Shown here: one piece after another, positions 1 to 64,000 of the stretch
Position numbering within the stretch: position 1 is the stretch's first letter
Layout: each line of letters begins with the position of its first letter
Assembly: GCF_054482595.1 (NCBI RefSeq)
Contig: NZ_CM137008.1
Length of the DNA: 64,000 nucleotides
Strand: one strand, 5' to 3'
Notes under the pieces: model-generated
What the model was told of the DNA's origin: nothing
The model's input: the letters and a program-made list of their open reading frames with translations, nothing else
The model's database searches: none
Made by a program: the position numbers and the translations under genes

Positions 1-593
1 CTATTACGCGGATTTTCTCGCTCAGTATTACCACCAACTGGCTGGGCTATATTTTACTGGCAGGGATTATCTTTACCGCAGGCGTGGTGGAGTTGCCGGA
101 CCACTGGTATGTCGATCAAACCACGCTGCGCATTCTCGGCATTGGCTTACTGATGATTATCGCGGTTTATTTGTGGTTTTGCGCTTTCGCGAAGCACCGC
201 CATATGACCATCAAAGGGCAAAAGTTGGTGCTGCCCTCATGGAAATTCGCCCTCGCCCAGATGCTGATTTCCAGCGTTAACTGGATGGTCATGGGAGCGA
301 TTATCTGGCTGTTACTTGGTCAAAGCGTGAACTATTTCTTTGTACTGGGCGTGTTGCTGGTTAGTAGTATTGCCGGCGTCATCGTGCATATTCCGGCGGG
401 GATTGGTGTGCTGGAAGCGGTATTTATCGCATTACTGGCAGGGGAGCATACATCCAAAGGCACAATTATCGCCGCCCTGCTCGCTTACCGTGTGCTGTAT
501 TACTTTATCCCGCTGCTGCTGGCGCTGATCTGTTACCTGTTGCTGGAAAGCCAGGCGAAGAAGCTACGGGCGAAAAATGAAGCGGCGATGTGA
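1..593 (+). CDS. ybhN: Inner membrane protein YbhN, C-terminal part (5' end upstream of window)
   Basis: Open frame from window edge to stop at 591-593; multi-TM hydrophobic translation; assignment by conserved K-12 gene order next to ybhM-ybhL-moa. Confidence 0.6.
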   Translation, partial: ITRIFSLSITTNWLGYILLAGIIFTAGVVELPDHWYVDQTTLRILGIGLLMIIAVYLWFCAFAKHRHMTIKGQKLVLPSWKFALAQMLISSVNWMVMGAIIWLLLGQSVNYFFVLGVLLVSSIAGVIVHIPAGIGVLEAVFIALLAGEHTSKGTIIAALLAYRVLYYFIPLLLALICYLLLESQAKKLRAKNEAAM

Positions 594-628
594 AGTTCAG
601 TTAAGTTCTTTAGTATGTGCATTTACGA

Positions 629-1342
629 CTAATGAAAAAAACGCGTATGCCTTTGCCAGACAAGCGTTATAGCTATCGCGGCAAGTATCCCAAAGAAGCC
701 GATAAAATAGTAATAGAGTGTTAATGCACCTGTAAAAGCGCAACGAACCGGACTCCACAACTCTTCACTATGGCATTTCCCCGCCAATTCAAGGAGCTTA
801 TTTCGTCCATGCGAGATAATGCCTGACCATAACACAATCATTAAGCAACTTATTACCCAAATGGGCCGTTCACTCATTAATGCGGCATTCACGATGATTA
901 CCAGGGCCAACCCTGTCAACGTCATCATAATCATAAAACGGTGAGAACCAGGATCAATATTAAATAATAAACCGGCCAGCATACTGATTAAAAACATCGC
1001 GCCCGCAGTGCTGAACACGACGATAATGGCAGGTACAGGAGCTAAACTAGCAACGACAATCGCCACCAAAGAGAGTAAAAACAGATATATTACGCCTGCG
1101 ATGGCGGCATTTATCTTGTTGATATCCTTACTTAAGCCATACATACAAAGTAATAATAACCCTATGGCGACATACATTGGTGGTGAATCATATTTGGTTG
1201 CCGTAATTTCGAGATACTTAGCACCCCAGGCCAGCCCTGCGGTTGCCACCAAACCTAAAGCGGTAATGAGCCATATACCGTTTAATATCCTGGTCTCGTG
1301 CTGAAAATCTAATTTATTGCTGTTTTGCAAGTATGATTCCAT
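629..1342 (-). CDS. ybhM: Inner membrane protein YbhM (237 aa)
   Basis: 237-aa ORF, polytopic membrane protein; size and position match K-12 ybhM. Confidence 0.65.
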   Translation of the reverse strand: MESYLQNSNKLDFQHETRILNGIWLITALGLVATAGLAWGAKYLEITATKYDSPPMYVAIGLLLLCMYGLSKDINKINAAIAGVIYLFLLSLVAIVVASLAPVPAIIVVFSTAGAMFLISMLAGLLFNIDPGSHRFMIMMTLTGLALVIIVNAALMSERPIWVISCLMIVLWSGIISHGRNKLLELAGKCHSEELWSPVRCAFTGALTLYYYFIGFFGILAAIAITLVWQRHTRFFH

Positions 1343-1549
1343 TCTTTTAGTTGTCCTTATAGAAAAATATTAATATTCATCATGAATAAATTTAAACCCA
1401 CGCATACAAAATACTTTTGTATTTATGGATACGGAAAACGCTTCCGCTCGGCCATAAGGCATATTTTATACCTGGTACTTGTTAAGTGTCGTTTTTAGTA
1501 AGAAAAAAAATCCCGACACATGGCCGGGATATTGATGGTGAAAAAAGAA

Positions 1550-2254
1550 TTAACGGCGGTTGCCAAAAATTCGCAGCAACATCAGGAACAGGTTGATGAA
1601 GTCCAGATACAAGGTTAACGCGCCAAGAATGGAATATTTGCGCAGGTTCGACGCGTCGCGGGTATCTATCTGCTCACCCATATTTTTCAGTTTCTGGGTG
1701 TCATACGCCGTCAATCCGACAAAGACAATCACGCCGATATAGGTGACTGCCCACATCAACGCTTCGCTTTTCAGCCAGAAGTTGACCAGCGATGCCAGCA
1801 CAATGCCGATTAACGCCATAAACAGCATATTGCCAAAGCCACTTAAATCGCGCTTCGTGGTGTAACCGTACAGGCTCATTGCGCCGAACATCCCGGCAGT
1901 AACGACGAAGGTACTGGCGATAGAAGCAGCGGTATAAACAATGAAAATACTGGAAAGCGTAAGACCCGTCAGCGCCGAATAAAGCATAAAGAGCATCGTC
2001 GTTACACCTGCGCTCAGCTTTTGAATCATCGCTGATAACACAATAACCAATGCTAATTGCGCGATGATCAGACCGATTAAAAAGACACGGTTAGTGAACA
2101 ACAGCTCCATCACGGCCGCGGAATTAGCCGCATACCAGGCAACAAATGCGGTCAGCAACAAGCCAACGGTCATCCAGCCATAGACTTGCGCCATATAAGT
2201 CTGCAAGCCAGCCCGGGGTTGTACAATTGAATCAGAACGTGGGAATCTGTCCAT
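1550..2254 (-). CDS. ybhL: Bax-inhibitor-1/YccA family inner membrane protein YbhL (234 aa)
   Basis: ORF 1550..2335 trimmed to internal ATG (MDRFPRSDS...) giving 234 aa; 7-TM profile; lies downstream of moaE as in K-12. Confidence 0.7.
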   Translation of the reverse strand: MDRFPRSDSIVQPRAGLQTYMAQVYGWMTVGLLLTAFVAWYAANSAAVMELLFTNRVFLIGLIIAQLALVIVLSAMIQKLSAGVTTMLFMLYSALTGLTLSSIFIVYTAASIASTFVVTAGMFGAMSLYGYTTKRDLSGFGNMLFMALIGIVLASLVNFWLKSEALMWAVTYIGVIVFVGLTAYDTQKLKNMGEQIDTRDASNLRKYSILGALTLYLDFINLFLMLLRIFGNRR

Positions 2255-2389
2255 GACGATCTCCTGAAGATATAAGGAATATCTTAAGGATACTGCAAAA
2301 TGATGAGGCTGTGCATCGACGCAGCGTAAACGCATGTACTGAGCGGTGAAATTGCCGGACGCAGCGGTGCCTTATCCGGCTAACAAAAA

Positions 2390-2842
2390 CTACCAGCGTT
2401 TTGCCGCCTGCTGATCGCTCTCCCGAGCTTCGACCCAGCGGTCGCCCTCCGGCGTGGCTTCGCGCTTCCAGAACGGTGCGCGGGTTTTGAGATAATCCAT
2501 AATAAACTGCCCGGCTTCAAACGCACTGCTGCGATGCGCACTGGTGACACCGACAAAAACGATTTCATCGCCCGGCCATAATTCCCCGATGCGGTGAATC
2601 ACCGTGACGCGCCCCAGCGGCCAGCGGTTACGCGCTTCATCGACAATTTCTGCCAGTGCTTTTTCAGTCATCCCCGGATAGTGTTCGAGGGTTAATGCTT
2701 TGACGCTGTCGCCCAGGTTATGGTTGCGCACCTTACCGGTAAAGGTGACTACCGCACCGTCTTCGTCACGCTCCGCCAGCCACGGGTACTCTTCTCCTAC
2801 GCTGAACGGCTGCGGACCAACAACAATTTTGGTTTCTGCCAT
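2390..2842 (-). CDS. moaE: Molybdopterin synthase catalytic subunit MoaE (150 aa)
   Basis: 150-aa ORF immediately after moaD; size and operon position. Confidence 0.9.
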   Translation of the reverse strand: MAETKIVVGPQPFSVGEEYPWLAERDEDGAVVTFTGKVRNHNLGDSVKALTLEHYPGMTEKALAEIVDEARNRWPLGRVTVIHRIGELWPGDEIVFVGVTSAHRSSAFEAGQFIMDYLKTRAPFWKREATPEGDRWVEARESDQQAAKRW

Positions 2843-2843
2843 C

Positions 2844-3089
2844 TTAACCTCCGGTTACCGGCGGGAAGAAAGCTACTTCGTCGCCGTCAGTCAGCGGATG
2901 GTCAAAACTCACCAGCGTCTGGTTGACGGCAGCCAGTAATTTGCCATCTTCCAGCGCCAGCGCCCAGCGATCGCTCTGCGCAGCCAGGTGCTGGCGTAAC
3001 GCTTCAACGGTTGGGAAATCCGCAGCCACTTCGGTTGCATCTGTTCCTACCAACTCGCGCACCTGGGCGAAAAAAAGAACTTTAATCAT
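2844..3089 (-). CDS. moaD: Molybdopterin synthase sulfur-carrier subunit MoaD (81 aa)
   Basis: ORF trimmed to [12 protein letters not shown]...; 81 aa ending in Gly-Gly (PVTGG) typical of MoaD/ThiS carriers. Confidence 0.9.
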
Positions 3090-3567
3090 CCGCTTCCACC
3101 TTAAAGTCACCCGACTTGCCGCCGCTCTTCGCCAGCAAACGTACCGGACCAATCACCATATCTTTTTGCACCGCTTTGCACATGTCATAAATGGTCAGCG
3201 CCGCCACGGAGGCCGCGGTTAACGCTTCCATTTCGACACCGGTTTTCCCGGTCAGGCGGCATAAGGTTTCTATACGCACCCGATTGTGCTCCGGCTCGGC
3301 CTGTAAATTGACTTCAACTTTGCTGAGCATCAGCGGATGACACAGCGGGATCAGATCCCAGGTGCGTTTTGCCGCCTGAATACCGGCAATACGCGCAGTG
3401 GCAAATACGTCGCCTTTGTGGTGGCGACCATCAATAATCATCGCCAGCGTCTCGCTGCGCATGGTGACAAAGGCTTCCGCCCGCGCTTCACGCACGGTTT
3501 CCGCTTTGGCGGAGACATCCACCATGTGCGCTTCGCCAGCGGCGTTGATATGGGTCAGTTGCGACAT
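3082..3567 (-). CDS. moaC: Cyclic pyranopterin monophosphate synthase MoaC (161 aa)
   Basis: 161-aa ORF in moaABCDE order; overlaps moaD start by 8 nt. Confidence 0.9.
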
Positions 3568-3569
3568 AC

Positions 3570-4082
3570 TTATTTCTTCAAATGTGGATGGAAATTACAC
3601 GGACGCGTACGGGCATCCAGCTGCGGCGCGATGATATTTTCCCATGCGGTACGGCACGCTTTGGTCGAACCCGGCATGGCGAAAATCAGCGTTTTGTTAG
3701 CGACGCCCGCTACCGCACGAGATTGCAACGTGGAAGTGCCAATCTCTTCAAACGACAACATACGGAACACTTCACCAAAACCTTCAACTTCACGGTCGAA
3801 CAACGGCAGCAATGCTTCGGGAGCCTGATCACCTTCCGTCAGGCCAGTCCCCCCCGTAATCAACACCACTTGTACATCGTCGCTGGCGATCCACGCAGAT
3901 ACCTGAGCGCGAATAGCGTAGCGGTTTTCTTTCACAATGGCTTTATCGACAACGTGATGGCCCGCTTCTTGCGCCGAATCGCGCAAATAGTGACCGGAGG
4001 TATCGTCTTCTTCACCGCGACGATTAGAAACCGTAAGAATAGCAATACGGGTCGGGATAAATTCAGTGCTTACCTGACTCAT
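3570..4082 (-). CDS. moaB: Molybdenum cofactor biosynthesis protein MoaB (170 aa)
   Basis: 170-aa ORF, MogA/MoaB-like translation, between moaA and moaC. Confidence 0.9.
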
Positions 4083-4103
4083 CTGATCTCTCCTTTTGAC
4101 GTT

Positions 4104-5093
4104 TTAGCCGCCAATGTACGATAAGTTTTGCGTAATACCGGTGTTGTTTTGATGCAGGAAATGGGTCTGTTTCTTCTCCCGCAGCGCCGCTGAAATACGC
4201 GCTTCCAGCACCTGTTGCTGGGTATCGTCTTCCAGCAGATCGCGCAGGTTAACGCCGCCTTCACCAAACAGGCAGAGATGGAGTTTACCAATGGAGGAAA
4301 CGCGCAGACGGTTGCAAGTGGCGCAGAAGTCTTTTTCATACGGCATGATAAGGCCAATCTCTCCGGCGTAATCCGGATGACAAAAGACTTGCGCGGGACC
4401 GTCGCTGCGTTGACGTAATTGGTGGATCCAGCCGCGACGCAGTAGCTCGTCACGCAGAACCTGACCAGAGATGTGATGCTTACGGAAGAGCTCGCTGCCC
4501 TCGCCCGTTTCCATCAGTTCGATGAAACGCAGCTGGATAGGGCGATGCTGGATCCAGTTCAGAAAGGTGTCGAGCTGGTGATGATTAACATCACGCATCA
4601 GCACGGTATTGACTTTGACCTTCTCAAAACCGGCCTCAAATGCAGCATCAATCCCTGCCATGACCTGGTTGAATTTATCCTGCCCGGTAATAGCGTGAAA
4701 CTGGCGGGCGTCCAGACTATCAACGCTGACGTTGATGCCAGTAAGTCCAGCATCGCGCCAGTTCGCCACATCGCGTTCCAGACGGTAACCATTGGTGGTG
4801 ACCGCTATCTGGCGAATAGCGTCGTTTTCTCGCACAGCGGCGATGATATCGGTAAAGTCGCGGCGTAAAGACGGCTCACCGCCTGTCAGGCGCACTTTTT
4901 CGGTGCCCAGACTGGCGAAGGCGCGCGTAACCCGGCGAATTTCATCGACGGTCAGAAAGCCTTTATTGGTGACGCCGCTCGGTTTGTAGCCATCCGGCAG
5001 GCAGTAGGTGCAACGAAAGTTACACACATCGGTAATCGACAGGCGCAAGTAGTAAAACTTACGCGCAAATGCATCAGTCAGTTGTGAAGCCAT
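4104..5093 (-). CDS. moaA: GTP 3',8-cyclase MoaA, radical SAM (329 aa)
   Basis: ORF trimmed to MASQLTDAF...; CNFRCTYC radical-SAM cysteine motif near N-terminus; 329 aa. Confidence 0.92.
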
Positions 5094-5240
5094 GTACACC
5101 TTTCCAGATACGGGAGGCGAAGTCATTTCTTCCTTCGCCCTGGTGGCAATCTTTACGAGCATTGTCACGGCCAAAGCACCATATCAGTTGACCCAGGTGC
5201 AGAGGCTAGAGTGTTTAGTGGTTAAGCCGATACTAGCGTG
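5094..5240 (-). ncRNA. moaA 5' leader, expected location of the Moco riboswitch
   Basis: Long untranslated leader upstream of moaA; the riboswitch is placed by established knowledge of the E. coli moaA leader, its conserved fold was not verified here. Confidence 0.35.
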
Positions 5241-5429
5241 TAAATGAGATTTTTACCATCCACACTTTCGCTATGTAATCATGTATATAGCGTCATGATC
5301 GTGCTATTTCGCTACAGAATAAGGGAAAATGGCGGTTTTACTTTGATATACATCATCAGGGAGGCATAGCGTGCATCGTCCTTTAGAGGTAGAAGAAAAT
5401 AGTTTGTATCCTCAATATTGGCAGGTTAA

Positions 5430-6398
<969 letters not shown>

Positions 6399-6455
6399 CG
6401 GAAATCCGAAGGAAAACTCCGGCTTCCTGTTGAAGACAAAGTGCGCGTTGTTTAT

Positions 6456-6552
6456 GCCGGATGCGGCGTGAACGCCTTATCCGGCCTACAAACCGCGCTA
6501 ATTCAATGTATTGCAGAATCATGTAGGCCTGATAAGCGTAGCACATCAGGCA
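6456..6552. repeat. REP/BIME element (two inverted REP units)
   Basis: gccggatgcggcgtgaacgccttatccggcctaca and inverted tgtaggcctgataagcgtagcacatcaggca between ybhK and uvrB. Confidence 0.8.
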
Positions 6553-6588
6553 ATTTTGCTTTTGTCATCTGTCTTCTTCGTTATCCTG

Positions 6589-8610
6589 TCACGAAGCCGC
6601 GATAAACAATTCACGCAGCTGATGCAACTGGTCACGAATTTGTGCCGCTTCTTCGAACTCCAGATTCTGCGCGTGTTGCATCATTAACCCTTCCAGCTCA
6701 TGGATTTTCTGTTGCAACGCTTTAGGCGACATATCCATCGGCACATTATCCGGCTCAACAATCGGTCGCGATTTTCCTCTGCCCTTCGCTTTGGTTTTAG
6801 CAATGTTCTGCCCCAACGCCAGGATATCGACCACTTTCTTGTTCAAGCCTTGCGGCGTAATGCCGTGTTCCTCGTTGTACTTCTGCTGTTTCTCGCGGCG
6901 ACGTTCGGTTTCGCCAATCGCTTTCGCCATTGATGGGGTGATCTTATCGCCGTAGAGAATCGCTTTACCGTTAACGTTACGTGCCGCACGACCAATGGTC
7001 TGGATCAACGAACGTTCGGAACGCAGGAAGCCTTCTTTGTCAGCGTCGAGGATCGCCACCAGCGAAACCTCCGGCATATCCAGACCTTCGCGCAGTAAGT
7101 TGATCCCCACCAGCACGTCGAACTCACCCAGACGCAAGTCGCGGATAATCTCCATACGTTCGACGGTGTCGATATCCGAGTGAAGATAACGCACGCGCTC
7201 GCCATGTTCTTCGAGATATTCGGTGAGATCTTCCGCCATCCGCTTGGTGAGTGTGGTGACCAGTACGCGTTCGTTAATTGCCGCTCGCTGACGAATCTCC
7301 GAAAGAAGATCATCAACCTGTGTCGCCACTGGCCGCACTTCGATAATCGGATCAAGCAATCCGGTTGGACGCACCACCTGATCCACCACATCGCCGCCGG
7401 ATTTTTCCAGCTCATAATTACCTGGCGTCGCCGAAACATAGATGGTTTGCGGCGCTAATGCTTCGAACTCTTCAAATTTCAGCGGACGGTTATCCAGCGC
7501 TGATGGCAGGCGGAAGCCGTACTCCACCAGTGTCTCTTTACGCGCCCGGTCACCGCGATACATGCCGCCAATTTGTGGAATGGTGACGTGAGATTCATCG
7601 ACCACCAGCAGCCCATCGGCAGGCAGGTAATCAAACAGCGTCGGCGGTGGCTCACCCGGTCCACGACCAGAGAGGAAGCGCGAGTAGTTTTCAATCCCCG
7701 AACAGTAGCCCAGCTCGTTCATCATCTCCAGATCAAACTGGGTACGCTGGGTCAGCCGCTGCTCTTCCAGCAGTTTGTTGTTTTCCAACAGCACTTTGCG
7801 TCTGGCGGCCAGCTCTTCTTTGATCTCCTCCATCGCCTGTACGATGCGCTCGCGCGGTGTGACGTAGTGCGTTTTCGGGTAGATGGTAAAACGTGGAATA
7901 GTGGAAACAATCTGCCCGGTCAGCGGGTCAAATAACGACAATCGTTCCACTTCCTCGTCAAACAGTTCCACGCGAAGTGCAATGTCATCCGATTCTGCCG
8001 GGAATATATCAATCACCTCGCCACGAACGCGGAAAGTACCGCGCTGGAATGCCTGATCATTACGAGCGTATTGCAGCTCCGCCAGTCGGCGCAGAATCGC
8101 GCGCTGATCGATAATCATACCGACCGTGAGATGGAGCATCATCTTGAGATATAAATCAGGATCGCCCAGACCATAAATCGCGGAAACAGACGCGACCACA
8201 ACCACATCACGCCGCTCCAGCATCGCTTTGGTGGCGGACAAACGCATCTGTTCGATATGTTCGTTTACCGAGGCATCTTTCTCAATGAAGGTGTCGGAAC
8301 TCGGTACATAGGCTTCTGGCTGATAGTAGTCGTAGTAGGAGACGAAATATTCCACCGCGTTTTCCGGGAAGAACTCTTTCATTTCGCCATACAGCTGGGC
8401 CGCCAGCGTTTTGTTGGGCGCAAGTACCATGGTAGGGCGCTGAAGGTCAGCAATGACATTGGCAATGGTGAAGGTTTTCCCGGAACCAGTCACACCAAGT
8501 AACGTCTGGTGCGCCAGGCCATCTTCCAGCCCCTCTTCGAGACGTCGAATCGCCTCTGGCTGATCGCCAGAAGGTTTAAAAGCGGAATTCAGTTTGAACG
8601 GTTTACTCAT
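6589..8610 (-). CDS. uvrB: Excinuclease ABC subunit B UvrB (673 aa)
   Basis: 673-aa ORF; Walker A GVTGSGKT; helicase motifs; C-terminal UvrC-interaction region. Confidence 0.95.
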
Positions 8611-8684
8611 GAGTCGCTACCTGAAGGAGTTGGGCGGGCAGGTATGTAATTTTACTCGTCGTACTTAATTATGCCAACAAATTA

Positions 8685-8704
8685 TACTGGATAAAAAAAC
8701 AGTT
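8685..8704. promoter_or_regulatory. LexA (SOS) box of the uvrB promoter
   Basis: tactggataaaaaaacagtt = CTG-N10-CAG LexA consensus upstream of uvrB start. Confidence 0.75.
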
Positions 8705-9006
8705 CATCACCATAATATTTCTGTTACAGCGTAAACTCCGCTGTCAATCATGAGCAAAATTTACTCTGTGGCGAGATAAAACTCGGACCTTACCGGGTTA
8801 TCCCCAAAGCAACGGCTTTTTTAACATTTGTCAAGATGAGTGATGTCAGTTTTATGGCAAGAGATGCCTGTTCAGTGACTGCCATTGCAATTATCTAACC
8901 AGTTAAAAAATAAAAGATATTTCTTTGAGCCGTCTTTAACGCCAATTCGCGTGCAAGCCGCGTATTCTCTCGCTTGCCTCGTGTTTTCTAACTCTAATAC
9001 ACATGG

Positions 9007-9029
9007 TTATCCACAGGAATAGTGGATAA
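9007..9029. promoter_or_regulatory. Inverted pair of DnaA boxes in uvrB upstream region
   Basis: ttatccaca ggaat agtggataa; two TTATNCACA-type boxes in inverted orientation. Confidence 0.5.
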
Positions 9030-9188
9030 CTGTCTGCAGCCCCTATCCCCCGCCGCCTGGGCAATTCCCACATTCGCCGCATGATGCGGAAGTAAAATTT
9101 TTTTCATGATTATTTTAGAATTTAATTGGTTAAATTGCAGTCAATCGAAGACGCGATCTCGCTCGCAATTTAACCAAATACAGGATGG

Positions 9189-9866
9189 CTACAACAAGGC
9201 AAGGTTTATGTACTTTCCGGTTGCCGCATTTTCTGGATTTTCTGCAAGCCAGGGGATCTCTCCCAGCAGCGGCGCGGGAATCATGCGGGTGAGCGTGGTC
9301 ATATATTCAGCGTGACGTTTTCCCGGAGGCGTGACATCATTCGCCACCCAACCCGCCAGCGTCAGTCCGGCGTGTTGTATTGCCTGTGCAGTCAACATCG
9401 CGTGATTAATACAGCCGAGTTTCACGCCAACCACCAGTATTACCGGCAGTTGTTCCTGTGTTACCCAATCCGCAAAAGTGAAAGTGTCGGAAAGGGGCGT
9501 AAACCAGCCGCCAGCGCCTTCCACTAACACCCAGTCAGCCTGTTGTTCAAGCGCGCGTAATCCGGCGCTCATTACCGATGATTCTATCGGCCTGCCCTCT
9601 TGCGCGCTGATGATGTGCGGTGAGGTGGGTTCTGCGAAGGTGTAAGGATTTACCGTTGCGTAATCCAGCAGAAGGCTGCTGTTGCGCTGTAACGCCAACG
9701 CGTCACTATTACGTAAACCCTCCGGGGTCTTTTCGCTGCCAGAGGCGACCGGTTTATAACCTGCCGTCCGATAACCTACTGCCTTTGCGGCTTGTAAAAG
9801 TGCACAACTGGCGACAGTTTTCCCCACTTCGGTATCCGTTCCGGTGACAAAATAACGTTTACTCAC
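9189..9866 (-). CDS. bioD: Dethiobiotin synthetase BioD (225 aa, GTG start)
   Basis: ORF 9189..9872; K-12-like N-terminus [19 protein letters not shown] preceded by GTG at 9864-9866; P-loop GTDTEVGKT. Confidence 0.9.
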
Positions 9867-10614
9867 GAACAATCACTCCCAAAAAAAGATGATACGTCAG
9901 AGGATATCGCCCCTGTTGTTGCGGCCAGGCCAGTTGCAATCGCTGCAACTGTGAACGCGTTAATATTCGCTGGTCGCGCCCTTCATGAAGATGCGTGGCA
10001 CCGATGCCTTTCAGCGAACGCATGGCACTGAGCGCATCATCAAACCACAGCGTGATGGGCTGAATATGATGTCGATAATGCACGCCGTTCAGTGACTGTT
10101 CGATTTCATCTGGCGGTAAAAAGCGATTAGCATGCGGGCGCTCGTCCACCGCCTGCCACGCCTGATGCAGTTCGGGTAACGATCCCTGCACCAGCGTGGT
10201 AAACGCGACCACGCCTCCGGGGCGCACCACCCGATACAGCTCGCGGAGTGCCGTTGATAAATTACCGCACCACTGCACCGCGAGATTGCTCCATGCAAGA
10301 TCGAACGTCGCAGTCGCTAACGGCAGGGATTCGATATCTCCCGCCAGATAATGGTCTGCAGCATCTTTCTGGCGGGCTTGCGCAAGCATTGGCGGCGAGA
10401 GATCTAACGCCGTCACCTGCGCGTGACGCTCTCGCCAGTGGCGGCTCATCCAGCCAGGCCCACACCCCGCGTCCAGTACGTGGGTGTATTTACGCTGTGG
10501 GAGCATTGCCAGTAAGACATCAGCACTCTGGCGCTGTAACTCTGCGTGTTGCTCATAGTGCGCGGCTGCCCGACCAAATGCCGCTGCAATGGCTTGTTTA
10601 TTAACCGTTGCCAT
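9859..10614 (-). CDS. bioC: Malonyl-ACP O-methyltransferase BioC (251 aa)
   Basis: ORF trimmed to [17 protein letters not shown]...; SAM-binding LDAGCGPG motif. Confidence 0.9.
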
Positions 10615-11755
10615 GCAGCACCTCCAGCAGACGGTCGATATCCTGCATTTCATGCGCTGCGGTTAGCGTTAAGCGCAGTCGCGCAGTACCAGAGGGTACG
10701 GTTGGCGGGCGAATCGCCGTGACCCGGCAGCCTTGCTGGCGCAGTTTTTCTGCCAGTTGTAACGCACGGCTGTTATCACCGACGATCAATGGCTGGATGG
10801 CGCTGCATGAATCAGCAAGCGTAAACGGCAAATCCTGTACTCCGGCACGAAAACGCGTAATGAGTGCCGCCAGTTTTTCGCGCCGTGCATCACCCTCATC
10901 ACTGCGAATTACCGCCAGTGACGCACGTAATGCCTGCGCCTGAGCGGGCGGCATACTGGTGCTGTAGATAAGATGGCGGGCGAATTGCAGCAGATAATCC
11001 GCCACCGTACTGGAGCAAAGCACCGCAGCCCCGCTGACGCCAAATCCTTTGCCAAAAGTCACTACCAGCAATTCTGGTTTTACCTTTTTCAACCAGCAGG
11101 TGCCGCGCCCCTGCTCCCCGATAACGCCCGTGCCGTGGGCATCATCGACCATCAACCAGCCATTGTGCTGTTGCGTTACCTGCTGGATTTCCGCCAGTGG
11201 CGCACTATCGCCGTCCATGCTGAACACGCCTTCTGTCACCACCAGTTGCTGCCCCGGACAGGGGGAAGCAAGCAGTCGCGCCAGATGAGTGACATCGTTA
11301 TGAAAAAAACGGCGAAGCTGCGACGGGCTTAAACTGGCAGCCTCCAGCAATGAGGCATGGCTTAGCCGGTCAGCGACAATGCGGTCCTCTTTTGCCATCA
11401 TCGCGGCAATGACCGCCTGATTAGCGGCAAAACCAGAGATAAACAGCAGTGCCCGCGAATAGCCCAGCCACTCGGCCAGTTCTTCTTCCAGCGCCTGATG
11501 TGCCACGCTATAACCGCTGACGTGACCGGAGCCGCCGCTACCGACGCCAAATTGCTCCGCCCCCTGCTTCCAGGCACGGATAATTTGCGGATGATGGCTT
11601 AAACCTAAATAATCGTTACTGGAAAAGTTCAGATACTGGCGATCGTCCGCCACCAGCCAGCGTCCGGCTCCTTGCGCCACTGGATAACGGCGACGCAGGG
11701 CATCGGCAGCACGCCGCGCATCGAGCGCCGCGTTGATTTTCTCCTGCCAGCTCAT
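10601..11755 (-). CDS. bioF: 8-amino-7-oxononanoate synthase BioF (384 aa)
   Basis: 384-aa PLP-dependent aminotransferase class II translation in bio operon order. Confidence 0.92.
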
Positions 11756-12792
11756 AGTGCTGCCGCGTTGTAATATTCGTCAGTGTCCGGGGTCATCAGT
11801 GCCTGTTCCAGACGCTGCTGTTGTTCGTTATCGCCCGCCAGCACGGCAGTTTGCTGCGGATTTAGCCCCAGTTTGCGGAACAGTTGCAGGTCTTTATCTT
11901 CTTCCGGATTCGGCGTGGTTAGCAGTTTACAACCGTAGAAAATCGAGTTTGCGCCAGCCATAAAGCACATTGCCTGAGTCTGTTCGTTCATCTGCTCGCG
12001 TCCGGCAGAAAGGCGTACGTAAGAGGTCGGCATCATGATCCGCGCTACGGCAATGGTGCGAATAAAATCAAAGGCATCGACATCATCGTTATCCGCCAGC
12101 GGCGTGCCTTTCACCTTCACCAGCATGTTGATTGGTACGCTTTCCGGCGGCGTCGGCAGGTTTGCCAGTTGCAGCAATAATCCGGCGCGATCTTTTACCG
12201 TTTCGCCTAAGCCCACAATCCCACCTGAGCAGACTTTGATCCCGGCATCGCGCACTTTTTCCAGCGTATCGAGGCGTTCCTGATAAGTGCGTGTGGTGAT
12301 GATATTGCCGTAAAACTCCGGCGAGGTGTCGAGGTTGTGGTTGTAGTAATCCAGCCCGGCGTTCGCAAGGCGCTGCGCCTGAGATTCACTCAACGTGCCC
12401 AGCGTCATACACGCCTCCAGCCCCATCGCTTTTACCCCCTGCACCATTTGTTCCAGGTACGGCATATCGCGTTCGTGGGGATTCTTCCACGCCGCGCCCA
12501 TACAGAAACGCGTCGATCCTGCCGCTTTCGCTTTGCGCGCCGACTCCAGCACCTGTTCAACTTCCATCAACCTCTCGGCTTCCAGCCCGGTTTTGTAGCG
12601 CGAGCTTTGCGGGCAGTATTTGCAATCTTCCGGACAAGCTCCGGTCTTAATCGACAGCAACGTGCTGACCTGCACCTGACGAGGATCGAAATGCTGGCGA
12701 TGGACCTGCTGCGCTTCAAACAGCAGATCCAGCAACGGTTTTTCAAATAATTCTGTGACTTGCGACAATGTCCAGCGTGGGCGGTGAGCCAT
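11752..12792 (-). CDS. bioB: Biotin synthase BioB (346 aa)
   Basis: 346-aa ORF; radical [11 protein letters not shown] motif; first gene of bioBFCD. Confidence 0.95.
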
Positions 12793-12836
12793 GGGGCTTC
12801 TCCAAAACGTGTTTTTTGTTGTTAATTCGGTGTAGA

Positions 12837-12876
12837 CTTGTAAACCTAAATCTTTTCAATTTGGTTTACAAGTCGA
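12837..12876. promoter_or_regulatory. bio operator (BirA binding palindrome) between divergent bioA and bioBFCD promoters
   Basis: ttgtaaacctaaatcttttcaatttggtttacaag; imperfect palindrome TTGTAAACC...GGTTTACAA. Confidence 0.8.
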
Positions 12877-12878
12877 TT

Positions 12879-14168
12879 ATGACAACGGACGATCTTGCCT
12901 TTGACCAACGCCATATCTGGCACCCATACACATCCATGACCTCCCCGTTACCGGTTTATCCGGTGGCAAGCGCCGAAGGTTGCGAGCTAATTTTGTCTGA
13001 TGGCAGACGCCTGGTTGACGGTATGTCGTCCTGGTGGGCGGCGATCCACGGCTACAATCACCCGCAGCTTAATGCGGCGATGAAGACGCAAATTGATGCC
13101 ATGTCGCATGTGATGTTTGGCGGTATCACTCATGCGCCAGCCATTGAGCTGTGCCGCAAACTGGTGGCGATGACGCCGCAACCGCTGGAGTGCGTTTTTC
13201 TCGCGGACTCCGGCTCCGTAGCGGTGGAAGTGGCGATGAAAATGGCGTTGCAGTACTGGCAGGCCAAAGGCGAAGCGCGCCAGCGTTTTCTGACCTTCCG
13301 CAATGGTTATCATGGCGATACCTTTGGCGCGATGTCGGTGTGCGATCCGGACAACTCAATGCACAGCCTGTGGAAAGGCTATCTGCCAGAAAACTTGTTT
13401 GCTCCCGCCCCGCAAAGCCGCATGGATGGTGAATGGGATGAGCGCGATATGGTGGGCTTTGCCCGCCTGATGGCGGCGCATCGTCATGAAATCGCGGCGG
13501 TGATCATTGAACCGATTGTCCAGGGCGCAGGCGGGATGCGCATGTACCATCCGGAATGGTTAAAACGAATCCGCAAAATGTGCGATCGCGAAGGTATCTT
13601 GCTGATTGCCGACGAGATCGCCACCGGATTTGGTCGTACTGGCAAACTGTTTGCCTGTGAACATGCAGAAATCGCGCCGGACATTTTGTGCCTCGGTAAA
13701 GCCTTAACCGGCGGCACAATGACCCTTTCCGCCACACTCACCACGCGCGAGGTTGCGGAAACCATCAGTAACGGCGAAGCCGGCTGCTTTATGCACGGGC
13801 CAACTTTTATGGGCAATCCGCTGGCCTGCGCAGCAGCAAACGCCAGCCTGGCGATTCTCGAATCTGGCGACTGGCAGCAGCAGGTGGCGGCTATTGAAGT
13901 ACAGCTGCGCGAGCAACTGGCACCAGCCCGTGATGCCGAAATGGTTGCCGATGTGCGCGTACTGGGGGCAATCGGTGTGGTCGAAACCACTCGTCCGGTG
14001 AATATGGCGGCGCTGCAAAAATTCTTTGTCGAACAGGGTGTCTGGATCCGGCCTTTTGGCAAACTGATTTACCTGATGCCGCCCTATATTATTCTCCCGC
14101 AACAGTTGCAGCGTCTGACCGCAGCGGTTAACCGCGCGGTACAGGATGAAACATTTTTTTGCCAATAA
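12879..14168 (+). CDS. bioA: Adenosylmethionine-8-amino-7-oxononanoate aminotransferase BioA (429 aa)
   Basis: ORF 12768..14168 trimmed to [20 protein letters not shown]...; class III PLP aminotransferase. Confidence 0.93.
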
Positions 14169-14226
14169 CGGGAAGTCAGCGTGAGGGTTTCTGGCTACAC
14201 TTTCTGCAAACTAGAAAGGAGGGTTT

Positions 14227-14703
14227 ATGAAACTCATCAGTAACGATCTGCGCGATGGCGATAAGTTGCCGCATCGTCATGTCTTTAACGGCATGGGTTA
14301 CGATGGCGATAATATTTCACCGCATCTGGCGTGGGATGATGTTCCTGCGGGAACGAAAAGTTTTGTTGTCACATGCTACGACCCGGATGCGCCAACCGGC
14401 TCCGGCTGGTGGCACTGGGTAGTTGTTAATTTACCCGCTGATACCCGCGTATTACCGCAAGGGTTTGGCTCTGGTCTGGTAGCAATGCCAGACGGCGTTT
14501 TGCAGACGCGTACCGATTTTGGTAAAACCGGATACGATGGCGCAGCGCCACCGAAAGGCGAAACCCATCGCTACATTTTTACCGTTCACGCGCTGGATGT
14601 AGAGCGTATTGATGTCGATGAAGGAGCCAGCGGCGCGATGGTCGGGTTTAACGTTCATTTCCACTCTCTGGCAAGCGCATCGATTACCGCGATGTTTAGT
14701 TAA
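14227..14703 (+). CDS. ybhB: PEBP/kinase-inhibitor family protein YbhB (158 aa)
   Basis: 158-aa ORF downstream of bioA; last host gene before the prophage junction. Confidence 0.85.
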   Translation: MKLISNDLRDGDKLPHRHVFNGMGYDGDNISPHLAWDDVPAGTKSFVVTCYDPDAPTGSGWWHWVVVNLPADTRVLPQGFGSGLVAMPDGVLQTRTDFGKTGYDGAAPPKGETHRYIFTVHALDVERIDVDEGASGAMVGFNVHFHSLASASITAMFS

Positions 14704-14793
14704 TCACTCTGCCAGATGGCGCAATGCTATCTGGTATCACTTAAAGGTATTAAAAACAACTTTTTGTCTTTTTACCTTCCCGTTTCGCTCAAG

Positions 14794-14808
14794 TTAGTAT
14801 AAAAAAGT
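14794..14808. other. attR core (P-O-B' junction, tailspike side)
   Basis: ttagtataaaaaagt = reverse complement of lambda core GCTTTTTTATACTAA with one substitution at the phage-side end; preceded by host cgctcaag, followed by lambda-P-arm-like sequence. Confidence 0.85.
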
Positions 14809-14954
14809 TGAATGTGAAACGGTAAAAACAATTAATATCAACAGCTTATAATTGATTCAGTCTAAAAAATAGACTGCATAATGCTACAAAACACAACATA
14901 TCCAGTCACTATGAATCAACCACTTAGATGGTATTAGTGACCTGTAACAGAGCA

Positions 14955-14996
14955 TTAGCGCAAGGTGATTTTTTTGTCTTCTTGCGCTAATTTTTT
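14955..14996. terminator. lambda sib/tI-like hairpin in residual b-region
   Basis: ttagcgcaag N20 cttgcgctaa followed by tttttt; resembles lambda sib retroregulator region as recalled. Confidence 0.5.
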
Positions 14997-15340
14997 GTCA
15001 ACACACTGGGTTAGCTGAATTTACAACCATGCTCAGTATCTCGATAAGCGCAGAGAAATGATGCAGTGGTGGGCGGATTGGCTTGATGAAAAAGTAGAGT
15101 GAGCGACCTTAATAACTATCGAATAGCACAAAGCCTTGCAGTCCAGTACAAAGCTTTGTGTGCATCAGTTTTGTCTTATCAACCACAGCAAGTCATCGAT
15201 CGATTGAGACTTGGATGATAGACTTCATGTCTTTGATTATTAGCTGACAAAAGAAATGTTAAAGCTATTTGCAAAGTACACCTCGATTGGCGTGCTGAAC
15301 ACACTTATACACTGGGTGCAACGGAATCCCAGGCGCACTA

Positions 15341-17266
15341 TTATTTAGCTTGAACCGTTAATATTTTCCCTCCAGAATATTCTGTAAGATTACTTATTTC
15401 ATTAGCCAAAAGCGCTTTGAACATATTTCGGTCCTGCCCGAAAACAACGCCAGAAAAGAAAGTCCCAAGGTTGCGGTAGCCGCCTACGGTCGGCATACGG
15501 ATAAACAGGTAAGACGTACCCTCGTACGTGCCGGTAAACCAAGCATCATAATCTGTGAGAGATTGGTTATCACAGTGAGCAGCTCTAACTAATTTTGCGC
15601 GGGTAGAGATATTGCTGCCTACTGTATTAAGGTCATACGCACCCGATATAGGATTAAGATCTTCCCCGCTGCGTAATGTATAAATAGTCCCAATGCACCC
15701 TCGTTTCCCATACTGACCACCAACGATACGATAATACGGCCCAGCAGACTGGTCTGGATTCGGCAACGCCATATCCCGACACATAGTGGTACTGAACGTT
15801 GGTATGGTTGCCAGCCCACCAAGATTACCTAATGTAGCGAAAGTTGCAGTTTTCGTGTCGTATGAATTCCTTTGAGGCCACGACGTTTCAAACTTATTGC
15901 TGTACACGATTTCTAACTTAGCACCGTTAGTTAAACGGGCCATCGCGCCATTGAAAGTAGTGGTCGAGCTGGCAATTAGTTGCTTAATACTTACTTTAGC
16001 ATAACCAGATAGGTCAAACATGTAGCTACCTGCAGCCTGCGTTTGATCGTACAGATGTATATTATCTATCTGTAAGTTAGCCCCGGTGCCCTTAATAATC
16101 GTACCGCTGTTCTGACGTGAAGGTTGTTCACAACCTAAAGACGAAATGCTGTACGAGCCTGCGTTAAAAATATACGGAATCCCAGCGCAATCGTCAGCGG
16201 CTAATGGACCAATTTCACAATATGAGCCCGTCAACTCAAAGGCACAGTAGTTTGTTTTAAACGCGTTACATTGGGATACTACGTAGCTTGCCCCCCCATG
16301 TATATGAATACCACCATATATCCCGGTAGCGTCGGAACCTTGGACAACGATTTCGCGGATGGAAACACCAACGAAGGTATTGCCGCCAAAATACATCCCC
16401 CATTTTTGCGCAAGGATAAACAGATCACTAAATTCCTGGTATACGGCGGTATTGGGAGTGTAATACCCGTAACTATCCGTTGTATCGTCCAGGATGCGTA
16501 GTCCACGGACAACATTACCACGTTTACCCTTGTTATAGAAAACAGCGTTAATATCCTGAGTTCCTACCGCCGTTTTGCGAATAATGGATGCACGACCCTC
16601 CCCGACGAATCGGCTACCATTTGGTTGATAGTATTTCTCATTGTAAACATCTTCCAAATCGTAAAGAAGAATAGAGTCCGATATCTCATATTCGCCAGCG
16701 GGCACAAATATAGTTTTTCCCAGTTGCGCGGATACAAGCGATGCTCGATTAAAAGAGAGCGTCCAATCTGGATCTGAATCCAGTTTAAAGTCCAGTACAG
16801 AAATAGTTTCAGAGTTTTTCTGGTGTTGCGTTCGATTTACGGCCCCGTTAAATGGTTGCCGAACAGCTATCTTCGCATCATTAACAATAGTAGGACCATA
16901 GTCTTGCGCCAACTCTGACCTTAGTTGATCAGGGTCATACTTAAGCACATTCGGAAAATAGAACTGCTGTGCACCATATGCATCATAAACAGCCATAGAA
17001 TGGCCTTGCACAGTTACGAACTTGGCAATCTGTCCGTTATATACAGGATACCCGCCAGCGTTAATGATGATTGGCTGTGCAACAGGAACGTGAGAACCGT
17101 CTTCATTCTCTACATAAACCTGAATCTGGTTTTCAGGATTTACCGGGTCAGTGTCAATTTTTCCGATATAAATTTTGCCATTGGCAACCGCTTTAAAAGA
17201 ACGCGCCATAGTGAAGAGTTGCGAAGGCATACTCACTACAACATTGGCATTTATTGAATCTGTCAT
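15341..17266 (-). CDS. P22-type tailspike (641 aa): conserved N-terminal head-binding domain, divergent receptor-binding body
   Basis: N-terminus [62 protein letters not shown]... closely parallels the P22 gp9 head-binding domain (recalled); remainder is beta-helix-like with different sequence. Confidence 0.85.
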
Positions 17267-17465
17267 TTAATTTGCTCCAGATACAAGGAATCGCCGCAGC
17301 ATGGCTACGGTTGATGTTTGTTGCATACCGAAATGGTACGATTGTTGATTTGTACAGTAGGTTTTACGATGCCATTCCACCCATTTGGTGAGGCATTGAT
17401 GATGTACAGCAAATACGATGAGGCGCAGTTCCACTTCGGCATAATGCCATATTTTTTCTTTGCCA

Positions 17466-18194
17466 TTATGCAACATTACTCCCATGAATCAGGTGTTGTA
17501 GTGCTTTAACACCTTCCTCATTGTAGCGGAATGCTTCCACCTGTTTGCTGGAATGCGCAGATTTATCCAGGAAGAACTTCCCGTACTGCTCAGTTTTGAG
17601 GTTGTTTGCGTTAGCAATGCGACCAATCTTGTTGGCCGTTACCCCAAGCTGCTCTGCAACCTCCCCTGCTGAGTAGTAATGCTCTTCTATTGCTGGAAGA
17701 GGTATTGCATTAAAACCAACGATCGGGTTGATTATGCTTGCTGCCGCAGTCTGCTTTGCTTCCGGCGCAAGATTTGGCATCAAATCGAACAGATTGGTAA
17801 CAGCTTCAACCGTCATTTTCAATGTTCGCGCCTGGCGATACTCAACAAGTCCACTAGACGATTTACCGCTTTTAATGTGCGCTTCTTGCATACTTTCAAG
17901 TTGGTCTACAAGTGAGCGGCGAACAGCTTTAGATTCACGAGCAGCCACTCGAAGGGCTTGCTTAATTGACATAACAACTTTTTCAGAAGTTGTCTTGTTT
18001 GATTTTTGAACTACGAAAATTTCGTAGTGCTCACCTTCAAGTTCATCCTTAATGCGTGCAATAAAGTCGTTATTGCGGACTTCTTTTTCCCCGCACTGTC
18101 TACGAGCATGATTGACCATCTCTAACAGGTACTGGCTATCAATGGTTTTATCCGTGACAACGGATCCGATGTTTGCTACATTCTTAAAAGTCAT
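17466..18194 (-). CDS. Putative antirepressor-like/regulatory protein (243 aa)
   Basis: ORF 17466..18245 trimmed to ATG at 18194 with AAGGA RBS; C-terminal region loosely resembles KilA-C/ORF6C-type antirepressor tails; sits between ant and tailspike. Confidence 0.35.
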   Translation of the reverse strand: MTFKNVANIGSVVTDKTIDSQYLLEMVNHARRQCGEKEVRNNDFIARIKDELEGEHYEIFVVQKSNKTTSEKVVMSIKQALRVAARESKAVRRSLVDQLESMQEAHIKSGKSSSGLVEYRQARTLKMTVEAVTNLFDLMPNLAPEAKQTAAASIINPIVGFNAIPLPAIEEHYYSAGEVAEQLGVTANKIGRIANANNLKTEQYGKFFLDKSAHSSKQVEAFRYNEEGVKALQHLIHGSNVA

Positions 18195-18282
18195 TAGGCA
18201 TTCCTTATGTGGTAGTAAGGGTGTGACATAGGCCGCCAGCAGCACACTGGCGGTTTTCTTTTTGCGCCGTCCGGCGCACCAA

Positions 18283-18909
18283 TCAATGAATCCATTCCTC
18301 GCCGCGCAGTTTTGCCAGCATTGGCTGAGCGTTCTTTACGACAAAATTGTTGGTATCAAGATTCTTCATTTCACGAAGAAGTGATTTCTTGGTTTCTTCT
18401 GACATGTAGCGAGTCTCATATGCAATATCGTAAATCCTTCCTGAAAGCTCAGAACCAATTTGCTTCATTCCTGGGTAGATGTGTTTGCACATTTGTTGAC
18501 TCTTCTCCATCCACAATTGTAAGTAGCAGAGATTAACCAGTTCTTCGTCAGTAAACTGTTTTGCAATCGGTGAGCATTCTGCCTGCCGATCCAAAATATC
18601 CAGCACCCAGCGGCGGAACTCTTTGGCTACCTGAGTGCGAGCAAACATCGCGATTAGGTGGGCACCGCGTAGTGAGAAAACACGCACTTTTTTGCGATAA
18701 TTTCCTGAGGTACTCACTTCGAGTACCTGAGTCATTCCGGCGCTAAACTCATCGCTATACTTGTTATAAATCATTGTTACTGCACGACTATTTGCGTATT
18801 TAAGTGCAGATGCAATATTAGATGATGTAAACCAAACACCATGCATATCACGGGTGGGCACCAATTCAACTCCGTGGAAGTTATAATCTGATTTTGCTAC
18901 AATATTCAT
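18283..18909 (-). CDS. ant: Antirepressor with Bro-N domain (about 208 aa; start uncertain)
   Basis: FHGVELVPTRDMHGVWFTSSNIASALKY...FSLRGAHLIAMFARTQVAKEFRRWVLDIL is Bro-N-like; ATG at 18909 has AAGGAA RBS; longer frame to 18993 would overlap arc. Confidence 0.6.
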   Translation of the reverse strand: MNIVAKSDYNFHGVELVPTRDMHGVWFTSSNIASALKYANSRAVTMIYNKYSDEFSAGMTQVLEVSTSGNYRKKVRVFSLRGAHLIAMFARTQVAKEFRRWVLDILDRQAECSPIAKQFTDEELVNLCYLQLWMEKSQQMCKHIYPGMKQIGSELSGRIYDIAYETRYMSEETKKSLLREMKNLDTNNFVVKNAQPMLAKLRGEEWIH

Positions 18910-18982
18910 GTTAGTTTCCTTGCATACGGTTACTGACATAGAGGCCCGGTTTGTGTTCACGCACTGCCGGGCTTCACTATTT

Positions 18983-19156
18983 TTACTGGGCATTAGCTCT
19001 TTCCTCTCTCAGGCTTTTAGCCAGTCGCTGCACAATCGCAGAGTTGATAGAAATTCCATCCATTTCAGCAACACGTCTAATCTCCTCCTTCATTCGCGCT
19101 GGCAAACGAAGCTGGAAACTTTGACTTTTACGACCTGTGTAAAGCACATCTTTCAT
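18983..19156 (-). CDS. arc: Arc-like ribbon-helix-helix repressor (57 aa)
   Basis: MKDVLYTGRKSQSFQLRLPARMKEEIRRVAEMDGISINSAIVQRL resembles P22 Arc (MetJ/Arc RHH fold). Confidence 0.7.
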   Translation of the reverse strand: MKDVLYTGRKSQSFQLRLPARMKEEIRRVAEMDGISINSAIVQRLAKSLREERANAQ

Positions 19157-19183
19157 AAGTAATCCTCCCACAATGATACCAAC

Positions 19184-19199
19184 TTGGTTCTAGAACCAA
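19184..19199. promoter_or_regulatory. immI operator candidate: perfect 16-bp palindrome
   Basis: TTGGTTCTAGAACCAA in the divergent arc-mnt intergenic region. Confidence 0.6.
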
Positions 19200-19267
19200 T
19201 TTAACACCATTTATTTTGATGTCAAGTTGGTGCTATTGTTTAGCGAACATCTTTACGTTGAGGTCAT

Positions 19268-19588
19268 ATGAGCAAGTTCCCTAGTCATGAAATGGATAGG
19301 TTCAATATCAGGCTTCCTGCAGGAATGCGGGATGCTATAGCTGAACGAGCCAAACGTAACGGCAGATCAATGAACTCAGAGATTGTTCAGATACTGGAAG
19401 ATGCCTTGAATGCAGAAAATACACTCGGGGAAATAGCAGATAAAATCAACAGCGTCTCGGTTCCGCTAAATGTTGATGCGCTAGTTCAACTTCAAGCCCA
19501 GGTTATCGCCATGCAAAAAGAAATACAGGAAAAGTTCAGAGAGCAGAACGAAAAGTTGAGAGAACTGCTAAACAAAAAAACCACCTGA
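19268..19588 (+). CDS. mnt: Mnt-like repressor (106 aa)
   Basis: N-terminal RHH motif FNIRLPAGMRDAIAERAKRNGRSMNSEIVQILEDAL and C-terminal coiled coil ending KKTT, as in P22 Mnt (recalled). Confidence 0.75.
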   Translation: MSKFPSHEMDRFNIRLPAGMRDAIAERAKRNGRSMNSEIVQILEDALNAENTLGEIADKINSVSVPLNVDALVQLQAQVIAMQKEIQEKFREQNEKLRELLNKKTT

Positions 19589-19612
19589 CGGTGGGTTAAT
19601 TTTTGCCTTTTT
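19579..19612 (+). terminator. Rho-independent terminator after mnt
   Basis: aaaccacc tgac ggtgggtt followed by T-rich tract. Confidence 0.6.
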
Positions 19613-19686
19613 TGGACCATATTGACTACTCATAAAATGAGATCAATATTTAATCGCCCAATAACGGGTGCATGTTGAGGTATATC

Positions 19687-19866
19687 ATGGCGAAAAAACC
19701 AGGTGAAAACACAGGAAAAAACGGCGGAATATACCAAGAAGTTGGCCCGCGCGGAGGTAAGAAAGACAATTTTGCCACCGTCAAGGACAACGAAAGGCTT
19801 CCGCCAACAACAAAGCCAGGTCATGGCTGGGTATTAGATAAGCGAACTCCAGACAGCAAAAAGTAA
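19687..19866 (+). CDS. Small Gly/Lys-rich protein, YjzC-like (59 aa)
   Basis: ATG at 19687 with GAGG 6 nt upstream; MAKKPGENTGKNGGIYQEVGPRGG...LPPTTKPGHGWVL resembles YjzC-family small proteins (recalled, low certainty). Confidence 0.45.
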   Translation: MAKKPGENTGKNGGIYQEVGPRGGKKDNFATVKDNERLPPTTKPGHGWVLDKRTPDSKK

Positions 19867-19879
19867 TAATCAAGCCGGG

Positions 19880-20245
19880 TCACTCCGGCTTTTTGATATG
19901 TCGCTCGCAGAACTCAACAAGCCTGCTCATTAAGTAGCAGTAAGTCTCGTTGGCTCTTCCTGGTTCAACATCAACGCCGACCCTTGAGCAGATATCGAAT
20001 GCCATGTGAGCGCACTCATGGGCAATAGTAGATAGTTTGCCATTGAACACACCTATCACATGCAAAACACCATTCTCGCTGCTCATTGTATGAGACGCTC
20101 CGTTGGCATCCGAGTCCTGCACGTCCACGCCAAGTTTTTGATGCAGGCGTTGCCATTCTGGAAAGTCTCTGCAAAACACAATTGTACCGCTCTCAAAGAG
20201 CGGAACGAGCATTTTTGGTACGTTTCCAATGTTAACTTTTTTCAT
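19880..20245 (-). CDS. Hypothetical 121-aa protein with HExxH motif (possible minimal zinc metallopeptidase)
   Basis: ATG at 20245 with AGGA RBS; translation contains IAHECAHMAFD (HExxH) and a downstream Glu; no TM segment; stop lies inside hairpin 19871..19893. Confidence 0.5.
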   Translation of the reverse strand: MKKVNIGNVPKMLVPLFESGTIVFCRDFPEWQRLHQKLGVDVQDSDANGASHTMSSENGVLHVIGVFNGKLSTIAHECAHMAFDICSRVGVDVEPGRANETYCYLMSRLVEFCERHIKKPE

Positions 20246-20275
20246 GGTATCCTGCTCAAAACTAAGGAGGTTGGT

Positions 20276-20464
20276 GTGAAGAAAAAATTTGTAAACGTTG
20301 CAAAGTGCGCAATTTTTATATTTTTTATGACCTTTTACGGATTTAGTGCCGGAGAAGGTTTCGATCGTGATGCCAATGCATTCAGTTTCTTTTGTCTGTC
20401 TATAGTGGTCATAATTGTATGGGTGGAATTAAAGCAAACATTGTTTCATGTGCTAGGGAAATAA
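20276..20464 (+). CDS. Small membrane protein (62 aa, GTG start)
   Basis: AAGGAGG 5 nt upstream of GTG at 20276; two hydrophobic helices (AKCAIFIFFMTFYGF, FFCLSIVVIIVWV). Confidence 0.4.
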   Translation: MKKKFVNVAKCAIFIFFMTFYGFSAGEGFDRDANAFSFFCLSIVVIIVWVELKQTLFHVLGK

Positions 20465-20481
20465 CCATCCATGGCATTTAG

Positions 20482-22347
20482 TCACTGCTGTGTTGCCTCA
20501 GTGGCAAGCAGCGGTCTGATGGCATTTGCAGCGTTACTTAATGCTCTTTCATAGGCTGGCGTTCCTGCTTTGGTGTTTGCCAGACGTAAGAGCGCATTCC
20601 TGGCCATAGGGCTTTCATAAACCCTCGACATAAGGCCAATCCCTGTTTCCCCAGCCAATAGCGCGCCTCCGGTTTTTAGGTTACCAATAACCCTTACCAA
20701 AGGCGCGAGTGTCATGCCAGTCTTCGTCACAACATTAGCCTCAGATGCTCTTTTGGTAGCATCGAGAATAGATAACATCCCCTCTATCTCTTTTCCGTTC
20801 TTCCCACCAAATACAGTTTTAAACACCTGACCATTTGCTTGTTTTTGCAGCTTGCCAAGCTCGGTCATCATTTTCTGAGGGCTGTCACCTACCTTGTCAG
20901 CTATTTTGCTGATATATGCCGCCCTTAGCATGTCTTTACCTTTTTGATCGAGTTTCCCGTACAATCGAGCTATATCTGACCCATATTGTCCATACACAAT
21001 GGTATTTACAGCCTCGGGAGTTAAATCTCCTTTGTTTAGAACGTTTTTAAGGCGCGTTTGAGTTGCATGTGTTGCCATTTTTGCATAATCAGCTTTTCCC
21101 GCTCTCCATGCTGAAGCATCTTTTGGGCTAAGTCCTTTCGCTATAGATTTACTAAGGCTATTGGTTAGCGAGTTATAGACCCTGTCGACCATTGTTTGCG
21201 ACATTGATGGCAGAACTGTACGATCGCCTTTTACGTCAATGCGGAACTGAGTTCTCAGCTTATCAAGTAACTCAAAGGCATCATCTCCATTTGTTATCTC
21301 CTGAATGGCATTCTTATAATCATTAAGCGCAGAAATGGTCTGGGTGTCAGAAACACCTTTAAGTTTCCCAAGTTCGTTTACTGCTCCGTCGATAGCTCTT
21401 ATGGCGCCACTTGTATCAACTGGCTTTCCAACCATTCTTCCTGACAGGCTGTTTAGTTTTGACTTGGCTAACGATTTTTCCCTTGCAACGCCTGACTTTA
21501 GACTATCAACGACTACAGATGGATCGTAGTCGCCGTATTTTTCGGTGAAGCGATTAACAAGCTTGGTTCTGGCATCCTGCTGTGCGGCTCTCATTGGTCC
21601 AGTACCAGCTATGACTCCTTCTGAGTAACCCTGCAGTTGATTGCCAAGTTTTGTTTTTGGAGGAACTACATCTGATGTCATAACTGGTACATCTGCCGCA
21701 GCGGCACGCTTGAGCAATTGCTGATCTGCTGGTGATATTTCGCCACGAACAGCAGTAATTCCACGCCCTATTCCCTTTGCTGCTGCGGAAAGAACACCCT
21801 GAGCGGCAAGGTTAACTCCGGCATTTTTAGCTGCATTTTGTGCGAAATCGCCTTTCTGATTTGCGGCCTCTGCCAGTGATCCAATAGCCATGCTTCCTGC
21901 CGTTCCAACTCCTGGAACTAAATACCCGCCAATTGTTTCTCCAGCTTGCGCATAAGGGTCTGTCGGTCGCTCGACAGGGCGATAAACATCATCCAAAACC
22001 TTGGGGCCGCCAAGCCCCTGGCTGATTGCATTAATCAGACTTGCGCCACCCTGCAATACGTCAAATGGTATGTTTACCAGACCGCGACCAGCCTGCTCTG
22101 CAATTTGCCCTGCACTTTGACCACCAGTGAGCCAATCGCCAGCTTGTTGCATCAATGATGGTTCTTCTTTCTGCTGCTGAGGCGGAGGGTATGCTGCATA
22201 AAACTGATCTCTTGCTTCAGCCCATTTGTCACCAGCCTTAGGGGCAACAACCTCATCAAAATATTGCGCTTGAGCCTGTGCTTTCTGTTCTTCAGTTAAC
22301 GCCTGATACTGTGGAGAGGCGATAACATCTTTCCATGCTTTAGCCAT
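20482..22347 (-). CDS. P22 gp16-like ejection (internal virion) protein (621 aa)
   Basis: Size and order after gp20; last gene of the P22-type ejection-protein set. Confidence 0.75.
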   Translation of the reverse strand: MAKAWKDVIASPQYQALTEEQKAQAQAQYFDEVVAPKAGDKWAEARDQFYAAYPPPQQQKEEPSLMQQAGDWLTGGQSAGQIAEQAGRGLVNIPFDVLQGGASLINAISQGLGGPKVLDDVYRPVERPTDPYAQAGETIGGYLVPGVGTAGSMAIGSLAEAANQKGDFAQNAAKNAGVNLAAQGVLSAAAKGIGRGITAVRGEISPADQQLLKRAAAADVPVMTSDVVPPKTKLGNQLQGYSEGVIAGTGPMRAAQQDARTKLVNRFTEKYGDYDPSVVVDSLKSGVAREKSLAKSKLNSLSGRMVGKPVDTSGAIRAIDGAVNELGKLKGVSDTQTISALNDYKNAIQEITNGDDAFELLDKLRTQFRIDVKGDRTVLPSMSQTMVDRVYNSLTNSLSKSIAKGLSPKDASAWRAGKADYAKMATHATQTRLKNVLNKGDLTPEAVNTIVYGQYGSDIARLYGKLDQKGKDMLRAAYISKIADKVGDSPQKMMTELGKLQKQANGQVFKTVFGGKNGKEIEGMLSILDATKRASEANVVTKTGMTLAPLVRVIGNLKTGGALLAGETGIGLMSRVYESPMARNALLRLANTKAGTPAYERALSNAANAIRPLLATEATQQ

Positions 22348-23711
22348 TAATCACCCCATAGTGAAGAAAAGTTACTGCCGGCTGCTGGCTGTGATACCTG
22401 TGTAGGTTGAGATTGCTGCCGCTGAGATTTACCAACATTAACGTTATATTGTTGGTTGTAATTGTCGGTATATTGCTGAATGTCGCGCATTGATTGTTGC
22501 AGTGCTTCAGGGCTTGAGAAATCAACCTGTGGCATACCTTGAAAATACATCTTTGCTTCTGCAACGGTGTTGATACCGGATGCCCCCATGTCTCTGGCTG
22601 CTGCAATGCCCTGATTCTGCATCTTTCCTTGGATTCGCTGTGCAGCGTTGTATAGTTTCCTCTGATCACCACCAGATGCACGGCTACGAATATCTGCACC
22701 AAGAGCAGGAGAACCTGAAGAGCCTGTAATGCCAGTCATGAAGCCAAGATCGTCAATTGATGCACCAGAAATTGCATCAAGATCTTTCTTCATTGCGTAA
22801 TTCTGCGCACTTGCTGCCGATGTAGCCGGAGCGGCAATAGAGCCAGCAGGAACGCGAACCATATTCCCCTCGTTGTCGATACCTTCGTAGAACGCATTAG
22901 CCCCAGCGCCGTGAAGCTTCCCGCCTACCGTTACAGTTCTGCCATCTGCTAACTGAACTGTACGCTCATTATTCCCAACCGACCCTTTCATTGATGCTCT
23001 CTGCATCGATAAATCCTGACCGCGCATCGTGATATTCTGACCACGTGCTGTTAGCGCCTCTCCAGCCTTATTGCTGCGGATTGTCTCTGCCAGCTGGCCT
23101 CGGTCAATCTCACGACCAACCATCTTATCCTGAACAGCAAACGCCTTTTCTGGCCCAAGTGCACCGAGAGACATAGTAGTCAGCATGTGTGATAACTGCT
23201 CTGGATTCTGGATACCTGTCTGAATCATCCAGTCAGCATTCGCACCCACGCGATTTAACCTGTCCTTGTTGTCAGTAATGAATTTACTGTAGGCTTCCGG
23301 TCCCTGAGAAAGAGCAACGTTAGCCCTCATGGCTAAATCGCCCATATCGTTGCGTTGCTGCTCATTAAGACCGGAAAACGCCTGTTGTGCCTGTGCAACA
23401 AACGCTGGATTTTCCTGGGCAAACTTAAATAGTCCCGATGGATCACCAGAAGCCCATGCATCAGCGTGAACCTTATTGAACGCACTAATCGCTTTCTGTT
23501 GCTGTTCCTGCTTATAAATATCAGCAACTCCAGCCAGACCACGTAACGCGGTCAGACCAACGTTATTTGCACCTGAGCGAGCCAGTTCATTGTTTTCGCG
23601 GATCAGACCAAGCGTTGCGTTAATGTCGCTTGCCTTTGGCGCATTCTCATTTTGCGTACCGATGCCAGCCAGAAAACCACCAGAATTAATACCCTGTTGC
23701 CACGTAGCCAT
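22347..23711 (-). CDS. P22 gp20-like ejection protein (454 aa)
   Basis: Position between gp7 and gp16; Gln/Ala-rich translation. Confidence 0.7.
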
Positions 23712-23721
23712 TGATTACCCC

Positions 23722-24414
23722 TTAAAACAACGAGCCAAGCAGACCAAGACCGCCGCCGATCGCAGCCCCCCACGGAGTTGATGAACCAATTAATTTCGCA
23801 AGTCCGGCCCCAGCAATAGCACCAGACGCACCTCCGCCAATAGCAGATTGCATTGCTGATGGTCTGTTGGCATTTGCCGCTGCAAGAGCCGCACTTTGCT
23901 GCGAAATCTGACTCATATTGTTGGCATATGTTTGCCCGGCGTTTGCCTGACCTTGCAGTGCGCCAAGACCAATATTTGCCAGATTCTGGTAGTTGTTCAT
24001 CTGACCAGATAGCCATTGCTGACCAAGCGTTGGTGCGATTGTTGCTAACTGATTACCGGTTGCAGTGGAACCCAATCCACCTGTTGCTTCCGCTGCCGCC
24101 AGACTCTGATAGCGAGCCTGACCAGCAAGATCTTTGTACTGCTGAGAGTTGTAATACTGGTTAAGTGCCTGACCTTGCCCTTCCAGAGACGATAAGTTCT
24201 CGAGGCTGTCGACATACTTATCAGCCAGAGGAGTAAACGGCTTCAGGTTGTTCATGATGGTGTTGAACTGCTGATTTTGCAGGTCTGCGGCATACTTCTG
24301 GGCTTCTGCTGCATACTTTGCGCTTTTATCAGAGCTACCACCTTTCCCGCCTTTTTCAGGGCAATAAGGTTCCTCGCCGCGCAGTTTTCTGCCCAGCTTA
24401 AATGCATATAACAT
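23722..24414 (-). CDS. P22 gp7-like ejection protein (230 aa)
   Basis: 230 aa, Gln/Ala-rich with Gly-rich hydrophobic C-terminus; position after gp14. Confidence 0.7.
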   Translation of the reverse strand: MLYAFKLGRKLRGEEPYCPEKGGKGGSSDKSAKYAAEAQKYAADLQNQQFNTIMNNLKPFTPLADKYVDSLENLSSLEGQGQALNQYYNSQQYKDLAGQARYQSLAAAEATGGLGSTATGNQLATIAPTLGQQWLSGQMNNYQNLANIGLGALQGQANAGQTYANNMSQISQQSAALAAANANRPSAMQSAIGGGASGAIAGAGLAKLIGSSTPWGAAIGGGLGLLGSLF

Positions 24415-24416
24415 GG

Positions 24417-24872
24417 CTATCTCCCGTGATTCAGGAAGTCGATTAGTTCTTCGCGTGTGGCGCTGTAAAACGTCACGTCATCCACGCCTTTGAAGTATTT
24501 CTTGATGGTTCCTACACGATTAAGGCCAATCATTGCGCAATACATCTGACCGTGGCGGAATTTGCGTGCGGCGAACGATGTGACGCACTGAACGGTGGTG
24601 TTAGTCAGAATGTATCGCCAGAACGCCAGCCCGATTTCCTTGCTGAATCCACGAACCTCTGGCAGGTACATGGCGTGGCAATCGAATGTCAGCGGCTGAA
24701 TCTCCTGATAGTAAACAATGCCGCCGAACTGCCCGTGCACGTTCACCTCAAAGTAACGGCAATCATGTTTATAGTCGTATCCATCACCGTTGTTGCTCCC
24801 GGCAATAATGTCAGGGTGATTTCCGACTGCTTCTATCAGGTCGATGTTTCGCGTTGGTTTGAATGTAATCAT
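24417..24872 (-). CDS. gp14-position virion protein (151 aa)
   Basis: Position between tail needle gp26 and gp7 in the P22 gene order; assignment positional only. Confidence 0.5.
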   Translation of the reverse strand: MITFKPTRNIDLIEAVGNHPDIIAGSNNGDGYDYKHDCRYFEVNVHGQFGGIVYYQEIQPLTFDCHAMYLPEVRGFSKEIGLAFWRYILTNTTVQCVTSFAARKFRHGQMYCAMIGLNRVGTIKKYFKGVDDVTFYSATREELIDFLNHGR

Positions 24873-25573
24873 CAGTCAATCAACCCATGAGTCCGTAATG
24901 CATCTTCCAGAGCTTTGATACGCTGCCGCGCCTGCTGCAATCCTGTAGCCATAGCCGACACCTCAGACCGTGTGTATGTGGCACTTACCGTGTATGTCTG
25001 GTTAGCGTTGAATGAGCCGCGAAGAGCTGTACCTGTAGCCGCTGTCCACCCTGTCTGACGAGCACCAATAACCTTGGTGCCGCCGACCGAATAGGATGTT
25101 GTTACATTGAGGGGAGATGCCAGCGATTGTGTTGCAGTGGCTGTTTTCGATACATAGTCGTCCTGTAATGCAGAAATGTTGCTCTCAGCAGTCGTAACCC
25201 GGCCATCAAGAGCGCTGACGTCAGCCTGTAAAGTGACTATTTCTCCTTCAGCCGTGGTTAGTCTGACATCCAGCGCTGCAATTGCCGCAGTATTCGCAGC
25301 AATACGGATTTCATGGTCATCTACTTCAATGCGGAGCTGACGAATTCTTTCTTCGTGATCGACCAGAATCACATCCTGCTCATCATTCCTGACTTGTGCG
25401 TCATAAGCGCCCTGTCCGGCCTCGTTGGCCTTGTTCGCCACGTTACCAACATCAGTACCCTGTGCGATAACGTACAGCAGATACGACTGCGAGAAGATAT
25501 TACGTGGAAGTATTGATGTATCGAGCCGCGTCGCCTGGATGATTACCGGCACATTGAGATTCGAATCCGCCAT
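24872..25573 (-). CDS. P22 gp26-like tail needle (233 aa)
   Basis: [43 protein letters not shown]...[13 protein letters not shown] parallels P22 gp26 along its length (recalled). Confidence 0.85.
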
Positions 25574-26991
25574 TACTCAATCCTTATCTGAGCGCCAGAC
25601 AGAGTGACAGGTGACTTCGTGATAACGCGCAATTTGAAGCCAATGTTTTTCCTGATGCGCCCTACTTTCTTCCACAAAACGCGTTTGTCGTAAACGAACG
25701 GTTCATTCTGCTCAATCATCTGCTCACGACCGTAATTGATGCCGTCAGTGGTTGCAGAGAGGAACAGGCGGTCAGCGTACTGCGCAACGCCAGTTGACGA
25801 TTCAACCTCAAAGTCAAACACTCTGGCGTTATCCGCTTTGAACAACGGAGTAAACAGCAGGTGTTCCTGCTGCTTGTCGTACTGGCTGCTGATATCGAAC
25901 TGCAGTTTCCCGGTAACAGATTCCAGCTTATCGCCGCACGTTATCTGATTGCCTTCGTAAATGAAGTCGATAGCGCGGTACACATCGTCATACAGGCCTG
26001 TTTTCAGTACACACCATTGCGGACCATTGGAGCTTGAAGATGCGTCGTACACCAGAACATGGCGCGGAAGATGGATAATCAGCAGCTCATGCGCATCAAA
26101 TCGCAGAGACTCCATCACACCATCAGCCAGTTCATCAGCAGTGTAGGAGCGGAGAATTTTCTCAATGCTCGCGCTGGCGATTGGTGATACCTGACCGGAG
26201 CCGATGATATACACAGACGGCGCACCTGTTGCCGGATTGCTGATGAACGCATACGAATCAGCAAACGGCGTTTTGCAGTAAGTCCCGGCAATGCCTTTCT
26301 GCACCATCAGCGATGGCTGTGCGACATACAAAGCGGCACCAACGGTGGTTGCCCCCGTCAGGGAGAAATATTCAATCGTCGATGAACCAAAGCAGACGAT
26401 GAAGTCTCGCCATGTGCCGATGCCGATGATGCCGTCCGGCTGCGATTCTGCGCGATATTGTGCGCTGTAACGGTCAGGATGCGATTCGTCTTCAAGGTCA
26501 GTGATAAACCATGAATCAGTACCGTCTTTTGACCACGCATAACGCCCACGTAAGCGTGTAATGTCGCGGACTGAACCTAACTCATACTGCGTAAATCCTC
26601 TGTCTGTAGGCCAGTTTGAGACGGTTTTAACCGTGCCATCATAGCGATACTCGACCAGTTGACCATTAACGCCTACTGCCTGTGATGTCCTACCGTGTGC
26701 CATTGATACGCGACCACTTCCGGCAACATCACCGACCTCGCTTTCGCCCTTATACAGCTTGCCGCCACACACGCGATATACAGCATTCTGCGCCATGTTG
26801 TACTCGACGCCGCGCGATACACCGTTCACATCAGATCGTTTGGCAATGCCCGGGAATGAGCGAAGATATCCGCTGCTGTTGAGGATTTCTTTGGGTGTAG
26901 CCAACATATTCACTGGCAGATAGTCGGTATAGTCGGAGTTTCGAAAGTCTTTGCCGACACCTTTCATAAGCGGAAGTTGCTGAATCGGCAT
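25573..26991 (-). CDS. P22 gp10-like tail hub protein (472 aa)
   Basis: 472 aa, same length as P22 gp10; position between gp4 and gp26. Confidence 0.75.
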
Positions 26992-27492
26992 TTATTCGCT
27001 CCCGTTATCGCAAGGTTCCTTCCGGTGGAAGTAATTCCAACCGTTCCACTTCGCCAACTGATTACCGCTACCAACAGGCATACGGTTTGGATAACCGGAC
27101 TTACATTTAGCAGCTTTTGCTCTGTCCATTGCAGACAGTTTGACGAGTCGCTCTTTCCCGTATCTGGCAGTGGTTATAAGTTTTGCAGACGCTTCCAGCG
27201 CATAATCTGGAGCAATGCGGCAGGCAAGGTTGAAAATGACGGCATTTATAGCGTTATTTGATAAGCCGTGCTCATCGCCCGGATCTGGAGCGACATCTGC
27301 ATCAGCAAAAATGTAGCCAACGTTGATCCCAGGTGACGCATCACCGCCAAGCCATTCAGCCATCATCATTTCAAGGTCGTTGACGCCGTCTTCCATAGAC
27401 TGCGGTTCGACATCGGTTAACGTGGCATTTGATGCCACACCGAGCTTACGTAATGCCGCAAGAACTAAATCACCCTTCGTTGTCAGGTTCAT
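26992..27492 (-). CDS. P22 gp4-like tail adaptor protein (166 aa)
   Basis: ORF trimmed to [33 protein letters not shown]..., parallels P22 gp4 (recalled). Confidence 0.75.
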
Positions 27493-27706
27493 CTGCTGCC
27501 GCCTTAGGTTTTCGACCAGGCTTTTTACGCTGTTTTTCTTCTGGCTCTGGCTCCGGCTCTGCAACATCCTTCAAAAGGTCATCAGGATGTGAAAACCAGC
27601 CAGCATCCAGATATTCCTGAAGCTCTTCGGCTTTCACGATTTCAAAGTCGTATCCAACGCCTTTCCATTTCTTCATGTCGCCATGACGAAAGATCATGTG
27701 TGTCAT
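27470..27706 (-). CDS. Small charged protein (78 aa) between coat and gp4
   Basis: ATG at 27706 with GGAGA RBS directly after the coat terminator; Pro/Glu/Lys-rich tail; overlaps gp4 start by 23 nt. Confidence 0.4.
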
Positions 27707-27718
27707 GCTTGTCTCCAG

Positions 27719-27743
27719 ATAAAAAAGGGAGCCGAAGCTCCCT
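27719..27743 (-). terminator. Rho-independent terminator immediately downstream of coat gene
   Basis: minus strand gggagc ttcg gctccc followed by tttttt. Confidence 0.7.
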
Positions 27744-27750
27744 CTGGTTA

Positions 27751-29046
27751 TCACGCGGTCTGGTTAGGCAGACCAACACCAATTGCCTCTGGTCGTACAG
27801 CACATGCTGAATACCACACAGCAATACGGCACTTACCAGACAGAGTGTTGATATCACCCTGCGTTGCGAAGATGCCGTTAACACCAATGCCAGGAATGCT
27901 GAAGGAAGACGTTTTCATACCAGCAAACAGTTCATGGGTTACCGGGATAGGCTGAGACAGCAGACGGATTGAGTCATCAGCCCAGAACACGTTAGCGGTG
28001 GTCGTTGCCACGTTCAGAACGTTTACCGGAGTGGTATCAGCAAGAGAGGTGTTTACGTTAGCGTAAGCCTTCTCTTCTTTTGTCAGTGACGCGTCATCCA
28101 GTGCAATCGGTTTCGGCGTGATTTCGATGTGAGTACCATCGATCACACGGGTGATTGAGAAAGTCGCATCATCAGTCAGCACGTTCTTCGCCATCTGAGA
28201 CAGGAATTTCACACCAGTGAAACTGATTTTGTCGCCGCGCTTAAATCCGGTGGTGGAGGATACGGTCACCGTTGCAACACGGTTGTCGACGTTCTCTTTG
28301 TTACCATCGGTATCAAGGGTGTATGCCTGCGGCTTAAACTTCTGCGCACCAGAAACAGTTACACCAGTAGCGGTTGACTTGGTAACTGCCGGAAGTTTCG
28401 GTGAGCGAAGAATTTCATCAAAGCCAGCAATCTGACGCTGAATAGTACCGTTGTGATACGCATCTTCAGGAACGCGCCCGAAGATGTCACCATCTACAAG
28501 ATTGCGGCCTGCTTTGCGGTAATCGTCAGGGTTCAGGAAGTAACTGATACCCATGTCGCGGTTGAGTTCGCGGGAGAACATCAGTCGCTCTGCATCAGAC
28601 ACAAAATCCCAGCCAGACAGGCCAGTAGATGGACCAATTGCGCGGGTATCGTGAACAACAAGTGAGCCCATTTCGGTTGCCTGTTTGGCAATTGCTGACT
28701 CAATGTTATTCGCCAGTTTTTTGGCGGATGCCTGGATGCGGCGACGGTAAGAACGCTCATCACGCAGGTCATCTGCACGAAGCTCGAAGAAATCGTTATC
28801 CGGATCGCCCATGTTGCACTTCACGGAGAGTTCCAGAATCCCGGTTGCGTTGCCAGTTAAATCCCAGCCAGTCTGGGTTGGCGCTTCCTGCTCAACAGGC
28901 ATCCACACGGTGTTGCTTGAACGCTGCATGGATTCTGCCGGAGGGGTGTATTTTGTCACTTTGGACGCCATTGGCGTCAGGTTCTGGACGGTTTCGATGA
29001 TTTCATCCAGAGCATACGTGACCAGTTGACCTTCATTTAATGCCAT
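27751..29046 (-). CDS. P22-type major coat protein gp5 (430 aa)
   Basis: [54 protein letters not shown]... parallels P22 coat protein throughout (recalled). Confidence 0.9.
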
Positions 29047-29957
29047 TATCGAATTCCTTTATTCAGTTGCGCCTTAAGCTTGCGGTACGTCTCTACATCC
29101 CCTTTGTTTGCTGCCGCTTCCATCTGCTTTTCAATCGCAGAGATATTTGCAGCAACAGCGTGTCCCTGAATGGGTTCATCAGGTAACGGGGCTTCTGAAA
29201 CAGGCTTGGCTCGAGGCTTGAGAGTTAAACGTTCTGACAGTCGAGTGAGTTCAATCAGCGCGGATTGCCCGTCCATCGCCAGCAACTGGCGTGTTTTCTC
29301 AGGATTAGCACCAAGGTGATACATGAGAGCAGCGGATTTCTCCGGGAAGAGGCGCATGATGTCGGCACCGACTGCTGGCGGCACCAGTTGCATGAATGCA
29401 TCCTCTTTCTCCTGATAGTCAGGGATATTGAGCTTTTCCGCTGCGTCGTAGTGCTTACGGGCTGCCTCGACGTATTGCGCTGATTGCTGGGTGAACTCCT
29501 GAGTTTTGCGACCCTGCTCGGCGACAGCCTGGCTTCGTGCGTCCATAGCCTTGATCTGCCATTCACTGTTTGCCTGCTGGAAGGCAGCCAGTGCTCGGCT
29601 CTGGTCATAGTCGTACTTAGCCAGCGCATCTTCGGAAAGATAATCGTTAGGGTCTGGTTGTTTTGGTAACTCAGGGTTCACCCGCAGGTGCTCCGGCAAC
29701 TCCCCACGCTTAACCGCTTCCATCTGCTGCTCAAGCTCACGCTGGCGTTTGCGTTCGATGCGGCGACGGGCAAATTCAGCATTAGTTGCCGGGTCTTGTT
29801 TTGGTTTCTCATCGTCTTTCAGGACAATCTCGAAGCCTTCTTCCTGACCTGCGTTGTCGTTGGCATTATCGACAACTAAGCCATCAGCAGATGCCGCTGC
29901 ATGATTGCCGGGCAGGGTTAATTCTTCAGAAGCCTGAATGTCGGTGGTTTGGTCCAT
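29046..29957 (-). CDS. P22-type scaffolding protein gp8 (303 aa)
   Basis: 303 aa, highly charged helical protein directly upstream of coat. Confidence 0.8.
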
Positions 29958-29970
29958 GGTTAACTCTCTC

Positions 29971-32136
29971 TTATTGAGGTGTCTCGGCTACTCCGCCGGA
30001 GGGGATTTGAACTTGACGCATAAGATTCGCGAAATCCATGCGTTGTGAATGAGTCTGGTCTGCATCTTTAAGAAGCAGCTCAGCGTTAGCACGAGCATCT
30101 TTGCTGCGCTGTTGCTGGAATTGACCTACGAGCTTGAGGTACTCACGCAGTTCTGCCTGCTTGTCGAGGTCCATATTGTTGAAGATTTCCGCAATCTTCG
30201 CGGCGTTGAGTTGGTTTTGGGCTTCAACCTTGGCGGCTTCAACCTGAATCTGCGCCTGTTGGTTCTCTGCCTTGAGCAATTCAGCCTGACCTTGCAGAAG
30301 GATACCCTGCGCCTGAATTTGCTCTGCTGATGGCTGCTGCGGCTGCTGTTGCGCCTGTTGTACCATCTCCATCTCTTCAGGTGTTTCTGGTTTCTTCAGC
30401 CCCATCATCACCAGTTGCTTGTTCGCGTACTCTCGCATCATCTCGACGCCTTTACCGTCAAGCAGCGTGAAGTATTGCAGCATCAGTATCTGGAACTCTG
30501 GAGTACCTTGCGGAACCTTGGTTAGTAATTCCTGAATCTCTGCGCGGTTCTGTTCCTTCATGCTCTGGAAGGATGGTCCAACGTCTGTATAGCACTCATA
30601 GCGACCACGAATGTCGTTGAGTGTGACCACATTGCCGGACTGGTAATCGACAACTTGCGCATAGAGTTGAACGTCTTTCTCGCTTCCATCTTCAAGTGTC
30701 AGCGTTACATGACGAGGAACGTCATAAATATCATTGACCATTGAGGCATAAATCTCGCCATCACGCCGCATTGCGGTAGCCAGGTTATCCTGAAACACGT
30801 ATGTCTCAAGGTCTGCCCGCATGTTCAGTTGATTGACAGTATCGAAAGCGACCTGAGAGTTTGCTGCCTGCGCATCCACGCCAAGACTAGCCACCTCTTT
30901 CACTGCGTTGGTGGCAGCCTCAAGCATGTAAGCGTTGGCTTGCGGCACTTCAGGGTTTTCCATGTAGGAGATTGGACCAATCGGCAGGTCGTTGCCGTTT
31001 TCATCGGTCTTGTTCTGCAAATAGTACGGATAGTCATCATTTCCACCGTACATGTATTCGTAGCCTTCGATTTGCTCAGGGAAGAAGGTCGGTTTCTTCT
31101 TCGGTGAACGAGCAACAATATCGGCGTTGAATGACATGATCATGTTACGAAGGCGTTGACCGTCTTTCGTCAGCCTTACCACTCCTTCGTAGCACTCCTT
31201 GTCACCAGCGAATGACCATTCTCCATACACTGGAACGATTGGAATATGCTCTCCGGCTATCTTCTCGCGGTCTTTCAGTATCTGCGTGCAGGTGATGATC
31301 GACTTATACACACGCCGACGCTTCACCTTGCGCTCTGCTACCTTCATGAATCCACGATTAGCCAGGTCGTCGATGACGTCTTTGATATCCTGCTGGTAAT
31401 AGCTGACCGGCTCACCTGTCAGCGGGTCGCGGTAGATGAAGACCTTCTCTTTCTTCTCTTCTACCTCGTAATACTCAGCGACGTAGACGACATCATTCGA
31501 TACCCACGGAAACAGCCATGTGTCGTTCGGATTCTGGAAAGATGGCAGGGTGTCAGGATCAATACCGTAATCCTCTGCGAACTCTTTCCAGCCATTGCGT
31601 GACAAAGCGTTAATCACCGTGCAGTGCTTAGCGTCGCTCTTATCCATCTGCTTGCTGTTGGCGTCCCATATGACGTGTGAGCAGGCTTCATGGATTGGCA
31701 GGCGTCGGATTACCTGATTGTTGCTTGTTGGATCGTTGTCTTCGTACTGCGTGACCAGACGCCATGCACCAACGCCAGACTCTATCTGCTCACGAACGCC
31801 AACGTTAACAGCAATCTTTGCCGTGTTATGGCGCATATCAGTACGATACATCCCCATCAACACATCGGCTGCATCAGGATTAGCTCCGTCTTTTGGTCTG
31901 AATAGAACGTCGATAGGGTTCCGGCGCATCTCTGCGACCAGTTTCCTGACCACTGGGCGAACAACATCGAATTGTCCGCGATATTGCAGGGTGGTGTAGT
32001 TTGATAGCCAGTCATCCCATTGCGACACTCGGCTAAAAAACAGGTCATTTGTCGCCTCGGTTCTGGCTTCATCGCTCGCCATCCAGTCTGCGTCAAACTT
32101 ACACAGAATGGAATTGAGTCTGTTTTCGTCGGCCAT
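29971..32136 (-). CDS. P22-type portal protein gp1 (721 aa)
   Basis: [45 protein letters not shown]... parallels P22 portal, including Gln-rich C-terminal barrel region. Confidence 0.9.
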
Positions 32137-33636
32137 TTAAGTTCTCCGTGCGATGGGCCTGATTGGGGCTGGTATCTTTTTCTCTTTTGGTTTTTTGATG
32201 TCGCGCATCATTTTGGCGAAGCGGCGCATCATGTATGCATAGCGAACAGCTGAGAGAACGTCGTCGTTAAGCTTGACGATTTTCCCGTTTTCATCACGGT
32301 GATAGAGGCGGAACTCCTCAAAGAATGGCTCACAGGTGTTGAATACTTTGAAGCGACCGTCGAGCATCATGTCTCGCAATTCAGTGATGCCAGGCTCAAC
32401 AGCATTACCGCCATCAGGCCATGTCGCATGCTCCTGCAACATCATAAATCCAGCGTCTGCATACTGCCCTTTGAGCTGCTCACCGCCGCCCTTCTCGTGC
32501 TGGTTTCCGTCATGAGGCCATGCTGTTGGCACTTTATGCGCCCATGATTTAACCGCTCCCCATGCCTGAACGGCTGTTTTTTCTTTCGCCTTCCACACGC
32601 GTGAAACGTAGATTGTGTCTGCGTCCTTATCCCACCAAATCTGAACCTGCGCCTGCGGGTGATCCCATCCGAAATCCATCCCGCCAATTACGTAGAAGTG
32701 ATCAGGACACTCGAACGGCTGACACTTAATCGTCTCTTCCGGTATCTGGAAGATTCGACCACTACCCATCGTAGGAATACCGCGAGCACGCGCCTCTCTC
32801 TCATGCTCAGGATAGGATGCGATGATTTGCTCTTTCTGCTCGTCGGTATAGTGCTCAGCGTCATAGATGGTCATGTTGACCACTTTCTGCGACTTGCTGG
32901 GATTCTTCAGGAACTTGGTAACAACGTCAGACATCCCCATCAGCGGGGTAAATGTCAGAATTGAGAATTGCCCGTATTTGTTGGTACGGGTAAGACCTTC
33001 GCCATAAATGCTGTATGGTGGCTCTTCGTCAAACCACACGCCGTGGATTGTGTCACCCTGCCAGCGAGCACGGCCTTGCGAGTATGGCTTGAAGTAGCAG
33101 ATTGAAATGCCATCTTCAACGCCATCAGCCGTGTGATGCTTAACCAGAAGATGATCAACAAGGTTCGGAAAGAAAGGAGACTTCTTCCAGCTAATGATGT
33201 CTTCTTTCGGTATGGAACCGTAGCCAGGCTCATCATTCTCTTCGATACGACCGCACAGGATGCGTTGAGTCGTTTTGGTTACAGTCTCGTTTGTCTCTCC
33301 ACCAATCCAGAAGACAACAGGCTCATAGAAACGCTTACCTTTCCACTCACCGCCATATTTACCATCAGCAGGATAGCCTTTTGTGCCCGGATAACGACCG
33401 GTAAGGTGAAACGCGACTTCAGCAGCACCAGTAAATGACTTACCAAGCTGGTTACCAGCCATAAAACATCGCTCTGGATAGTCATGCCCGGCGTCGATGA
33501 ACTCACGCTGCTTGCTGTATGGCGTAAATTCATATAGCAGGTGTGTGTTCCGGTAGTTCTCTTCTTCTTCGAGTAGCTCGAGCAACTCGATTTGCTCTTC
33601 GTCGCTCAGGTTATCAAGAATCGCGTCCAGTTCCAC
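32137..33636 (-). CDS. Terminase large subunit, P22 gp2-like (499 aa)
   Basis: 499 aa; ATPase and nuclease domains; position between terS and portal. Confidence 0.88.
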
Positions 33637-34102
33637 GGTTGAATAGCTCCTTGATACGAGAGCGCCGCTTATCGCGATCTCCCTTATCAGGTGTCACGTC
33701 TTCAACTTGCGACTGCTCTTTGAGGCCCAAATCACGGGCGATGATGTTAGCGTTGAGAAGGTCAGCGGCTGCGCCAGAGAATTTCTGGTCGTAGATGACC
33801 TGTTCTGCTCGCGTAACGACTTCAGATAAATCTTCTCGCAGGCGATATGTGCGCCATGTTTCAAGCGTCACATCAATGAACAGAGTGAGGCCGGTAATGG
33901 TCATCGCTCGCATCTTGGCGATAGGCTCTTGTATTACTTCACCCTGATACGAGAACGCCTTCATCTCCCATAGCGGGTTAGCTTCCACCCACTCGAAGTA
34001 TTCACAACAAGCAGCCCACAGCGCCTCAGGCGATTCGAATTTAGGATTTCGCCCATGACTACTGCGGGCCTCCCAAAATCGGTTGCCCTTTGGTGCTGCC
34101 AT
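33614..34102 (-). CDS. Terminase small subunit, P22 gp3-like (162 aa)
   Basis: [55 protein letters not shown]... matches P22 gp3 as recalled. Confidence 0.88.
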
Positions 34103-34181
34103 ATTGATTATTTCCCTTCTGCTTGCTTATCCCATTCATCGCGGAATTTGGATGGGTTGTCGAAACCTTGAGTTGCCATGT

Positions 34182-34424
34182 TTATGCTCCTGTAGTGAAC
34201 AGATCTAACGCTTCCTTCGATTTACGCACCGCTTCGATAGTGCGGGTCGTGATATCTGAATTAGCGCCGCCTGACTGGAAGTGAATTTTGAATAGCTCAA
34301 GCTTCAACTCGTCAGTGCCAATGAACTGAAATGCTTCTTCTGCGGCTGCGTTCTGGTTCATGACCAGTTTGTAAATCTCTAACTGGAATTTCTGTTCTTC
34401 AGTCATGGGAATAATCTCTGCCAT
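34182..34424 (-). CDS. Hypothetical protein (80 aa)
   Basis: Compact ORF upstream of terS; no recognisable motif. Confidence 0.4.
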   Translation of the reverse strand: MAEIIPMTEEQKFQLEIYKLVMNQNAAAEEAFQFIGTDELKLELFKIHFQSGGANSDITTRTIEAVRKSKEALDLFTTGA

Positions 34425-34571
34425 TGTTGGCTCCGTTTATCCGTTAAAAGGGATATCAGTTAAGTTATCCCGTGTAGGGTATAAGCCATTATCAAAGCCA
34501 CTCTGTAGGGAATGGCTTTTGTGATGGCAATAAAAAAGGCCGCCTAAGCGACCTTTCATTTTTCATCCGTT

Positions 34572-34790
34572 TTAATCATCTGGGTAATTAAGCGGCATCC
34601 AGTGTGTAACCTTGCTTGCTCCTGAATCGATGAATGCCTTGGTTCTCTGCCAGTAAGAGCCCATACATGATAGTTTGAACACGTCACCAGTATCAGTAAG
34701 AGCTATAACCTCTTTAGACCACATCCCTTCTTTGCTTTCTGGTAGCCGGTGTTCAACATTGATCCATTGGTTTCCGTTATCATCCATCAC
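34572..34790 (-). CDS. DUF551-like phage protein (72 aa)
   Basis: WINVEHRLPESKEGMWSKEVIALTDTGDVF...THWMPLNYP resembles the DUF551 domain common in enterobacterial phages. Confidence 0.5.
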   Translation of the reverse strand: MMDDNGNQWINVEHRLPESKEGMWSKEVIALTDTGDVFKLSCMGSYWQRTKAFIDSGASKVTHWMPLNYPDD

Positions 34791-35226
34791 AACCTCGTCT
34801 AGTTGTTCGTCATAGATTCAGTGGCTGGCGGTGACGATTCCGCTTTTCGGGAGCTACCCTAGCCACTGTTTTATTCTATCCGATGTCTTTCCATCAGTCC
34901 GCCACCACAAAGAATCTTTTTTGCCATAAGGCAGGAGGTTCATCTTTCAGTGGCTGCCAGTGTTATTTCCCCACCTACTGGCTTGGGTTGTTTCGCTGTA
35001 CTGCCGTAACTGGTTGCCCAGAATAAATTCCGGTTTCATTATCAAGCCCACCCGTAGATAGGCTTTGTAATGAACCGGCTCTTATCTCAACGCAGCCCCT
35101 TACCGCGCGCCAGATGCTCAATATCAAGCATCAGCAATGAGATGTTTAATCTGGATTCACTCCAGAAGTGATCACCACCCTGTCTACAGAGCCAGATGTG
35201 AAGGATGATGAGTAAAATTATCGCTA

Positions 35227-35664
35227 TCATCGAAGGCATTGCGTCCTGATGTATTCCTGCAGGTAGTCAACCTGCGCGGTTATCCTGTCGATTCCACTTC
35301 GGAGACGGTAATAATTGAGTTCAGCATCTGCTGTAAGTCTTGGGCTTTCTCCATTGCCCATGCCGCTGGCTCCGGTCGTTGACTTTGCACAGGTGGCGGC
35401 GACTTGCAGGCGCTTACGACCAGCAGAAACATCAGCACGGAGACTTTCGATAGTCGCGTTAGCATCAGCAAGCTCCTTTGTGTATCTGGCGTCAAGTTCT
35501 GCTACATCACGTTGACGCTTCTGCATGTCAGCGATTGTGGATGTGGCTTTATCACGTTGCTCTTTGTAGGCGATGGCGTTATCACGGTAATGATTAACAG
35601 CCCATGACAGGCAGACGATGATGCAGATAACCAGAGCGGAGATAATCGCGGTTACTCTGCTCAT
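35227..35664 (-). CDS. Rz: i-spanin Rz (145 aa)
   Basis: [31 protein letters not shown]... N-terminal TM plus coiled coil, lambda Rz-like. Confidence 0.88.
35280..35465 (-). CDS. Rz1: o-spanin Rz1 lipoprotein (61 aa), embedded in Rz in +1 frame
   Basis: [20 protein letters not shown] lipobox followed by Pro-rich segment; fully inside Rz. Confidence 0.8.
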
Positions 35665-36137
35665 ACCTCAATCTCTCTGACCGTTCCGCCTGCTTCTTTG
35701 AATTTTGCAATCAGGTTGTCAGCCTTATGCTCGAACTGACCATAACCAGCACCCGGCAACGAAGCCCAGATATTGCTGCAACGGTCGATTGCCTGACGGA
35801 TGTCACCGCGATCAATCATCGGTAAAGCGCCACGCTCTTTAATCTGTTGCAATGCCACAGCGTCCTGGCTTTTGGGAGAGAAGTCTTTCAGGCCAAGTTG
35901 CTTGCGGTAGGCATCCCACCAACGTGAAAGAAGCTGGTAACGTCCGGCGGCTGTTGATTTGAGCTTTGGGTTTAGCGTGACACGTTTGCGAGGGTGATCG
36001 GAGTAATCAGTGAATAGCTCTCCGCCAACAATGACGTCATAACCATGATTTCTGGTTTTCTGACGTCCGTTATCAGTTCCCTCCGACCACGCCAGCATAT
36101 CGAGGAACGCCTTACGTTGATTATTGATTTCCACCAT
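35661..36137 (-). CDS. R: Endolysin R, lambda-type lytic transglycosylase (158 aa)
   Basis: [51 protein letters not shown]... near-identical to lambda R as recalled. Confidence 0.93.
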
Positions 36138-36444
36138 CTTCTACTCCGGCTTTTTTAGCAGCGAAGCGTTTGATAAGCGAACCTATCGAGTCAGTACCGA
36201 TGTAGCCGATAAACACGCTCGTTATATAAGCGAGATTGCTACTTAGTCCGGCGAAGTCGAGAAGGTCACGAATGAACCAGGCGATAATGGCGCACATCGT
36301 TGCGTCGATTACTGTTTTTGTAAACGCACCGCCATTATATCTGCCGCGAAGGTACGCCATTGCAAACGCAAGGATTGCCCCGATGCCTTGTTCCTTTGCC
36401 GCGAGAATGGCGGCTAACAGGTCATGTTTTTCTGGCATCTTCAT
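36121..36444 (-). CDS. S: Holin S, lambda-type with dual start (107 aa)
   Basis: [64 protein letters not shown] matches lambda S105/S107. Confidence 0.93.
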
Positions 36445-36689
36445 GTCTTACCCCCAATAAGGGGATTTGCTCTATTTAATTAGGAATAAGGTCGATTACT
36501 GATAGAACAAATCCAGGCTACTGTGTTTAGTAATCAGATTTGTTCGTGACCGATATGCACGGGCAAAACGGCATGAGGTTGTTAGCGCAGCCTCTTGCCA
36601 CCCGCTTTCACGAAGGTCATGTGTAGAAGGCCGCAGCATAACTATCACTGATGAATTCAGGACAGCTAGTGGCTACGGCTCAGTTTGGG

Positions 36690-36761
36690 TTGTGGCGGCC
36701 GGAATCGAACCGGCTTCCATCGGTGCGCTGCCGATTGCAGTACGCGCGGCGGTCAGCTACA
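36690..36761 (-). ncRNA. tRNA-like remnant (intact T-arm and anticodon-arm-like hairpin; degenerate acceptor and D stems)
   Basis: minus strand GCCGG-TTCGATT-CCGGC T-arm; ATCGG-CAGCGCA-CCGAT hairpin; acceptor pairs 5 of 7; position 33 is A not U. Confidence 0.3.
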
Positions 36762-36980
36762 TGACTAGTATTTTCACTATCGCCTATCTGCTAGCTCGCC
36801 ATTGAGCTTCACCACAACGATAAGAGCACTGCGCGGCACCTTTCACCAATTCCGCGAGGTCTGCGGGTTCAATGCTCTTACCTGTTGTGCAAATAAAAAA
36901 GCCACCGTTGCAACTTAAGAGTCACTAACGGCAGCTTATGCGAATAGTGTTGCTCATTTGTTCAATGATGTCAACACGTT

Positions 36981-37469
36981 CTATGCTACATGTTTAATTT
37001 TCTCTACACGTTTCCGGTTTTTAAACGCACTATCCAGAACTGGGTAAATCATAAACAACGAAGCATTGAGGATTTCGTCAACTTCCCGGCGACAGGTTGC
37101 GAGCGATGGTTTTTGAATACGCCCGCCGCCCCGGCATAACATCTTGCGAGGTCTTGCGACACGATGATAGTAAGATGCAATGGCATGCTTGGAAGATCCA
37201 TGAGCGTAGTAGCTGAGGAGGATGCCAAAGGCTTTCTTGTCAATGCACATGACGGAATCGACGACCTGAGAAATCAACATTCCATCATCATCATTACACA
37301 TTGGCCTTGTCATAACTCTTCCCGGCTCTACGCTCTCCATGAACTTCGCTATTACGCTGCTCATGCGCTTTTCCAGGCGACCTGAATAAACCCATGCGCC
37401 CCACAGTTCAAGCCAGCCATTCAGCCACTCGTGCTGTTCTTTGGTGAGGTTTAGTTCTCTTATGCTCAT
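36981..37469 (-). CDS. Q: Late-gene antiterminator Q (162 aa, short Q21-like type)
   Basis: Position after ninH and upstream of the S holin with a 536-bp pR'/qut-type gap; Cys/His-containing translation. Confidence 0.6.
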   Translation of the reverse strand: MSIRELNLTKEQHEWLNGWLELWGAWVYSGRLEKRMSSVIAKFMESVEPGRVMTRPMCNDDDGMLISQVVDSVMCIDKKAFGILLSYYAHGSSKHAIASYYHRVARPRKMLCRGGGRIQKPSLATCRREVDEILNASLFMIYPVLDSAFKNRKRVEKIKHVA

Positions 37470-37654
37470 CGCCTTCCCCTCTTGCCCTGTTTGACCATCA
37501 GGACGCCGTTAACTATTACGTGACGCTCACCTTTGCTGTCTCGGTTGTACTTGAGCACTGTTCCTCTTGCACAGGAAAGCATCCTTGCCACTTCGGTCTG
37601 ATTGCCTCGTGTCTGGATAAGAAGCTCTGGTATCGTTTGAATTGTGGCGTTCAT
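37466..37654 (-). CDS. ninH: NinH-like protein (62 aa)
   Basis: MNATIQTIPELLIQTRGNQTEVARMLSCARGTVLKYNRDSKGERHVIVNGVLMV parallels lambda NinH (recalled). Confidence 0.75.
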   Translation of the reverse strand: MNATIQTIPELLIQTRGNQTEVARMLSCARGTVLKYNRDSKGERHVIVNGVLMVKQGKRGRR

Positions 37655-38013
37655 ACGTTCTCCAGTTCGGTGATTTTTATTCCAAGCCTTCCGCCTGGTA
37701 CTTTCACACCACGAATTACGCGAATGTCATCGAATTGCTCGTCGTCTTCCGCAAATCCGGCGTGGATAAGGGAGTCGAGTAAACCCTTCAGGATGTTATC
37801 GAGGTCGCGGCGGCGGGAGTCTGGAACGTCTGCGATGACTTTGATGCGGAGTCGTGATTTGGTGAAAATGTCTAACTTGAGTTGGCGGATGATTTGCTGA
37901 ACGTCTTTTCGGTATTTCTGGCCTTTATCGCTGATGTAGTATTGGCTTCCCCGTCTTCGCCAGTAGGTGTTCACCGACGGCGGGTAAGGAAGCACAAACT
38001 GATATTCGTTCAT
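37651..38013 (-). CDS. rusA: Holliday junction resolvase RusA (120 aa)
   Basis: LPYPPSVNTYW...DVPDSRRRDLDNILKGLLDSL...RLGIKITE matches RusA family motifs. Confidence 0.85.
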   Translation of the reverse strand: MNEYQFVLPYPPSVNTYWRRRGSQYYISDKGQKYRKDVQQIIRQLKLDIFTKSRLRIKVIADVPDSRRRDLDNILKGLLDSLIHAGFAEDDEQFDDIRVIRGVKVPGGRLGIKITELENV

Positions 38014-38300
38014 GACTTAATCTTCCCCTCCTTCAGCAGTATCGCCTGCGTCCTGATTACGCCTTCGAGGTGGTAAAGTCTGGCGTCTTTGTTGTCGAGA
38101 TTATGGGTGCGTCGGTCGATCTCCGCGTGGCAGTCACTACAAGCCCATGCGCCGATCAGGTCGTCAGGCTTCATTCCCGTTCCGCAAATTCCAGCCATCC
38201 GGTAATGTGCCAGAACTGTAGTTTCAGGGTTGCCATTGCATACGCCGTAAATACGTACCTGACATTCTCTTCCGCGCGCTTCTTTGCGTAGGTTAGCCAT
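38010..38300 (-). CDS. DUF1364-family protein (YbcO-like, 96 aa)
   Basis: Cys-rich 96-aa protein immediately upstream of rusA, as in DLP12-type nin regions. Confidence 0.6.
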   Translation of the reverse strand: MANLRKEARGRECQVRIYGVCNGNPETTVLAHYRMAGICGTGMKPDDLIGAWACSDCHAEIDRRTHNLDNKDARLYHLEGVIRTQAILLKEGKIKS

Positions 38301-39022
38301 TAAGCAGCCTCCCCTGTTACTTTCAGCATTCCGTTATCGAGCAGCTTTCTGGTCAGCCACTGTTGACCACGCCCGGTGATTTTTGTGGTAAACGATATCT
38401 GTATTCCGTGATTTGTGTTGACCGCTGTTTCTTTCACTGTGAAATAGCCGCGATCCATATATTCCTGCATTGGCACATTGCGCCGGGAACCTGAAGCAAT
38501 AAGGATTTTGTGATCGCGCATCCATGCAAACAGTTTGTTTGGACCAATACCAACAACCTTTGCATAGTTTCCAATCAAAATTCCGCTGGCCTCGCCAACT
38601 CGATCGGCAAACTCAACTTTAGGTGCGGCAATTGCGAGCTGGTTTTCCAGTTGCATTTTCTGCTCAGCAAGATCAGCAGCAAGGCGCAACGCTTCCGGTA
38701 ACGTTTTGGGGATATTAACCGCAGTTTCTTCAAGCTCTCGCCAACGGTCAACAAGACGAGCGGTGAATTCCGGCGACAACTGGGCTACAACGACAATACT
38801 GTCTCGCTTTCCTTGTTCGCCTTCGAAGACGTAAGCCTCGACACTACGGCGCAGCCCTAAGTTATTGATTTTTTCGAAAACCTGCAATGCAGGAAGTTGA
38901 ATAACTCCAGATTTAGCCAGGCGCTCTATTGATATTTTTACGTTATCTGGACGACTTCCCACCAACTCAGCGATTTCAATGCTTGTCATTTTGATGGCAT
39001 TGCCATTTATTAACTCATTCAT
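38300..39022 (-). CDS. Rha-family phage regulatory protein with KilA-C-like C-terminal domain (240 aa)
   Basis: N-terminus MTSIEIAELVGSRPDNVKISIERL (Rha/ORF6N-like) and C-terminal KilA-C-like region. Confidence 0.65.
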   Translation of the reverse strand: MNELINGNAIKMTSIEIAELVGSRPDNVKISIERLAKSGVIQLPALQVFEKINNLGLRRSVEAYVFEGEQGKRDSIVVVAQLSPEFTARLVDRWRELEETAVNIPKTLPEALRLAADLAEQKMQLENQLAIAAPKVEFADRVGEASGILIGNYAKVVGIGPNKLFAWMRDHKILIASGSRRNVPMQEYMDRGYFTVKETAVNTNHGIQISFTTKITGRGQQWLTRKLLDNGMLKVTGEAA

Positions 39023-39191
39023 CGTCTTCTTCCTCGTACATTGAGCTATTCGGATCGCTCATCAGTTCTGCGCAGCAGTGCTTACACACGTGAACTTCCA
39101 GCACATGCAGCTTCTGACCGCAGTTAGCGCACGTTAAAGCTCGCTCGACGCTTTCTTTCTGGTATTGAAGGGATTGGGATGGGCTAAGCAT
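39015..39191 (-). CDS. ninF: NinF-like zinc-ribbon protein (58 aa)
   Basis: [43 protein letters not shown]...; start overlaps upstream stop (TAATG); below ORF-track size cut-off, found by manual translation. Confidence 0.6.
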   Translation of the reverse strand: MLSPSQSLQYQKESVERALTCANCGQKLHVLEVHVCKHCCAELMSDPNSSMYEEEDDE

Positions 39192-39568
39192 TATTGGATT
39201 CTCTGCATCATGAGAAAGACAATCATGGCGGCGCGGAGAGGTCTGGTATCAAATATTGGGCTTACACCTTTTGCATCCACACACCATTCAGTTAACTGGT
39301 CTAAGATAGAAATCCGGTATTTCTCAATAATCGGCCATGAGGCGCTCGGATCATTGCAGTAGTCAGGTAAAGGGTTTAATGGCTCAAGACTTGTATCAGA
39401 ATTTCCGTAATACCATTTATTGGTGTTATTCCCTGATGTTTCCGGTTTACATGCCCAAAGGCCTTTAAAAATTATGTCTCCTACCATTCTGTTAATTTCA
39501 AAATCACTTAACTGTGAATAATCCATTGTCATTTCCTCGCACGATGTATTAGCCACCGGATATCCCAC
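39191..39568 (-). CDS. Hypothetical nin-region protein (up to 125 aa; start uncertain)
   Basis: ORF between ninC-like and ninF; no recognised motif. Confidence 0.45.
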
Positions 39569-39701
39569 AGGTGAGCCGTGTAGTTGAATGTTTTTACGTC
39601 AGATTCTTTTGGGATTGGCTTGGGTTTATTTCTGGAGCGTTTCGTTGGAAGGTATTTGCAGTTTTCACAGATTATGTCGGTGATGCTTCGTCGCTGTCGT
39701 C

Positions 39702-40547
39702 TCATGCCGCATCCTCAAAATTAAATCCAAGCTGACATGAAAATGCTTCACATGATTCAGAACACGAACCTGAATCATACTGTCGCATTGATGTCATTCT
39801 TGAGGCTAACTCATCTCTTGATATATCACTAAACAAGGCAATCAGTGATTTAAGTGTATTATTCCCTCGATACATAACCGGTTCCTTTCCTGTTTTTATT
39901 TCTGTATCAAGGATGTTGATAAATGCATCTGCAAGTTCTGGCTCATCCATGGCTGCCAGCGCAACCTTTTGCATACTTTTTTTTATACAGAAAACACAAT
40001 TACCAAGATGCTCCTGTATGCCAAGATCAAACTTCTGCCCACTCCACCAATCAAGCACATCCTGTTTTTCAAAATCGCTTATATCAGCCAGGTACCGAAA
40101 ACCATTAGCCCTTTTAAGCCTGTTTGGTTCATCTGTGCGAATGCCAAGCCATGTGATGTAATTTCCTTTCCCAAACTTTTCCTGACAATATTTGGTGAAT
40201 GGAACAGACTTCATTCTGTCGGTACAGAACGCACCGCCGATATATGGATGTCCGTATTTATTTAACATCCTTTTCCACGGTATAAGATCTGGACCAATAT
40301 CATTGACACCTATCTCTTCATAACTACTGGCCTTCCCCATTTCTGGATTAGGTATTACACGAAGGCAATGTAAGTCTATTTTCCAGTTACTGACGATATT
40401 TCGGATGAACTCATATGTTTTAGGGTGCTCTGCCCCTGTATCCATGAAAACGTAATGCACGTCTTCACCTGACTGTCGCTTTTGCTCCATTAGCCAGAGC
40501 AAATATGCTGACGTCCTGCCACCTGAGAAACTAACGACATTTACCAT
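39702..40547 (-). CDS. PAPS reductase-like protein (NinC/Orf290 family, 281 aa)
   Basis: ORF trimmed to [22 protein letters not shown] (SGGxxS PP-loop-type motif). Confidence 0.7.
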
Positions 40548-41071
40548 GCAGCCCTCCTGACGCCCTGCCCGATCGCCATCAATGCCGCTTTGGATACGGT
40601 AGTAAACATCCGTCGAGGACTGATGAACGGTCGCCAAATCAGCAGCATGGAGCCTTTGCTGTTTCCCTTCTTCTCCAGCCCTGTCGATGGTTCGATAAAA
40701 TTAATCCGTCCATCAGTGATGATGCGAACTTCGTCAATACTCTCCAGAGCCTTGCTGAACCATCCGACAGACATATCCTCTGGCACAAGCATCACTACCG
40801 TCTGTCGCTGTTGTATGCACTGCTCAGCGGCTTTTTCCACCCACGGCCTGATATTGCTGTACGGTGGGTTATTCCAGATTGCACCGTGGCTTATCCACTC
40901 AGAATTTAGCGCGTCGTCGGCCTCAGTTAACCAGTGAGCGCACAGAGCATTTTTGTCGCTCGCTGCCGAATCCAGCCAGAATCCAAACTCAATATCCAGT
41001 GCATCAAAAAGCCAAAGCGGCGTTTGCCAGCAGTCCTTGTCGTGTGCTGGCGTATTTGATTTGATAGTCAT
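40541..41071 (-). CDS. Phage DNA N6-adenine methyltransferase (Dam family, 176 aa)
   Basis: ORF trimmed to MTIKSNTPAHDKDCWQTPLWLFDAL...; catalytic NPPY motif; start overlaps ninB stop (ATGA). Confidence 0.75.
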   Translation of the reverse strand: MTIKSNTPAHDKDCWQTPLWLFDALDIEFGFWLDSAASDKNALCAHWLTEADDALNSEWISHGAIWNNPPYSNIRPWVEKAAEQCIQQRQTVVMLVPEDMSVGWFSKALESIDEVRIITDGRINFIEPSTGLEKKGNSKGSMLLIWRPFISPRRMFTTVSKAALMAIGQGVRRAAW

Positions 41072-41508
41072 GCAGCCCGATCTCCCCATCTCGCTTTCCA
41101 CTCCAGAGCCAGTCTCGCTTCGTCTGACCACTTAACGCCACGCTCTGTACCGAATGCCTGTATAAGCTCTAATAGCTCCGCAAATTCGCCTACACGCATC
41201 CTGCTGGTTGACTGGCCTATTACCACAAAGCCATTCCCGGCAAGGTTAGGAACAACATCCTGCTGCTTTAATGCTGCGGTAAACACACACTTCCAGCTTT
41301 CTGCATCCAGCCAGCGACCATGCCATTCAACCTGACGAGAGACGTCACCAAGGCAAGCCCAAAGCTTTCGATTCTGGTCTAAGCTGCGGTTGCGTTCCTG
41401 AATGGTTACTACGATTGGTTTGGTTGGGTCTGGAAGAATTTGCTGTACCGCGTGAATAGCGTTTTGCTGATGTGCTGGAGATCGAATTTCAAAGGTTAGT
41501 TTTTTCAT
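41068..41508 (-). CDS. ninB: NinB (Orf-family recombination mediator, 146 aa)
   Basis: MKKLTFEIRSPAHQQNAIHAVQQILPDPTKPIVVTIQERNRSLDQNRKLWACLGDVSRQVEWHGRW... matches lambda NinB as recalled. Confidence 0.88.
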   Translation of the reverse strand: MKKLTFEIRSPAHQQNAIHAVQQILPDPTKPIVVTIQERNRSLDQNRKLWACLGDVSRQVEWHGRWLDAESWKCVFTAALKQQDVVPNLAGNGFVVIGQSTSRMRVGEFAELLELIQAFGTERGVKWSDEARLALEWKARWGDRAA

Positions 41509-41584
41509 GACTTCCCTCTCCCCCAAATAAAAAGGCCTGCGATTACCAGCAGGCCTGTTATTAGCTCAGTGATGTAGATGGTCA

Positions 41585-43021
41585 TCAGAATCCTCCTTTC
41601 TTCTTGGACTGCGGTTCCTCGCGTTCACGTCGGCGCATTTCAGCAGACTGTTGGTCTGTGTCATAAATAGCGCCATTTGCCTGAATGCAATACACCGTGC
41701 CGGTATTGCCATGACGATTGAGACGAAGGATTAGTTCGGTTTCACCAGGCGGAACACTGTCATCAAAAGCACCTTCACGATGGATCCCCACCCAATAATC
41801 GCAATCCTGTTCAATCTGCCCTGTATCGCGCGAGTCACTTGGTAATGGGCGTTTATTGGTTCGGCTTTCCAGTGCGCGGTTAAGCTGCGTCAGAAGCACA
41901 ACAACGCAATCAAGCTCTTTGGCAAGGTTCTTCAGTCCTTTGGTGATCATGCCGTAAGCAAGGTCGTTGCGATCGGCCTTCTCAGCGGTCATTAGTGTCA
42001 GGTAATCGACCAGAATCATGCCAACACATCCTTTTTCTCGCTTGATTCGACGGCTTTCGCTGACGATTTGAGCCAGAGATAATCCCGGCGTGTCGTCGAT
42101 GTAAAGCAGGTCGATTTCACTCAAGCGATTGGCTGTTTCGATCGCCCTGTTGAAGTCACCATCGTAATCACCCTGATAGCCGTCATCAGCGTCATTTGTC
42201 GCCGGAAGGTAAAAAATATTCGGGTTAACACCTGACTTCTGTCCCACCAGTTTTTCCAGTATCTGGTCACCTGGCATTTCAAGGCTGAACATCAGAGCGG
42301 GCTTTTTCTCATGCACTGCGCAGTTGATTGCCATCTGGCTGTATAGCGTCGTTTTCCCCATCTTAGGGCGAGCGCCAATGACAAACAGAGAGCCTTTCAC
42401 CAGACCTTTCGGTGACAGCATCCTGTCCAGCGATGGGATCCCTGTGCTCATTCCCCGTTGTTCGCCTGATGGGTCAAATCGCTTCTCAAGGTCGCTAACC
42501 CAGTCTTCCATGACCTCACCAAATGAACGAAGGCCGCGACGCGATCCGGTTTTTGCATGGTCTGTCAGTTGCGTGAAAATCGACTGAATAGCTTCGTACT
42601 TCTGCGTTGCAGTCATTCCGTTGCGGGAATAGAGCAATTCCGTCGCTTCAGTCATGCGGTTGATGGCGTAGCGTTCCATTGCGGTTTCACGAACCTGCAT
42701 TGCATAGGCAACGATGTTTGCGGCGCTTGGCGTGTTCTTTGCGATCTCAGCGATATAAGCAAAACCGCCAACAGACGCCGTTAACGATTTACGCTCCAGT
42801 TCATCGAAAAGCGTCAGGCCATCTACTGGCTTTTGCTCCCGGTGCATTCTGGTTATTTCTTCGAAAAGGATTTTGTGTGGCCGGCTGTAAAATGAGTCAG
42901 GCTTCAGCATCGCCAGAACTTTCTGGACGCGCTCACTGCTGTCATCATCCAGAAGCAATCCACCAATCACCGCCTGCTCTGCCTCGATGCTATGGGGCGG
43001 CGCATAAAAATTATCGGTCAT
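41585..43021 (-). CDS. Replicative DNA helicase, DnaB-type (P22 gene 12-like, 478 aa)
   Basis: ORF trimmed to MTDNFYAPPHSIEAEQAVIGGLLLD (DnaB N-terminal signature); Walker A GARPKMGKT. Confidence 0.88.
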   Translation of the reverse strand: MTDNFYAPPHSIEAEQAVIGGLLLDDDSSERVQKVLAMLKPDSFYSRPHKILFEEITRMHREQKPVDGLTLFDELERKSLTASVGGFAYIAEIAKNTPSAANIVAYAMQVRETAMERYAINRMTEATELLYSRNGMTATQKYEAIQSIFTQLTDHAKTGSRRGLRSFGEVMEDWVSDLEKRFDPSGEQRGMSTGIPSLDRMLSPKGLVKGSLFVIGARPKMGKTTLYSQMAINCAVHEKKPALMFSLEMPGDQILEKLVGQKSGVNPNIFYLPATNDADDGYQGDYDGDFNRAIETANRLSEIDLLYIDDTPGLSLAQIVSESRRIKREKGCVGMILVDYLTLMTAEKADRNDLAYGMITKGLKNLAKELDCVVVLLTQLNRALESRTNKRPLPSDSRDTGQIEQDCDYWVGIHREGAFDDSVPPGETELILRLNRHGNTGTVYCIQANGAIYDTDQQSAEMRRREREEPQSKKKGGF

Positions 43022-43901
43022 CGTGTTCACCCTCACGAACTTTCAGGTAGGTATTGTCGTTAAGCAGGAAATCAAATCCCTTTTTGTGCCAGACGGTTCC
43101 GCGTTGATGGTTTGGACGCTCTTCGAACATCCATCGGCAATTTTCGCCTACGTAGCTCAAATAATTTCTCCAGTCCTGCATCGTGAACCCATGCCCGTCA
43201 AGCTGGCGGGTTATCACTCCGGCTTTGCGCCAGAACGTTCGGATCTGGTTTTTACGCTTGTCATTCAGTGCGCGGATTCTTGGCGCTTCAGGAAGGATTT
43301 CGTGGTAAGCATCGACAACATCCTGACAGCTGACGGAAGGTTTTTTCTTGTCAGACTTTTTGTCTGCTGTGGCACTCTCTAATACGTCAGTATTAGAGAT
43401 ATTATTTATATTATTGTTTATGGACAACCGTTGGACAACCGTTGGACAATCTCCGCTGAGAGCCGCACCATTACTGGTGTTTGCGTTGGACAACTGTTGG
43501 ACAACCGTTGGACAATTTTTTGCCTGAAAATCGTCATATTTAACGATTGTAAACAGGCTAAATTTCTTCCCCATCGAGCAAATATTAAGCATACCTTTCG
43601 ACTCAAAAGTCCGTAATAAGCTCCGAACTTTGTTGTCGGGGATGAATGTTTCTCTGACCAGCGACGGGCGTCCAGTTATCATCTGACCGCGATCAACAGT
43701 TATCGGACCGATATCCGTATTGACGACAGTAGATTCGTGATTAGCCTTGAGGATTAAGTGAAGCCAAAGATGTACTGCCTGAGAGTCCTTATAGAGCCTG
43801 CTGTCCATAAACTGGCGGTGTATAGAGACATACCCCATACTGGATGCCTCCTGATGTTGTACAGGGTTATGCCTGTAATCAGCTAACTTAACGACGCCCA
43901 T
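43011..43901 (-). CDS. O: Replication initiator O-type protein (296 aa)
   Basis: AGGAG RBS before ATG at 43901; gene contains iterons encoding repeated CPTVVQQLSN/CPTVVQRLS segments. Confidence 0.75.
   Translation of the reverse strand: MGVVKLADYRHNPVQHQEASSMGYVSIHRQFMDSRLYKDSQAVHLWLHLILKANHESTVVNTDIGPITVDRGQMITGRPSLVRETFIPDNKVRSLLRTFESKGMLNICSMGKKFSLFTIVKYDDFQAKNCPTVVQQLSNANTSNGAALSGDCPTVVQRLSINNNINNISNTDVLESATADKKSDKKKPSVSCQDVVDAYHEILPEAPRIRALNDKRKNQIRTFWRKAGVITRQLDGHGFTMQDWRNYLSYVGENCRWMFEERPNHQRGTVWHKKGFDFLLNDNTYLKVREGEHDDR
43419..43527. repeat. Phage origin of replication iterons inside O gene
   Basis: Six copies of CCGTTGGACAA-type units in two clusters (43423..43455 and 43484..43516) followed by an AT-rich stretch. 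Confidence 0.8.
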
Positions 43902-44083
43902 GTTTCACTCCTGCTTTGGCTAGTCTGTAAACACCAACAAGGCGCTCTGCGAACGCCCTGTTATTTGCTGCGGCTACCACTAATCCCTCAGGTGAATCAG
44001 GGTGTCGAATCTCTTCTTTTTCCTGGTATTTCTTACGACGTTTTGTCATAATTACTCCTGTGGATTGATCCAGTCTTTCTACA

Positions 44084-44362
44084 TCAGGCCTCGAAGAATT
44101 CGCCGTTCTTCGGGGCTTTTTCTTTTGTCAGCATTCTGGCTACTTTCTTAGCCAGTTCCGCCAACTCCTCGTCTTCAACACCCCATTCAAGAACAGCCAG
44201 AAGCATTCCCATTTTTGGGATGAAGCTGTCTTTCCATCGCGAAATTTGCGATTCATTAATCCCTAATGCATCAGCAACCTTTCGCTGACCACGTACAGCA
44301 ATTCGATTCAGGATGTTGCTTGTAATTGCATTCGCTTTCTTGCGAGTACTTGTAAGTTGCAT
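44084..44362 (-). CDS. cII: CII-type transcriptional activator (92 aa; start chosen downstream of nutR)
   Basis: ...RKVADALGINESQISRWKDSFIPKMGMLLAVLEWGVEDEELAELAKKVARMLT parallels lambda CII HTH and C-terminal region. Confidence 0.75.
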   Translation of the reverse strand: MQLTSTRKKANAITSNILNRIAVRGQRKVADALGINESQISRWKDSFIPKMGMLLAVLEWGVEDEELAELAKKVARMLTKEKAPKNGEFFEA

Positions 44363-44420
44363 ATGTAAGTATTTCCTTAACAAATAAGAAGTTATGCGCA
44401 TCAACTTATGCGCGTTGTAT

Positions 44421-44464
44421 TCCCGCATTTCGGCGGGAATGAGGACCATGACTGTTAAAGAGCG
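44421..44464 (-). promoter_or_regulatory. nutR (boxA + boxB) between cro and cII
   Basis: minus strand boxA CGCTCTTTAACA (44464..44453) then boxB hairpin TCCCGC-CGAAAT-GCGGGA (44438..44421). Confidence 0.7.
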
Positions 44465-44471
44465 GTGTTAC

Positions 44472-44696
44472 TTATGCTGCCTGATTCGGTTTTGGAAACA
44501 GGTGTGGCAAATCGGGGCGAATTTCGTAAGCCTTGATCTGCCCTCCAGTGGCGTTAACGATGGCGGTAACTTTCTCTGGAGAGACCAACCCGCCTTTCAG
44601 CCATTTGTGTACTGCTGGCTGCGTTACACCACACTTGTCGGCAAGACGCTTTTGGCTACCGACAATTTTCAAGGCTCGTTGAATTACTAAATTCAT
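44472..44696 (-). CDS. cro: Cro-type repressor (74 aa)
   Basis: ORF 44472..44717 trimmed to ATG at 44696 (AAGAGG 7 nt upstream); HTH QKRLADKCGVTQPAVHKWLKG. Confidence 0.75.
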   Translation of the reverse strand: MNLVIQRALKIVGSQKRLADKCGVTQPAVHKWLKGGLVSPEKVTAIVNATGGQIKAYEIRPDLPHLFPKPNQAA

Positions 44697-44717
44697 GAGC
44701 ATACCTCTTGTGGTCAT

Positions 44718-44807
44718 TACTTATAACCAAAGATAACTCAAGTTATAAAAATTAGCAATAACCTTTGTTATTTTACTTTGGATAACCGTAGTTATAGATT
44801 TGTGGGT
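44718..44807. promoter_or_regulatory. OR operators with divergent pR/pRM promoters
   Basis: Repeated imperfect palindromes with ATAAC...GTTAT half-sites (ataactcaagttat, aataacctttgttatt, ataaccgtagttat). Confidence 0.6.
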
Positions 44808-45515
44808 ATGAAAACATTCGCAGAAAGACTAAATGCAGCCATGAGCTCAGCAGGGGTATCACAATCACAGCTTGCTGACATGGTTGGAATATCTCAGCCA
44901 GCCATACAGAAGATGTCGTCCGGTAAAACAAACGGATCTCGCAAGATGGTTGAATTAGCCAATGCTTTAAAAGTGCGTCCTGAATGGCTTAGTTCTGGTA
45001 TTGGTGAAATGAGGGATGGTGCACATGAAGAACCATCCAATGTCCGTGAGTCATCTTTAAAAGCTGTGGTATGGGAAGACATTAAAAGAAACGATGACGA
45101 GTTTGTTGCGTTGCCTCTTCTTAACGTTTCGCTTTCAGCTGGAAGCGGTAGCTGCGAGCTAGAGGAATCATCGGAGTTCTCTTTGGTTTTCAGAAAGCAC
45201 TATCTGAAAAAGATGGGAGTATCTGAAAGATCAGCCAAGCTAGTTAGGGTTGTAGGGCAAAGCATGGAACCAACGCTTCACGATGGCGATGTTGTTGGTG
45301 TTAACACGCAAGATACCACAATCAGAGATGGTAAAACCTACGCTATTTGCCAGTCTGATTTGTTACGAGTAAAAACATTAATCGCCACCCCTACATCGGT
45401 GATAATCAGATCAATAAATCGCGAAGAGTACCCGGATGAAGTAATGGATAGAGATGAATTTCATAAAACCGTAAGGATTATTGGCAGAGTATTCTGGTCG
45501 TCTCATAGTTGGTAA
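44808..45515 (+). CDS. cI: CI-type prophage repressor, HTH + S24 LexA-like autopeptidase domain (235 aa)
   Basis: ORF 44778..45515 trimmed to MKTFAERLNAAMSSAGVSQSQLADMVGISQPAIQKM; C-terminal GQSMEPTL with Ser and later Lys of S24 peptidases. Confidence 0.85.
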   Translation: MKTFAERLNAAMSSAGVSQSQLADMVGISQPAIQKMSSGKTNGSRKMVELANALKVRPEWLSSGIGEMRDGAHEEPSNVRESSLKAVVWEDIKRNDDEFVALPLLNVSLSAGSGSCELEESSEFSLVFRKHYLKKMGVSERSAKLVRVVGQSMEPTLHDGDVVGVNTQDTTIRDGKTYAICQSDLLRVKTLIATPTSVIIRSINREEYPDEVMDRDEFHKTVRIIGRVFWSSHSW

Positions 45516-45757
45516 CCGATAATCAGAAGAAGACTTACGGAAGTGCGGAGGGATAATGGAATTTCTGATAGTTTTTGTTGTTGTTTTGGTCATCATTCTT
45601 TTTGTTTTGCTAAGCATTAGCAAAAAGCTATCTCAAATGATTGAACATAGCTCTAATCGCGCAAAATAGACTGGCCCCCTGAATCTCCAGACAACCAATA
45701 TCACTTATTTAAGTGATAGTCTTAATACTAGTTTTTAGACTAGTCATTGGAGAGCAG

Positions 45758-46123
45758 ATGATTGATGTCTTAGGACCGGAGAAACGCAGACGGCGTACTA
45801 CACAGGAAAAGATCGCTATTGTTCAGCAGAGTTTTGAACCGGGAATGACAGTCTCCCTTGTTGCCCGGCAACACGGTGTGGCAGCCAGCCAGTTATTTCT
45901 CTGGCGCAAGCAATACCAGGAGGGAAGTCTTACTGCTGTGGCCGCAGGAGAACAGGTCGTTCCTGCCTCTGAACTTGCTGCCGCCATGAAGCAGATTAAA
46001 GAACTCCAGCGCCTGCTCGGCAAAAAAACGATGGAAAATGAACTCCTTAAAGAAGCCGTTGAATACGGGCGTGCAAAAAAGTGGATAGCGCACGCGCCCT
46101 TATTGCCCGGGGATGGGGAGTAA
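45758..46123 (+). CDS. insC: IS2 transposase OrfA (InsC, 121 aa)
   Basis: [58 protein letters not shown]3-family HTH OrfA. Confidence 0.9.
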
Positions 46124-46986
46124 GCTTAGTCAGCCGTTGTCTCCGGGTGTCGCGTGCGCAGTTGCACGTCATTCTCAGACGAACCGATGACTGGAAAGAT
46201 GGTCGCCGCAGCCGTCACTCAGATGATACGGATGTGCTTCTCCGTATACACCATGTTATCGGAGAGCTGCCCACATATGGTTATCGTCGGGTATGGGCGC
46301 TGCTTCGCAGACAGGCCGAACTTGATGGTATGCCTGCGATCAATGCCAAACGTATTTACCGGATCATGCGCCAGAATGCGCTGTTGCTTGAGCGAAAACC
46401 CGCTGTACCGCCATCGAAACGGGCACATACCGGCAGAGTGGCTGTGAAAGAAAGTAATCAGCGATGGTGCTCTGACGGGTTCGAGTTCCGCTGTGATAAC
46501 GGAGAAAAACTGCGAGTCACGTTCGCGCTGGACTGCTGTGACCGTGAGGCACTGCACTGGGCGGTCACTACGGGCGGCTTCAACAGTGAAACAGTACAGG
46601 ACGTCATGCTGGGAGCGGTGGAACGCCGTTTCGGCAACGAGCTTCCGGCGTCTCCAGTAGAGTGGCTGACGGATAATGGTTCATGCTACCGGGCTAATGA
46701 AACACGGCAGTTTGCCCGGATGTTGGGGCTTGAACCGAAGAACACGGCGGTGCGGAGTCCGGAGAGTAACGGCATAGCAGAGAGCTTCGTGAAAACGATA
46801 AAGCGTGACTACATCAGTGTCATGCCCAAACCAGACGGGTTAACGGCAGCAAAGAACCTTGCAGAGGCATTCGAGCATTATAACGAATGGCATCCGCATA
46901 GTGCACTGGGTTATCGCTCGCCACGGGAATATCTACGGCAGCAAGCCAGTAATGGGTTAAGTGATAACAGGTGTCTGGAAATATAG
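46081..46986 (+). CDS. insD: IS2 transposase OrfB (InsD, 301 aa; expressed as InsCD by frameshift)
   Basis: DDE integrase-type translation overlapping orfA 3' end in a different frame. Confidence 0.9.
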
Positions 46987-47191
46987 GGGCAAATCCACAA
47001 AAGAAGAAGAGCATCTAATTGATATAAAAGAGATTCTATCTGATATAAAAATCACATTAGATGAAATAAAATACACAACAGATCTAATTGAACAGTATAA
47101 AATACCAACCCCAAACGAGAGAAAAGCAATAGATCAATATCGTATTGACTTAGAAATCGACGAAATGCTAAGCAAAAGAAAAGACTAAAAA

Positions 47192-47220
47192 CACCCGGCC
47201 TCAGCGCCGGGTTTTCTTTT
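47192..47220 (+). terminator. Rho-independent terminator after the IS2-split gene
   Basis: cccggcc tcag cgccggg followed by ttttctttt. Confidence 0.7.
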
Positions 47221-47349
47221 CCTGCCGTTCACCACCCAATCACCCATCATCATCATAGACAAGCATCAAGCCAAAGGTAACACCTTCACCCCGCACGCAA
47301 GCCCTCAAACACCAATCAATCAGCAACATTTACAAAAATAAAATACATT

Positions 47350-47426
47350 TGTTATCCATCACTTATAACTTATTTACCACAAAATATAAGTTAGGTTATT
47401 GACCACACCTATAACCTAAGTTATCT
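47350..47426. promoter_or_regulatory. OL operators / pL region
   Basis: Same half-site family as OR (ataagttaggttat, ataacctaagttat) upstream of nutL and N. Confidence 0.55.
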
Positions 47427-47472
47427 TTAAGCCATCAGCAGGACGCTGGTAGCCAAACGGAACAGATTGGCA

Positions 47473-47514
47473 GGCTCTTTAACATTGATGGGATTGTCCC
47501 GCCGAAATGCGGGA
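47473..47514 (+). promoter_or_regulatory. nutL (boxA + boxB)
   Basis: boxA GGCTCTTTAACA (47473..47484) and boxB TCCCGC-CGAAAT-GCGGGA (47497..47514), identical to nutR boxB. Confidence 0.7.
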
Positions 47515-47708
47515 ACCAAAGAGTAGTTGGCTTTGGGATTGGATGAATGAGCAGGCTGATGCTCGACCAATGTATAAACAGCGCTCATGGCAAGCAGTAA
47601 CCAATCTGCGCCTCAAGACAGCGTCACTGGTAGTGCGGGCGCTCTAACCAGTAAGCCGGAATTCAGCACCGGCCATCCAATCACCAAAGTCAATCATCGG
47701 AGGTCAAC

Positions 47709-48008
47709 ATGACAGTAGTCATTACATATCTGGCTGACGATAACGCCAGAAATCGCCGCAGAGCACGCAGACAGACTCAACGTGAACAGGCAATGCAAGA
47801 GCAGCGACTGGCGCGAAAAATTGCGCTAAAGCTCTCTGGTTGCGTCAGAGCAGATAAAGCAGCATCACTCGGAAGCCTTCGCTGCAAGAAGGCAGAAGAA
47901 GTCGAGCGTAAACAGAACCGTATTTACTACCGCAAGCCACGCAGTGAAATGGGTGTGACTTGTGTTGGTCGCCAGAAAATGAAATTAGGCAGCAAACCAC
48001 TTATTTGA
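47709..48008 (+). CDS. N: Antiterminator N (99 aa)
   Basis: Arg-rich N-terminus (NARNRRRARRQTQREQ) and C-terminus RIYYRKPRSEMGVTCVGRQKMKLGSKPLI paralleling lambda N. Confidence 0.8.
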   Translation: MTVVITYLADDNARNRRRARRQTQREQAMQEQRLARKIALKLSGCVRADKAASLGSLRCKKAEEVERKQNRIYYRKPRSEMGVTCVGRQKMKLGSKPLI

Positions 48009-48016
48009 GGTGAGAT

Positions 48017-48439
48017 GTGGAAGAACAAGCAAACAAGATTCTCGTAGAACTACTGCAAAAAGCCAGCAATGGAATAGACGCGGCTGTTTCATTTAGCCAG
48101 GCACAGATTCCTGATGTTGTTCATCAGTTGCTAATATGGAGTTTTGTCCATAGCGCACTTTTCCAAGTGACTGGGTTGTTGCTTTTAATTGCAGCAATGA
48201 AACTTCCTAGTTTTGCAAGAACGGCAAGAAATAATGGCGAGAGATGGACGTCTTTCGATGGATGTCCAAATGATGGATATTTTATATCTTCGTTTTATTA
48301 CGATATATGCACTGTATTTGCTCCTGTATTTGGCCCAATTATTGGCGTTTTAATTATTGCCTTCAATTTCGAATGGTTGAAGATTTGGCTTGCACCTAAG
48401 TTATTCCTAATTGAATATGCAGCGTCATTGGTTAAGTAA
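48017..48439 (+). CDS. Hypothetical membrane protein (140 aa, GTG start) directly after N
   Basis: GAGG 7 nt upstream of GTG 48017; two or three predicted TM helices. Confidence 0.5.
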   Translation: MEEQANKILVELLQKASNGIDAAVSFSQAQIPDVVHQLLIWSFVHSALFQVTGLLLLIAAMKLPSFARTARNNGERWTSFDGCPNDGYFISSFYYDICTVFAPVFGPIIGVLIIAFNFEWLKIWLAPKLFLIEYAASLVK

Positions 48440-48625
48440 TTTCAGGCCGAATATTCGGCCTTTATTTTTAGCATAAACAACAGAGGTGAATATGAACGCA
48501 GTTGAATTTACAAAATGGATGGCAGAGCAAGATATCACAGGAGCCGACGAAAAGGCTGTGTACTACATGGCTATGCTATGGATTCACAAAGCAAAAGAGG
48601 CTGCAAATGCTCTTGGAGGTGAGTG

Positions 48626-48826
48626 ATGTGCGAGTTTTATGAAGCAGATATCAAACGCCCAGAAATGGCAAGTGATGCGACATTACGTGATTACTTCGCA
48701 GCAAAGGCTATGCAAGCAATGATTAGCAATCCATCGATTATCGATAATGATTCTGATGGAGATGTTAATTATGCAGCAAGCGCTGCATATAAGTTTGCAG
48801 ACGCAATGCTCAAAGCTCGCGAATAA
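48626..48826 (+). CDS. Hypothetical protein (66 aa)
   Basis: ATG at 48626 preceded by GGAGG; acidic translation. Confidence 0.4.
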   Translation: MCEFYEADIKRPEMASDATLRDYFAAKAMQAMISNPSIIDNDSDGDVNYAASAAYKFADAMLKARE

Positions 48827-48921
48827 GCACTGTGTATTCATTCCAACGAGTGAATACACGGAGCAATGTCGCTCGTAACTAAACAGGAGCCGACTTGTTC
48901 TGATTGTTGGAAATCTTCTTT

Positions 48922-48949
48922 GCCCTCCAGTGTGAGGGCAATTTTTTTT
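48922..48949 (+). terminator. Rho-independent terminator within pL operon (antitermination target)
   Basis: gccctc cagtgt gagggc followed by aattttttttg. Confidence 0.65.
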
Positions 48950-48961
48950 GATGGAGGATAT

Positions 48962-49930
48962 ATGAGTGAAGTAACAGATTTAGTTGTTATTGAAAAAGCA
49001 AATGCAATGACTGTATTTCAGTCTGCCGACCAGATTGAAGAAATTCTCCAAAAGGTTGAACGTGAAGTTATGTCATTTGTGCCTGATATCACAACGGCAA
49101 AGGGCAGAAAGGAGATCGCTTCTCTGGCGTATAAAGTTGCGCAGACGAAAACATATCTCGATGGTCTTGGCAAAGACCTTGTTGCTGAACTGAAGGAAAT
49201 TCCAAAGCTAATTGATGCCAACCGCAAGACAGTGCGCGATCGCCTTGATGAACTGAAAGCCAAGGCGCGCCAGCCTCTTACTGATTATGAGGAAGAACAG
49301 GCGCGGATTAAAGCCGAAGAAGAAGCTAAGGCAGCAGCTGAAGCTCTCGCAAAGCAAATTGAGTCTGACCATGAAATAGCGATTTTGATGGATCGCGAAT
49401 TTGACCGCCAAAGAGAAGAGGCAAGACTCAAAGCGGAGCAGGAAAAGCGAGAGCATGAAGAACGATTAAAAAGAGAAGCTGAAGAGAAAGCCAGAGCTGA
49501 AGCCGAAGCAAAGGCAAAAGCCGAAATTGAAGCAGCAGCAAGACGAGAAGCAGAGGCTAAGGCCGCAGCGGAACGTGCAGAGCGTGAACGCATTGAAGCC
49601 GAGCAACGAGCACAGCGCGAAGCAAAAGAGGCAGCAGAACGAGCTGAAAGAGAAAAGCATGCGGCAATTGAAGCAGAACGCCGTAAAGCACAGGAGGAGG
49701 CAGAACGAATCCGGCGCGAGGCTGAAGCAAAAGAGCAAGCCAGAATAGCAGAAGAAAAAAGAATCAAGGACGAAGAAGAGCGTAGAGCAAAGGATAAAGC
49801 TCACCGGAAAGAAGTAAATAACAAAATACTTGCTGACCTTATCAAGGTTGGCGCATCAGAAGATGTTGCTAAAAATATCATAACAGCCATCGTAAAAGGC
49901 GAAGTATTCGCAACAAAAATAACCTACTAA
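48962..49930 (+). CDS. Hypothetical protein with long Ala/Glu/Lys/Arg coiled coil (TolA-like central region, 322 aa)
   Basis: GGAGG RBS then ATG 48962; about 150 residues of EAKAKAE/AERAERE-type repeats. Confidence 0.55.
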   Translation: MSEVTDLVVIEKANAMTVFQSADQIEEILQKVEREVMSFVPDITTAKGRKEIASLAYKVAQTKTYLDGLGKDLVAELKEIPKLIDANRKTVRDRLDELKAKARQPLTDYEEEQARIKAEEEAKAAAEALAKQIESDHEIAILMDREFDRQREEARLKAEQEKREHEERLKREAEEKARAEAEAKAKAEIEAAARREAEAKAAAERAERERIEAEQRAQREAKEAAERAEREKHAAIEAERRKAQEEAERIRREAEAKEQARIAEEKRIKDEEERRAKDKAHRKEVNNKILADLIKVGASEDVAKNIITAIVKGEVFATKITY

Positions 49931-49954
49931 TAAAACCAACATAAGGAACCACCC

Positions 49955-50086
49955 ATGATTTACGCAATCGCGGGAGGCGCTCGCATGGGTGCCTTCCAAT
50001 TAAATGAATCTTTACTTGAACGAATCACCCGTAAATTACGTGACGGATGGAAAAGAGTTGAGGTCTTATTATGCGCAATGAAATAG
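49955..50086 (+). CDS. cIII: CIII-like protease inhibitor (43 aa)
   Basis: MIYAIAGGARMGAFQLNESLLERITRKLRDGWKR; core LLERITRKLRDGWKR matches lambda CIII as recalled; found by manual translation. Confidence 0.7.
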   Translation: MIYAIAGGARMGAFQLNESLLERITRKLRDGWKRVEVLLCAMK

Positions 50087-50223
50087 CCATTAATCACCAG
50101 ATGCTTCGTGCGGCACAAAACAAAGCAGTAATAGCCAGATTTATTGGTGATTCCAAAATGTGGCTTGAAGCAAATAAAGCGATGAAATCAGCTATCAACC
50201 TTCCGTGGTATCGCAGGAAATGA
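50071..50223 (+). CDS. kil: Kil-like host-killing protein (50 aa)
   Basis: MRNEIAINHQMLRAAQNKAVIARFIGDSKMWLEANKAMKSAI resembles lambda Kil; overlaps cIII end. Confidence 0.5.
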   Translation: MRNEIAINHQMLRAAQNKAVIARFIGDSKMWLEANKAMKSAINLPWYRRK

Positions 50224-50477
50224 GTTTTACAGATAACTGGTCAGACGAAGAATTCATTCGTCAGATGAAAGATTTAATCGGTAACGAAGGAGATATTCAT
50301 GTCACTTGCAACCACAGTGAAGGAGAGCAAGTTACAGAGACGCATGTACACGCAGAAAGCTCTCTGGTATCGCCATAATGGCGACCGCGAAGGAATGCGG
50401 GTATGCCTTAATTTGTCCCGAGTCGAAGTATTAAATCAGCGTTATTTCCTTGGGCCATGTCCATTCTGAGGTGAATT

Positions 50478-51185
50478 ATGGATTTGAATAAATTCGATGA
50501 GCCATTCAGCCCTGAAGATATCGAATGGCGAATACAGCAAAGCGGTAAAACACGCGATGGCAAAGTGTGGGCTATGGTGCTGGCTTATGTCACGAACCGG
50601 GCAATCATGAAACGCCTGGACGATGTTTGCGGCAAAGCAGGATGGCGCAATGAATACCGCGATATTCCCAACAACGGCGGCGTTGAATGCGGCATATCAA
50701 TAAAGATTGATTCCGAATGGGTAACCAAATGGGATGCTGCTGAAAACACGCAGGTAGAAGCCGTCAAAGGTGGTCGTTCCGGTGCAATGAAGCGCGCTGC
50801 CGTTCAGTGGGGAATCGGTAGGTATCTGTATAACCTTGAGGAAGGTTTCGCACAAACATCTCTCGATAAAAAGCAGGGGTGGCACAGGGCAAAACTCAAG
50901 GATGGAACAGGATTTTACTGGCTCCCTCCATCGCTGCCGGGATGGGCAATCCCAGCATCAGATAACAAACCATCACCAGAAAATACCAACCAGAAATCTC
51001 CATCGGTTAACTGCGAACAAATCCTGAAAGACTTCAGCGATTATGCGTCAACAGAAACTGACAAGAAAAAACTCATCGAGCGTTATCAGCGTGACTGGCA
51101 ATTAATGGCTGGCAACGAGGAGGCGCAGGCTAAATGCGTTCAGGTAATGAACATCAGAGTTAACGAGCTAAAACAGGCGGCATAA
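50478..51185 (+). CDS. Rad52-type single-strand annealing protein (Sak-like, 235 aa)
   Basis: DIEWRIQQSGKTRDGKVWAMVLAYVTNRAIMKRLDDVCGKAGWRNEY...AVKGGRSGAMKRAAVQWGIGRYLY, Rad52/Rad22-like. Confidence 0.75.
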   Translation: MDLNKFDEPFSPEDIEWRIQQSGKTRDGKVWAMVLAYVTNRAIMKRLDDVCGKAGWRNEYRDIPNNGGVECGISIKIDSEWVTKWDAAENTQVEAVKGGRSGAMKRAAVQWGIGRYLYNLEEGFAQTSLDKKQGWHRAKLKDGTGFYWLPPSLPGWAIPASDNKPSPENTNQKSPSVNCEQILKDFSDYASTETDKKKLIERYQRDWQLMAGNEEAQAKCVQVMNIRVNELKQAA

Positions 51186-51659
51186 ATGGCAAGTAGAGGC
51201 GTAAATAAGGTGATCATTATTGGTCGCCTTGGGCATGATCCAGAAATCAGATATTCACCATCAGGAACGGCATTTGCAAACCTTACAGTTGCTACGTCAG
51301 AACAATGGCGTGATAAGAAAACTGGAGAGCAAAAGGAGCAGACGGAGTGGCACCGCGTGGTAATGAGCGGGAAACTGGCAGAAATTGCCAGCGAATATCT
51401 GCGAAAAGGCTCTGAGGTTTATCTTGAAGGAAAATTGCGGACAAGAAAATGGCAGGATCAAAGCGGACAGGATAGGTTCACTACCGAAGTCATCGTGGGC
51501 GTTGGTGGAACCATGCAAATGCTTGGTGGCAAGCAAGGAGGCAATGAACAGTCTTCACCTCAGCGAAATAACGGTCAGCAACAAAGACAGCAATCTCAGC
51601 AGCAGGGGAATCACAGCGAACCACCTATGAACTTCGACGATTCGGATATTCCGTTCTAG
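51186..51659 (+). CDS. ssb: Single-stranded DNA-binding protein (157 aa)
   Basis: OB-fold N-terminus [36 protein letters not shown], Gln/Gly-rich linker, acidic tail DDSDIPF. Confidence 0.9.
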
Positions 51660-51668
51660 GAGCTGAAT

Positions 51669-52148
51669 ATGAAAATCTGCTCAAGATGCCATCAACAGAA
51701 GGAAGAAAGGGACTTTCAAATCAGAAGAGCATCCAGAGATGGATTAACTGCCGCTTGCCGGGCTTGCCTGGCTGAATATGACAAAGAGCGCGCGGGATTG
51801 CCACATCGAGTATCAGCAAGGAGAAAATATCAATCATCGGAACGCGGAAGAGAACGGTGTAACGCAGCCAAAAAGCGGTTCATTCAGAGCAACCCATGGA
51901 AAAGAAAAGCCCACATCATCGTGGGTAATTTTTTGCGCGACGGTAAGCTAATCCGACCACCACAATGTGAGTGCTGCGGATCAGAATGTAAACCACAGTC
52001 GCACCACTGCGACTACAGCAAACCAACCGATGTGATGTGGCTCTGCAAGTCATGTCATGTCGAGTGGCACAAACATAACAAACCTATCTACCCAGACGAG
52101 GAACCAGTAACTCTCCCCTTCCCTCGTCACGCTATTCACGCAATTTAA
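51669..52148 (+). CDS. HNH-type endonuclease-like Cys-rich protein (159 aa)
   Basis: CSRCH...CRAC and CECCGSE...HHCDYSKP...CKSCHVEWH zinc-binding HNH-like arrangement. Confidence 0.55.
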   Translation: MKICSRCHQQKEERDFQIRRASRDGLTAACRACLAEYDKERAGLPHRVSARRKYQSSERGRERCNAAKKRFIQSNPWKRKAHIIVGNFLRDGKLIRPPQCECCGSECKPQSHHCDYSKPTDVMWLCKSCHVEWHKHNKPIYPDEEPVTLPFPRHAIHAI

Positions 52149-52156
52149 GGACTTAC

Positions 52157-52705
52157 ATGAATCACTTGATGGTTGACCTTGAAACAATGGGCAACGGGCC
52201 ATACGCGCCAGTTATTTCTATTGGGGCGGTATTCTTTGATCCGAATACCGGAGAAACAGGAGAAGAGTTCTCGGTAAATATCTCGCTTGAATCATCAATG
52301 CGATATCGAGCGCGTCCTGACGCTTCAACGATTTTATGGTGGCTGGAACAGAGTGAAGAAGCCAGAAAATCGCTAACCAGCAACACTCAGGAGCTTTCAA
52401 CGGCTCTTTCATGGTTATCTGAATTCATCATAAAGAACGCTAACCACAAATTCGTTCAGGTTTGGGGGAATGGAGCATCATTTGACTGCGTTATTCTCCG
52501 AAACAGTTATTCGCTGACAGGGCAGCCAGTTCCGTGGCAGTGGTGGAATGACCGCGACGTAAGAACAATCGTCGAACTTGGGAAGGTAATAGGATTCGAC
52601 CCTAAGCGAGATATGCCATTCAAAGGAACTCGCCACAACGCTCTTGATGATGCCATTCACCAAGCCAAATACGTTTCAGCGATCTGGAAAAAGTTAGCTA
52701 AATAA
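52157..52705 (+). CDS. DnaQ-like 3'-5' exonuclease (DEDDh family, 182 aa)
   Basis: Exo I motif MVDLETMG, Exo III motif HNALDDAIHQAKY. Confidence 0.7.
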   Translation: MNHLMVDLETMGNGPYAPVISIGAVFFDPNTGETGEEFSVNISLESSMRYRARPDASTILWWLEQSEEARKSLTSNTQELSTALSWLSEFIIKNANHKFVQVWGNGASFDCVILRNSYSLTGQPVPWQWWNDRDVRTIVELGKVIGFDPKRDMPFKGTRHNALDDAIHQAKYVSAIWKKLAK

Positions 52706-52721
52706 TCAACAGGAGAAAACC

Positions 52722-53018
52722 ATGCCAGCGCCTCTGTATGGTGCGGATGACCCGCGCCGCTGTTCCGGCAATTCCGTATCGGAGGTGCTGGATAAATTCA
52801 GAAAAAACTACGATCGGATAATGTCGCTACCTCAGGAAACGAAAGAGGAAAAGGAATTTCGCCATTGTATATGGCTTGCAGAGAAAGAAGAACGCGAGCG
52901 AATTTACCAGACATCAATCCGACCATTCCGCAAAGCCACATATACCCACTTCCCTGAATATATCGACCCGCGCCTGCGTAATTACCGCTCACGCTATGGC
53001 GCTATCAGTAATGACTGA
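52722..53018 (+). CDS. Hypothetical protein (98 aa)
   Basis: ORF with no recognisable motif. Confidence 0.4.
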
Positions 53019-53189
53019 GGAATTTACCATGAGAGGACTTGCATACAATCCCGGCATTCTTCCGGCAGAAATGATTATTCGCCAACGCGTAAAGCCAATG
53101 CCATCGAGAGAGGGATTACTTAAGCGAAACTCGTTTCCATCAGTGAATCAAAACAAATATCTGAATGCGATGTGGCGGAGTGGGAAGAA

Positions 53190-53576
53190 ATGAAACAAAT
53201 GTCACTAATTGAGATGGATGGTTTTCTGAAAGGTAAATGCATCCCACGAGATTTAAAGGTTAACGAAACAAACGCTGAATATCTGGTGCGTAAATTTGCT
53301 GAAGCGGAGGCCAAGTGCGCGGCGCTGGCAGCGGATAATGCGGCGCTTAAACAGTCGGAGAAGGAATTTAATAACTTCTGTCGTCAGGAGTACTACGGTT
53401 GGGAGGACAACTTCACGGAAACCCCAGCCACCGATGCTTTCCTGGCTGAAGTACGGGCGCAGGGTGTGGAGATGGCTATGGAGCATATGCAGTCGAGCGG
53501 TTCGTTAACATTTGGAGATTGCTACATATCACTTAACGAGTTCGCCGCAGAGCTTCGCAAAGGAGGTAACCAGTGA
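53190..53576 (+). CDS. Hypothetical protein (128 aa; start uncertain)
   Basis: ATG at 53190 overlapping upstream stop; no recognised motif. Confidence 0.4.
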
Positions 53577-53872
53577 GTGTATATCTCATTGATAAACGCC
53601 GACGTGGGCAACAAATACCACCTGTAGGAATTCCGAATCACACATGGTTTTGCGTACTTGATATCGATGGCATGGATAAGTTTGTTGACACTCGTCATTA
53701 CTGCGATACCGCAACAGCTACTCCGGCGAAAGCAAAGAAAATGGCTGCTCTGATAGAAAACTGGACTCCACCTGATGGGTGGTGCAATGGGAATGATCGA
53801 GATTGGCATGAAAAAATGAAGGGCTATATCTGCGATTTCTTACGTAAATGCAACGGCTTCAGGGTGATGTGA
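53573..53872 (+). CDS. Hypothetical protein (99 aa)
   Basis: ORF coupled to flanking genes by overlapping start/stop. Confidence 0.4.
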   Translation: MSVYLIDKRRRGQQIPPVGIPNHTWFCVLDIDGMDKFVDTRHYCDTATATPAKAKKMAALIENWTPPDGWCNGNDRDWHEKMKGYICDFLRKCNGFRVM

Positions 53873-53873
53873 C

Positions 53874-54554
53874 ATGAACAAGATTGACTATCAGGCACTG
53901 CGTGAGGCAGCAGAAAAAGCAACGTGTGGTGCGTGGTCGCTCGAATATGGAGAGGAGAGATTTGATGCTGGTGATGCGCTAATTCATCGTGAAGTTGTTG
54001 GATATCTTCCCATTTGCAGAATTGAAGGAGCGCATCCTGAAAGCGGTTTCGATGAAGATTTCCAAATGGAACAGCAGGCCAATGCTGAATTCATCGCCGC
54101 AGCCAATCCGGCTACCGTCTTGGCGCTGCTTGATGAACTGGAAGCCGCAGAGAAGCGTATCGCTGAATTGGAGTCACTGACTGTACCACAGTTACCGCAG
54201 CAAGCGGTGCCGGATGAAATGCCGGAGCCAGATACCGCGAGAATGTTCTTTACCGATGCAGTTGTGGCAATAGCTAAGGTTCAAGGCTGGAACGCCTGCC
54301 GCGCTGCCATGCTTCATAGTGCCGAACCTGTAAGCCAGGCTTACAAGTTGAACGCGCTGGATGGCAACTCTCCGGTAACTCCGGATGGTTGGGTTATGGT
54401 GCCGAAGGAGTTAACGCCGGAAATGATGAGAGCCGTTCAGATTAGAAGTGAGCTTGGAGGGTATGCCACTTCCAATCTATCTGGTGCATACAATATGTTT
54501 TCTGAGTTCTGGAATGTTGCTGTCTCAGCTGCGCCTAAGGTGGATGATTTATGA
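53874..54554 (+). CDS. Ead/Ea22-like family protein (226 aa)
   Basis: N-terminus MNKIDYQALREAAEKATCGAWSLEY typical of Ead/Ea22-like prophage proteins. Confidence 0.6.
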   Translation: MNKIDYQALREAAEKATCGAWSLEYGEERFDAGDALIHREVVGYLPICRIEGAHPESGFDEDFQMEQQANAEFIAAANPATVLALLDELEAAEKRIAELESLTVPQLPQQAVPDEMPEPDTARMFFTDAVVAIAKVQGWNACRAAMLHSAEPVSQAYKLNALDGNSPVTPDGWVMVPKELTPEMMRAVQIRSELGGYATSNLSGAYNMFSEFWNVAVSAAPKVDDL

Positions 54555-54853
54555 ATCTCTATCGCTGCCCATTCTGTGGTTCCACTGTGCTTAACATCGG
54601 ATACTCATTCAGTATCAGAGGGAAAATGCGCTATGTGTCATGCAAATGTGGTGCCCAAGGACCAGAAAAACGAACTAGATCTGAAGCGATTTCTTCATGG
54701 AATAGTCGAATGAAAGTATGGGTTTATGATCCAGAAACCATATTAAACGCTGAAGAGCGCAGGAGAACGGAAGTCTATATTCATAACCTTAATGAAGATG
54801 GATTTACACCAGTGCTTGTAAAGGCTACTCCGCAGGAGGTTAACCATGGCTAA
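54551..54853 (+). CDS. Lar-family (restriction alleviation-like) zinc-ribbon protein (100 aa)
   Basis: CPFCGS...CKCGAQGP...EAISSWNSR resembles Lar family N-terminal domain. Confidence 0.5.
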   Translation: MNLYRCPFCGSTVLNIGYSFSIRGKMRYVSCKCGAQGPEKRTRSEAISSWNSRMKVWVYDPETILNAEERRRTEVYIHNLNEDGFTPVLVKATPQEVNHG

Positions 54854-54940
54854 CCTGCAACTTGACGTCAAAGGTGAATAACAATCCTCGCATTCGCGGG
54901 GATTTCTTTTATCTGAACTCGCTACGGCGAGTTTTATTTT

Positions 54941-55252
54941 ATGGAGATGATTATGACCTGTTCAACATTCAACCCTCTAACGTTACAGAAATACCAGCCA
55001 GACCCTGAAGATTTATGCTCACTGTGTGGCGGAAATCATGGTAAAGCCGCCATGATCGAATGTAAGGACAAAATCCACATTTGCCTTAATTGCGTTGATG
55101 TCCTCGTTGATATCAAAAATGAGAGAGAAGATAAAAAGCGTAGCGAGGCTGTTAGCGCCTTAGATTCATGGATGCGAGATGGGTATAGTGCCGCGCAAAT
55201 TTATGACTTAGCCATTTCAAAAGGCGAAATACCAGGAGTACGCATCGAATAA
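54941..55252 (+). CDS. Hypothetical Cys-rich protein (103 aa)
   Basis: CSLCGG...C-x-N-C pattern; no recognised family. Confidence 0.4.
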   Translation: MEMIMTCSTFNPLTLQKYQPDPEDLCSLCGGNHGKAAMIECKDKIHICLNCVDVLVDIKNEREDKKRSEAVSALDSWMRDGYSAAQIYDLAISKGEIPGVRIE

Positions 55253-55292
55253 GACATAACCGATATTCGAATTGAAGAACTGAAAGAACACC

Positions 55293-55318
55293 AAGCCGCC
55301 TGATGGCGGTTTTTTCTT
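55293..55318 (+). terminator. Rho-independent terminator upstream of xis
   Basis: agccgcc tgat ggcgg followed by ttttttctt. Confidence 0.6.
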
Positions 55319-55342
55319 GCGTGTAATTGCGGAGACTTTGCG

Positions 55343-55561
55343 ATGTACTTGACACTTCAGGAGTGGAACGCACGCCAGCGACGCCCAAGAAGCCTTGAAA
55401 CAGTTCGTCGATGGGTACGCGAGTGCAGGATATTCCCTCCTCCGGTTAAGGATGGAAGAGAGTATCTGTTCCACGAATCAGCGGTAAAGGTTGACTTAAA
55501 TCGACCAGTAACAGGTAGCCTTTTGAAGAGGATCAGAAATGGGAAGAAGGCGAAGTCATGA
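55343..55561 (+). CDS. xis: Excisionase Xis, lambda-type (72 aa)
   Basis: MYLTLQEWNARQRRPRSLETVRRWVRECRIFPPPVKDGREYLFHESAVKVDLNRP matches lambda Xis as recalled. Confidence 0.93.
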   Translation: MYLTLQEWNARQRRPRSLETVRRWVRECRIFPPPVKDGREYLFHESAVKVDLNRPVTGSLLKRIRNGKKAKS

Positions 55562-56609
55562 GCGCCGGGATTTACCCCCTAACCTTTATATAAGAAACAA
55601 TGGATATTACTGCTACAGGGACCCAAGGACGGGTAAAGAGTTTGGATTAGGCAGAGACAGGCGAATCGCAATCACTGAAGCCATACAGGCCAACATTGAG
55701 TTATTTTCAGGACACAAACACAAGCCTCTGACAGCGAGAATCAACAGTGATAATTCCGTTACGTTACATTCATGGCTTGATCGCTACGAAAAAATCCTGG
55801 CCAGCAGAGGAATCAAGCAGAAGACACTCATAAATTACATGAGCAAAATTAAAGCAATACGGGGGGGGCTGCCTGATGCTCCACTTGAAGACATCACCAC
55901 AAAAGAAATTGCGGCAATGCTCAATGGATACATAGACGAGGGCAAGGCGGCGTCAGCCAAGTTAATCAGATCAACACTGAGCGATGCATTCCGAGAGGCA
56001 ATAGCTGAAGGCCATATAACAACAAACCCTGTCGCTGCCACTCGCGCAGCAAAATCAGAGGTAAGGAGATCAAGACTTACGGCTGACGAATACCTGAAAA
56101 TTTATCAAGCAGCAGAATCATCACCATGTTGGCTCAGACTTGCAATGGAACTGGCTGTTGTTACCGGGCAACGAGTTGGTGATTTATGCGAAATGAAGTG
56201 GTCTGATATCGTAGATGGATATCTTTATGTCGAGCAAAGCAAAACAGGCGTAAAAATTGCCATCCCAACAACATTGCATGTTGATGCTCTCGGGATATCA
56301 ATGAAGGAAACACTCGATAAATGCAAAGAGATTCTTGGCGGAGAAACCATAATTGCATCTACTCGTCGTGAACCGCTTTCATCCGGCACAGTATCAAGGT
56401 ATTTTATGCGCGCACGAAAAGCATCAGGTCTTTCCTTCGAAGGGGATCCGCCTACCTTTCACGAGTTGCGCAGTTTGTCTGCAAGACTCTATGAGAAGCA
56501 GATAAGCGATAAGTTTGCTCAACATCTTCTCGGGCATAAGTCGGACACCATGGCATCACAGTATCGTGATGACAGAGGCAGGGAGTGGGACAAAATTGAA
56601 ATCAAATAA
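55539..56609 (+). CDS. int: Integrase Int, lambda-type tyrosine recombinase (356 aa)
   Basis: MGRRRSHERRDLPPNLYIRNNGYYCYRDPRTGKEFGLGRDRRIAITEAIQ... matches lambda Int as recalled; overlaps xis end. Confidence 0.95.
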   Translation: MGRRRSHERRDLPPNLYIRNNGYYCYRDPRTGKEFGLGRDRRIAITEAIQANIELFSGHKHKPLTARINSDNSVTLHSWLDRYEKILASRGIKQKTLINYMSKIKAIRGGLPDAPLEDITTKEIAAMLNGYIDEGKAASAKLIRSTLSDAFREAIAEGHITTNPVAATRAAKSEVRRSRLTADEYLKIYQAAESSPCWLRLAMELAVVTGQRVGDLCEMKWSDIVDGYLYVEQSKTGVKIAIPTTLHVDALGISMKETLDKCKEILGGETIIASTRREPLSSGTVSRYFMRARKASGLSFEGDPPTFHELRSLSARLYEKQISDKFAQHLLGHKSDTMASQYRDDRGREWDKIEIK

Positions 56610-56682
56610 TGATTTTATTTTGACTGATAGTGACCTGTTCGTTGCAACAAATTGATAAGCAATGCTTTTTTATAATGCCAAC

Positions 56683-56697
56683 TTAGTATAAAAAAGC
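56683..56697. other. attL core (B-O-P' junction, int side)
   Basis: ttagtataaaaaagc = reverse complement of GCTTTTTTATACTAA; 56610..56682 matches lambda P' arm as recalled; followed by host aggc... Confidence 0.9.
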
Positions 56698-56743
56698 AGG
56701 CTTCAACGGATTCATTTTTCTATTTCATAGCCCGGAGCAACCT

Positions 56744-58027
56744 GTGAACACATTTTCAGTTTCCCGTCTGGCGCTGGCATTGGCTTTTGGCGTGACGCTG
56801 ACCGCCTGTAGCTCAACACCACCCGATCAACGTCCTTCTGATCAAACTGCGCCTGGTACCTCTTCTCGCCCGATTCTGTCGGCAAAAGAAGCGCAGAATT
56901 TCGATGCTCAACACTATTTTGCATCCCTGACACCAGGTGCTGCAGCGTGGAATCCGTCCCCGATAACCCTGCCTGCGCAACCTGACTTTGTTGTCGGCCC
57001 GGCGGGTACTCAAGGTGTAACGCATACCACGATTCAGGCGGCGGTAGATGCGGCAATTATCAAGCGCACCAACAAGCGCCAGTATATTGCCGTGATGCCT
57101 GGTGAGTATCAGGGAACGGTGTATGTCCCTGCTGCTCCAGGTGGAATTACTCTGTACGGTACAGGTGAAAAACCGATTGATGTGAAGATTGGGCTTTCCC
57201 TTGATGGGGGCATGAGCCCTGCCGACTGGCGTCACGACGTCAACCCGCGCGGCAAATATATGCCAGGTAAACCAGCGTGGTATATGTACGATAGCTGCCA
57301 GAGCAAACGCAGCGACAGTATCGGTGTTCTGTGTTCTGCGGTCTTCTGGTCACAAAACAATGGCCTGCAACTGCAAAACCTGACCATCGAAAACACGCTG
57401 GGTGATAGCGTAGATGCGGGTAACCATCCGGCGGTGGCACTGCGTACTGACGGTGACCAGGTACAGATTAACAACGTTAACATTCTCGGTCGTCAGAACA
57501 CCTTCTTTGTCACCAACAGCGGTGTGCAGAACCGTCTGGAAACGAATCGTCAGCCGCGTACGCTGGTGACCAACAGCTACATTGAAGGGGATGTGGATAT
57601 CGTTTCTGGTCGCGGCGCAGTGGTGTTCGATAACACCGAATTCCGCGTGGTGAACTCACGTACTCAGCAAGAAGCGTATGTGTTTGCACCGGCTACGCTG
57701 TCCAACATTTACTACGGTTTCCTCGCCGTAAACAGCCGTTTCAATGCTTCCGGTGATGGCGTGGCACAACTGGGCCGCTCGCTGGATGTTGATGCCAATA
57801 CCAACGGTCAGGTGGTGATCCGTGATAGCGCCATCAACGAAGGTTTTAATACGGCTAAACCGTGGGGCGATGCGGTGATCTCTAATCGTCCGTTTGCGGG
57901 TAACACCGGCAGCGTTGACGATAGCGACGAAATACAGCGCAATCTGAATGACACTAACTACAACCGCATGTGGGAATACAATAACCGCGGCGTGGGTAGC
58001 AAAGTGGTTGCAGAGGCGAAGAAGTAA
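56744..58027 (+). CDS. ybhC: Pectinesterase-like outer membrane lipoprotein YbhC (427 aa)
   Basis: Signal peptide with lipobox LTAC; 427 aa; host gene on the gal side of attB-lambda. Confidence 0.88.
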   Translation: MNTFSVSRLALALAFGVTLTACSSTPPDQRPSDQTAPGTSSRPILSAKEAQNFDAQHYFASLTPGAAAWNPSPITLPAQPDFVVGPAGTQGVTHTTIQAAVDAAIIKRTNKRQYIAVMPGEYQGTVYVPAAPGGITLYGTGEKPIDVKIGLSLDGGMSPADWRHDVNPRGKYMPGKPAWYMYDSCQSKRSDSIGVLCSAVFWSQNNGLQLQNLTIENTLGDSVDAGNHPAVALRTDGDQVQINNVNILGRQNTFFVTNSGVQNRLETNRQPRTLVTNSYIEGDVDIVSGRGAVVFDNTEFRVVNSRTQQEAYVFAPATLSNIYYGFLAVNSRFNASGDGVAQLGRSLDVDANTNGQVVIRDSAINEGFNTAKPWGDAVISNRPFAGNTGSVDDSDEIQRNLNDTNYNRMWEYNNRGVGSKVVAEAKK

Positions 58028-58043
58028 GAGCTATTAACTATTT

Positions 58044-58152
<109 letters not shown>

Positions 58153-58167
58153 TTCACATGGCGCTTT

Positions 58168-60429
58168 TTACATCTGACGGTTTTTATTGAAGTTAATCAA
58201 ACTACCCGCCTTGATAATCTCGCGCTCTTCAGCAGTCAGACTTTCCATATAGAGCGTAATTTCCGTTACCGGCGCATCTTCATGGATCACATAACCTTTA
58301 AACGTCGTACCCGGATTATCCAGCGCCGCTTTAATGCCAGGGATGTAAATGTAATCCCCCACTTCAAAGGTTGGCACTTCCGCCATCTGCAGAGGTAACA
58401 TCCCCCAGTTGATGACGTTAGAACGGTAGCGTTTAGTCGCGTACTCCTCGGCAATATTCGCCAGACCGCCAATCACACGCTGACAACTCGCCGCCTGTTC
58501 ACGCGCAGAACCATCGCCTGGTTTCACCGCATAGACCATGCTGCCAATTTCAGTTTGCAGCGGATCAATATGCTCCTGACCAGCAATCTGCTTAATGCGC
58601 GCAAACACCTCTGTCAGCTCGCTGACATTCCCCGCCAGACGCTGATTTTCCAGCTCAGCAGTCGCTTTACTTCTGCCAACATAACCTGGATCGCGGCGTG
58701 ACAGGGTAAACTCCGCCAGACCAATCGGATTTGAACGATAAGAAGAGGTTTCACCGGAAGGAATCAGTTCGTCGGTGGTGGTCACTTCGTCGAGGATCTT
58801 CGAGCACACTTTGAGGACGATATTGTCAGTCAGCGCCCCCAATTCCGGCCAGTCTTTAATGTTCGGTCCGTAAATCAGCGGTTGCTGAGTTGCCCCTTTC
58901 ACAATGCCCTGATAAACACGGTTTTTATACGGCGTTACATCGAAGGCGTACTCCGGCACGTTGTCCCAGCAATCAAGTTCGCTGGCAGAGGTTAAATAGC
59001 CACCGTTTGCCGCAGTCGCAGCGATAGAACGAGCGTCCATCAACGCCACCGCTGACATCTGCCCATTAGCTGGCTTAGAGCCTTCGCGGTTCGGGAAGTT
59101 ACGCGTGGTGTGGCGAATACTCAAACCGTTGTTGATTGGCGTATCGCCCGCGCCAAAGCATGGGCCACAGAACGCGGTTCTGATAATTGCGCCTGCGCCA
59201 ATCAAATCTGCTACCACACCTTTTTTGGCTAAATCCATAAACACCGGCTGTGATGACGGGTAAACCGCCAGCGAGAAGGTGTCATTGCCACAGGATTGAC
59301 CGCGCAGTGCATTCGCCGCCGCGATGACGTTTTCGTAGTTACCGCCAGAACAGCCCGCGATAATCCCCTGCTGCACTTTCAGGCGACCATTTTCCACTTT
59401 ATCCAGCAGCGAGAGTTTGGCCTTACCGTGCGCCACGCGTTCGGACTCAATTTCAATCTCACGCAGAATGTCGGTCAGGTTCTGGTTCAGTGTGTCGATT
59501 TCATACACGTTGCTCGGGTGGAACGGCAGCGCAATCATTGGTTTGATGGCACTTAAATCAACGCTGATGCAGCCATCGTAGTACGCCATCGGTTGAGGGT
59601 TAAGCTGGCAGTAATCCTGGCCGCGACCGTGCAGCGTCAGCCAGTTATGGACTTCTTCATCGGTTTGCCAGACAGAACTTAAACAGGTCGTTTCAGTGGT
59701 CATAACGTCAACGCTGTTACGGAAATCGGTAGAGAGCGCAGCAACACCGGGACCTACGAATTCCATCACTTTGTTTTTGACGTAGCCGTTTTTGAACACG
59801 GCACCGATGATAGCCAGCGCCACATCCTGCGGCCCCACATACGGCGCTGGTTTTCCGGTCAGATGCACCGCAACAACTCCCGGATAGTCGATATCCCAGG
59901 TGTCATTAAGCAGCTGTTTTACCAACTCACCGCCGCCCTCACCGACTGCCATTGTCCCTAATGCACCGTAACGGGTGTGGCTGTCTGACCCGAGGATCAT
60001 TTTGCCCCCGCCTGCCATCATCTCACGCATATATTGATGGATGACCGCAATATGCGGAGGCACAAAAATACCGCCATAACGCTGAGCTGCCGATAAACCA
60101 AAAACATGGTCATCACCGTTAATGGTGCCGCCGACGGCGCAGAGTGAGTTATGGCAGTTGGTCAGCACATACGGCAGCGGGAAACGTTCCATTCCGGACG
60201 CTTTAGCGGTCTGTACAATACCAACAAAGGTAATATCGTGAGAGGCTAATGAATCAAACTTAATTTTAAGTTTATCCATATTTCCGGACGTATTATGAGA
60301 ATAGAGAATAGACCAGGCAATAGTGCCTTTTTTGGCTTCTTCTTTTTTAATTTCGCCGGTGAAATGTTCTTCGGCAATTATTTCGTTATTACTGGCGAGA
60401 AACACGCCTTTTTCAGATAACTTGATCAT
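58168..60429 (-). CDS. ybhJ: Aconitase-family protein YbhJ (753 aa)
   Basis: ORF 58168..60453 trimmed to [10 protein letters not shown]...; aconitase-like Fe-S hydro-lyase translation. Confidence 0.8.
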
Positions 60430-60611
60430 CAAATGCTCCAGACATCTGCGCACCGTGAAGTGCGCAGCAAGAAAATAAATGGATATACTCTAAATAATTC
60501 GAGTTGCAGGAAGGCGACAAGCGAGTGAATCCCCAGGAGCTTACATAAGTAAGTGACTGGGGTGAGCGAACGCAGACGCAGCACATGCAACTTGAAGTAT
60601 GACGAGTATAT

Positions 60612-62045
60612 TTACAGCATGTTCCAGCCGATCAGCATATTCCACCACCACACTCCGAGGGTGATATGCACCAGGAAGGTTAATATCGTCAGTACCGCAC
60701 CGACCAACCACCAGGATTTAATATCGTTGTAACCCACGCCAAAGATGACCGGACCTGCCGCGCCGCCATAGTGAGTAACCATGCCGCCATAGGAGTTGGA
60801 GAACAACAGTGCCAGCGCGGTTAACATTAACGGTGCGCCGGAGACGTTCGCCAGCATGGCAAATACCGGTAACATAGCAACGATATAGGCACTACCGGAA
60901 GCGAAGAAATAACGCACGATGATGCTGAGGAAAATAATAACGAAGAAAGCAACGTTACCGTGACCATCAAATGCCAGGTTATTTTTAAAGACTTCAGCTA
61001 ACCATTCGAAAAATTTAACTTTCGATAATAAGGAGCTTAAGCCGATAATACCGCCGTACCAGATTAAGGTATTCCAGCCGCCTTTATTTTTAACCACGTC
61101 TTCCCAGGTAACGATACCCAGCAGCAGCATAGTCGCCATAACAACGATTGCCACGGTGGATTCATCAACCCCCAGAGACTTACTGAAAATCCAGCCCAGC
61201 AGCGCCAGCACAAAGACACCGAGCAGCATTTTTTCGCGGATTTTCATCGGTCCCAGTTCGGCAAGGCCCGCTTTAGCGATGGTTTTGTTATCCACCTTCT
61301 TAATTTCTGGTGGATACATGGTGTAAATCACCAGCGGGGTGACCAGCAGCATAATGATGCCCGGCAATCCGGCGGCCAGCGCCCATCCACCCCAGCTAAT
61401 TTGCAGGTGCAGAATGTCGTTGATCATTTTCAGCGCCAGAATGTTCCCCGCCATTGCGGTAAAGAACATATAGCTGGTGGTTTTGGTGACCATGTAAATG
61501 GACATCATCAGGTAATGTCCGACACGACGCGGACTTTTTTCCGGTTCGGACCCCAAAGCCACCGCCACGCTGTTGATGATCGGTAACACAATGCCGCCCG
61601 CACGCGCGGTGTTAGACGGTGTTGCCGGAGCCAGTACCAGATCGAGGAAAACCGTAACGTAACCCAGACCCAGCGTGGTGTTACCGATTTTACCAATCAG
61701 CAGATAGGCAATACGTTTACCTAAACCGGTGGTCACAAATGCGGCGCTTAAGGTAAACGCCGAGAACACCAGCCAGGTAGTACCTGAAGAGTAACCGCTT
61801 AATACGGCGGTGGTTTTAAACGCACCGTCGGATAAGTTACCGACCACCACCATGGAGGCAGCAACGGCAATTAACAGTACGACAGGTTCCGGGAAAGGCT
61901 TGATAACCAGCCCCACAATGGCCGCCAGGTAAATACCAAAAAGCACCCACGCCAGTTCGCTTAATCCTGCCGGAGCTGGCATAAAGCCAATAATACATGG
62001 GATCGCTAATATCAGAATTAGCTTCCATAACGATTTCTTATTCAT
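60612..62045 (-). CDS. ybhI: DASS-family anion transporter YbhI (477 aa)
   Basis: 477-aa polytopic membrane protein in K-12 order. Confidence 0.8.
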   Translation of the reverse strand: MNKKSLWKLILILAIPCIIGFMPAPAGLSELAWVLFGIYLAAIVGLVIKPFPEPVVLLIAVAASMVVVGNLSDGAFKTTAVLSGYSSGTTWLVFSAFTLSAAFVTTGLGKRIAYLLIGKIGNTTLGLGYVTVFLDLVLAPATPSNTARAGGIVLPIINSVAVALGSEPEKSPRRVGHYLMMSIYMVTKTTSYMFFTAMAGNILALKMINDILHLQISWGGWALAAGLPGIIMLLVTPLVIYTMYPPEIKKVDNKTIAKAGLAELGPMKIREKMLLGVFVLALLGWIFSKSLGVDESTVAIVVMATMLLLGIVTWEDVVKNKGGWNTLIWYGGIIGLSSLLSKVKFFEWLAEVFKNNLAFDGHGNVAFFVIIFLSIIVRYFFASGSAYIVAMLPVFAMLANVSGAPLMLTALALLFSNSYGGMVTHYGGAAGPVIFGVGYNDIKSWWLVGAVLTILTFLVHITLGVWWWNMLIGWNML

Positions 62046-62120
62046 TTAAAATCCTGTTCTTTCTGTATGACTCATACAGAAGTCCTTTATTGATTGTCCT
62101 TATCCTGACAACGAATCTTT

Positions 62121-63173
62121 TCAGGGAAGATAAACTTCACCGGAAAATATTTTTCTGGTCGTCCGAATAACAGATGCGCGTAACGTCGTGGCATCCTGAC
62201 CTTCATTACTTAAATGAACGTCGAGCGCACCACTGGGGTGTTCAATATTGATATTGCCATATCCTACAGAAGGGATGATTTGTCGGGTGACGGTGCCTTC
62301 CAATGCACAACTACTGGAAATAGCAATAGCACCGGTTATCGCCAACGCGCGATGGCAAGAATGCGGCATAAAATAACGCACATTAATTGCCCCGCCTTTC
62401 TGCGCTGGAGAAATAAGCACAGGTTTAGGGATAACCATATTACTGACATCACCTAAGCCCATTGCTTTACCCGCTTGTAGACGGATAGATTCAATGCGGG
62501 CTAATAATGCTTTGTCGGCATCCAGTTCCGCCGGTAATTCATAGCCTGTTTTTCCCAGATATTCAGCCGGAATAATGACGACTGGCATCGCCATATCGAT
62601 ACAGGTCACCGGGACATCGTCAAAATAATCAATCTGATTATCAGTCGGGAAAACTTTTCCGGTTTTGGTTCCAGCGGCATTCAGGAAAGTGAGCGCAACC
62701 GGTGCGGCAGTACCCGGTACGCCGTCAATTCTGGCACTACCCTCGTACTCGACAACACCATTTGGCGTTTGCACATCAGCTTCGATGAACGTACCCGTAT
62801 TGACGTTGCGGATACGTACGCGGGTAACTGGCGAAGTCGCTGCAATCAAACCATTTTCAATGGCGAATGCCCCAACGCCAGACAGCATATTGCCGCAGTT
62901 AGGCGTGGTATCGACACGTTGCTCATGGACGATAACTTGAGCAAACAGATAATCAACATCAGCACGCGGATCGCTGGAACGGCTTATAATGGCGACTTTA
63001 CTGGTCAGTGGATTACCGCCGCCAATACCGTCAATTTCCAGATCGTTACCGGAACCCATAATTGCCATCAATATTTTATCGCGCTGCGTTTGATCTTCGG
63101 GTAAATGTTCCGCTAACAGGAACGCGCCCCTCGAGGTTCCACCTCGCATCATCACGCAGGGTATTTTTTTCAT
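62121..63173 (-). CDS. ybhH: PrpF-family isomerase YbhH (350 aa)
   Basis: 350-aa soluble protein in K-12 order. Confidence 0.8.
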   Translation of the reverse strand: MKKIPCVMMRGGTSRGAFLLAEHLPEDQTQRDKILMAIMGSGNDLEIDGIGGGNPLTSKVAIISRSSDPRADVDYLFAQVIVHEQRVDTTPNCGNMLSGVGAFAIENGLIAATSPVTRVRIRNVNTGTFIEADVQTPNGVVEYEGSARIDGVPGTAAPVALTFLNAAGTKTGKVFPTDNQIDYFDDVPVTCIDMAMPVVIIPAEYLGKTGYELPAELDADKALLARIESIRLQAGKAMGLGDVSNMVIPKPVLISPAQKGGAINVRYFMPHSCHRALAITGAIAISSSCALEGTVTRQIIPSVGYGNINIEHPSGALDVHLSNEGQDATTLRASVIRTTRKIFSGEVYLP

Positions 63174-63356
63174 AATAATGCCCTCAATTTAAAAACATAA
63201 CTTATTGCGATATGGTTACATTAAGGGCAAAGCATCTCTAATGACTTTAGCTCAACGATTAATAACATTTTTTCATTAATTTAAGTTGGCTAAATGCAGT
63301 TAAAATTTTTAACGGCCAGCCACCCAAAATCAACGCTTCCATTTTCCGGAGTAATA

Positions 63357-64000
63357 ATGAAGCATGAATTATCAAGTATGAAGGCATTTGTCATACTGGC
63401 AGAGTCCAGTTCATTTAACAATGCCGCTAAATTACTCAACATTACGCAACCTGCATTAACGCGAAGAATAAAAAAGATGGAGGAAGATTTACATATTCAA
63501 CTATTTGAGCGTACAACTCGCAAGGTTACGTTAACAAAAGCAGGAAAAAGGTTGCTCCCGGAGGCGCGGGAATTAATAAAGAAATTCGATGAAACGCTTT
63601 TTAATATTCGTGATATGAATGCTTATCATCGTGGTATGGTGACGTTAGCGTGTATTCCGACCGCAGTATTTTATTTTTTACCGCTGGCAATCGGTAAATT
63701 TAATGAGCTGTATCCCAATATTAAAGTGCGGATTCTGGAACAAGGCACGAATAATTGCATGGAATCGGTGCTATGTAACGAATCAGACTTTGGCATAAAC
63801 ATGAACAACGTCACAAATTCATCCATTGATTTTAGCCCACTGGTCAACGAGCCGTTCGTGCTGGCCTGTCGGCGTGACCATCCATTGGCCAAAAAGCAGC
63901 TTGTAGAATGGCAGGAGTTAGTGGGTTACAAAATGATTGGCGTACGCTCCTCCAGCGGCAACCGACTGTTGATAGAACAACAGCTAGCCGACAAGCCCTG
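63357..64000 (+). CDS. ybhD: LysR-type transcriptional regulator YbhD, N-terminal part (3' end beyond window)
   Basis: MKHELSSMKAFVILAESSSFNNAAKLLNITQPALTRRIKKMEEDL = LysR HTH; open to window end; absent from ORF track because no stop in window. Confidence 0.8.
   Translation, partial: MKHELSSMKAFVILAESSSFNNAAKLLNITQPALTRRIKKMEEDLHIQLFERTTRKVTLTKAGKRLLPEARELIKKFDETLFNIRDMNAYHRGMVTLACIPTAVFYFLPLAIGKFNELYPNIKVRILEQGTNNCMESVLCNESDFGINMNNVTNSSIDFSPLVNEPFVLACRRDHPLAKKQLVEWQELVGYKMIGVRSSSGNRLLIEQQLADKP

Follow-up and report, generated by a model that had tools for sequence, protein, structure and literature searches.

Results

Gene content of the locus and its relation to phage P22

The region described here is part of a 64,000-nucleotide stretch of DNA (contig NZ_CM137008.1 of NCBI RefSeq assembly GCF_054482595.1; hereafter the window) and is bounded by an mnt-like gene and a homologue of P22 gene 16. 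The former (19268..19588, plus strand) encodes an Arc/ribbon-helix-helix repressor of 106 aa, identified by its match to PHROG phrog_1287 and to Arc-like families, and a terminator-like scan placed a short GC hairpin followed by a T-run at its stop codon (19581..19594). The gene 16 homologue (20482..22347, minus strand), located from the ORF list and matching phage records, is the final gene of the ejection-protein cluster; those records name its product a DNA transfer protein, and the Pfam family Phage_P22_gp16 was matched in loci homologous to this one. Between the two lie ORF1 (19687..19866, plus strand), ORF2 (19880..20245, minus strand) and ORF3 (20276..20464, plus strand), all of which had been delimited at these positions in a first-pass annotation and proved to be real genes. 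The same annotation credited all three with good ribosome-binding sites, a description that fits ORF3 (AAGGAGG at 20264-20270, 5 nt upstream of its GTG) and ORF1 (GAGG, 7 nt upstream of its ATG) better than ORF2, which has a modest AGGA 4 nt upstream of its ATG.

Most of this locus is shared with P22. Using positions 19560-20500 as a megablast query, we recovered 97.5% nucleotide identity to P22 across 19572-20278, and together with the annotation of the P22 records and a three-way alignment this defined a mosaic block (19572..20278) that comprises the 3' end of mnt, ORF1, a hairpin, ORF2, and the promoter region, Shine-Dalgarno sequence and start codon of sieA. The order and orientation of mnt, 59a, hairpin, hkcC, promoter, slot gene and gene 16 are the same as in P22 (AF527608, BK000583). 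There are two differences: P22 carries sieA in the slot (the site between promoter and gene 16) where the window carries ORF3, and the 106-aa Mnt of the window is an allele distinct from the 83-aa Mnt of P22, to which identity begins only at 19572. The initial impression that none of the three ORFs resembles a P22 gene is thus incorrect, given that ORF1 is 98% identical at the protein level to P22 orf59a and ORF2 falls within the 97.5%-identical block. Likewise, what had been described as a three-gene block at the sieA position does lie in the sieA neighbourhood, but only ORF3 occupies the position of sieA itself. Both hkcC and 59a are P22 genes without known function that reside inside the "ant moron" (Villafane et al. 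2008, PMC2629481).

ORF1 and ORF2 are convergent and share a bidirectional hairpin (19872..19891; 8 pairs in the terminator-like scan), as had been proposed at the outset, with the stop codon of ORF2 (19880-19882) in its loop. Its predicted folding energy is -14.1 kcal/mol (z = -3.1), its T-tail is good on the plus strand and poor on the minus strand, and it corresponds to the annotated mnt terminator of P22.

ORF1 is P22 gene 59a, a probable YjzC-family protein

ORF1 encodes the 59-aa product of P22 gene 59a and is antisense to the late operon. We favor a start at 19687 because homologues begin with MAKKPG; the mechanical ORF list places the start five codons earlier, at 19672. The protein matched nearly the whole Pfam YjzC model (PF14168; E = 0.0018, 19 bits) as well as phrog_3202. 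It has 108 database relatives, of which the close ones are named "YjzC family protein" in UniRef and some of the more distant ones carry precomputed PF14168 assignments. An AlphaFold2 model (pLDDT 87.6) has a three-strand beta fold, and ORF1 is probably a small beta protein of the YjzC family. A sigma-70-like site on the plus strand at 19622..19650 (TTGACT, 17-nt spacer, AATATT; 9 of 12 consensus matches) is a possible promoter of its own, but a weak candidate, as such sites are no more numerous in the region than in shuffled sequences. In a lysogen, 59a would be transcribed either from Pmnt or from this promoter, and transcription would end at the shared hairpin.

ORF2 is hkcC, which encodes a putative minimal zinc metallopeptidase

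ORF2 corresponds to hkcC, which in P22 lies between the mnt terminator and PsieA; it is unannotated in the P22 reference records AF527608 and BK000583 and annotated in SE1 and other phages. Its 121-aa product belongs to a large family of proteins of about 120 residues that comprises 547 clusters at 50% identity. The HECAH sequence at residues 76-80, which the first-pass annotation had read as an HExxH motif, does represent a conserved HExxH site, and that motif is invariant in this family. Across 74 sequences with identities down to 22%, His76, Glu77, His80 and Glu100 were all invariant, and Glu100 lies in an Asn-Glu context exactly 20 residues past the second histidine. In the structural model (pLDDT 89), which includes a beta-sheet, HExxH sits on a helix spanning residues 71-88 and Glu100 on a helix spanning residues 100-116.

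Several searches bear on the kind of zincin this might be, a question that had been raised for this protein with ImmA/M78-like and SprT-like enzymes in mind. Beyond its own family, neighbours of the model in AFDB are named ImmA/IrrE, SprT-like, DUF4157 or phage metallopeptidase, consistent with a zincin-like fold. The Pfam SprT-like family (PF10263) did not match ORF2 itself; among its 74 relatives it matched nine weakly at E <=0.1 and one at E <=0.001. Pfam Peptidase_M78 matched neither ORF2 nor any of the 74 relatives, and a sequence search of the HkcC profile against solved structures yielded only sub-threshold matches to astacin-type proteases (E >=0.1). We regard the "HEC" lantibiotic matches in NCBIfam and Pfam as noise. 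The HExxH motif with its additional glutamate, and the helices that carry them in the model, agree with a zincin-like protein; an ImmA/M78 affiliation is not supported. As modelled, HkcC resembles gluzincins and minimal zincins (thermolysin-type HExxH + Glu, ImmA/IrrE of family M78, SprT-like and DUF4157 proteins, PDB 3e11) in motif, glutamate and helix layout. On the basis of the observed motif and fold, HkcC may be a cytoplasmic minimal zinc metallopeptidase of the gluzincin type, in which both histidines of the motif and Glu100 of the following helix would be the putative zinc ligands and Glu77 the catalytic base.

The genomic setting of hkcC points to its timing. In the window it reads in the same direction as gene 16 and the late operon, and here as well as in other phages its orientation always agrees with that of the surrounding lytic genes. 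Where it lies in the nin region or precedes the large terminase gene, its stop and start codons overlap those of its neighbours. This consistent placement makes expression in a lysogen unlikely. A scan of the minus strand from gene 16 to ORF2 detected no terminator-like site, and hkcC is therefore probably expressed by read-through from the gene 16 late operon. From this orientation we infer late expression, and our best guess is that HkcC is a lytic-phase metallopeptidase, which would act during lytic growth on some cytoplasmic substrate.

One could instead envision HkcC as an anti-repressor of the ImmA kind, a protease that would aid induction by cutting Mnt or some other repressor of the prophage. 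We consider this quite improbable given the absence of Peptidase_M78 matches and the range of hkcC neighbourhoods: in other phages the gene has tail genes around it, lies in the nin region or precedes a terminase gene, away from repressors, and it differs from ImmA/IrrE in that these varied neighbours do not include a fixed HTH repressor partner. Nor is P22 immI genetics known to have required such a factor.

A second possibility is that hkcC and 59a form a functional pair, either a protease with its inhibitor or substrate, or a switch in which late HkcC removes 59a protein made in the lysogen. The two genes occur together in 69 of the 80 P22-like loci, and their convergent arrangement, with a gap of 5-15 nt, is retained on unrelated backbones such as lambda-like tail regions (loci L003 and L004) and the nin region (L011-L013), as well as in Pasteurellaceae, Xenorhabdus, Proteus and Morganella loci. 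A phage-derived metzincin/TIMP-like pair described in Listeria (PMC8235301) offers a precedent for such a pairing. The association is nonetheless dissolved in both directions. In the other 11 of the 80 loci hkcC persists at >=99% identity while a 74-aa protein takes the place of 59a, and hkcC relatives at <=40% identity occur without 59a; conversely, relatives of 59a occur alone beside GmrSD, HEPN and HigBA genes and in bacteria in a non-phage context. Moreover, linkage within a 560-bp cassette requires no functional link. We thus view a functional pair as unlikely, and treat hkcC as a probable lytic-phase gene in its own right.

A conserved sieA launch pad precedes a hypervariable slot

The 85-bp segment that ends just before the slot gene (20191..20275, plus strand) contains the annotated PsieA region and partly overlaps, on the opposite strand, the initial codons of ORF2. 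We refer to this segment as the launch pad. It is identical at 83 of 85 positions to the P22 fragment that was sufficient for the function of single-copy sieA (Leavitt et al. 2024, PMC10883804); in that work, SieA alone with its 85 bp of upstream sequence gave at least 10^7-fold exclusion. A simple consensus promoter scan made no call in 20191..20275.

What follows the launch pad varies greatly. In an alignment of the window, P22 and SE1, the three sequences are identical as far as the GTG and then continue into three unrelated ORFs. Across 82 loci, similarity is lost at the Shine-Dalgarno sequence and start codon of the slot gene, at a distance of 24-44 nt from the ATG of hkcC. The 80 P22-like loci (hkcC identity >=99%) contain at least 11 unrelated cargos in the slot, every one of them marked as an envelope protein by transmembrane segments, a lipobox or a signal peptide. 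SieA is the sole characterised one. We compared ten sequences other than SieA and ORF3 with PHROGs, namely nine slot cargos and the 74-aa replacement of ORF1; eight matched different PHROGs of unknown function and two matched none. The promoter, Shine-Dalgarno sequence and start codon, which are conserved and overlap part of the hkcC 5' end in antisense orientation, would drive any ORF that recombined in behind them.

Two traits of morons can be compared with these observations. Variable presence between otherwise syntenic phages is evident both for the slot, with its at least 11 cargos, and for ORF1, which is replaced in 11 of 80 loci. With regard to a promoter and terminator of their own, the hairpin is confirmed and the upstream sequence agrees at 83 of 85 positions with the functional P22 fragment, while the consensus promoter scan performed no better than on shuffled sequences.

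This variability also bears on the working hypothesis of the first-pass annotation, namely that the three ORFs constitute one lysogen-expressed exclusion or anti-phage module that replaces sieA. Such a module would account for the presence of three small accessory genes without known function beside the sieA position, and ORF1 and ORF3 are both oriented against the late operon in the manner of lysogen-expressed morons, so that part of the proposal stands; ORF2, in contrast, has the orientation of gene 16 and the late operon. The genes do not behave as a unit: ORF1 and ORF2 coexist with sieA in P22 (PMC2629481), where SieA and its 85 bp suffice for exclusion (PMC10883804), ORF3 is found without ORF2 in phage phiv205-1, ORF2 is paired with at least 11 other cargos, and ORF1 is exchangeable. 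A PADLOC search, which had been suggested for the block, matched zero families to any of the three ORFs at E values up to 1 (PADLOC-DB 2.0). Because the genes assort independently, we consider the single-module reading largely refuted and extremely improbable.

ORF3 is a predicted small membrane protein in place of SieA

ORF3 encodes a 62-aa protein with a GTG start that was assigned to phrog_21338 and, in alignments, replaces sieA. The two transmembrane helices recognised initially were recovered by Kyte-Doolittle analysis as two hydrophobic segments (approximately residues 5-26 and 33-53). Relatives at about 80% identity are likewise 62 codons long and begin at the corresponding codon with GTG or ATG. 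This conservation of length, frame and start codon, with a separate Shine-Dalgarno sequence for each copy, indicates that ORF3 is coding. In every locus examined, 17 nt separate the end of ORF3 from the stop codon of gene 16. We found the gene in 88 of 5426 complete E. coli genomes; none of the E. coli and phage records that we examined annotates it.

ORF3 shares with SieA the slot between homologues of gene 16 and gene 9, the promoter, Shine-Dalgarno sequence and start codon, a convergent orientation relative to gene 16, and a predicted location in the inner membrane. The proteins themselves differ: SieA has 164-212 aa and 3-4 transmembrane segments compared to 62 aa and two in ORF3, which also lacks the FxRYPxEAxxFNK motif. 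We found no detectable similarity between ORF3 and SieA by BLASTP (E = 0.28-0.74), no BLASTP match to the type B SieA of E. coli HS, and a probability of only 0.7% when the ORF3 family was compared with the SieA proteins of P22 and HS1 using hhalign. For both ORF2 and ORF3, searches of Pfam, NCBIfam and PADLOC returned nothing above threshold.

Three candidate relationships of ORF3 were considered and rejected. The first, that it is a truncated or "mini" SieA, came from a local BLASTP match to the SieA motif region that is at chance level. The second, homology to "orf62" of phages L and ST64T, was dismissed; that region holds a lipoprotein-like ORF on the late strand. The third was that the exclusion attributed to the STnc6030 "antisense RNA" of BTP1 (PMC7067206) reflects a hidden ORF3-like membrane protein; in BTP1 only 155 bp separate gene 16 from the tailspike gene, and their antisense strand contains no membrane-like ORF.

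Given the lack of similarity to SieA, the case for an exclusion role is built from the position of ORF3 and the type of protein it encodes. As a best guess, ORF3 acts in exclusion or immunity at the inner membrane. It would form a hairpin in the membrane, likely with both termini in the cytoplasm and an acidic loop in the periplasm, and its most likely job would be that of a prophage-expressed factor guarding the envelope of the lysogen, as for its slot neighbours. In its most probable form it would stop DNA delivery by incoming phages, in the way that SieA acts against the gp16/gp20 conduit.

It is also conceivable that ORF3 serves not in phage exclusion but as a small inner-membrane protein that confers immunity to a bacteriocin acting on the membrane or to a T6SS effector, or as a membrane helper of the periplasmic or lipoprotein cargo found ahead of it in other prophages. 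Bacteriocin immunity proteins are typically small and have two transmembrane segments. In Salmonella and Serratia-type loci, relatives of ORF3 are the second gene after either a 161-aa lipoprotein or a Rap1a-domain protein (Rap1a being a T6SS immunity family), a context that agrees equally well with phage exclusion and with immunity to bacterial toxins. On the other hand, ORF3 is the only gene between the launch pad and gene 16 in the window and in 4 of the 80 IMG/VR loci, implying that no partner is needed; the one slot occupant that has been characterised is an injection blocker, and ORF3 always adjoins the ejection-protein gene 16. We therefore regard an immunity or helper role as rather doubtful, and retain exclusion at the inner membrane as the preferred reading of ORF3.

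Discussion

The gene identities and mosaic junctions observed here lead us to conclude, with moderate confidence in the explanation taken as a whole, that this region belongs to a P22-like prophage, in which it forms the end of the "ant moron" nearest to gene 16, and that it consists of three independently assorting units.

The slot resembles other prophage hot spots, such as those of P2 and P4 (PMC9122126), and fits the moron concept in having conserved anchors, a hypervariable interior and many unrelated small cargos; by analogy, its cargos may also be expressed independently of the lytic operon. It differs in that the junction is unusually tight, at about 20 nt around the start codon, and in that the cargos are all small envelope proteins as opposed to the multi-gene cytoplasmic defence systems of the P2/P4 hot spots. 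A broader scenario, which we put forward tentatively as a possibility, is that the launch pad, anchored inside hkcC, serves as a hot spot dedicated to diversity, through which P22-like prophages swap at least 11 unrelated entry-blocking or envelope-immunity factors; that ORF3 is a minimal inner-membrane blocker of phage DNA delivery; and that hkcC and 59a form a mobile cassette built around a protease, with one gene expressed in each of the two phases of the life cycle.

P22 is a textbook phage, and yet no function is known for the sieA neighbours hkcC and 59a, the former of which the reference annotations omit. The gluzincin motif of HkcC provides a concrete hypothesis that can be addressed by mutating H76, E77, H80 and E100, and the sieA slot supplies a ready panel of candidate exclusion and immunity proteins. 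The occurrence of ORF3 in 88 of 5426 E. coli genomes, unannotated in the records examined, points to a small annotation gap. Together, these results extend the known variability of the "ant moron" and leave current views standing.

Relationship of the three ORFs to the P22 ant moron

The P22-like prophage spans approximately 15.3-56.6 kb of the window (integrase gene at 55539-56609) and is bordered at one end by ybhB, bioABFCD, and uvrB and at the other by ybhC (flanks 14227-14703 and 56744-58027), which is the classical lambda attachment-site neighbourhood. We confirmed three ORFs, ORF1 (19687-19866, +, 59 aa), ORF2 (19880-20245, -, 121 aa), and ORF3 (20276-20464, +, GTG start, 62 aa), as well as the convergence of ORF1 and ORF2 at a GC hairpin (19872-19891; 8 pairs; -14.1 kcal/mol; z = -3.1 against shuffles) whose loop holds the ORF2 stop codon. 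The first-pass annotation had credited all three with good ribosome-binding sites; this stands for ORF3 (a strong AAGGAGG 5 nt 5′ of the GTG), and ORF1 has GAGG, but ORF2 has just AGGA. By sequence conservation all three are evidently genuine genes rather than chance ORFs, since ORF1 has 108 database relatives, a profile search with ORF2 recovered 547 clusters at 50% identity (nearly all 110-140 aa), and ORF3 relatives of ~80% identity retain all 62 codons, GTG or ATG at the equivalent codon, and a Shine-Dalgarno sequence of their own. On the evidence of these homologues and of the Shine-Dalgarno sequence, ORF3 starts at 20276, and the start at ATG 20060 in a mechanical ORF list (+, to 20464, 134 aa, antisense through ORF2) is an artefact.

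The region matches phage P22 at 97.5% identity over 19572-20278 (megablast). The P22 order (AF527608, BK000583) is mnt, orf59a, the mnt terminator, ~370 unannotated bases, PsieA, sieA, and gene 16; ORF1 is orf59a (98% protein identity; hereafter 59a), the hairpin corresponds to the mnt terminator of these records, and ORF2, for which we use the name hkcC (Villafane et al. 2008, PMC2629481), occupies the unannotated stretch and is annotated as a hypothetical protein in SE1 and other phages. Given that P22 carries both genes beside sieA, neither replaces it: they are P22's own sieA neighbours, and ORF3 alone fills the sieA position. The earlier reading of a three-gene block in place of sieA, resembling no recognised P22 structural or regulatory gene, is therefore right only in part.

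The immI region (17466-19588) carries a tandem of two distinct antirepressor genes (17466-18245, phrog_1726; Ant, 18283-18993, phrog_245), an Arc-like gene (18983-19171), and a Mnt-like repressor of 106 aa, which differs from the P22 allele and has a long C-terminal extension.

A variable slot behind PsieA

In a three-way alignment, the window, P22, and SE1 are identical up to the GTG start and then diverge completely into three unrelated ORFs: sieA (164 aa) in P22, ORF3 in the window, and in SE1 a 109-aa ORF absent from the annotation (NC_011802, locus L002 ~3137-3466, +; phrog_8100) that combines a coiled coil with a transmembrane segment at the N-terminus. Across 80 IMG/VR P22-like contigs with hkcC at least 99% identical, at least 11 unrelated ORF types are launched from this slot: a 161-aa lipoprotein with an LLAGC lipobox (~17 loci), SieA (~13), a 129-aa signal-peptide protein (~12), two types of 109-aa transmembrane and coiled-coil protein (~10 and ~9), a 75-aa multi-transmembrane protein (~8), a 106-aa N-terminally anchored protein (~5), ORF3 (~4), and 68-, 99-, and 149-aa envelope proteins (a few each). 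The second 109-aa protein (phrog_5962), found on other contigs, is of like build to that of SE1 and unrelated to it. Set against the window, each of the 82 loci compared loses similarity 24-44 nt 5′ of the hkcC ATG, in a stretch of ~20 nt that surrounds the start codon and Shine-Dalgarno sequence of the slot gene. Ten sequences (nine cargos other than SieA and ORF3, plus a 74-aa protein replacing 59a) were searched against family libraries; they matched eight different PHROGs, every one of unknown function, two (the 74-aa protein among them) had no PHROG, and none had a meaningful NCBIfam match.

hkcC as a predicted metallopeptidase

Across 74 hkcC relatives, down to 22% identity, H76, E77, H80, and E100 are the only invariant residues. 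The HECAH at residues 76-80, previously read as an HExxH zinc-site motif, is thus conserved as a motif; a Glu in an Asn-Glu context follows its second His by 20 residues, which is the thermolysin-type gluzincin spacing. The AlphaFold2 model (pLDDT 89.1) has a small sheet, a helix at 71-88 bearing HExxH, and a helix at 100-116 carrying E100. Foldseek against AFDB returned the protein's own family first, and then proteins of ~110-135 aa labelled IrrE N-terminal-like, ImmA/IrrE, SprT-like, DUF4157, phage metallopeptidase, and polyvalent-protein-associated domain. Pfam gave no match for the window protein, nine of the 74 relatives matched SprT-like weakly, and matches in a PDB sequence search were sub-threshold. 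Motif, model, neighbours, and family searches together lead us to call hkcC a predicted minimal gluzincin-like metallopeptidase, outside M78 and probably outside SprT. Some relatives (P0186, P0190, P0239, P0256, and P0273) have strongly basic, Lys/Glu/Ala-rich C-terminal tails of 40-60 residues, possibly a nucleic-acid-binding or targeting extension.

hkcC shares the orientation of gene 16 and the late operon; a scan of that strand found no terminator-like site between the two genes. Relatives lie between the tail-tube gene and the tape-measure gene in lambda-like prophages, within a nin region where stop and start codons overlap, immediately before a large terminase gene, and in Morganella P22-like prophages, co-oriented with lytic genes in every locus described. 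Because the DNA upstream of hkcC is variable cargo, a conserved private promoter is unlikely. From this arrangement we infer that hkcC would be expressed in the lytic phase, and it is probably a zinc peptidase of that phase.

Linkage and independence of the units

A convergent cassette of hkcC, 5-15 nt, and 59a turns up on backbones that are unrelated (Rosenbergiella, Klebsiella, Pasteurellaceae, Xenorhabdus, Proteus, Morganella, and a metagenomic lambdoid phage) and is present in 69 of the 80 P22-like loci. The physical linkage is real, and its retention would suit a functional pair. Such a pair would be putative, and three observations speak against it: in the other 11 loci the 74-aa protein, which has two transmembrane segments (e.g. 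L016 3380-3604, -), stands in for 59a immediately beyond the shared hairpin, making the 59a position a second variable slot flanking hkcC; hkcC relatives at or below 40% identity lack 59a; and a 59a/YjzC homologue of 68% identity stands alone, without hkcC, in a different prophage type (L116-L118, ~3001-6180), adjoining GmrSD-like, HEPN, and HigB/HTH genes near lysis genes. Phage phiv205-1 has ORF3 without hkcC. Together with the range of cargos beside hkcC, these observations dissolve the single lysogen-expressed module of the first-pass annotation into three units, all part of the known P22 ant moron, that assort independently of one another.

ORF3 as a candidate envelope protein

The whole of ORF3 aligns with phrog_21338; family-library searches gave it no PADLOC, NCBIfam, or Pfam-type assignment, PADLOC having been proposed earlier as a check for defence genes. 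It has two hydropathy segments (approximately residues 5-26 and 33-53), a conserved acidic loop between them (GEGFDRD), a basic N-terminus (KKK), and a Lys-bearing C-terminus; by the positive-inside rule, both ends would be cytoplasmic. It is not a small SieA (BLASTP E = 0.28-0.74; hhalign probability 0.7% against P22 and E. coli HS type B SieA). Phages phiv205-1, JEP4, and UPF_BP1 encode it at 97-98% protein identity (DNA up to 100%), annotated in none. It is also present in 88 of 5426 complete E. coli genomes (in 86 at ≥99% identity), with no annotated feature beneath it among the matches listed. The distance from ORF3 to the gene 16 stop codon is always 17 nt.

The 85 bp upstream of ORF3 match, at 83 positions, the P22 fragment inserted with sieA by Leavitt et al. 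2024 (PMC10883804), which in single copy gave at least 10^7-fold exclusion. In that work SieA, located in the inner membrane, was alone necessary and sufficient, and phages escaped it through changes towards the C-termini of gp16 and gp20. In phage BTP1 the exclusion factor STnc6030 is antisense to gene 16 at its 3′ end, and mutations that escape it likewise alter C-terminal residues of gp16 (PMC7067206); inspection of the STnc6030 strand (L007, phage BTP1, 4700-5500) found no membrane-protein ORF that might account for the likeness.

In Salmonella the 161-aa lipoprotein comes first and an 81%-identical copy of ORF3 second, and in Serratia-type loci the homologue follows a 115-aa protein (L109/L110 3144-3491, +) that has a domain of the T6SS immunity family Rap1a, which hints that some slot cargo protects against bacterial toxins, not phages. 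The most defensible call concerns ORF3, which would be an inner-membrane protein expressed from the prophage; among the occupants of its slot, the only one studied blocks DNA injection. Exclusion and envelope immunity combined are a reasonably probable role; phage exclusion by itself is a tentative assignment, and immunity to bacterial toxins or a helper role is rather unlikely, though it may apply.

Follow-up and report, generated by a model that had tools for sequence, protein, structure and literature searches.

A terminator-like stem-loop and an orf69-family gene at the coat-to-gene 4 junction of a P22-like prophage late operon

The window analysed here, a stretch of 64,000 nucleotides from contig NZ_CM137008.1 (NCBI RefSeq assembly GCF_054482595.1), carries on its minus strand the junction between a phage coat gene and a homologue of P22 gene 4. 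The features of this junction are collected in Table 1. On the same strand, the small open reading frame (ORF) that occupies the junction is preceded by genes encoding a Q antiterminator, holin, Rz, the small terminase gp3, the large terminase, portal, scaffold and coat. We interpret the region as the standard coat-to-gene 4 junction of a P22-like prophage late operon, holding two known elements, and place the probability of this interpretation at roughly 80%.

An earlier, sequence-only reading of this DNA had described a hairpin and T-run near 27719..27743, with the core stem starting 8 nt past the coat stop, then GGAGA and an ATG, and a small ORF whose 3' end overlaps the gp4 start by 23 nt. 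All of these features were found where that reading had placed them. The ORF was also of the 78-aa length given for it, but the description of its product as rich in Pro, Glu and Lys did not hold for the whole protein, since this composition was limited to the C-terminal third (residues 49-78). A 94-aa version of the ORF that would start at GTG 27754 was unsupported, because all homologues start at the equivalent of ATG 27706.

Table 1. Features of the coat-to-gp4 junction and its surroundings (positions in the window).
Feature	Position	Strand	Details and basis
Coat (major capsid) gene, P22 gene 5 homologue	29046->27751	-	431 aa; Pfam PF11651 P22_CoatProtein, 2.8e-165
Coat stop codon TGA	27753-27751	-	Sequence
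't coat' stem-loop, intrinsic-terminator-like	27724..27745	-	9 pairs, 5 GC (terminator scan)
Stem-loop core	GGGAGC 27742-27737; UUCG loop 27736-27733; GCUCCC 27732-27727	-	
Outer stem, three A-U/G-U pairs	Extends to 27745/27724	-	Sequence
U-tract TTTTTT after stem	27721..27726	-	Sequence
Shine-Dalgarno GGAG	27713..27716	-	6-nt spacer to small-ORF ATG 27706
Small ORF	27470..27706	-	78 aa + stop; phrog_1175; BLASTP to P22 orf69
Small-ORF start and stop codons	ATG 27706; TGA 27472-27470	-	Sequence
N-terminal folded domain, residues 1-46 (predicted)	27569..27706	-	AlphaFold2; invariant G36-W37, P41
(GAGCCN)3 hexanucleotide repeat encoding (Glu-Pro)3	27542..27559	-	Length-variable spacer
Basic tail, AT-hook-like, predicted disordered	27503..27535	-	pLDDT 55-61
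Small ORF/gp4 overlap	27470..27492	-	23 nt, ATGAACCTGACAACGAAGGGTGA; sequence
gp4 ribosome-binding site TAAGG, within small ORF	27506-27502	-	Sequence
gp4 homologue (head-tail adaptor / tail accessory factor)	26992..27492	-	166 aa, ATG 27492; Pfam PF11650 P22_Tail-4, 1.1e-58; phrog_637, 5.9e-67
Q-family antiterminator gene	36981-37469	-	PF06530, 1e-24; upstream of coat

The junction is already known from other phages: the reference records of P22 and Sf6 annotate it, and the genome papers on epsilon34 and phage L take it up. In the sequence-only reading, genes 5 and 4 of P22 had been held to have no gene between them; the P22 record (NC_002371) annotates both a stem_loop (6102-6119) and orf69 (6135-6344) at that place, and orf69 (NP_059631) overlaps gene 4, which starts at 6328, by 17 nt. 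The product of orf69 fell into the same PHROG family, phrog_1175, as the window protein (E = 4.5e-31 for orf69; E = 2e-37 for the window protein, residues 1-76 of which aligned to profile positions 1-72 of 72). The two proteins aligned over their full length by BLASTP (32% identity, 72 columns, E = 7e-11) and had the motifs GW-HP-LL and GRKPKA in common. On these comparisons the small ORF is almost certainly a homologue, in its short allelic form, of P22 orf69 and epsilon34 gene 6.

In P22 and in the window the same elements follow in the same order: the coat stop, a hairpin with a GC-rich stem, a tetraloop and a T-rich tail, then GGAG, the small ORF and the overlap with gene 4. The two junctions differ in that orf69 encodes 69 aa without a (Glu-Pro)n repeat, whereas the window ORF encodes 78 aa; the overlap is 17 nt in P22 as against 23 nt, and the stem reads GGGGC/GCCCC instead of GGGAGC/GCUCCC. 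The two coat genes fall within one Pfam family but are of different subtypes. In Sf6, a post-coat 'stem-loop that is likely to be a transcription terminator; t coat' is annotated, followed by gene 6 (NP_958182), which encodes 61 aa ending in a basic tail, KRGRKAADNG, and overlaps the gp4 homologue. Unlike the window protein, Sf6 gp6 belongs to PHROG 3251 and lacks the GW N-terminal domain; its correspondence is one of position, with no demonstrable homology.

Further counterparts are epsilon34 gene 6, ST104 orf54, SE1Spa orf56 and BTP1_006, which lie at the same locus and have the same kind of N-terminal domain and a C-terminus made of a spacer plus basic tail. They are long forms with a 98-aa WDGH domain, whereas the window carries the short form. 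Villafane et al. 2008 described the epsilon34 gene 6 family as variable in length and not essential in P22, and the P22 version as an internally deleted form of the long gene (PMC2629481). It is for P22 alone that the gene has been reported to be dispensable for plaque formation (PMC2629481, which cites Eppler et al. 1991). Literature searches on P22 orf69, the WDGH domain, the PHROG and Pfam families and the BTP1 locus tags returned nothing relevant.

The small ORF had many relatives. In a large protein collection there were 334 homologues at E<=1e-3, all named 'hypothetical', from E. coli, E. albertii, E. fergusonii, Salmonella and Klebsiella. The 361-bp region was present in 216 of the 5426 complete genomes of E. 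coli, and in those listed the ORF is called by PGAP as a hypothetical protein. Polymorphism was examined in 75 loci, namely the window and 74 IMG/VR loci with gp4 at least 98% identical; the gp4-alignment search gave only loci at or above this identity, and more distant loci were retrieved singly. The reading frame was intact in all 75, and the overlap with gp4 was 23 nt, free of polymorphism, in 74 of 74 loci.

The distribution of substitutions differed along the gene. Over codons 1-48 of the short allele there were 18 synonymous and 8 nonsynonymous variant codons, and 20 of the 27 changes fell at third codon positions, giving a pN/pS of about 0.10 (26.3 synonymous and 117.7 nonsynonymous sites); the value for the long allele was about 0.25. 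Judged from this polymorphism, the amino-acid sequence of the N-terminal domain is under purifying selection. The 15 tail codons just upstream of the overlap had 3 synonymous versus 7 nonsynonymous variants and look relaxed by the same measure.

The N-terminal domain could be recognised across genera. Among 1.84 billion cluster representatives, 496 matched a profile built from the first 50 residues at E<=1e-3, and roughly one in three of the 150 best matches were multi-repeat proteins that have only the short motif in common with the family. Across 60 diverse members the G36-W37 pair was invariant and P41 nearly so. A homologue lies between the coat gene and the P22_Tail-4 adaptor gene in Proteus phage V3 and Pseudomonas phage PfAn1, and the order coat, small ORF, gp4 was also seen in P22, SPN9CC and BTP1. 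All six distant metagenomic members were directly upstream of a P22_Tail-4 gene, with a P22_CoatProtein gene upstream in the four loci that reach far enough. The exact fit to gp4 varied elsewhere, from the 17-nt overlap of P22 to a 4-nt overlap or a 2-3 nt gap in several others. Conservation of the reading frame in related phages had been proposed as a check on the ORF, and the ORF was present in all relatives examined. Taken together, the frame, codon and gene-order data indicate that the small ORF does code for a protein; a ribosome-binding site of its own precedes it.

The post-coat hairpin folded at -14.9 kcal/mol for 29 nt, compared with -6.1 +/- 2.4 for shuffled sequences (z = -3.65), and 1 of 200 shuffles was as good. 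It was the best of 11 terminator-like matches between 24 and 34 kb, and the sole strong match on the minus strand from the Q gene (~37 kb) to the variable region (~19.9 kb). The element combines a G+C-rich stem-loop with a directly following U-tract, on the transcribed strand and in an intergenic gap, and is on these grounds a predicted intrinsic terminator. No Rfam family matched in the region at the gathering threshold. A model with an extended stem that would partly sequester the ribosome-binding site of the small ORF was dropped, as such a stem is absent from P22.

The hairpin was conserved at two scales. In the 73 near-identical loci whose upstream flank could be read, all 12 bases of the core stem were constant; changes were confined to the flanks, the T-run and the loop, which read UUCU three times and UUAG twice. 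After the coat stop, the window, P22, SPN9CC, BTP1, Sf6, Proteus V3, PfAn1 and two metagenomic loci (L091 and L095) all had a GC-rich hairpin closed by a tetraloop and followed by a T-rich tail, and a third metagenomic locus (L093) had a long hairpin without a T-run, so that 8 of the 9 diverse relatives with a hairpin carried the T-rich tail. The stems themselves differed in sequence among relatives (GGGAGC/GCUCCC, GGGGC/GCCCC, GAGGGGC/GCCCCUC). In an alignment of eight hairpins, 93.8% of cells were paired and 2 of the 6 pairs had changed on both sides (5 cells); the covariation score exceeded that of all 500 shuffles, a result that, with only 8 sequences, is supporting evidence and not proof. 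The GGAG ahead of the small ORF was kept in P22, SPN9CC, Proteus V3 and PfAn1.

AlphaFold2 predicted that residues 1-46 of the small protein form a beta-hairpin (2-14 and 17-25), a helix (26-34) and a short helix (41-46), with pLDDT 85-90 for residues 1-40, lower values beyond and a disordered tail. No structural or sequence relative of known function was found for the N-terminal domain. The 78-aa protein had no match in Pfam, NCBIfam or PADLOC, and sequence searches of the PDB with the long allele and with the N-domain profile gave chance matches only. The N-domain motif V..eEl..YL..GW recurs 3-10 times in GIY-YIG/HNH/NUMOD3 endonuclease-like proteins and in secreted Firmicute proteins. The similarity between the N-domain and the endonuclease-like repeats covered 21 columns (hhalign probability 96%), and its test is partly circular, the repeats having been chosen by the same profile. 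We regard this motif similarity as real, and as a lead, not evidence of function; a function was not assigned from these repeats because the similarity extends over 21 columns only and the contexts are mixed.

Between the N-terminal domain and the tail lies a hexanucleotide repeat (TRF period 6, 3.7 copies, 27540-27561). The number of (Glu-Pro) units ranged from 1 to 12 among loci with gp4 at least 98% identical, a length variation typical of slippage; each unit is 6 nt, so the frame is never broken. The repeat is annotated as a repeat_region in the APC_JM3.2 record.

The tails of the family varied in kind. An AT-hook-like core stood at the tail position in 20 of 81 family representatives, where shuffled tails would lead one to expect 0.21, and 11 of these 20 had the canonical RGRP (for example, PRRGRPPKVKE). 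At least five Lys or Arg residues were present within the last 25 residues in 52 of the 81, and other members ended in an HeH-like 'LGIKVDGRW..L..AI' or a 'GKTRK' motif. The window tail, K-K-P-G-R-K-P-K, has no canonical AT-hook RGRP and no Pfam match. Part of its conservation, that of P-K-A and of the final N-E-G, is forced, because the gp4 ribosome-binding site and the conserved N-terminus of gp4 overlap these codons. Since varied endings of nucleic-acid-binding type occur on the same N-terminal domain, DNA binding by the tail is proposed as a possibility, to which we give appreciably less than an even chance.

A second, long allele occupied the same slot in 19 of the 75 loci, the other 56 carrying the short one. 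It encodes 195-203 aa, belongs to phrog_3769 and corresponds to ST104 orf54, SE1Spa orf56 and BTP1_006. Its N-terminal domain was 34% identical in amino acids and 45% in nucleotides to that of the short allele, and a 98-aa WDGH domain (PF25311, 1.3e-39) stood between this domain and the same (Glu-Pro)n spacer and tail. The alleles diverge between operons that are otherwise almost identical, and the 5' part of the gene is thus swapped as a cassette; this swap of short and long alleles is the length variation remarked on by Casjens. The WDGH domain was predicted with a pLDDT of 96, and a Foldseek search with the model gave no PDB neighbour at E<1. It is thus a confidently predicted domain with invariant Asp and His residues and no solved relative.

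The sequence-only reading had offered two views of the small ORF, a small moron or an artefact. That it is a chance open frame or an annotation artefact could be argued from its shortness, its low-complexity C-terminus and its absence from the annotation of some records, such as that of IME10. Against this stand the phrog_1175 match, the 334 homologues, the third-position bias of the polymorphisms, the intact frame in every close locus and the PGAP calls in E. coli; the artefact view is refuted by these conservation data, and its likelihood is negligible. That it is a moron, acquired and expressed independently between coat and gp4, might be argued from the lower G+C content of the N-terminal domain (0.438, compared with 0.49-0.51 in the flanking genes; 0.477 for the whole ORF, 0.538 for the tail, 0.511 for coat and 0.493 for gp4). 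It might also be argued from the exchange of the N-terminal part as a cassette, with alleles of 45% nucleotide identity beside a gp4 at least 98% identical and a near-identical coat 3' end, and from the terminator just upstream. However, a promoter scan found no promoter-like (sigma-70-like) minus-strand site upstream of the ORF, which also lacks a terminator of its own, its last 23 nt lying within gp4. The present-or-absent pattern of a moron was not seen either: the gene was in all 75 close loci and in every P22-like genome examined, only its allele varying, and the same position was filled in P22, Sf6 (by the analogous gene 6), epsilon34, BTP1 and the Proteus, Pseudomonas and metagenomic P22-like phages. 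The morphogenetic cluster has been described as free of morons other than the ant moron (PMC2629481). With purifying selection on its product as well, the small ORF is very unlikely to be a moron.

The remaining alternative concedes that the ORF is translated and holds that it matters only as a leader, delivering restarted ribosomes to gp4 while the peptide itself is functionless. In every case the ORF ends next to or within the start of gp4, and it has the gp4 ribosome-binding site embedded in it; its tail codons look relaxed and the gene is non-essential in P22, all of which would suit such a role. Selection on the N-terminal domain at a pN/pS of about 0.1, the recognition of that domain across genera with its GW invariant, its confidently predicted fold and the existence of related alleles with a whole extra WDGH domain are not expected of a pure leader. 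We consider this explanation improbable, although less so than a moron, and prefer to see in the small ORF an orf69-family gene whose protein product is maintained.

The hairpin had been described as ending the coat transcript. This description was not upheld: gp4, gp10 and other virion genes lie downstream and, as no promoter-like site was detected before the small ORF, gp4 and the later genes are expected to be transcribed through the hairpin. Intrinsic terminators in lambdoid late operons are read through by Q-modified polymerase. In phage T7, the terminator T-phi follows the major capsid gene 10, and essential genes downstream need read-through; T-phi is the classical analogue of a stem-loop terminator placed right after the most highly expressed structural gene. 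Stem-loops also follow the major capsid genes of lambda and HK97, and the P22 record notes that its own stem-loop is 'similar in location to stem-loops in phage HK97 and phage lambda'. T7, lambda and HK97 differ from the present case in using other polymerases and antitermination systems, and their sequences are unrelated to it.

For P22 and phage L the late operon is known or thought to have a single promoter (PMC8022706). Phage L has the same intra-operon terminator, and either partial termination or a block of transcription without gp23/gp24 antitermination has been suggested for it (PMC8022706). In the window, the entire operon would probably be transcribed from one late promoter by a polymerase antiterminated by the Q-family protein, and with such Q-modified transcription of the whole operon the hairpin most likely does not end transcription. 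We infer three roles for it that may act together. It could stop polymerases that are not antiterminated, it could pass only a fraction of late transcription, and it could shield or stabilise the scaffold/coat message upstream at its 3' end. In each of these roles it would favour coat, of which a virion has hundreds of copies, so that coat would be made far in excess of gp4, gp10 and gp26, with about a dozen copies each. A regulatory role of the hairpin, tuning or insulating downstream expression, is somewhat favoured.

Downstream of the hairpin, the small ORF would give a fresh site of translation initiation. Because it overlaps gp4 by 23 nt and contains the gp4 ribosome-binding site, ribosomes are probably handed on to gp4; on the strength of this layout, we regard translational coupling of the two genes as evenly balanced. 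The protein itself is best seen as a non-essential accessory factor, in which the 46-residue N-terminal domain is joined through the slippage-prone (Glu-Pro)n spacer to a basic tail of AT-hook-like character that is predicted to be disordered. Its dispensability in P22 speaks against a core role in assembly. With low confidence, the protein could be imagined to tether DNA to a partner that acts at the head-completion step.

Extended to the whole orf69/gene 6 family, this idea describes a modular DNA tether in which the GW N-terminal domain would dock an assembly partner, the spacer would set the reach and the C-terminal modules would hold DNA, the locus also serving for the exchange of accessory domains, WDGH among them. 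As the adjacency of the genes is invariant, gp4 or portal would be the obvious docking candidates. This proposal is speculative, and we think it rather unlikely to be correct as a whole. The parts to which it refers are a spacer that is either a length-hypervariable (Glu-Pro)n or a coiled-coil, and C-terminal modules of AT-hook, HeH-like and GKTRK type that are interchangeable.

For the P22-like phages, this analysis serves to correct two points, in that genes 5 and 4 of P22 do have a further gene between them and that the small ORF at this position is not a moron. The orf69/gene 6 family emerges as the only gene within the P22-like head-completion cluster that is universally conserved but dispensable. 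To what was already known of it are added the purifying selection acting on its GW domain of 46 aa, a (Glu-Pro) repeat that varies between 1 and 12 units, the recurrence of AT-hook or HeH-like tails, and the exchange, as a cassette, of short and WDGH-containing alleles between near-identical operons. These details offer handles for experiments on the coat terminator under Q/gp23 antitermination and on the function of the gene.

The GAGCCN repeat in the small ORF at the coat/gp4 junction, which encodes the (Glu-Pro)n spacer of the product, ranged from 1 to 12 units across prophages that share 98% or higher identity in gp4. This microsatellite within a structural operon is hypervariable and preserves the reading frame. 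Variant small-ORF proteins were also recovered from public genomes (P0001, P0121, P0124 and P0146); one variant copy carried an internal duplication of 13 aa, and several frameshifted versions had no tail.

In 19 of 75 sequences (within the L010-L089 set; the window is counted among the 75), the gene occurred as a long allele that encodes 195 to 203 aa and includes a WDGH domain (PF25311). The D, H, R and WDGH residues of this domain were invariant and resemble a metal site. Modelled with AlphaFold2, the domain reached a pLDDT of 96; a Foldseek search with this model returned no PDB neighbour at E<1. Stand-alone WDGH domains were also present in Listeria A511-like, Bacillus, Streptococcus and Klebsiella jumbo phages.

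Coordinates of the features, with locus handles for those in related phages
Feature	Location	Strand	Details
Moco (molybdenum cofactor) riboswitch	window 5081-5225	-	RF01055, 104.5 bits
GAGCCN hexanucleotide repeat	window 27542-27559; same site in L010-L089 (IMG/VR loci)	-	encodes (Glu-Pro)n
Small terminase gene, gp3	window 33614-34102
int-alpA RNA motif	window 34807-34869	-	RF02996, 42 bits (gathering score 35.8)
Rz lysis gene	window 35227-35664
311-aa ORF	window 39702-40637	-	PAPS_reduct domain match, 2.6e-08
Long allele, P0193			same gene as small ORF
Long allele, BTP1_006	L098 (BTP1) 1801-2361		same gene as small ORF
HNH endonuclease gene	L002 (Louie) 556-1083
Gene 4 as annotated	L004 (IME10) 2033-2638		201 aa
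gp4 as annotated	L003 (APC_JM3.2) 2139-2639		labelled 'recombinase RmuC'

The Moco riboswitch showed that the window is an E. coli-like bacterial chromosome harbouring a P22-like prophage. Within the late operon, the int-alpA RNA site was flanked by the Rz and gp3 genes. The prophage's nin-like region contained the PAPS_reduct ORF, which adjoined homologues of NinX, an antirepressor (ANT/KilAC), YbcO and RusA.

In the close relatives Louie and Dewey, the scaffold and coat genes were separated by an HNH endonuclease gene of opposite orientation; in contrast, the window had no such insertion, and the scaffold stop codon overlapped the coat start codon at base 29046. Two relatives carried annotation errors. 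In the IME10 record the small ORF was omitted and gene 4 was begun at an upstream start inside it, while the gp4 product of APC_JM3.2 was misnamed.

A profile search with the N-domain (residues 1-46 of the small ORF product) identified proteins bearing repeats of its motif, V..eEl..YL..GW, including P0125, P0133, P0136, P0164 and P0201, among others. The motif occurred in 3 to 10 repeats both in GIY-YIG/HNH/NUMOD3 endonuclease-like proteins and in secreted proteins of Firmicutes that carry Cu_amine_oxidN1 domains. V..eEl..YL..GW appears to represent an undescribed repeat module.

Follow-up and report, generated by a model that had tools for sequence, protein, structure and literature searches.

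Between the lysis genes and the terminase genes of a prophage on contig NZ_CM137008.1 (NCBI RefSeq assembly GCF_054482595.1) lies an interval of about 430 bp (positions 34791-35226) that lacks a long ORF and contains an 8-bp inverted repeat. What does this interval encode, and what does the repeat form? An earlier note on this DNA considered a decayed moron, a small RNA or a processing site. We addressed the question within the window, by which we mean the whole stretch of 64,000 nucleotides that was analyzed and in which positions are numbered.

Genomic setting

Gene order, matches to Lederbergvirus genomes and 100% identity to E. coli chromosomes together show that the interval belongs to a P22/Sf6-like E. 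coli prophage and lies in its late region. The megablast matches among phage records are to Sf6, epsilon34, CUS-3, Sf101 and other Lederbergvirus (P22-like) genomes, and the chromosomal identity extends over the window. The neighbouring genes are on the minus strand throughout, as are the features described below. Upstream are genes for the Q antiterminator (36981-37469), a holin (36121-36444), an endolysin (35661-36137), and Rz with Rz1 embedded in it (35227-35664). Downstream are an ORF of 71 aa with a DUF551 domain (34572-34787/34790, AUG at 34785-34787; Pfam DUF551, E 9.4e-10), which is annotated as a "DUF551 domain-containing protein" in E. coli RefSeq, a DUF2560 ORF (34182-34424), and genes for the small terminase (33614-34102) and large terminase (32137-33636). 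The interval therefore does lie, as the earlier note had it, between the lysis genes (Rz/Rz1) and the DUF551, DUF2560, TerS and TerL genes.

There is indeed no ORF of 60 aa or more in 34791-35226, and the ORFs that overlap it are all of 50 aa or fewer. The interval had been described as ORF-poor, which holds for long ORFs, but it is not empty. About one third is coding, because it includes most of a conserved phage ORF of 50 aa (35087-35239). This ORF has a hydrophobic N-terminus, overlaps the end of Rz and matches phrog_11822 over its full length (E 4e-38); its homologues are annotated as gene 65 in Sf6 and gp67 in epsilon34. Next to it is a non-coding spacer of ~200 bp (34881-35086), delimited by alignments to Sf6, Sf101 and BIS08P22. 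Its make-up of a small gene, a conserved spacer and a previously described RNA motif is unremarkable for a mosaic joint in a P22-like prophage.

The inverted repeat is the outer stem of an int-alpA RNA

The repeat cagtggct/agccactg is exact. Its arms lie at 34819-34826 and 34861-34868, however, 4-6 nt away from the placement first given (34815..34862), and what was read as a loop of ~32 nt is a stretch of 34 nt that folds into two hairpins, P2 and P3. Such a repeat is insignificant alone, as simple arithmetic predicts ~0.26 occurrences by chance per 430 bp for loops of up to 40 nt. That the structure is real follows instead from the Rfam score, the fold z-score and the covariation of the stem pairs.

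In an Rfam scan of the region, a check suggested in the earlier note, int-alpA RNA (RF02996) was the sole match above its curated threshold, with 42.0 bits compared to a gathering score of 35.8 (E 3e-7 to 3e-5). The match covers model positions 1-71 (34807-34869). The hairpin corresponds to P1, the outer stem of an RNA in the int-alpA class, a known motif family. Seven of 10 phage loci, like the window, exceed the curated threshold. The window element belongs plainly to an established Rfam family and is in this respect nothing out of the ordinary. The three-way junction is reproduced by the MFE fold of 34782-34872 (minus strand; -29.2 kcal/mol, z = -3.25, none of 200 shuffles as stable).

The 5' strand of P1 (CAGUGGC, 34862-34868) pairs with its 3' strand (GCCACUG, 34819-34825) in the Rfam structure and in the MFE fold, and the pairs covary. 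P1 encloses two hairpins joined by the strands UA, GAAAA and CA. The first strand, J1/2 (UA, 34861-34860), leads to P2 (GGG-UAGCU-CCC, 34849-34859), which is defined by the Rfam structure. The second, J2/3 (GAAAA, 34844-34848), is nearly invariant family-wide in alignments, the Rfam consensus being CGAAAAG, and leads to P3 (GCGG-AAUCGUCA-CCGC, 34828-34843). The junction nucleotides of the window are CUAG, CGAAAAG and CCAG, the last differing at one position from the consensus CCUG. Pairing is seen in 100% of cells for P3 and in 99% for P2; P2 is near-invariant in the subfamily of the window and varies in copies of the Rfam-consensus type.

The loop of P3 (L3, 34832-34839) is the proposed anti-Shine-Dalgarno (anti-SD) element and covaries with two downstream sites. 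Site A (UGACGA, 34807-34812) lies in the linker that follows P1 and is complementary to UCGUCA of L3, a pairing identified by covariation and duplex energy. It is followed by a further hairpin of 5 bp, P4 (ACAAC-UAGACGAG-GUUGU, 34789-34806), identified by covariation. The loop of P4 contains site B (GACGA, 34795-34799), which is complementary to UCGUC of L3 and overlaps the SD sequence GAGG (34793-34796). A covariance model (R1) built from 30 diverse copies recovers the whole conserved leader block, comprising the three-way junction, linker, SD hairpin and start codon, at 34782-34874 (88.5 bits, E 2e-19), and finds it in a single copy within the window.

The window element matches the Rfam model in sequence, in its three stems and in the conserved junction strands. 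The 3' tail of the Rfam model ends in the element here termed site A. As it ends exactly there, the discoverers of the motif may have seen the pseudoknot between L3 and site A; cmscan output cannot display pseudoknots. The SD hairpin (P4), site B and the fixed AUG are outside the Rfam model, and the conserved unit of the window is ~45 nt longer. Unlike the copies for which the motif was presumably named, found near integrase or alpA genes in prophage-like elements, the window copy is located between Rz and the DUF551/terminase genes. The integrase or alpA neighbourhood is a tendency and not a structural criterion.

The int-alpA motif was found by comparative genomics (Weinberg et al., 2017; PMC5737381), and the main text of that paper is without discussion of it. 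In the literature searched, we found no functional study of int-alpA, which beyond the discovery paper appears merely as a table entry. Like many other orphan structured RNAs, it is known from bioinformatics only. The present analysis adds a conserved unit that is longer than the Rfam model, ends at the start codon and has a loop that covaries with the SD region and with a look-alike site. It also adds a specific, testable function and a host range wider than the name implies, with the leader preceding dozens of unrelated accessory genes in phages and islands.

Several other structural assignments were considered and rejected. The strands UA/GAAAA/CU misfit the hammerhead core, and no Rfam ribozyme match was obtained at E values up to 10, which argues against a self-cleaving ribozyme (hammerhead, twister, pistol or hatchet). 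Inspection by eye revealed neither T-loop and D-loop signatures nor CCA, as would be expected of a tRNA-like element or att remnant. An AUCUAU:AUGGAU helix present in the MFE fold is unconserved in relatives. Loop-loop kissing between L2 and L3 was discarded as these loops do not covary. A mini-ORF over site A (AUG-ACG-AAC-AAC-UAG) is also unconserved, relatives having CUG, UUG or other frames.

The conserved block ends at the start codon of unrelated genes

A sensitive BLAST search with positions 34560-34900 identified an 85-nt block that is shared, at 76-87% identity, with unrelated phages whose hosts are Vibrio, Klebsiella, Pantoea, Edwardsiella, Enterobacter and Pseudomonas. The copies are always in an intergenic gap, directly 5' of a gene on the same strand. 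Conservation extends from P1, or from just before it, through the linker and P4 to the AUG, while the flanks and the bodies of the ORFs are unrelated. Among relatives, the start codon is at a fixed 74-87 nt from the core. Closer to the window, homology with Sf6 has a junction at 34882/34881, just 5' of a TAGAAT box, and in BIS08P22 the same leader is followed, from the AUG on, by a different gene. Of 5426 complete E. coli genomes, 28 have DUF551 after the leader and a further ~20 have other cargo there, the break being at window position 34790.

A pattern scan of viral contigs detected at least 120 loci, representing 85 distinct elements, and a second pattern, of the Rfam-consensus type, contributed five further elements. 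BLAST with the Rfam consensus located copies in E. coli islands beside yicC, where the leader comes directly after an integrase gene and directly before a gene for a ~300-aa protein, followed by an HTH regulator. Copies of the Rfam-consensus type, including the integrase-adjacent ones of E. coli, have the same layout as the window type. Across the variants, site A is 0-14 nt after P1, site B is ~10-18 nt further on, and the AUG is 1-8 nt past P4. Phages and islands with the leader span E. coli, Salmonella, Klebsiella, Vibrio and Pseudomonas. Model R1 finds one, rarely two, leaders per related locus. Two genomes have two leaders each, and the L3/site pairs of the co-resident leaders differ.

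Homology begins just 5' of the stem and ends exactly at the start codon. The alignments are therefore more readily explained by a 5' leader that acts in cis and is attached to the ribosome-binding site of the gene behind it than by an independent sRNA. Of the options raised in the earlier note, a small RNA comes closest, in that the curated Rfam motif is typed as an sRNA; the evidence from the window and its relatives points rather to a leader in cis, with or without a role in processing.

L3 covaries with two downstream sites

L3 is hypervariable, yet almost every variant is complementary to both downstream sites. In the window, L3 UCGUCA corresponds to UGACGA at site A and GACGA-GG at site B. 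The equivalent sequences are CCUCA, UGAGG and GAGGU in Pseudomonas phages, and GCCUUA, UAAGGC and AAGGU in an E. coli island (L140). Two further examples are L017, with L3 CCUUCAC, site A GUGAAGG and site B UGAAGGG, and L062, with L3 CUCUCCGCG, site A CGCGGAGAG and site B CGCGGAGG.

Perfect complements of L3 of at least 5 nt were sought within 60 nt after P1. At least one is present for 27 of 32 distinct L3 sequences and at least two for 21 of 32, compared to means of 9.8 and 2.3-2.6, respectively, in cross-paired or shuffled controls (maxima of 18 and 8 in 500 trials). These counts are conservative, as the automatic parser missed 11 of 84 elements (it disallowed mismatches in P1 and over-extended P3). 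In a structure-free MAFFT alignment, the covariation score is 0.33-0.34, versus 0.139 for shuffles (0/500) and at most 0.133 for slid partners.

An alignment of 78 copies, made with a covariance model that contains no long-range pairs, gives pair-by-pair detail. For L3:site B, all five pairs are changed on both sides and 87% of cells are paired (four core pairs); for L3:site A, the figures are five of six pairs and 66% of cells. The corresponding values are 5/5 and 89% for P4, and 9/9 and 85% for P1. One of the L3:site B pairs occurs as GC in 39 copies, CG in 17, UA in five and AU in two. L3:site B is the best-supported L3 pairing. The two duplexes are nearly isoenergetic, with sliding-window means over 26 L3 classes of -8.9 kcal/mol for site A and -8.4 kcal/mol for site B; the site A duplex is the stronger in 17 of the 26.

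A putative moron cassette with exchangeable cargo

Judged from the sequence, the -10-like box (a candidate promoter), the leader, the DUF551 ORF and the terminator would form a cassette with the classic layout of a moron. The morons of lambdoid phages and the promoter/stem-loop (PeSL) cassettes of T4-type phages are self-contained units inserted between conserved phage genes. The window unit would share with them the organization of promoter, gene and terminator between conserved genes, as well as a short conserved regulatory sequence that flanks variable genes and can mediate shuffling. It differs in that this sequence goes beyond a promoter and hairpin, being a covarying structured RNA of ~95 nt that ends at the start codon. 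The moron features that are clear in the window are the terminator and the insertion junctions; the promoter is represented only by TAGAAT at the -10 position of the family.

The intrinsic terminator (34528-34557) is directly after the DUF551 stop codon and consists of a 10-bp G+C-rich hairpin followed by a U-run (-18.3 kcal/mol, z -3.1). A promoter/terminator scan of the window called neither this terminator, which was confirmed by folding, nor the TAGAAT box. That hexamer (34873-34878) has no TG extension and a weak -35, and its predicted +1 (~34867/34866) falls 1-2 nt inside P1. Any promoter of the cassette's own in the window is thus expected to be weak, given the absence of TG. Among 68 distinct upstream contexts, a strong -10-like hexamer with at least five of six matches begins 16-18 nt before the UAGGG core in 25 and almost nowhere else. 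The number rises to 30 of 68 at four of six matches, and nine are TGnTATAAT. In these clearest copies, the predicted +1 is the first base of P1. No conserved -35 element was detected across the upstream contexts. During lytic growth, the Q-modified late transcript would presumably read through the leader region anyway. A sigma-54 promoter in GTGGCTAGGGTAGCT was dismissed by eye, as the GG/GC spacing is wrong.

We identified 65 distinct cargo proteins after the leaders, and these belong to over 20 Pfam families that are unrelated. Among them are HNH and other homing endonucleases, DUF1376/primosomal-like proteins, DUF551 proteins (three, including that of the window) and VapE/primase-helicase proteins. 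Also present are antirepressor-like proteins (Ant, Bro, KilA-N and P63C), an integrase, an aminotransferase and many small proteins of uncharacterised function. Tight control would make sense for the homing endonucleases, antirepressor-like proteins, primase/VapE proteins and integrase.

A candidate translational gate

The reading that we prefer, with a probability of roughly 0.6, is that the element is an int-alpA-class leader of a moron cassette in which pairing of L3 with site B holds translation of the cargo gene down, with site A competing for L3. The analysis shows membership of the int-alpA family, four helices, the complementarity of L3 to both downstream sites and a fixed placement ahead of the start codon. 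L3 would serve as an anti-SD element, and its pairing with the P4 loop would occlude the ribosome-binding site and so repress translation. Site A, as a look-alike copy, may act as a decoy that draws L3 off, giving the leader an off state or an on state. As the block from P1 to the AUG is conserved while the cargo differs, the leader may also be a portable expression cassette and a patch of homology at which cargo genes are swapped. An orphan motif would in this way become a testable hypothesis, that of a portable, self-addressed translational gate for phage morons.

Similar logic is found in riboswitches and RNA thermometers that sequester the SD, in which the SD is bound by a loop or strand belonging to a structured 5' domain and an alternative partner sets the on or off state. 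The pseudoknot riboswitches SAM-II and preQ1-II are examples of SD sequestration. The leader differs from these in that its anti-SD is a hypervariable hairpin loop rather than a conserved aptamer, and in the lack of a consistent function among downstream genes.

Some observations count against a translational gate. In the window, the L3:site B pairing is only 5 bp and reaches no further into the SD than the GA of GAGG. The P4 stem is weak. The promoter-like box is weak, with its predicted start inside P1, and the Rfam class of int-alpA is that of an sRNA gene, not of a cis-regulator. If site A pairs first during transcription and slightly more strongly, L3:site B might rarely form in cis, and the leader might be constitutively on or need a partner in trans. 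That the junction strands hardly vary points to a bound factor or ligand, for which the gate model has no name.

Alternative explanations

The main rival to a gate in cis is a processed antisense RNA of the C4/CI type, which we regard as unlikely. RNase P or RNase E, for example, would release the junction as a stable ~60-nt RNA that acts mainly in trans on sites A and B. The cargo gene would thereby come under negative feedback or be blocked in an immunity-like manner, with Rho-dependent polarity as a possible contributor. C4 and CI RNAs are processed by RNase P and act in trans. The immunity RNAs CI of phage P4 and C4 of P1/P7 are the characterised systems whose logic the leader most closely resembles, with a stem around two hairpins and a loop complementary to two targets in the same unit, one of them over the ribosome-binding site. 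As in the Rfam C4 model, the outer stem encloses two hairpins, the second with a large loop. The loop of phage P4 CI (CCUGUGAA) is complementary to UUCACAGG, present twice in its own operon, once upstream and once 35 nt downstream. The latter copy is within CACAGGAGG-N9-AUG, where it overlaps AGGAGG 9 nt before the AUG. Full repression of the ant genes downstream depends on C4 (PMC8198154). The hypervariability of the L3/site pairs, and their divergence between co-resident leaders, is as expected of specificity determinants; the sRNA type assigned by Rfam is also in keeping with action in trans, and site A could hold L3 in cis, leaving site B free for a copy in trans.

Against this, the C4 model has no match in 34000-37500 at E values up to 10, although the same model scores 74.9 bits on phage P4, and int-alpA is therefore not a member of the C4 family (in Rfam, these RNAs and their targets are represented by C4, RF01695, and c4-a1b1, RF03163, of clan CL00128). 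The int-alpA RNA is smaller, with an outer stem of 8 bp (17 bp in C4) and with unpaired junction strands. Its targets are both downstream, at most 45 nt away on the same molecule, so that intramolecular pairing should dominate, and site B is inside a hairpin loop. There is no terminator or obvious processing signal after P1. The window shows no excess of further L3 targets (23 matches, with 15.7 ± 3.9 expected), and its cargo is not an immunity or antirepressor operon.

Two more far-reaching ideas, which taken together we consider rather unlikely, are that the junction is a sensor (a riboswitch aptamer or a dock for a host factor) that reads the state of the host, or that the L3/site pairs serve co-resident mobile elements as addresses in an immunity network that works in trans, like C4. 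Were the junction a sensor, many unrelated phages and satellites of Gammaproteobacteria would read host state and flip L3 between decoy and SD loop, and toxic accessory genes (homing endonucleases, antirepressors, primases) would be translated only at the right moment.

The more specific proposal of a riboswitch or protein-binding leader is distinctly doubtful. Here the invariant junction (UAG, GAAAAG, CCUG and the closing pairs of P2) would bind a ligand or protein and re-orient P3, thereby deciding whether L3 is with the SD loop or with the decoy. In contrast to the covarying helices, the junction strands hardly differ between phages of Escherichia/Salmonella, Vibrio and Pseudomonas, and two near-isoenergetic alternative pairings resemble an expression platform. 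Riboswitches are expected before genes of one pathway or transport function, however, and the 65 cargo proteins are functionally unrelated, leaving no metabolic theme that would hint at a ligand. P2 and P3 are also very short for an aptamer, and no candidate factor was identified.

A constitutive stabiliser or insulator is improbable to a still greater degree. The 5' structure would guard the mRNA from 5'-end-dependent decay and present the SD in a loop, with no switching, and the L3 contacts would merely compact the fold. Stem-loops at the 5' terminus stabilise E. coli mRNAs, and in the copies with a strong TGnTATAAT transcription is predicted to start at the first nucleotide of P1; a cassette that travels with many cargos would fit this role as well. 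What it leaves unexplained is the match of L3 to the SD loop itself and the upkeep of two target copies. A decayed-gene remnant, a terminator or a processing hairpin in the late transcript is scarcely credible: long ORFs are missing from the interval and relatives have rha or a GIY-YIG nuclease gene at the equivalent place, but the hairpin belongs to a covarying RNA family and is joined to an intact gene, no U-run follows P1, and the comparisons with relatives described below appear largely to refute this reading.

The upstream spacer

The decayed moron of the earlier note finds no counterpart here, since the putative DUF551 moron is intact and relatives contain no frameshifted gene that would explain the interval. 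A comparison with related prophages, proposed at the same time as a way to detect a lost gene, revealed none. The spacer is non-coding DNA in Sf6 and BIS08P22 too, and the rha gene of Sf101 is an insertion: the whole gene lies within the spacer, and the 130 bp beyond the insert are kept. No part of the spacer could be aligned to rha. The 130 bp nearest the hairpin (~34881-35012) are 96-98% identical in Sf6, Sf101 and BIS08P22, whichever gene is upstream.

The ~90-nt leader stretches are left blank by gene callers or crossed by hypothetical ORFs, as in Pseudomonas phage IME307. Recognition of the leader explains such gaps and overrunning ORFs in the annotation.

The Rz-DUF551 interval

Between the spanin genes and the DUF551 gene, a non-coding segment of 130 bp (window about 34881-35012, minus strand) is found with 96-98% identity in Sf6, Sf101 and BIS08P22. 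It is kept in these phages irrespective of the upstream gene; in Sf101 it is located 3' of an inserted rha gene. The segment contains small hairpins (CCAGU...ACUGG and UGCCUUAUGGCA) and resembles a 3' UTR or a 'boundary sequence' of lambdoid phages. Also present in the interval is a conserved 50-aa ORF (35087-35239, minus strand) that starts within the Rz 3' end, has a hydrophobic N-terminus and matches phrog_11822 over its full length. Given its placement directly downstream of the spanin genes, it may encode a membrane peptide associated with lysis.

The Q-holin interval and other RNA elements

In Sf6, the interval from Q to the holin gene encodes tRNA-Asn and tRNA-Thr. No tRNA was identified by ARAGORN at the corresponding position in the window (36400-37000, minus strand), where the sole RNA signal is a weak tmRNA-like Rfam match (36687-36745; 20 bits, gathering score 47) that may be the remnant of a tRNA. 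Far outside the prophage late region, the host DNA carries a Molybdenum cofactor riboswitch (5081-5225, minus strand; RF01055, 104.5 bits).

Related leaders at other loci

Two viral contigs encode two leaders apiece (L080, 614-707 and 1409-1507; L078, 2083-2184 and 7516-7606), and TGnTATAAT-type boxes occur at all four. Within these contigs the sequences of the P3 loop (L3) and its complementary sites differ (e.g., UCGUCA/UGACGA vs CGUAGA/UCUACG), and on this sequence comparison the co-resident leaders appear mutually orthogonal.

In E. coli islands adjoining yicC (L140-L142), leaders close to the Rfam int-alpA consensus lie 14-30 nt past the integrase stop codon. Immediately 3' of the leader comes a gene for a hypothetical protein of about 300 aa, and beyond it lie genes for an HTH regulator and for Icd-like or Ant-like proteins. 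This gene order is a satellite/PICI-like layout, reminiscent of the P1 c4-icd-ant operon.

Annotation of genes downstream of leaders

In Pseudomonas phage IME307 (L005), the deposited 'hypothetical protein' CDS (2027-2590) spans the leader. Its start is probably wrong, as about 85 nt of this CDS precede the conserved AUG. Downstream of the leader of Enterobacter phage Tyrion (L011), a single 125-aa reading frame (2211-2585, minus strand) combines a Klebsiella-type 58-aa protein and a DUF551 domain, of which the deposited annotation covers the DUF551 part only. The arrangement suggests a cargo fusion or a missed start.

Follow-up and report, generated by a model that had tools for sequence, protein, structure and literature searches.

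A putative tRNA-shaped RNA with an additional arm encoded between the late antiterminator and holin genes of a prophage

The Q-S interval

The window, that is the whole stretch of DNA analysed here, is 64,000 nucleotides long (contig NZ_CM137008.1, assembly GCF_054482595.1) and carries a prophage in which the late antiterminator gene Q and the holin gene S are both encoded on the minus strand. Pfam families PF06530 and PF05106 flank the element that is the subject of this study, in agreement with its predicted position between Q and S; the other neighbours are RusA upstream and Rz (PF03245) downstream. In the direction of transcription the locus consists of the following features:

36981 to 37469, minus strand: late antiterminator gene Q, 162 aa (Pfam PF06530, Phage_antitermQ, E 1e-24)
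36891 to 36935, minus strand: tR'-type intrinsic terminator of a short pR' leader transcript, GCUGCCGUU...AACGGUGGC and then U6AUUU
36884 to 36889, minus strand: segment x (CACAAC), found upstream of P0 in most copies
36820 to 36881, minus strand: P0 hairpin, a 12-bp stem (GUAAGAGCAUUG / CAGUGCUCUUAU) with a variable apical insert, seen in minimum-energy folds
36686 to 36818, minus strand: tRNA-like core, 133 nt including a 3' CCA (family covariance model R1, 160.1 bits, E 4e-40; covariation)
36445 to 36685, minus strand: conserved remainder of the late leader, 240 nt, up to the S start codon, defined by cross-phage comparison
36121 to 36444, minus strand: lambda-type holin gene S, 107 aa (Pfam PF05106, E 2.4e-30)

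The terminator is assigned as tR' because it is identical to the features annotated 'terminator tR'' in Sf6 and HK75. Its hairpin is present in the predicted fold, and a simple promoter/terminator scanner flagged nothing in this interval of the window, tR' included. As the element lies downstream of tR', the Q-modified transcript would cover it, as had been supposed for a transcript that starts at pR'.

The interval between Q and S is a mosaic. Its promoter-distal part, 36445 to 36685, is near-invariant among the window, HK75, Sf6 and CUS-3, is annotated at the equivalent place in CUS-3 as 'bsq3 boundary sequence', and is outside the tRNA-like family. The interior found in the window is shared by HK75 and seven other phage records, and between the same flanks Sf6 and many Salmonella phages carry tRNA-Asn and tRNA-Thr. 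The same slot in phage 21 is filled by tRNA-Asn and tRNA-Thr(UGU), consistent with the original prediction, which viewed the Q-S interval of such phages as a site of tRNA genes. The 3' end of the tRNA-Thr in this slot aligns with the 3' end of the element.

Anatomy of the element

The full unit comprises the P0 hairpin and the 133-nt core. Searching with model R1 returns one copy only in the window, and this copy covers model positions 1-151. The minimum-energy structure given by RNAfold is a five-arm cloverleaf, both for positions 36680-36825 and for a 204-nt composite that includes P0. Taken by itself the core has a modest folding z-score of -1.57, and the case is therefore built on comparative evidence and not on energy. 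Read 5' to 3', the core is made of the following parts:

36810 to 36818, minus strand: P1 5' strand (acceptor-like), GUUGUGGUG, pairing with 36689-36697
36793 to 36808, minus strand: D arm AGCUC-AAUGGC-GAGCU, with GG in the D loop (helix 2, 99.4% paired)
36737 to 36791, minus strand: P3, an extra long arm of 55 nt reaching from the D arm to the hairpin, in which helices 3 and 4 covary
36764 to 36769, minus strand: self-complementary hexamer ACUAGU in the apical loop of P3, kept in 63/63 distinct copies
36719 to 36735, minus strand: anticodon-arm-like hairpin AUCGG-CAGCGCA-CCGAU, with a covarying stem
36698 to 36714, minus strand: T arm GCCGG-UUCGAUU-CCGGC (helix 7, 99.7% paired)
36689 to 36697, minus strand: P1 3' strand CGCCACAAC, followed by CCA at 36686-36688

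The acceptor-like stem P1 pairs over its whole length in the window, GUUGUGGUG with CGCCACAAC (9/9, one G-U), and across the family helix 1 is 97.7% paired, with compensatory changes in 6/9 pairs. P1 usually has 9 bp (7 bp + 2) and so forms a 14-bp stack with the T stem. The minus strand from 36818 to 36792 reads GUUGUGGUG-AA-GCUC-AAUGGC-GAGC-UA, and the GG of the D loop is as expected at tRNA positions 18-19. This D arm is nearly invariant in the family and served as an independent search anchor. P3 is composed of GCAG/CUGC, a conserved internal loop (AUA / GCGCGUA), a helix of 8-9 bp and an apical loop of 20 nt; compensatory changes are present in 11/13 pairs of helices 3 and 4.

The 3' part of the minus strand reads AUCGG-CAGCGCA-CCGAU-GGAA-GCCGG-UUCGAUU-CCGGC-CGCCACA-ACCC. 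The stem of the hairpin occurs as AUCGG/CCGAU, AUCAG/CUGAU, AUAGG/CCUAU and AUUGG/CCAAU. An apparent invariance of this hairpin proved to be an artefact of the first search pattern, as the stem varies once the D arm and T loop are taken as anchors of the scan. The loop, reading NCG, follows the consensus Y-[A/U]-[G/U]-CGCA, in which C37 is invariant and position 33 is A in nearly all copies, being U only in locus L148. We considered a tertiary pairing of GCGC in the hairpin loop with GCGCG in the internal loop of P3 and rejected it, because the hairpin loop is often AUCGCA and the internal loop carries no matching change. The T arm shows compensatory changes in 3/5 pairs and a conserved loop, UUCGAYU. 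In the window CCA directly follows the 9-bp P1, and most copies found in N leaders (see below) continue with ACCA or GCCA, whereas in the remaining copies the tail reads ACU, CAU or AGA. Conservation does not extend to the 3' CCA, and it is therefore uncertain whether the RNA matures to an end like that of a tRNA.

The T arm (36714-36698), the hairpin with A at 'position 33' (36735-36719) and an ACCC end (36690-36687) had all been noticed before, and each is read directly at these positions. The same prediction had the acceptor stem pairing in 5 of 7 positions and a D arm that does not fold. Both were misreadings, which arose because 79 contiguous bases were taken, cutting the element. The missing 5' acceptor strand and D arm lie 57 nt further upstream, past the extra arm, where the true 5' strand (36818-36810) pairs 9/9 and the D arm is found at 36808-36793.

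Upstream of the core, the stem of P0 is 12/12 paired in six sequence versions, including GAGAGAGUAUUU/AAGUACUCUCUU, GGUAAUGGCACU/AGUGCCAUUACC and GUAAAUCAAUUU/GAGUUGGUUUAU. Segment x is complementary to the opening 6 nt of the acceptor's 5' strand and repeats, in direct orientation, part of its 3' strand; in locus L054, where the acceptor begins AUUGUG, segment x is CACAAU. In the window copy the acceptor-stem fold is favoured over x:x' by 3.4 kcal/mol, and the x:x' and P1 folds of 8 other copies are within about 4 kcal/mol of each other.

The hexamer at the tip of P3 is self-complementary in all 63 distinct copies, in spite of occurring in seven versions: ACUAGU, UCUAGA, UCGCGA, GCUAGC, ACCGGU, UCCGGA and UCUGGA, the last with G-U. 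Three pair types are seen at positions 1/6 and four at positions 3/4. Neighbouring bases of a single hairpin loop are unable to pair with each other. The simplest reading is thus that the loops of two molecules pair, giving homodimers, and the hexamer suggests kissing-loop dimers of the element.

Likeness to tRNA

ARAGORN finds no tRNA or tmRNA gene in the whole window and none in the native element, the intron and relaxed options included. When P3 and one A are deleted in silico, ARAGORN in its default mode calls a tRNA-Arg(GCG), and does so for the window copy as well as for two divergent copies. The molecule thus amounts to the body of a tRNA that carries one more arm, placed after the D arm and ahead of the anticodon arm. 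Of the canonical tRNA traits, the element has a 7-bp acceptor stem, a D arm with G18G19 and a T arm with a UUCRAnn loop; its anticodon-like arm, however, does not adjoin nucleotide 26, and the bases at 33 and 37 are not the usual U and purine. These departures from the rules of tRNA (non-U33, C37 and the extra arm) are themselves conserved in the copies collected. Nearly all tRNAs that decode have both U33 and a purine at 37. A decoding role is thus disfavoured by the conserved C37 and by A33, which nearly all copies have.

The Rfam models of tRNA and tmRNA had been suggested as a check. Nothing is reported at the element at gathering thresholds; at relaxed thresholds the tmRNA model alone matches, as a 'mini' tRNA-like domain with 20.2 bits versus a cut-off of 47. 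On locus L084 the tmRNA model scores 11.4 bits.

Covariation within the family

A pattern scan of IMG/VR returned at least 120 loci and 66 distinct copies, and a second scan, anchored independently on the D arm and T loop, added copies to a set of 63 sequences. In a MAFFT alignment of 49 distinct copies, 94.1% of cells are paired versus 32-41% in slid controls, and 16/37 pairs show compensatory changes; none of 500 shuffles reaches the observed value on four of five measures, and 5/500 do so on the fifth, 'further pair types'. The model-based alignment of the 63 distinct copies gives 95.6% of pair cells paired versus 31-42% in slid controls, 24/40 pairs with compensatory changes and 0/500 shuffles reaching the observed value on all five measures. 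Since this second alignment was fitted to the model its pair counts are somewhat inflated, yet the MAFFT alignment gives the same picture. Compensatory changes are found in every variable helix of the family. G-U cells outnumber A-C cells (84 vs 23), an excess that favours an RNA of the minus strand.

With model R1 the window copy scores 160 bits, the family ranges from 135 to 172 and true tRNAs reach 24-28. By this measure the window copy is an ordinary, intact, full-length member of the family. The earlier description as tRNA-like is upheld, and the score (E about 4e-40) is far above chance. The view of the element as a decayed copy or a recombination fragment is not borne out, given a full-length copy at 160 bits and a family that is conserved across unrelated phage backbones.

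Contexts and distribution

Copies of the element are found in five contexts:

Context a: late leaders just after tR' (this window, HK75)
Context b: lambda-type N leaders (loci L084 and L077)
Context c: RNA-only units in virulent Salmonella siphophages of the Skate/Akira type, beside true tRNAs
Context d: between portal and terminase genes
Context e: ahead of lysis genes, between two terminators

P0 precedes the core in contexts a, c, d and e, and an analogous upstream hairpin is present in the N-leader copies and in lambda itself. The order in L084 and L077 is lambda OL/pL, nutL boxA and boxB, then CAAAGCAGAAGGCUUUGGGGUGUGGUG-[element]-CACCACACCACCAAAGCUAACUGACAGGAGAAUCCAGAUG, and the lambda N start. 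The N-leader copies are enclosed by the helix GGCUUUGGGGUGUG/CACACACCACCAAAGC, which, as read directly from the sequence, is that of the N-leader hairpin in lambda. This hairpin is reportedly an RNase III site that regulates translation of N. Every copy in a lambdoid phage sits in the leader of an operon, and these operons are antiterminated. In Skate, Akira, gmqsjt-1 and INT55 the element is on the strand opposite the flanking tail genes; in Skate it is preceded by a promoter-like TTGACA-17-TAGATT and followed by a true tRNA and a terminator-like hairpin.

CUS-3 and LPSTLL keep P0 and both strands of P1 around an unrelated interior, and in locus L159 a short, 71-nt tRNA-like sequence with ACCA occupies the same scaffold upstream of a full copy. 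P1 thus behaves as a boundary of exchangeable cassettes. Neither the CUS-3 insert nor the interior of the lambda N-leader hairpin is homologous to the element, as R1 matches neither of them; the CUS-3 insert folds no better than shuffles (z -0.99).

A sensitive BLAST search with the element alone as query recovers a discrete block, about 143 nt long, from unrelated siphophages of virulent lifestyle, with identities of 92-95% (Akira, Skate, INT55, seszw), 81% (ST1UNAM, gmqsjt-1) and 79% (Pantoea phage PdC23). The phage records that contain it belong to Salmonella, Escherichia and Pantoea. Among complete E. coli genomes 174/5426 carry the element, which is never annotated as an RNA, and a scan of species-representative genomes gave 3 matches only, including Klebsiella pneumoniae and an Enterobacteriaceae genome. 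A wide taxonomic spread was considered and rejected, the sole match outside Enterobacterales being a mis-binned coliphage contig.

Discussion

The sequence first noticed is, on comparative grounds, the 3' two-thirds of a predicted intact gene for a structured, tRNA-shaped non-coding RNA, which travels as a portable cassette in many enterobacterial phages. Rfam 15, ARAGORN, RefSeq annotation and the searchable literature hold no name for it. The family is previously unannotated and belongs among the tRNA mimics.

What could such an RNA do for the phage? We propose that in the window prophage the element would be transcribed late, once Q lets RNA polymerase read through tR', and that the D-loop GG and the T loop would bring the transcript into a tRNA-like L shape. 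RNase P, acting on the 5' side of P1, and 3' trimming may then release a stable RNA of about 130 nt, with RNase III acting where the closing helix is extended, as in the N leaders. Once released, the RNA would mimic tRNAs in trans, probably in the form of a homodimer joined by kissing loops, and may counter nucleases of the host or of rival phages that attack tRNAs. Since non-U33 and C37 argue against decoding, it would do so as a decoy or inhibitor and not as a replacement decoder. Taken broadly, as an intact tRNA-shaped RNA that is likely processed and acts in trans as a tRNA mimic, possibly against tRNA-targeting defences, this reading seems to us evenly poised between right and wrong. Taken with all its specifics, namely a class of tRNA-Arg-shaped RNAs that is excised by enzymes, dimerises through kissing loops and serves as a decoy to disarm a tRNA-directed immune nuclease or another tRNA-binding factor of the host, it is tentative and on the whole unlikely.

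An anti-defence role is nonetheless what the element would most likely have by analogy, its one basis being the position in the tRNA slot. The tRNAs of this slot (tRNA-Asn with tRNA-Thr or tRNA-Leu, in phage 21, Sf6 and L) lie just after tR' in the same orientation as the element and are alternative cargo between the same flanks, and Q-dependent expression is presumably common to both. They differ from it in being canonical, 75-76 nt long and called by ARAGORN, whereas the element has 133 nt, an extra arm, non-U33 and C37, and is not called. The tRNA-Thr(UGU) of phage 21 protects against P2 OLD, a nuclease that cuts the anticodon stems of tRNAs at paired CNG motifs (PMC12445682). Two further reports link phage tRNAs in general to escape from tRNA-targeting defences (PMC10264068, PMC11555353). 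In the window copy C-A-G/C-U-G does follow nucleotide 26 directly, and the hairpin has CGG/CCG; as many relatives, those of the GGG/CCC type, are devoid of a CNG motif, no specific target nuclease can be named.

Is the RNA itself the product, or does the fold serve the transcript in which it is embedded? In the main rival explanation the element is a cis-acting leader module, whose fold recruits RNase P or RNase III to cut the long transcript. The cut would part the promoter-proximal antitermination RNA (qut/tR' here, nutL in the N leaders) from the downstream message and thereby determine how well S or N is translated or how stable its message is, and the excised RNA would be functionless. 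Such a role fits equally well with the finding that the lambdoid copies are all in leaders of antiterminated operons, and that the N-leader copies are inside the helix of the lambda N-leader hairpin. Moreover, pairing of segment x with the 5' strand of the acceptor gives a fold close in energy to that of P1, making a folding switch possible. Yet in the RNA-only units of the Skate/Akira type just a tRNA and a terminator are downstream, leaving no mRNA to regulate. The invariant internal loop, the NCG loop and the self-complementary hexamer are needless for a processing signal, and CUS-3 and LPSTLL retain P0 and the P1 strands without the core. Because stand-alone units of the Skate type exist, the RNA itself would seem to be the product, and we regard a purely cis-acting role as possible but rather unlikely.

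A part in translation, either as an aminoacylated tRNA-Arg-like adaptor with an expanded body or as a minimal tmRNA-like rescuer, is improbable in our view. C35 and G36, which are identity elements for ArgRS in E. coli, are invariant, and position 34 is G or U. ACCA or GCCA ends P1 in most N-leader copies, the short sequence in the L159 scaffold has an ACCA end as well, and the best Rfam match is the tmRNA model. Against such a part stand non-U33 in nearly all copies and the invariant C37, the lack of A20, the lack of a conserved CCA or discriminator outside the N-leader class, and an acceptor and T stack of 14 bp instead of 12; the tmRNA variant in particular is at odds with the absence of G3-U70 and of pseudoknots, with the empty result of ARAGORN's tmRNA mode and with a score of 20 versus 47. 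Could selection act on the DNA instead? The element might be a cassette for recombination or a mosaic 'boundary', an attachment site that resembles a tRNA, or an inserted mobile element whose palindromes or repeats act on DNA. Such a feature would account for the CACAAC direct repeats that flank the unit, for cassette swaps whose breakpoints in CUS-3 and LPSTLL fall precisely at the P1 strands, for the annotation of the CUS-3 flanks as boundary sequences, and for hexamers that are DNA palindromes too. It would leave unexplained why compensatory changes preserve helices and not sequences, with a strand-specific preference for G-U over A-C (84:23), why the consensus of the T loop and D loop is kept, and why the hexamer, unlike a protein-binding site, varies and stays self-complementary; no integrase or transposase accompanies the element. 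We therefore consider a DNA-level feature very improbable. Descent from a tRNA gene now in decay, or a fragment left by recombination, has in its favour that the tRNA finder does not call the element and that the slot holds intact tRNAs in relatives, but it is hardly credible for a full-length family match of 160 bits in which every variable helix covaries, which is present in 174/5426 complete E. coli genomes and in unrelated types of phage, and whose 'defects' are conserved.

If the decoy reading is correct, the element would be an anti-defence RNA factor built on a tRNA scaffold. Recent work connects phage tRNA genes, including the tRNA-Thr that phage 21 carries in the same slot, with the evasion of defences that cleave tRNAs. 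With a conserved, non-decoding look-alike this contest would involve RNA decoys in addition to replacement tRNAs, and the few natural tRNA mimics on record would gain a small, tractable and probably dimeric member. About 3% of complete E. coli genomes, and laboratory phages such as HK75, carry the element without annotation.

How does the element relate to RNAs already described? Like tmRNA (RF00023), its best Rfam match, it has a long helix that replaces or adjoins the anticodon arm, and its T arm and acceptor 3' strand align with those of tmRNA. It differs in having a true D stem and a length of about 130 nt vs about 360, in scoring 20.2 vs the gathering cut-off of 47, in pair 3-70, which is U-A in the window and not G3-U70 (counting the acceptor as the seven pairs that adjoin the T stem), and in a covarying structure that needs no pseudoknot; the tmRNA mode of ARAGORN returns nothing on the element, and no tag reading frame was recognised by it. 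A duplicated 3' end of a host ssrA or tRNA gene at an attachment site was rejected, as the element is inside the prophage between Q and S and recurs within many phages. Species 1 RNA of T4 (rnaC, 139 nt), a stable RNA of the T4 tRNA cluster, is likewise phage-encoded and has a T arm and an acceptor-like closing stem. Homology was rejected, given that R1 with filters off scores 14.2 bits on rnaC versus 9.5-13.5 on four ordinary T4 tRNAs; the similarity is generic tRNA similarity only.

The YrlA bacterial Y RNAs resemble the element as non-coding RNAs that mimic both the D arm and the T arm. They are tRNA mimics bound by Rsr/Ro60, some being substrates of RNase P and of the CCA-adding enzyme, and they are circularly permuted, with the T arm before the D arm, end in a Ro-binding stem and are encoded beside rsr (PMC4201824). 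Identity with YrlA was rejected, since in the element the D arm precedes the T arm, the RNA ends at the acceptor stem and rsr is not a neighbour; the Rfam searches of the element reported no YrlA match. ROOL, GOLLD and the manA motif are phage-borne structured RNAs that form multimers by cryo-EM (10.1101/2024.12.08.627333; 10.64898/2026.07.01.735769). Their sequences and folds are unrelated to the element, ROOL and GOLLD are much larger, and the putative dimer of the element is deduced from its self-complementary loop only. PasA and PasC, Hfq-type prophage sRNAs encoded near the holin gene, have a 3' intrinsic terminator and a poly-U tail (10.64898/2026.05.13.724894); the element ends in an acceptor-like stem without a U tract, and is set apart from them by this description. 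The N-leader hairpin of lambda, finally, has its closing helix in common with L084 and L077 and, like these copies, is located between nutL and the N start codon; its interior is unrelated, and the window copy is found in a late leader instead.

The acceptor-like stem bounds an exchangeable cassette

In two of the compared phages, the conserved P0 hairpin and both strands of the acceptor-like stem that closes the tRNA-like element are retained, enclosing an interior unrelated to it:

CUS-3 (L003), about 727-925: P0 and the two acceptor-stem strands as in the window, interior unrelated
LPSTLL (L163), 778-846: P0 and the two acceptor-stem strands as in the window, interior unrelated

The CUS-3 interior spans ~190 nt and folds no better than shuffled sequences, and that of LPSTLL is AT-rich and 68 nt long. 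Given that the same P0 and the same two acceptor-stem strands surround unrelated interiors, the acceptor stem behaves as a boundary of the cassette. Downstream of the element the late leader continues as follows:

Window 36445-36685, minus strand: 240-nt stretch from the tRNA-like element to the S start codon

This stretch is nearly invariant in Sf6, HK75 and CUS-3, regardless of the cargo upstream, and its sole annotation is 'boundary sequence', in CUS-3. The fold of the leader as a whole is far more stable than that of shuffled versions (z -5.8).

Related arrangements at other loci

L159, a locus carrying a full element, holds two further features:

L159 8695-8781: site of a short tRNA-like of 71 nt with a 3' ACCA, called 'tRNA-Ser tga' by ARAGORN
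L159 8830-8850: GGAGGAGTTATGTAA, in which a start-stop mini-ORF comes after a Shine-Dalgarno sequence

The short tRNA-like precedes the full element by 130 nt and is enclosed by the same extended closing helix; GGAGGAGTTATGTAA is located between the two. The mini-ORF recurs in three other loci (L037, L064 and L115). The N leader of lambda contains a small hairpin:

Lambda (L133) 590-625, minus strand: hairpin CAAAGC-AGAAG-GCUUUG

It competes with the long N-leader helix for that helix's 5' strand, an upstream competitor arranged in the same way as segment x, the CACAAC upstream of P0 in the tRNA-like cassette.

Doubtful records and other elements of the window

Contig JAUVQU010000080.1 (L130) is binned as a Cellvibrionaceae MAG, yet holds an E. 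coli-type lambdoid Q-S region, with a tRNA-like core that matches the most frequent copy of the E. coli type; the assignment is probably a binning error. In Skate (L007), several small 'hypothetical protein' CDSs (2210-2724) are annotated on the opposite strand and overlap the promoter, P0 and the tRNA-like element. These are probably false CDS predictions across an RNA gene, as probably is 'polyubiquitin-A' in vB_EcoP-611R6.

Other features of the window are:

5081-5225, minus strand: Molybdenum cofactor riboswitch (104.5 bits)
34572-34790: DUF551 ORF, with the int-alpA RNA motif directly upstream
34807-34869, minus strand: int-alpA RNA motif (42 bits against a gathering score of 35.8)

The riboswitch indicates chromosomal DNA flanking the prophage. 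The int-alpA motif lies just downstream of the Rz gene, where the lysis cassette gives way to the following phage genes, which is an unusual site for it.

Follow-up and report, generated by a model that had tools for sequence, protein, structure and literature searches.

An orphan dam gene beside a divergent ninC allele in the nin region of a lambdoid Escherichia coli prophage

The ninB-dam-ninC region and its relatives

In the genome of bacteriophage lambda (NC_001416) ninC (41081-41953) comes immediately after ninB (40644-41084), and the joint carries a single copy of the 11-nt sequence GGGCTGCATGA. In VT2-Sakai and many Stx phages a dam gene of the allele described here lies next to ninB, and that of VT2-Sakai (orf32, NP_050531), which encodes M.EcoVT2Dam, begins directly 3' of ninB at an ATGA joint. 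Both dam and ninC are found in Salmonella phage vB_SosS_Oslo (NC_018279), in the order ninB-dam-ninC-ninD-ninE, and in E. coli ST540 (NZ_CP007391), where ninB-dam-ninC'-ninE-ninX-ninF has been annotated by PGAP, ninC' being the allele described here. The known combinations are ninB-dam-ninE, ninB-ninC', ninB-dam-ninC', ninB-dam-ninC (lambda type) and ninB-ninC (lambda).

The window, i.e. the whole stretch of 64,000 nucleotides analysed here (contig NZ_CM137008.1), contains a lambdoid prophage of 41.9 kb whose virion genes are P22-like and which occupies the lambda att site of the E. coli chromosome; its placement is based on the host flanks, the att cores and a lambda-type integrase. An IS3-family element lies just beyond cI. 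The preliminary description of this DNA had reported ninB, a gene for a 176-amino-acid methylase and a gene for a 281-amino-acid PAPS-reductase-like protein, joined by overlaps of 4 and 7 nt, and these coordinates and identities were confirmed (Table 1). It gave no strand; all three genes are on the minus strand. The longest ninB ORF begins at a TTG codon at 41526, and for ST540, too, PGAP gives a ninB CDS of 441 nt. No internal stop codons were found in the ninB, dam or ninC-like ORFs.

Table 1 Features of the nin region, in window coordinates
Feature	Position	Strand	Description
Terminator-like hairpin and T-run	41533-41556	minus	between the DnaB-like helicase gene and ninB
ninB (ORF)	41068-41508	minus	recombination mediator, 146 aa from ATG; Pfam PF05772 NinB, E=2.3e-54
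Boundary repeat, upstream copy	41068-41078	minus	GGGCTGCATGA, 11 nt; last ninB codons (...R-A-A-stop) and ATG of the next gene
dam	40541-41071	minus	orphan phage N6-adenine DNA methyltransferase, 176 aa, M.EcoVT2Dam allele
Boundary repeat, downstream copy	40544-40554	minus	GGGCTGCATGG; 10/11 match to GGGCTGCATGA
ninC-like	39702-40547	minus	PP-loop / PAPS-reductase-superfamily protein, 281 aa
ninE	39529-39705	minus	58 aa; PF05322, E=6e-43; start overlaps the ninC stop (ATGA)

The ST540 locus has the same gene order as the window and 98.7% DNA identity with it. Phage Oslo shares the ninB-dam-ninC order and a Dam that is 98.9% identical, whereas its ninC is the lambda-type allele (57% identical). 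VT2-Sakai Dam has the same motifs as the window Dam, but is followed by ninE rather than ninC and lacks the additional C-terminal Trp of the window protein. Lambda has no dam gene 5' of ninC, as the preliminary description had stated, and NC_001416 agrees. The arrangement is not the standard lambda layout, although it is a standard lambdoid variant elsewhere. No phage record matched by megablast covered 80% or more of the 2.1-kb region, but the suggestion that the arrangement is absent from known phages was overturned by searches at the protein level and in E. coli genomes, which recovered Oslo, ST540 and others.

Among 5,426 complete E. coli genomes this dam allele adjoins ninB in 1,539-1,565 (about 29%), with up to five copies per genome, and full-length matches to this ninC allele are present in 27 (0.5%). 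The order ninB-dam-ninC-ninE is annotated by PGAP in 15 complete E. coli genomes, and in three IMG/VR loci (L006, L007 and L009) this ninC allele lies directly 3' of a PF05869 dam gene. Layouts of the ninB-dam-ninC type are not new; they belong to the ordinary variation of lambdoid nin regions and have been annotated before.

The ninB TGA stop lies on the dam ATG (ATGA, a 4-nt overlap), and dam and ninC, which are in different frames, overlap by 7 nt; the Shine-Dalgarno-like sequences GGGGAG and AGGAGG are found 5' of dam and ninC, respectively. Coupled translation had been suggested earlier from these overlaps, which are real but not distinctive. From ninB to Q all ten joints overlap, by 1-8 nt, as do the joints of the lambda nin region, so that overlaps of 4 and 7 nt represent ordinary packing of the nin operon, and a special link among ninB, dam and ninC was rejected. 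Translation of dam and ninC would be chained in the manner expected for all nin genes.

The repeat GGGCTGCATGA occurs at both ends of dam (Table 1), and in ST540 it is present in full at the dam/ninC joint. In ST540, Oslo and VT2-Sakai the 3' joint of dam ends in unmutated GCATGA, and the dam/ninC joint of ST540 and of Oslo is the ordinary 4-nt ATGA, in contrast to the 7 nt of the window. Here a single A-to-G substitution has changed the usual GCATGA, which contains the TGA stop, to GCATGGTAA, and the longer overlap results from the loss of this stop; Dam gains one residue, Trp176, and residue 2 of NinC is changed from Ile to Val. The dam gene may be regarded as a self-contained cassette at the joint between ninB and the next gene, bracketed by GGGCTGCATGA, and the repeat recreates the stop/start overlap for any gene following the cassette. 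The cassette associates freely with one or the other ninC allele, and also occurs where ninC is absent.

The hairpin 5' of ninB has a stem of eight pairs, six of them G-C (AGGCCTGC...GCAGGCCT), followed by TTTTATTT, and stands at the position of lambda tR2, to which we presume, from its position and from what is established for lambda, that it is equivalent. Apart from this hairpin, no internal promoters or terminators beyond those expected by chance were found, promoter-like sites being no commoner than in shuffled sequence. Both dam and the ninC-like gene would lie 3' of the tR2-like terminator within the pR delayed-early operon, and by analogy with lambda they would for this reason remain unexpressed in the lysogen and be transcribed once N antitermination has set in.

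The Dam methyltransferase

The product of dam matches PF05869 along its full length (profile positions 1-167 of 169, E=1.9e-64, 216.9 bits with a cut-off of 28.1), with the NPPY motif intact, when compared with Pfam as the preliminary description had proposed. The NCBIfam equivalog TIGR01712 is also matched, with 264.2 bits (cut-off 97.05). Motif IV, NPPYS, is at about residues 67-72, and the N-terminal motifs D13-x-W15-x-T17-P18 (DxWxTP) and D34 (LD..A) are present, as are all the family-invariant residues (D13, T17, P18, D34, N68, P70, Y71, S72, R122 and F125). In an alignment of 10 sequences, extending down to 27% identity, these motifs were invariant or nearly so. No solved structure in the Dam family was detectable by sequence search. 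An AlphaFold model (pLDDT 87.6) was nearest to a cap-specific adenosine N6-methyltransferase, TrmM, CamA and HsdM, with TM scores of 0.4-0.59, and predicts the fold of a SAM-dependent N6-adenine methyltransferase.

The protein is 100% identical to Dam of phage mEp043 over 175 amino acids and identical to M.EcoVT2Dam at 173 of 175 positions, both changes being Ile/Val. M.EcoVT2Dam is reported as GATC-specific in PMC6602927, which cites Radlinska and Bujnicki 2001, and from the 99% identity with this enzyme the phage Dam is predicted to form m6A at GATC. Hia5-type non-specific adenine methylases are Dam/DpnM-like and do not belong to PF05869 (PMC3299994); as a guide to specificity they were set aside as uninformative for this enzyme.

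The preliminary description had named degenerate motifs as a sign of an inactive methylase. Degeneracy was rejected, in view of the 173/175 identity to M.EcoVT2Dam and the retention of every invariant residue. That the enzyme is an inactive relic is very improbable: the ORF is intact, the family-invariant residues including NPPYS are present, the protein is 99% identical to an enzyme reported as active, and more than 1,500 genomes retain the allele with a DNA identity of 95-99%. Nothing specific speaks for a relic, the sole oddity being the one-codon C-terminal extension, Trp176, formed by the change of TGA to TGG.

No restriction endonuclease gene adjoins dam, which is flanked by ninB on one side and by ninC, ninE, ninX and ninF on the other, and the methyltransferase is in this respect an orphan. 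The phage enzyme would methylate GATC adenines on fast-replicating phage DNA, supplementing a limiting host Dam, and packaged genomes, then fully methylated, would be shielded in the next host both against GATC restriction of the methylation-sensitive kind and against MutH. An anti-restriction role, as proposed in the preliminary description, is plausible, but is narrower than was implied, the site predicted from the 99% identity being that of the host Dam. GATC is already methylated by the Dam of the E. coli host, and protection from E. coli restriction therefore adds little.

This prior modification of the target site is also one reason to consider that the phage Dam serves development rather than anti-restriction, for example through MutH avoidance in recombination-dependent replication, GATC-sensitive promoters or packaging, or lysogen stability. 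The dam gene adjoins the recombination genes ninB, rusA and ybcO, and the prophage has 98 GATC sites where 177 are expected, a depletion not shared by the host flanks (76 observed, 78 expected), suggesting that GATC status matters to the phage. On the other hand, dam is dispensable, being missing from many close relatives, and the conventional interpretation of orphan phage Dam enzymes is one of anti-restriction (review PMC12707154). We consider a developmental role rather unlikely. As a finding, the methylase is of little consequence in itself: it is an orphan phage Dam of the textbook type, carried at this position by thousands of sequenced lambdoid prophages.

The NinC-like protein

The NinC-like protein has 56% identity with lambda NinC (Nin290, NP_040635) over residues 1-277 and is a full-length homologue of it. 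It matches phrog_33262 with E=1e-111, the lambda NinC family being represented by PHROG 33262/424, and PF01507 with 35 bits (cut-off 22.5). At the DNA level the first approximately 100 nt of the gene are 95-97% identical to lambda ninC, and identity thereafter is 30-70%. Judged from these comparisons, the gene is a divergent allele of lambda ninC, with which it shares the PP-loop, the invariant cysteines and the place in the nin operon. We know of no function assigned to lambda NinC, for decades.

The PP-loop, SGGRTS, is at amino acids 8-13, and the family-invariant cysteines are Cys108, Cys184-x-x-Cys187, Cys262 and Cys266. Both features were invariant across 36 sequences, extending down to 29% identity, and the protein, a PP-loop enzyme with these five cysteines, probably carries an Fe-S cluster.

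A CysH-type PAPS/APS reductase of sulfate assimilation was rejected as an identity for this protein. No NCBIfam CysH equivalog was matched, the hits being confined to hypothetical PRK13795-type models, with weak scores and at the N-terminus; the C-terminal catalytic ECGLH motif (EC[GA][LI]H) is absent, and identity with solved APS/PAPS reductases (CysH; PDB 2goy, 6vpu and 1sur) is only 14-20%. The protein shares the fold of the PAPS/APS-reductase superfamily, and the name 'PAPS reductase' should not be applied to it. In a sequence search for NinC structures the only matches were weak and N-terminal; they comprised PAPS reductases and the chain 21fy_C, named PptA. Searches of the literature found no paper on PptA and none on NinC as a PAPS reductase, the term 'NinC' appearing, among the papers listed, only in unrelated chemistry and psychology work.

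A DNA phosphorothioation sulfurtransferase of the DndC or SspD type was also considered, and the gene context does not match that of such an enzyme. No dndA/iscS, dndB, dndD, dndE or sspA-C partners adjoin the gene, the neighbours of which are nin genes only; the rest of the prophage was Pfam-scanned in part. None of the chains among the listed structure-search matches was described as DndC or SspD.

Association of NinC-like proteins with DNA methyltransferases

The most probable reading of the locus (approximately 0.8) is that a familiar orphan Dam cassette and a divergent ninC allele are present as separable modules with lambda-like delayed-early expression. Dam and NinC are separable, each occurring alone. 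Their association in other genomes suggests that a picture of independent modules is incomplete.

Domains of the NinC family are fused to methyltransferases of five Pfam families, PF05869, PF02086, PF01555, PF05063 and PF00145. Fusions of PF01507 with PF05869 are found widely among Salmonella, Klebsiella, Serratia, Yersinia, Pectobacterium and Shewanella prophages. The two domains can stand in either order; P0152 and P0163 have Dam first and NinC second, like the window. Among 79 NinC loci from IMG/VR (48 clusters), 12 are fused to a methyltransferase gene and 10 abut one, three have one within 1.5 kb and none at 1.5-4 kb, and 54 have no methyltransferase within 4 kb.

In Vibrio phage 44E38.1 the protein p0018 combines an N-terminal NinC-like part and a C-terminal PF05869 Dam part in one polypeptide. 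The NinC-like half is 61% identical to the window protein and the PF05869 half about 40% identical to the window Dam, whereas the order is NinC-Dam, compared with two separate genes in the order dam-ninC in the window, and the Dam motif is NCPY instead of NPPY. When p0018 was moved into a sensitive phage together with p0019, the phage infected a Dnd-carrying host (Piel et al., bioRxiv 10.1101/2021.05.05.442762), and promotion of Dnd evasion by a phage PAPS reductase has been restated in a 2026 preprint. This anti-Dnd activity was shown for the two-gene Vibrio cassette; in the window no homologue of p0019 (DUF6475) was found (best tblastn E=1.5).

The dam/ninC-like pair may be a split form of such NinC-methyltransferase fusions. 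It can tentatively be proposed, although we rather doubt it, that Dam and the NinC-like protein function together as a pair of this kind, modifying or masking phage DNA against phosphorothioate-based (Dnd/Ssp-type) or related defences; the methyltransferase might provide DNA binding or target recognition, and the PP-loop/Fe-S domain a second chemistry. The Vibrio fusion and its transfer, the widespread fusions in both orders, those with the other four methyltransferase families and the fused or abutting IMG/VR loci all favour a pair. Against it, dam is far more frequent in E. coli than the full-length ninC allele (29% and 0.5% of genomes), lambda and SE16-type phages have ninC without dam, and VT2-Sakai has dam without ninC. 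The Vibrio transfer moved two genes, and the activity could reside in p0019; the fused Vibrio domain, with NCPY, may be non-catalytic. Five families of methyltransferase with different target bases fit a generic polyvalent anti-restriction protein equally well, and the neighbourhood in the prophage holds no Dnd, Ssp or IscS-type partners.

Alternatively, the adjacency would be purely positional, the 3' joint of ninB being a recombination hotspot for unrelated accessory cassettes and NinC having no relation to DNA modification or defence. Every combination of presence and absence of dam and ninC exists, the 11-nt boundary repeat could mediate gain and loss of the cassette, and other cassettes are present in this region in relatives, E. 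coli S51 having an HNH endonuclease and CFSAN061770 additional hypothetical genes; the 54 of 79 NinC loci without a nearby methyltransferase agree with this. A positional origin would leave unexplained why, in phages of distant hosts, NinC-like domains are fused in frame to methyltransferases of five families, and why 25 methyltransferases lie within 1.5 kb compared with none at 1.5-4 kb. The anti-Dnd cassette of Vibrio phage 44E38.1, moreover, includes a close NinC homologue. We regard a purely positional adjacency as unlikely.

Dam and NinC plausibly both belong to the phage toolkit of DNA modification and anti-defence, and the NinC-like neighbour is a more interesting anti-defence candidate than the methylase. 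A broader proposal, possible but with the odds against it, is that the pair is a split fusion and that the NinC family, including lambda NinC, consists of DNA-modification or anti-defence enzymes which would act on or beside methyltransferase-bound DNA and defeat phosphorothioate-sensing or related defences, Dnd among them. The value of the locus is as a pointer, in that the lambda NinC family is tied to DNA methyltransferases by repeated fusion, and also to a cassette whose anti-Dnd activity has experimental support. The hypothesis of an anti-defence function for NinC is concrete and testable in the best-understood phage system.

Gene identities and operon packing

The window is part of an E. 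coli chromosome: over the initial 9 kb, across uvrB-moa-ybh, several complete genomes match it at 100 % identity. Two copies of the lambda att core (ACTTTTTTATACTAA and GCTTTTTTATACTAA; chance expectation 0.01 matches), found between ybhB/bioA and ybhC, delimit a prophage. Its integrase is of lambda type and its tailspike has a P22-type head-binding domain, which makes the prophage a hybrid of lambda and P22 inserted at the lambda att site. A short distance 3' of the cI-like repressor gene, where lambda has rex, lies an IS3-family element. GATC is depleted in the prophage (14800-56700), with 98 sites (2.3 per kb) against 177 expected from dinucleotides, but not in the host flanks (76 observed vs 78 expected, 3.4 per kb). 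Avoidance of GATC is an old observation in enterobacterial phages; its depletion here is notable in a phage with a putative GATC methylase of its own.

The early-right operon, on the minus strand, starts with cro and cII, followed by genes for an O-like protein and a DnaB-like helicase. Between the helicase gene and ninB stands a hairpin that resembles a terminator; ninB, dam, the ninC-like gene, ninE, ninX and ninF come next, after which the operon ends with an Ant/KilAC-domain antirepressor-like gene, ybcO, rusA, a ninH-like gene and Q. The antirepressor-like gene, a member of the nin operon flanked by ninF and ybcO, overlaps these neighbours by 8 nt and 1 nt.

Features of the prophage and of its nin region (window coordinates)
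Feature	Position	Strand	Remarks
Prophage	14794-56697		41.9 kb
lambda att core	14794-14808		one mismatch
Tailspike gene	15341-17266		P22-type head-binding domain
Ant/KilAC gene	38300-39022	minus
ninC-like	39702-40547	minus	281 aa; PF01507, 35 bits vs 22.5
ninC-like, 5' end	40430-40547	minus
11-nt repeat, second copy	40544-40554	minus	10/11
dam	40541-41071	minus	176 aa; PF05869, E = 1.9e-64, profile 1-167 of 169; TIGR01712 equivalog, 264 bits vs cut-off 97
11-nt repeat, first copy	41068-41078	minus
ninB	41068-41508	minus	146 aa; Pfam NinB, E = 2e-54
Terminator-like hairpin	41556-41533	minus
cI-like repressor gene	44778-45515
IS3-family element	45713-46986
IS3 orfA	45713-46123		HTH_Tnp_1
IS3 orfB	46081-46986		rve
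Integrase gene	55539-56609		lambda-type
lambda att core	56683-56697		exact

The interval 39702-41071 consists of two complete genes, dam and the ninC-like gene, with ninB directly upstream and ninE directly downstream. The preliminary description of ninB, dam and the ninC-like gene as joined by overlaps was confirmed by the ORFs, Pfam matches and joints: the stop of ninB and the start of dam share ATGA, as do the ninC-like gene and ninE, and dam overlaps the ninC-like gene by 7 nt. The 7-nt overlap is trivial in origin, because a single A-to-G change at this joint (GCATGGTAA in the window vs GCATGATAA in relatives) converts the TGA stop to Trp, with TAA as the next codon. The overlaps had also been thought to suggest coupled translation of these three genes, but there is an overlap at each of the ten joints between ninB and Q (4, 7, 4, 4, 1, 8, 1, 4, 4 and 4 nt), and the nin joints of lambda overlap too; overlap is therefore a habit of the whole operon and has no meaning specific to the three genes.

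Intact motifs of Dam and the NinC-like protein

The window methylase corresponds by sequence to an enzyme already known. It shares 173 of 175 residues with the VT2-Sakai phage Dam (NP_050531), both differences being Ile/Val, and has 100 % identity over 175 residues with that of phage mEp043. The VT2-Sakai enzyme, M.EcoVT2Dam, is a GATC-specific orphan methyltransferase according to the passage of PMC6602927 that cites Radlinska and Bujnicki 2001, and from the near-identity the window Dam is predicted to make m6A at GATC. In an alignment with homologues down to 27 % identity, all invariant positions of the family, including NPPYS, are kept. The AlphaFold model (pLDDT 87.6) most closely resembles N6-adenine methyltransferases; no solved structure for the Dam family was detectable by sequence search. 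The near-identity to a known Dam, the invariant residues and the resemblance of the predicted model thus speak against an inactive enzyme with a degenerate motif.

Over its full length, the NinC-like protein has 56 % identity to lambda NinC. Across 36 family members (at least 29 % identity) the PP-loop SGGxTS, Cys108, R137, D139, E140, G182, N183, the CxxC pair Cys184 and Cys187, K190, Cys262 and Cys266 are invariant or nearly so, and we read the protein as a conserved PP-loop enzyme. It probably carries an Fe-S cluster, as predicted from the cysteine pattern and structural neighbours. Identification as CysH was rejected, as the protein has neither an equivalog model match nor the ECGLH motif; solved reductases share only 14-20 % identity with it. 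PDB chain 21fy_C ("PptA", 270 aa) matches the NinC family profile (E = 1e-6) over the PP-loop and an NNCVGC motif, aligned to GNCVFC of the family, and may be the closest solved NinC relative; a literature search for PptA found no describing paper. Many NinC-family proteins match as two stretches split near residue 146-150, indicating a recurrent insertion site there. The corresponding nin region of E. coli S51 (locus H82) contains an annotated HNH endonuclease gene.

Commonness of the arrangement and cassette boundaries

Although real, the feature is ordinary and had been annotated before. Of 5,426 complete E. coli genomes, 1,539-1,565 contain the dam allele (at 95-99 % DNA identity), in up to five copies, and dam adjoins ninB in hundreds of sequenced phages, Stx phages included. 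The exact order ninB-dam-ninC'-ninE, ninC' being the window-type allele, was found in 15 complete genomes, each gene with a PGAP name, and ninC' also lies directly 3' of a PF05869 dam in three IMG/VR contigs (L006, L007 and L009). Salmonella phage vB_SosS_Oslo has ninB-dam-ninC-ninD-ninE with a lambda-type ninC, and the lambda genome, as the preliminary description stated, has no methylase between ninB and ninC. The rare component is ninC', with full-length copies in only 27 of the 5,426 genomes; it also occurs in a set of Salmonella phages that includes SE16 and SF11, there directly after ninB. Since every combination occurs (ninB-ninC, ninB-dam-ninC with either allele, and ninB-dam-ninE), dam and ninC behave as independent mosaic modules, and each is commonly found alone.

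The 11-nt sequence GGGCTGCATGA ends both ninB and dam (...R-A-A-stop plus the ATG of the next gene) and flanks the dam cassette as a direct repeat, so that the coupled joint is regenerated; lambda has a single copy, at the ninB/ninC joint. The repeat looks like a boundary sequence permitting gain or loss of the cassette with the coupled joint preserved. Over its first ~100 nt, ninC' matches lambda ninC at 95-97 % identity, which then falls to 30-70 %, marking a mosaic recombination breakpoint within the coding sequence.

Coupling of NinC-like domains to methyltransferases

In Vibrio phage 44E38.1, the protein p0018 has an N-terminal half with 61 % identity to the window NinC-like protein and a C-terminal half that is a PF05869 Dam domain. 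As Piel et al. (bioRxiv 10.1101/2021.05.05.442762) showed, transfer of p0018 together with p0019 enabled a sensitive phage to infect a Dnd-protected host. The Dnd-evasion point is made again in a 2026 preprint, which also places phage PAPS reductases in anti-defence hotspots. The transferred cassette comprised two genes moved jointly, and the window has no p0019 homologue. In the Dam domain of p0018 (4001-5440 of its locus, L004) the NPPY present in the nine other family members of the alignment is replaced by NCPY, and the catalysis of this domain may be altered or lost.

Fusions of NinC and Dam are widespread in enterobacterial and other prophages and occur in both orders, including the window-like Dam-then-NinC (proteins P0152 and P0163). 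Other partners of NinC-like domains are D12-class Dam (PF02086), N6_N4 methylase (PF01555) and MT-A70 (PF05063). A triple fusion of 1,099 aa (locus L014, IMG/VR UViG_2890773813_000005, ORF 2402-5701), combining a C5 cytosine methylase, a NinC-like PP-loop domain and a D12-class Dam in that order, is by its predicted domains a polyvalent DNA-modification protein. Among 79 IMG/VR loci from the best-scoring 80 (48 clusters at 90 % NinC identity; the loci are not independent), in which methyltransferases were detected with seed sequences of five families only, NinC was fused to a methyltransferase in 12, abutted one in 10 and had one within 1.5 kb in 3; none had one 1.5-4 kb away, and 54 had none in flanks of up to 4 kb on each side. 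Chance placement would not easily give this distribution.

Since a terminator-like (tR2-like) hairpin lies upstream of them in the pR operon, dam and the ninC-like gene would, by established lambda biology, depend on N antitermination for their expression and be confined to the lytic cycle. When phage DNA replicates rapidly, host Dam becomes limiting; the phage Dam would complete GATC methylation of progeny DNA, and full methylation would shield that DNA in the next host against MutH as well as against methylation-sensitive restriction at GATC. The anti-restriction role proposed for the phage Dam is conventional and reasonable. That NinC, with or without Dam, contributes a further protective chemistry is speculative and seems to us less likely than not. 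The only forward value lies in the recurrent coupling of the NinC family to DNA methyltransferases, which suggests a testable role for lambda NinC.
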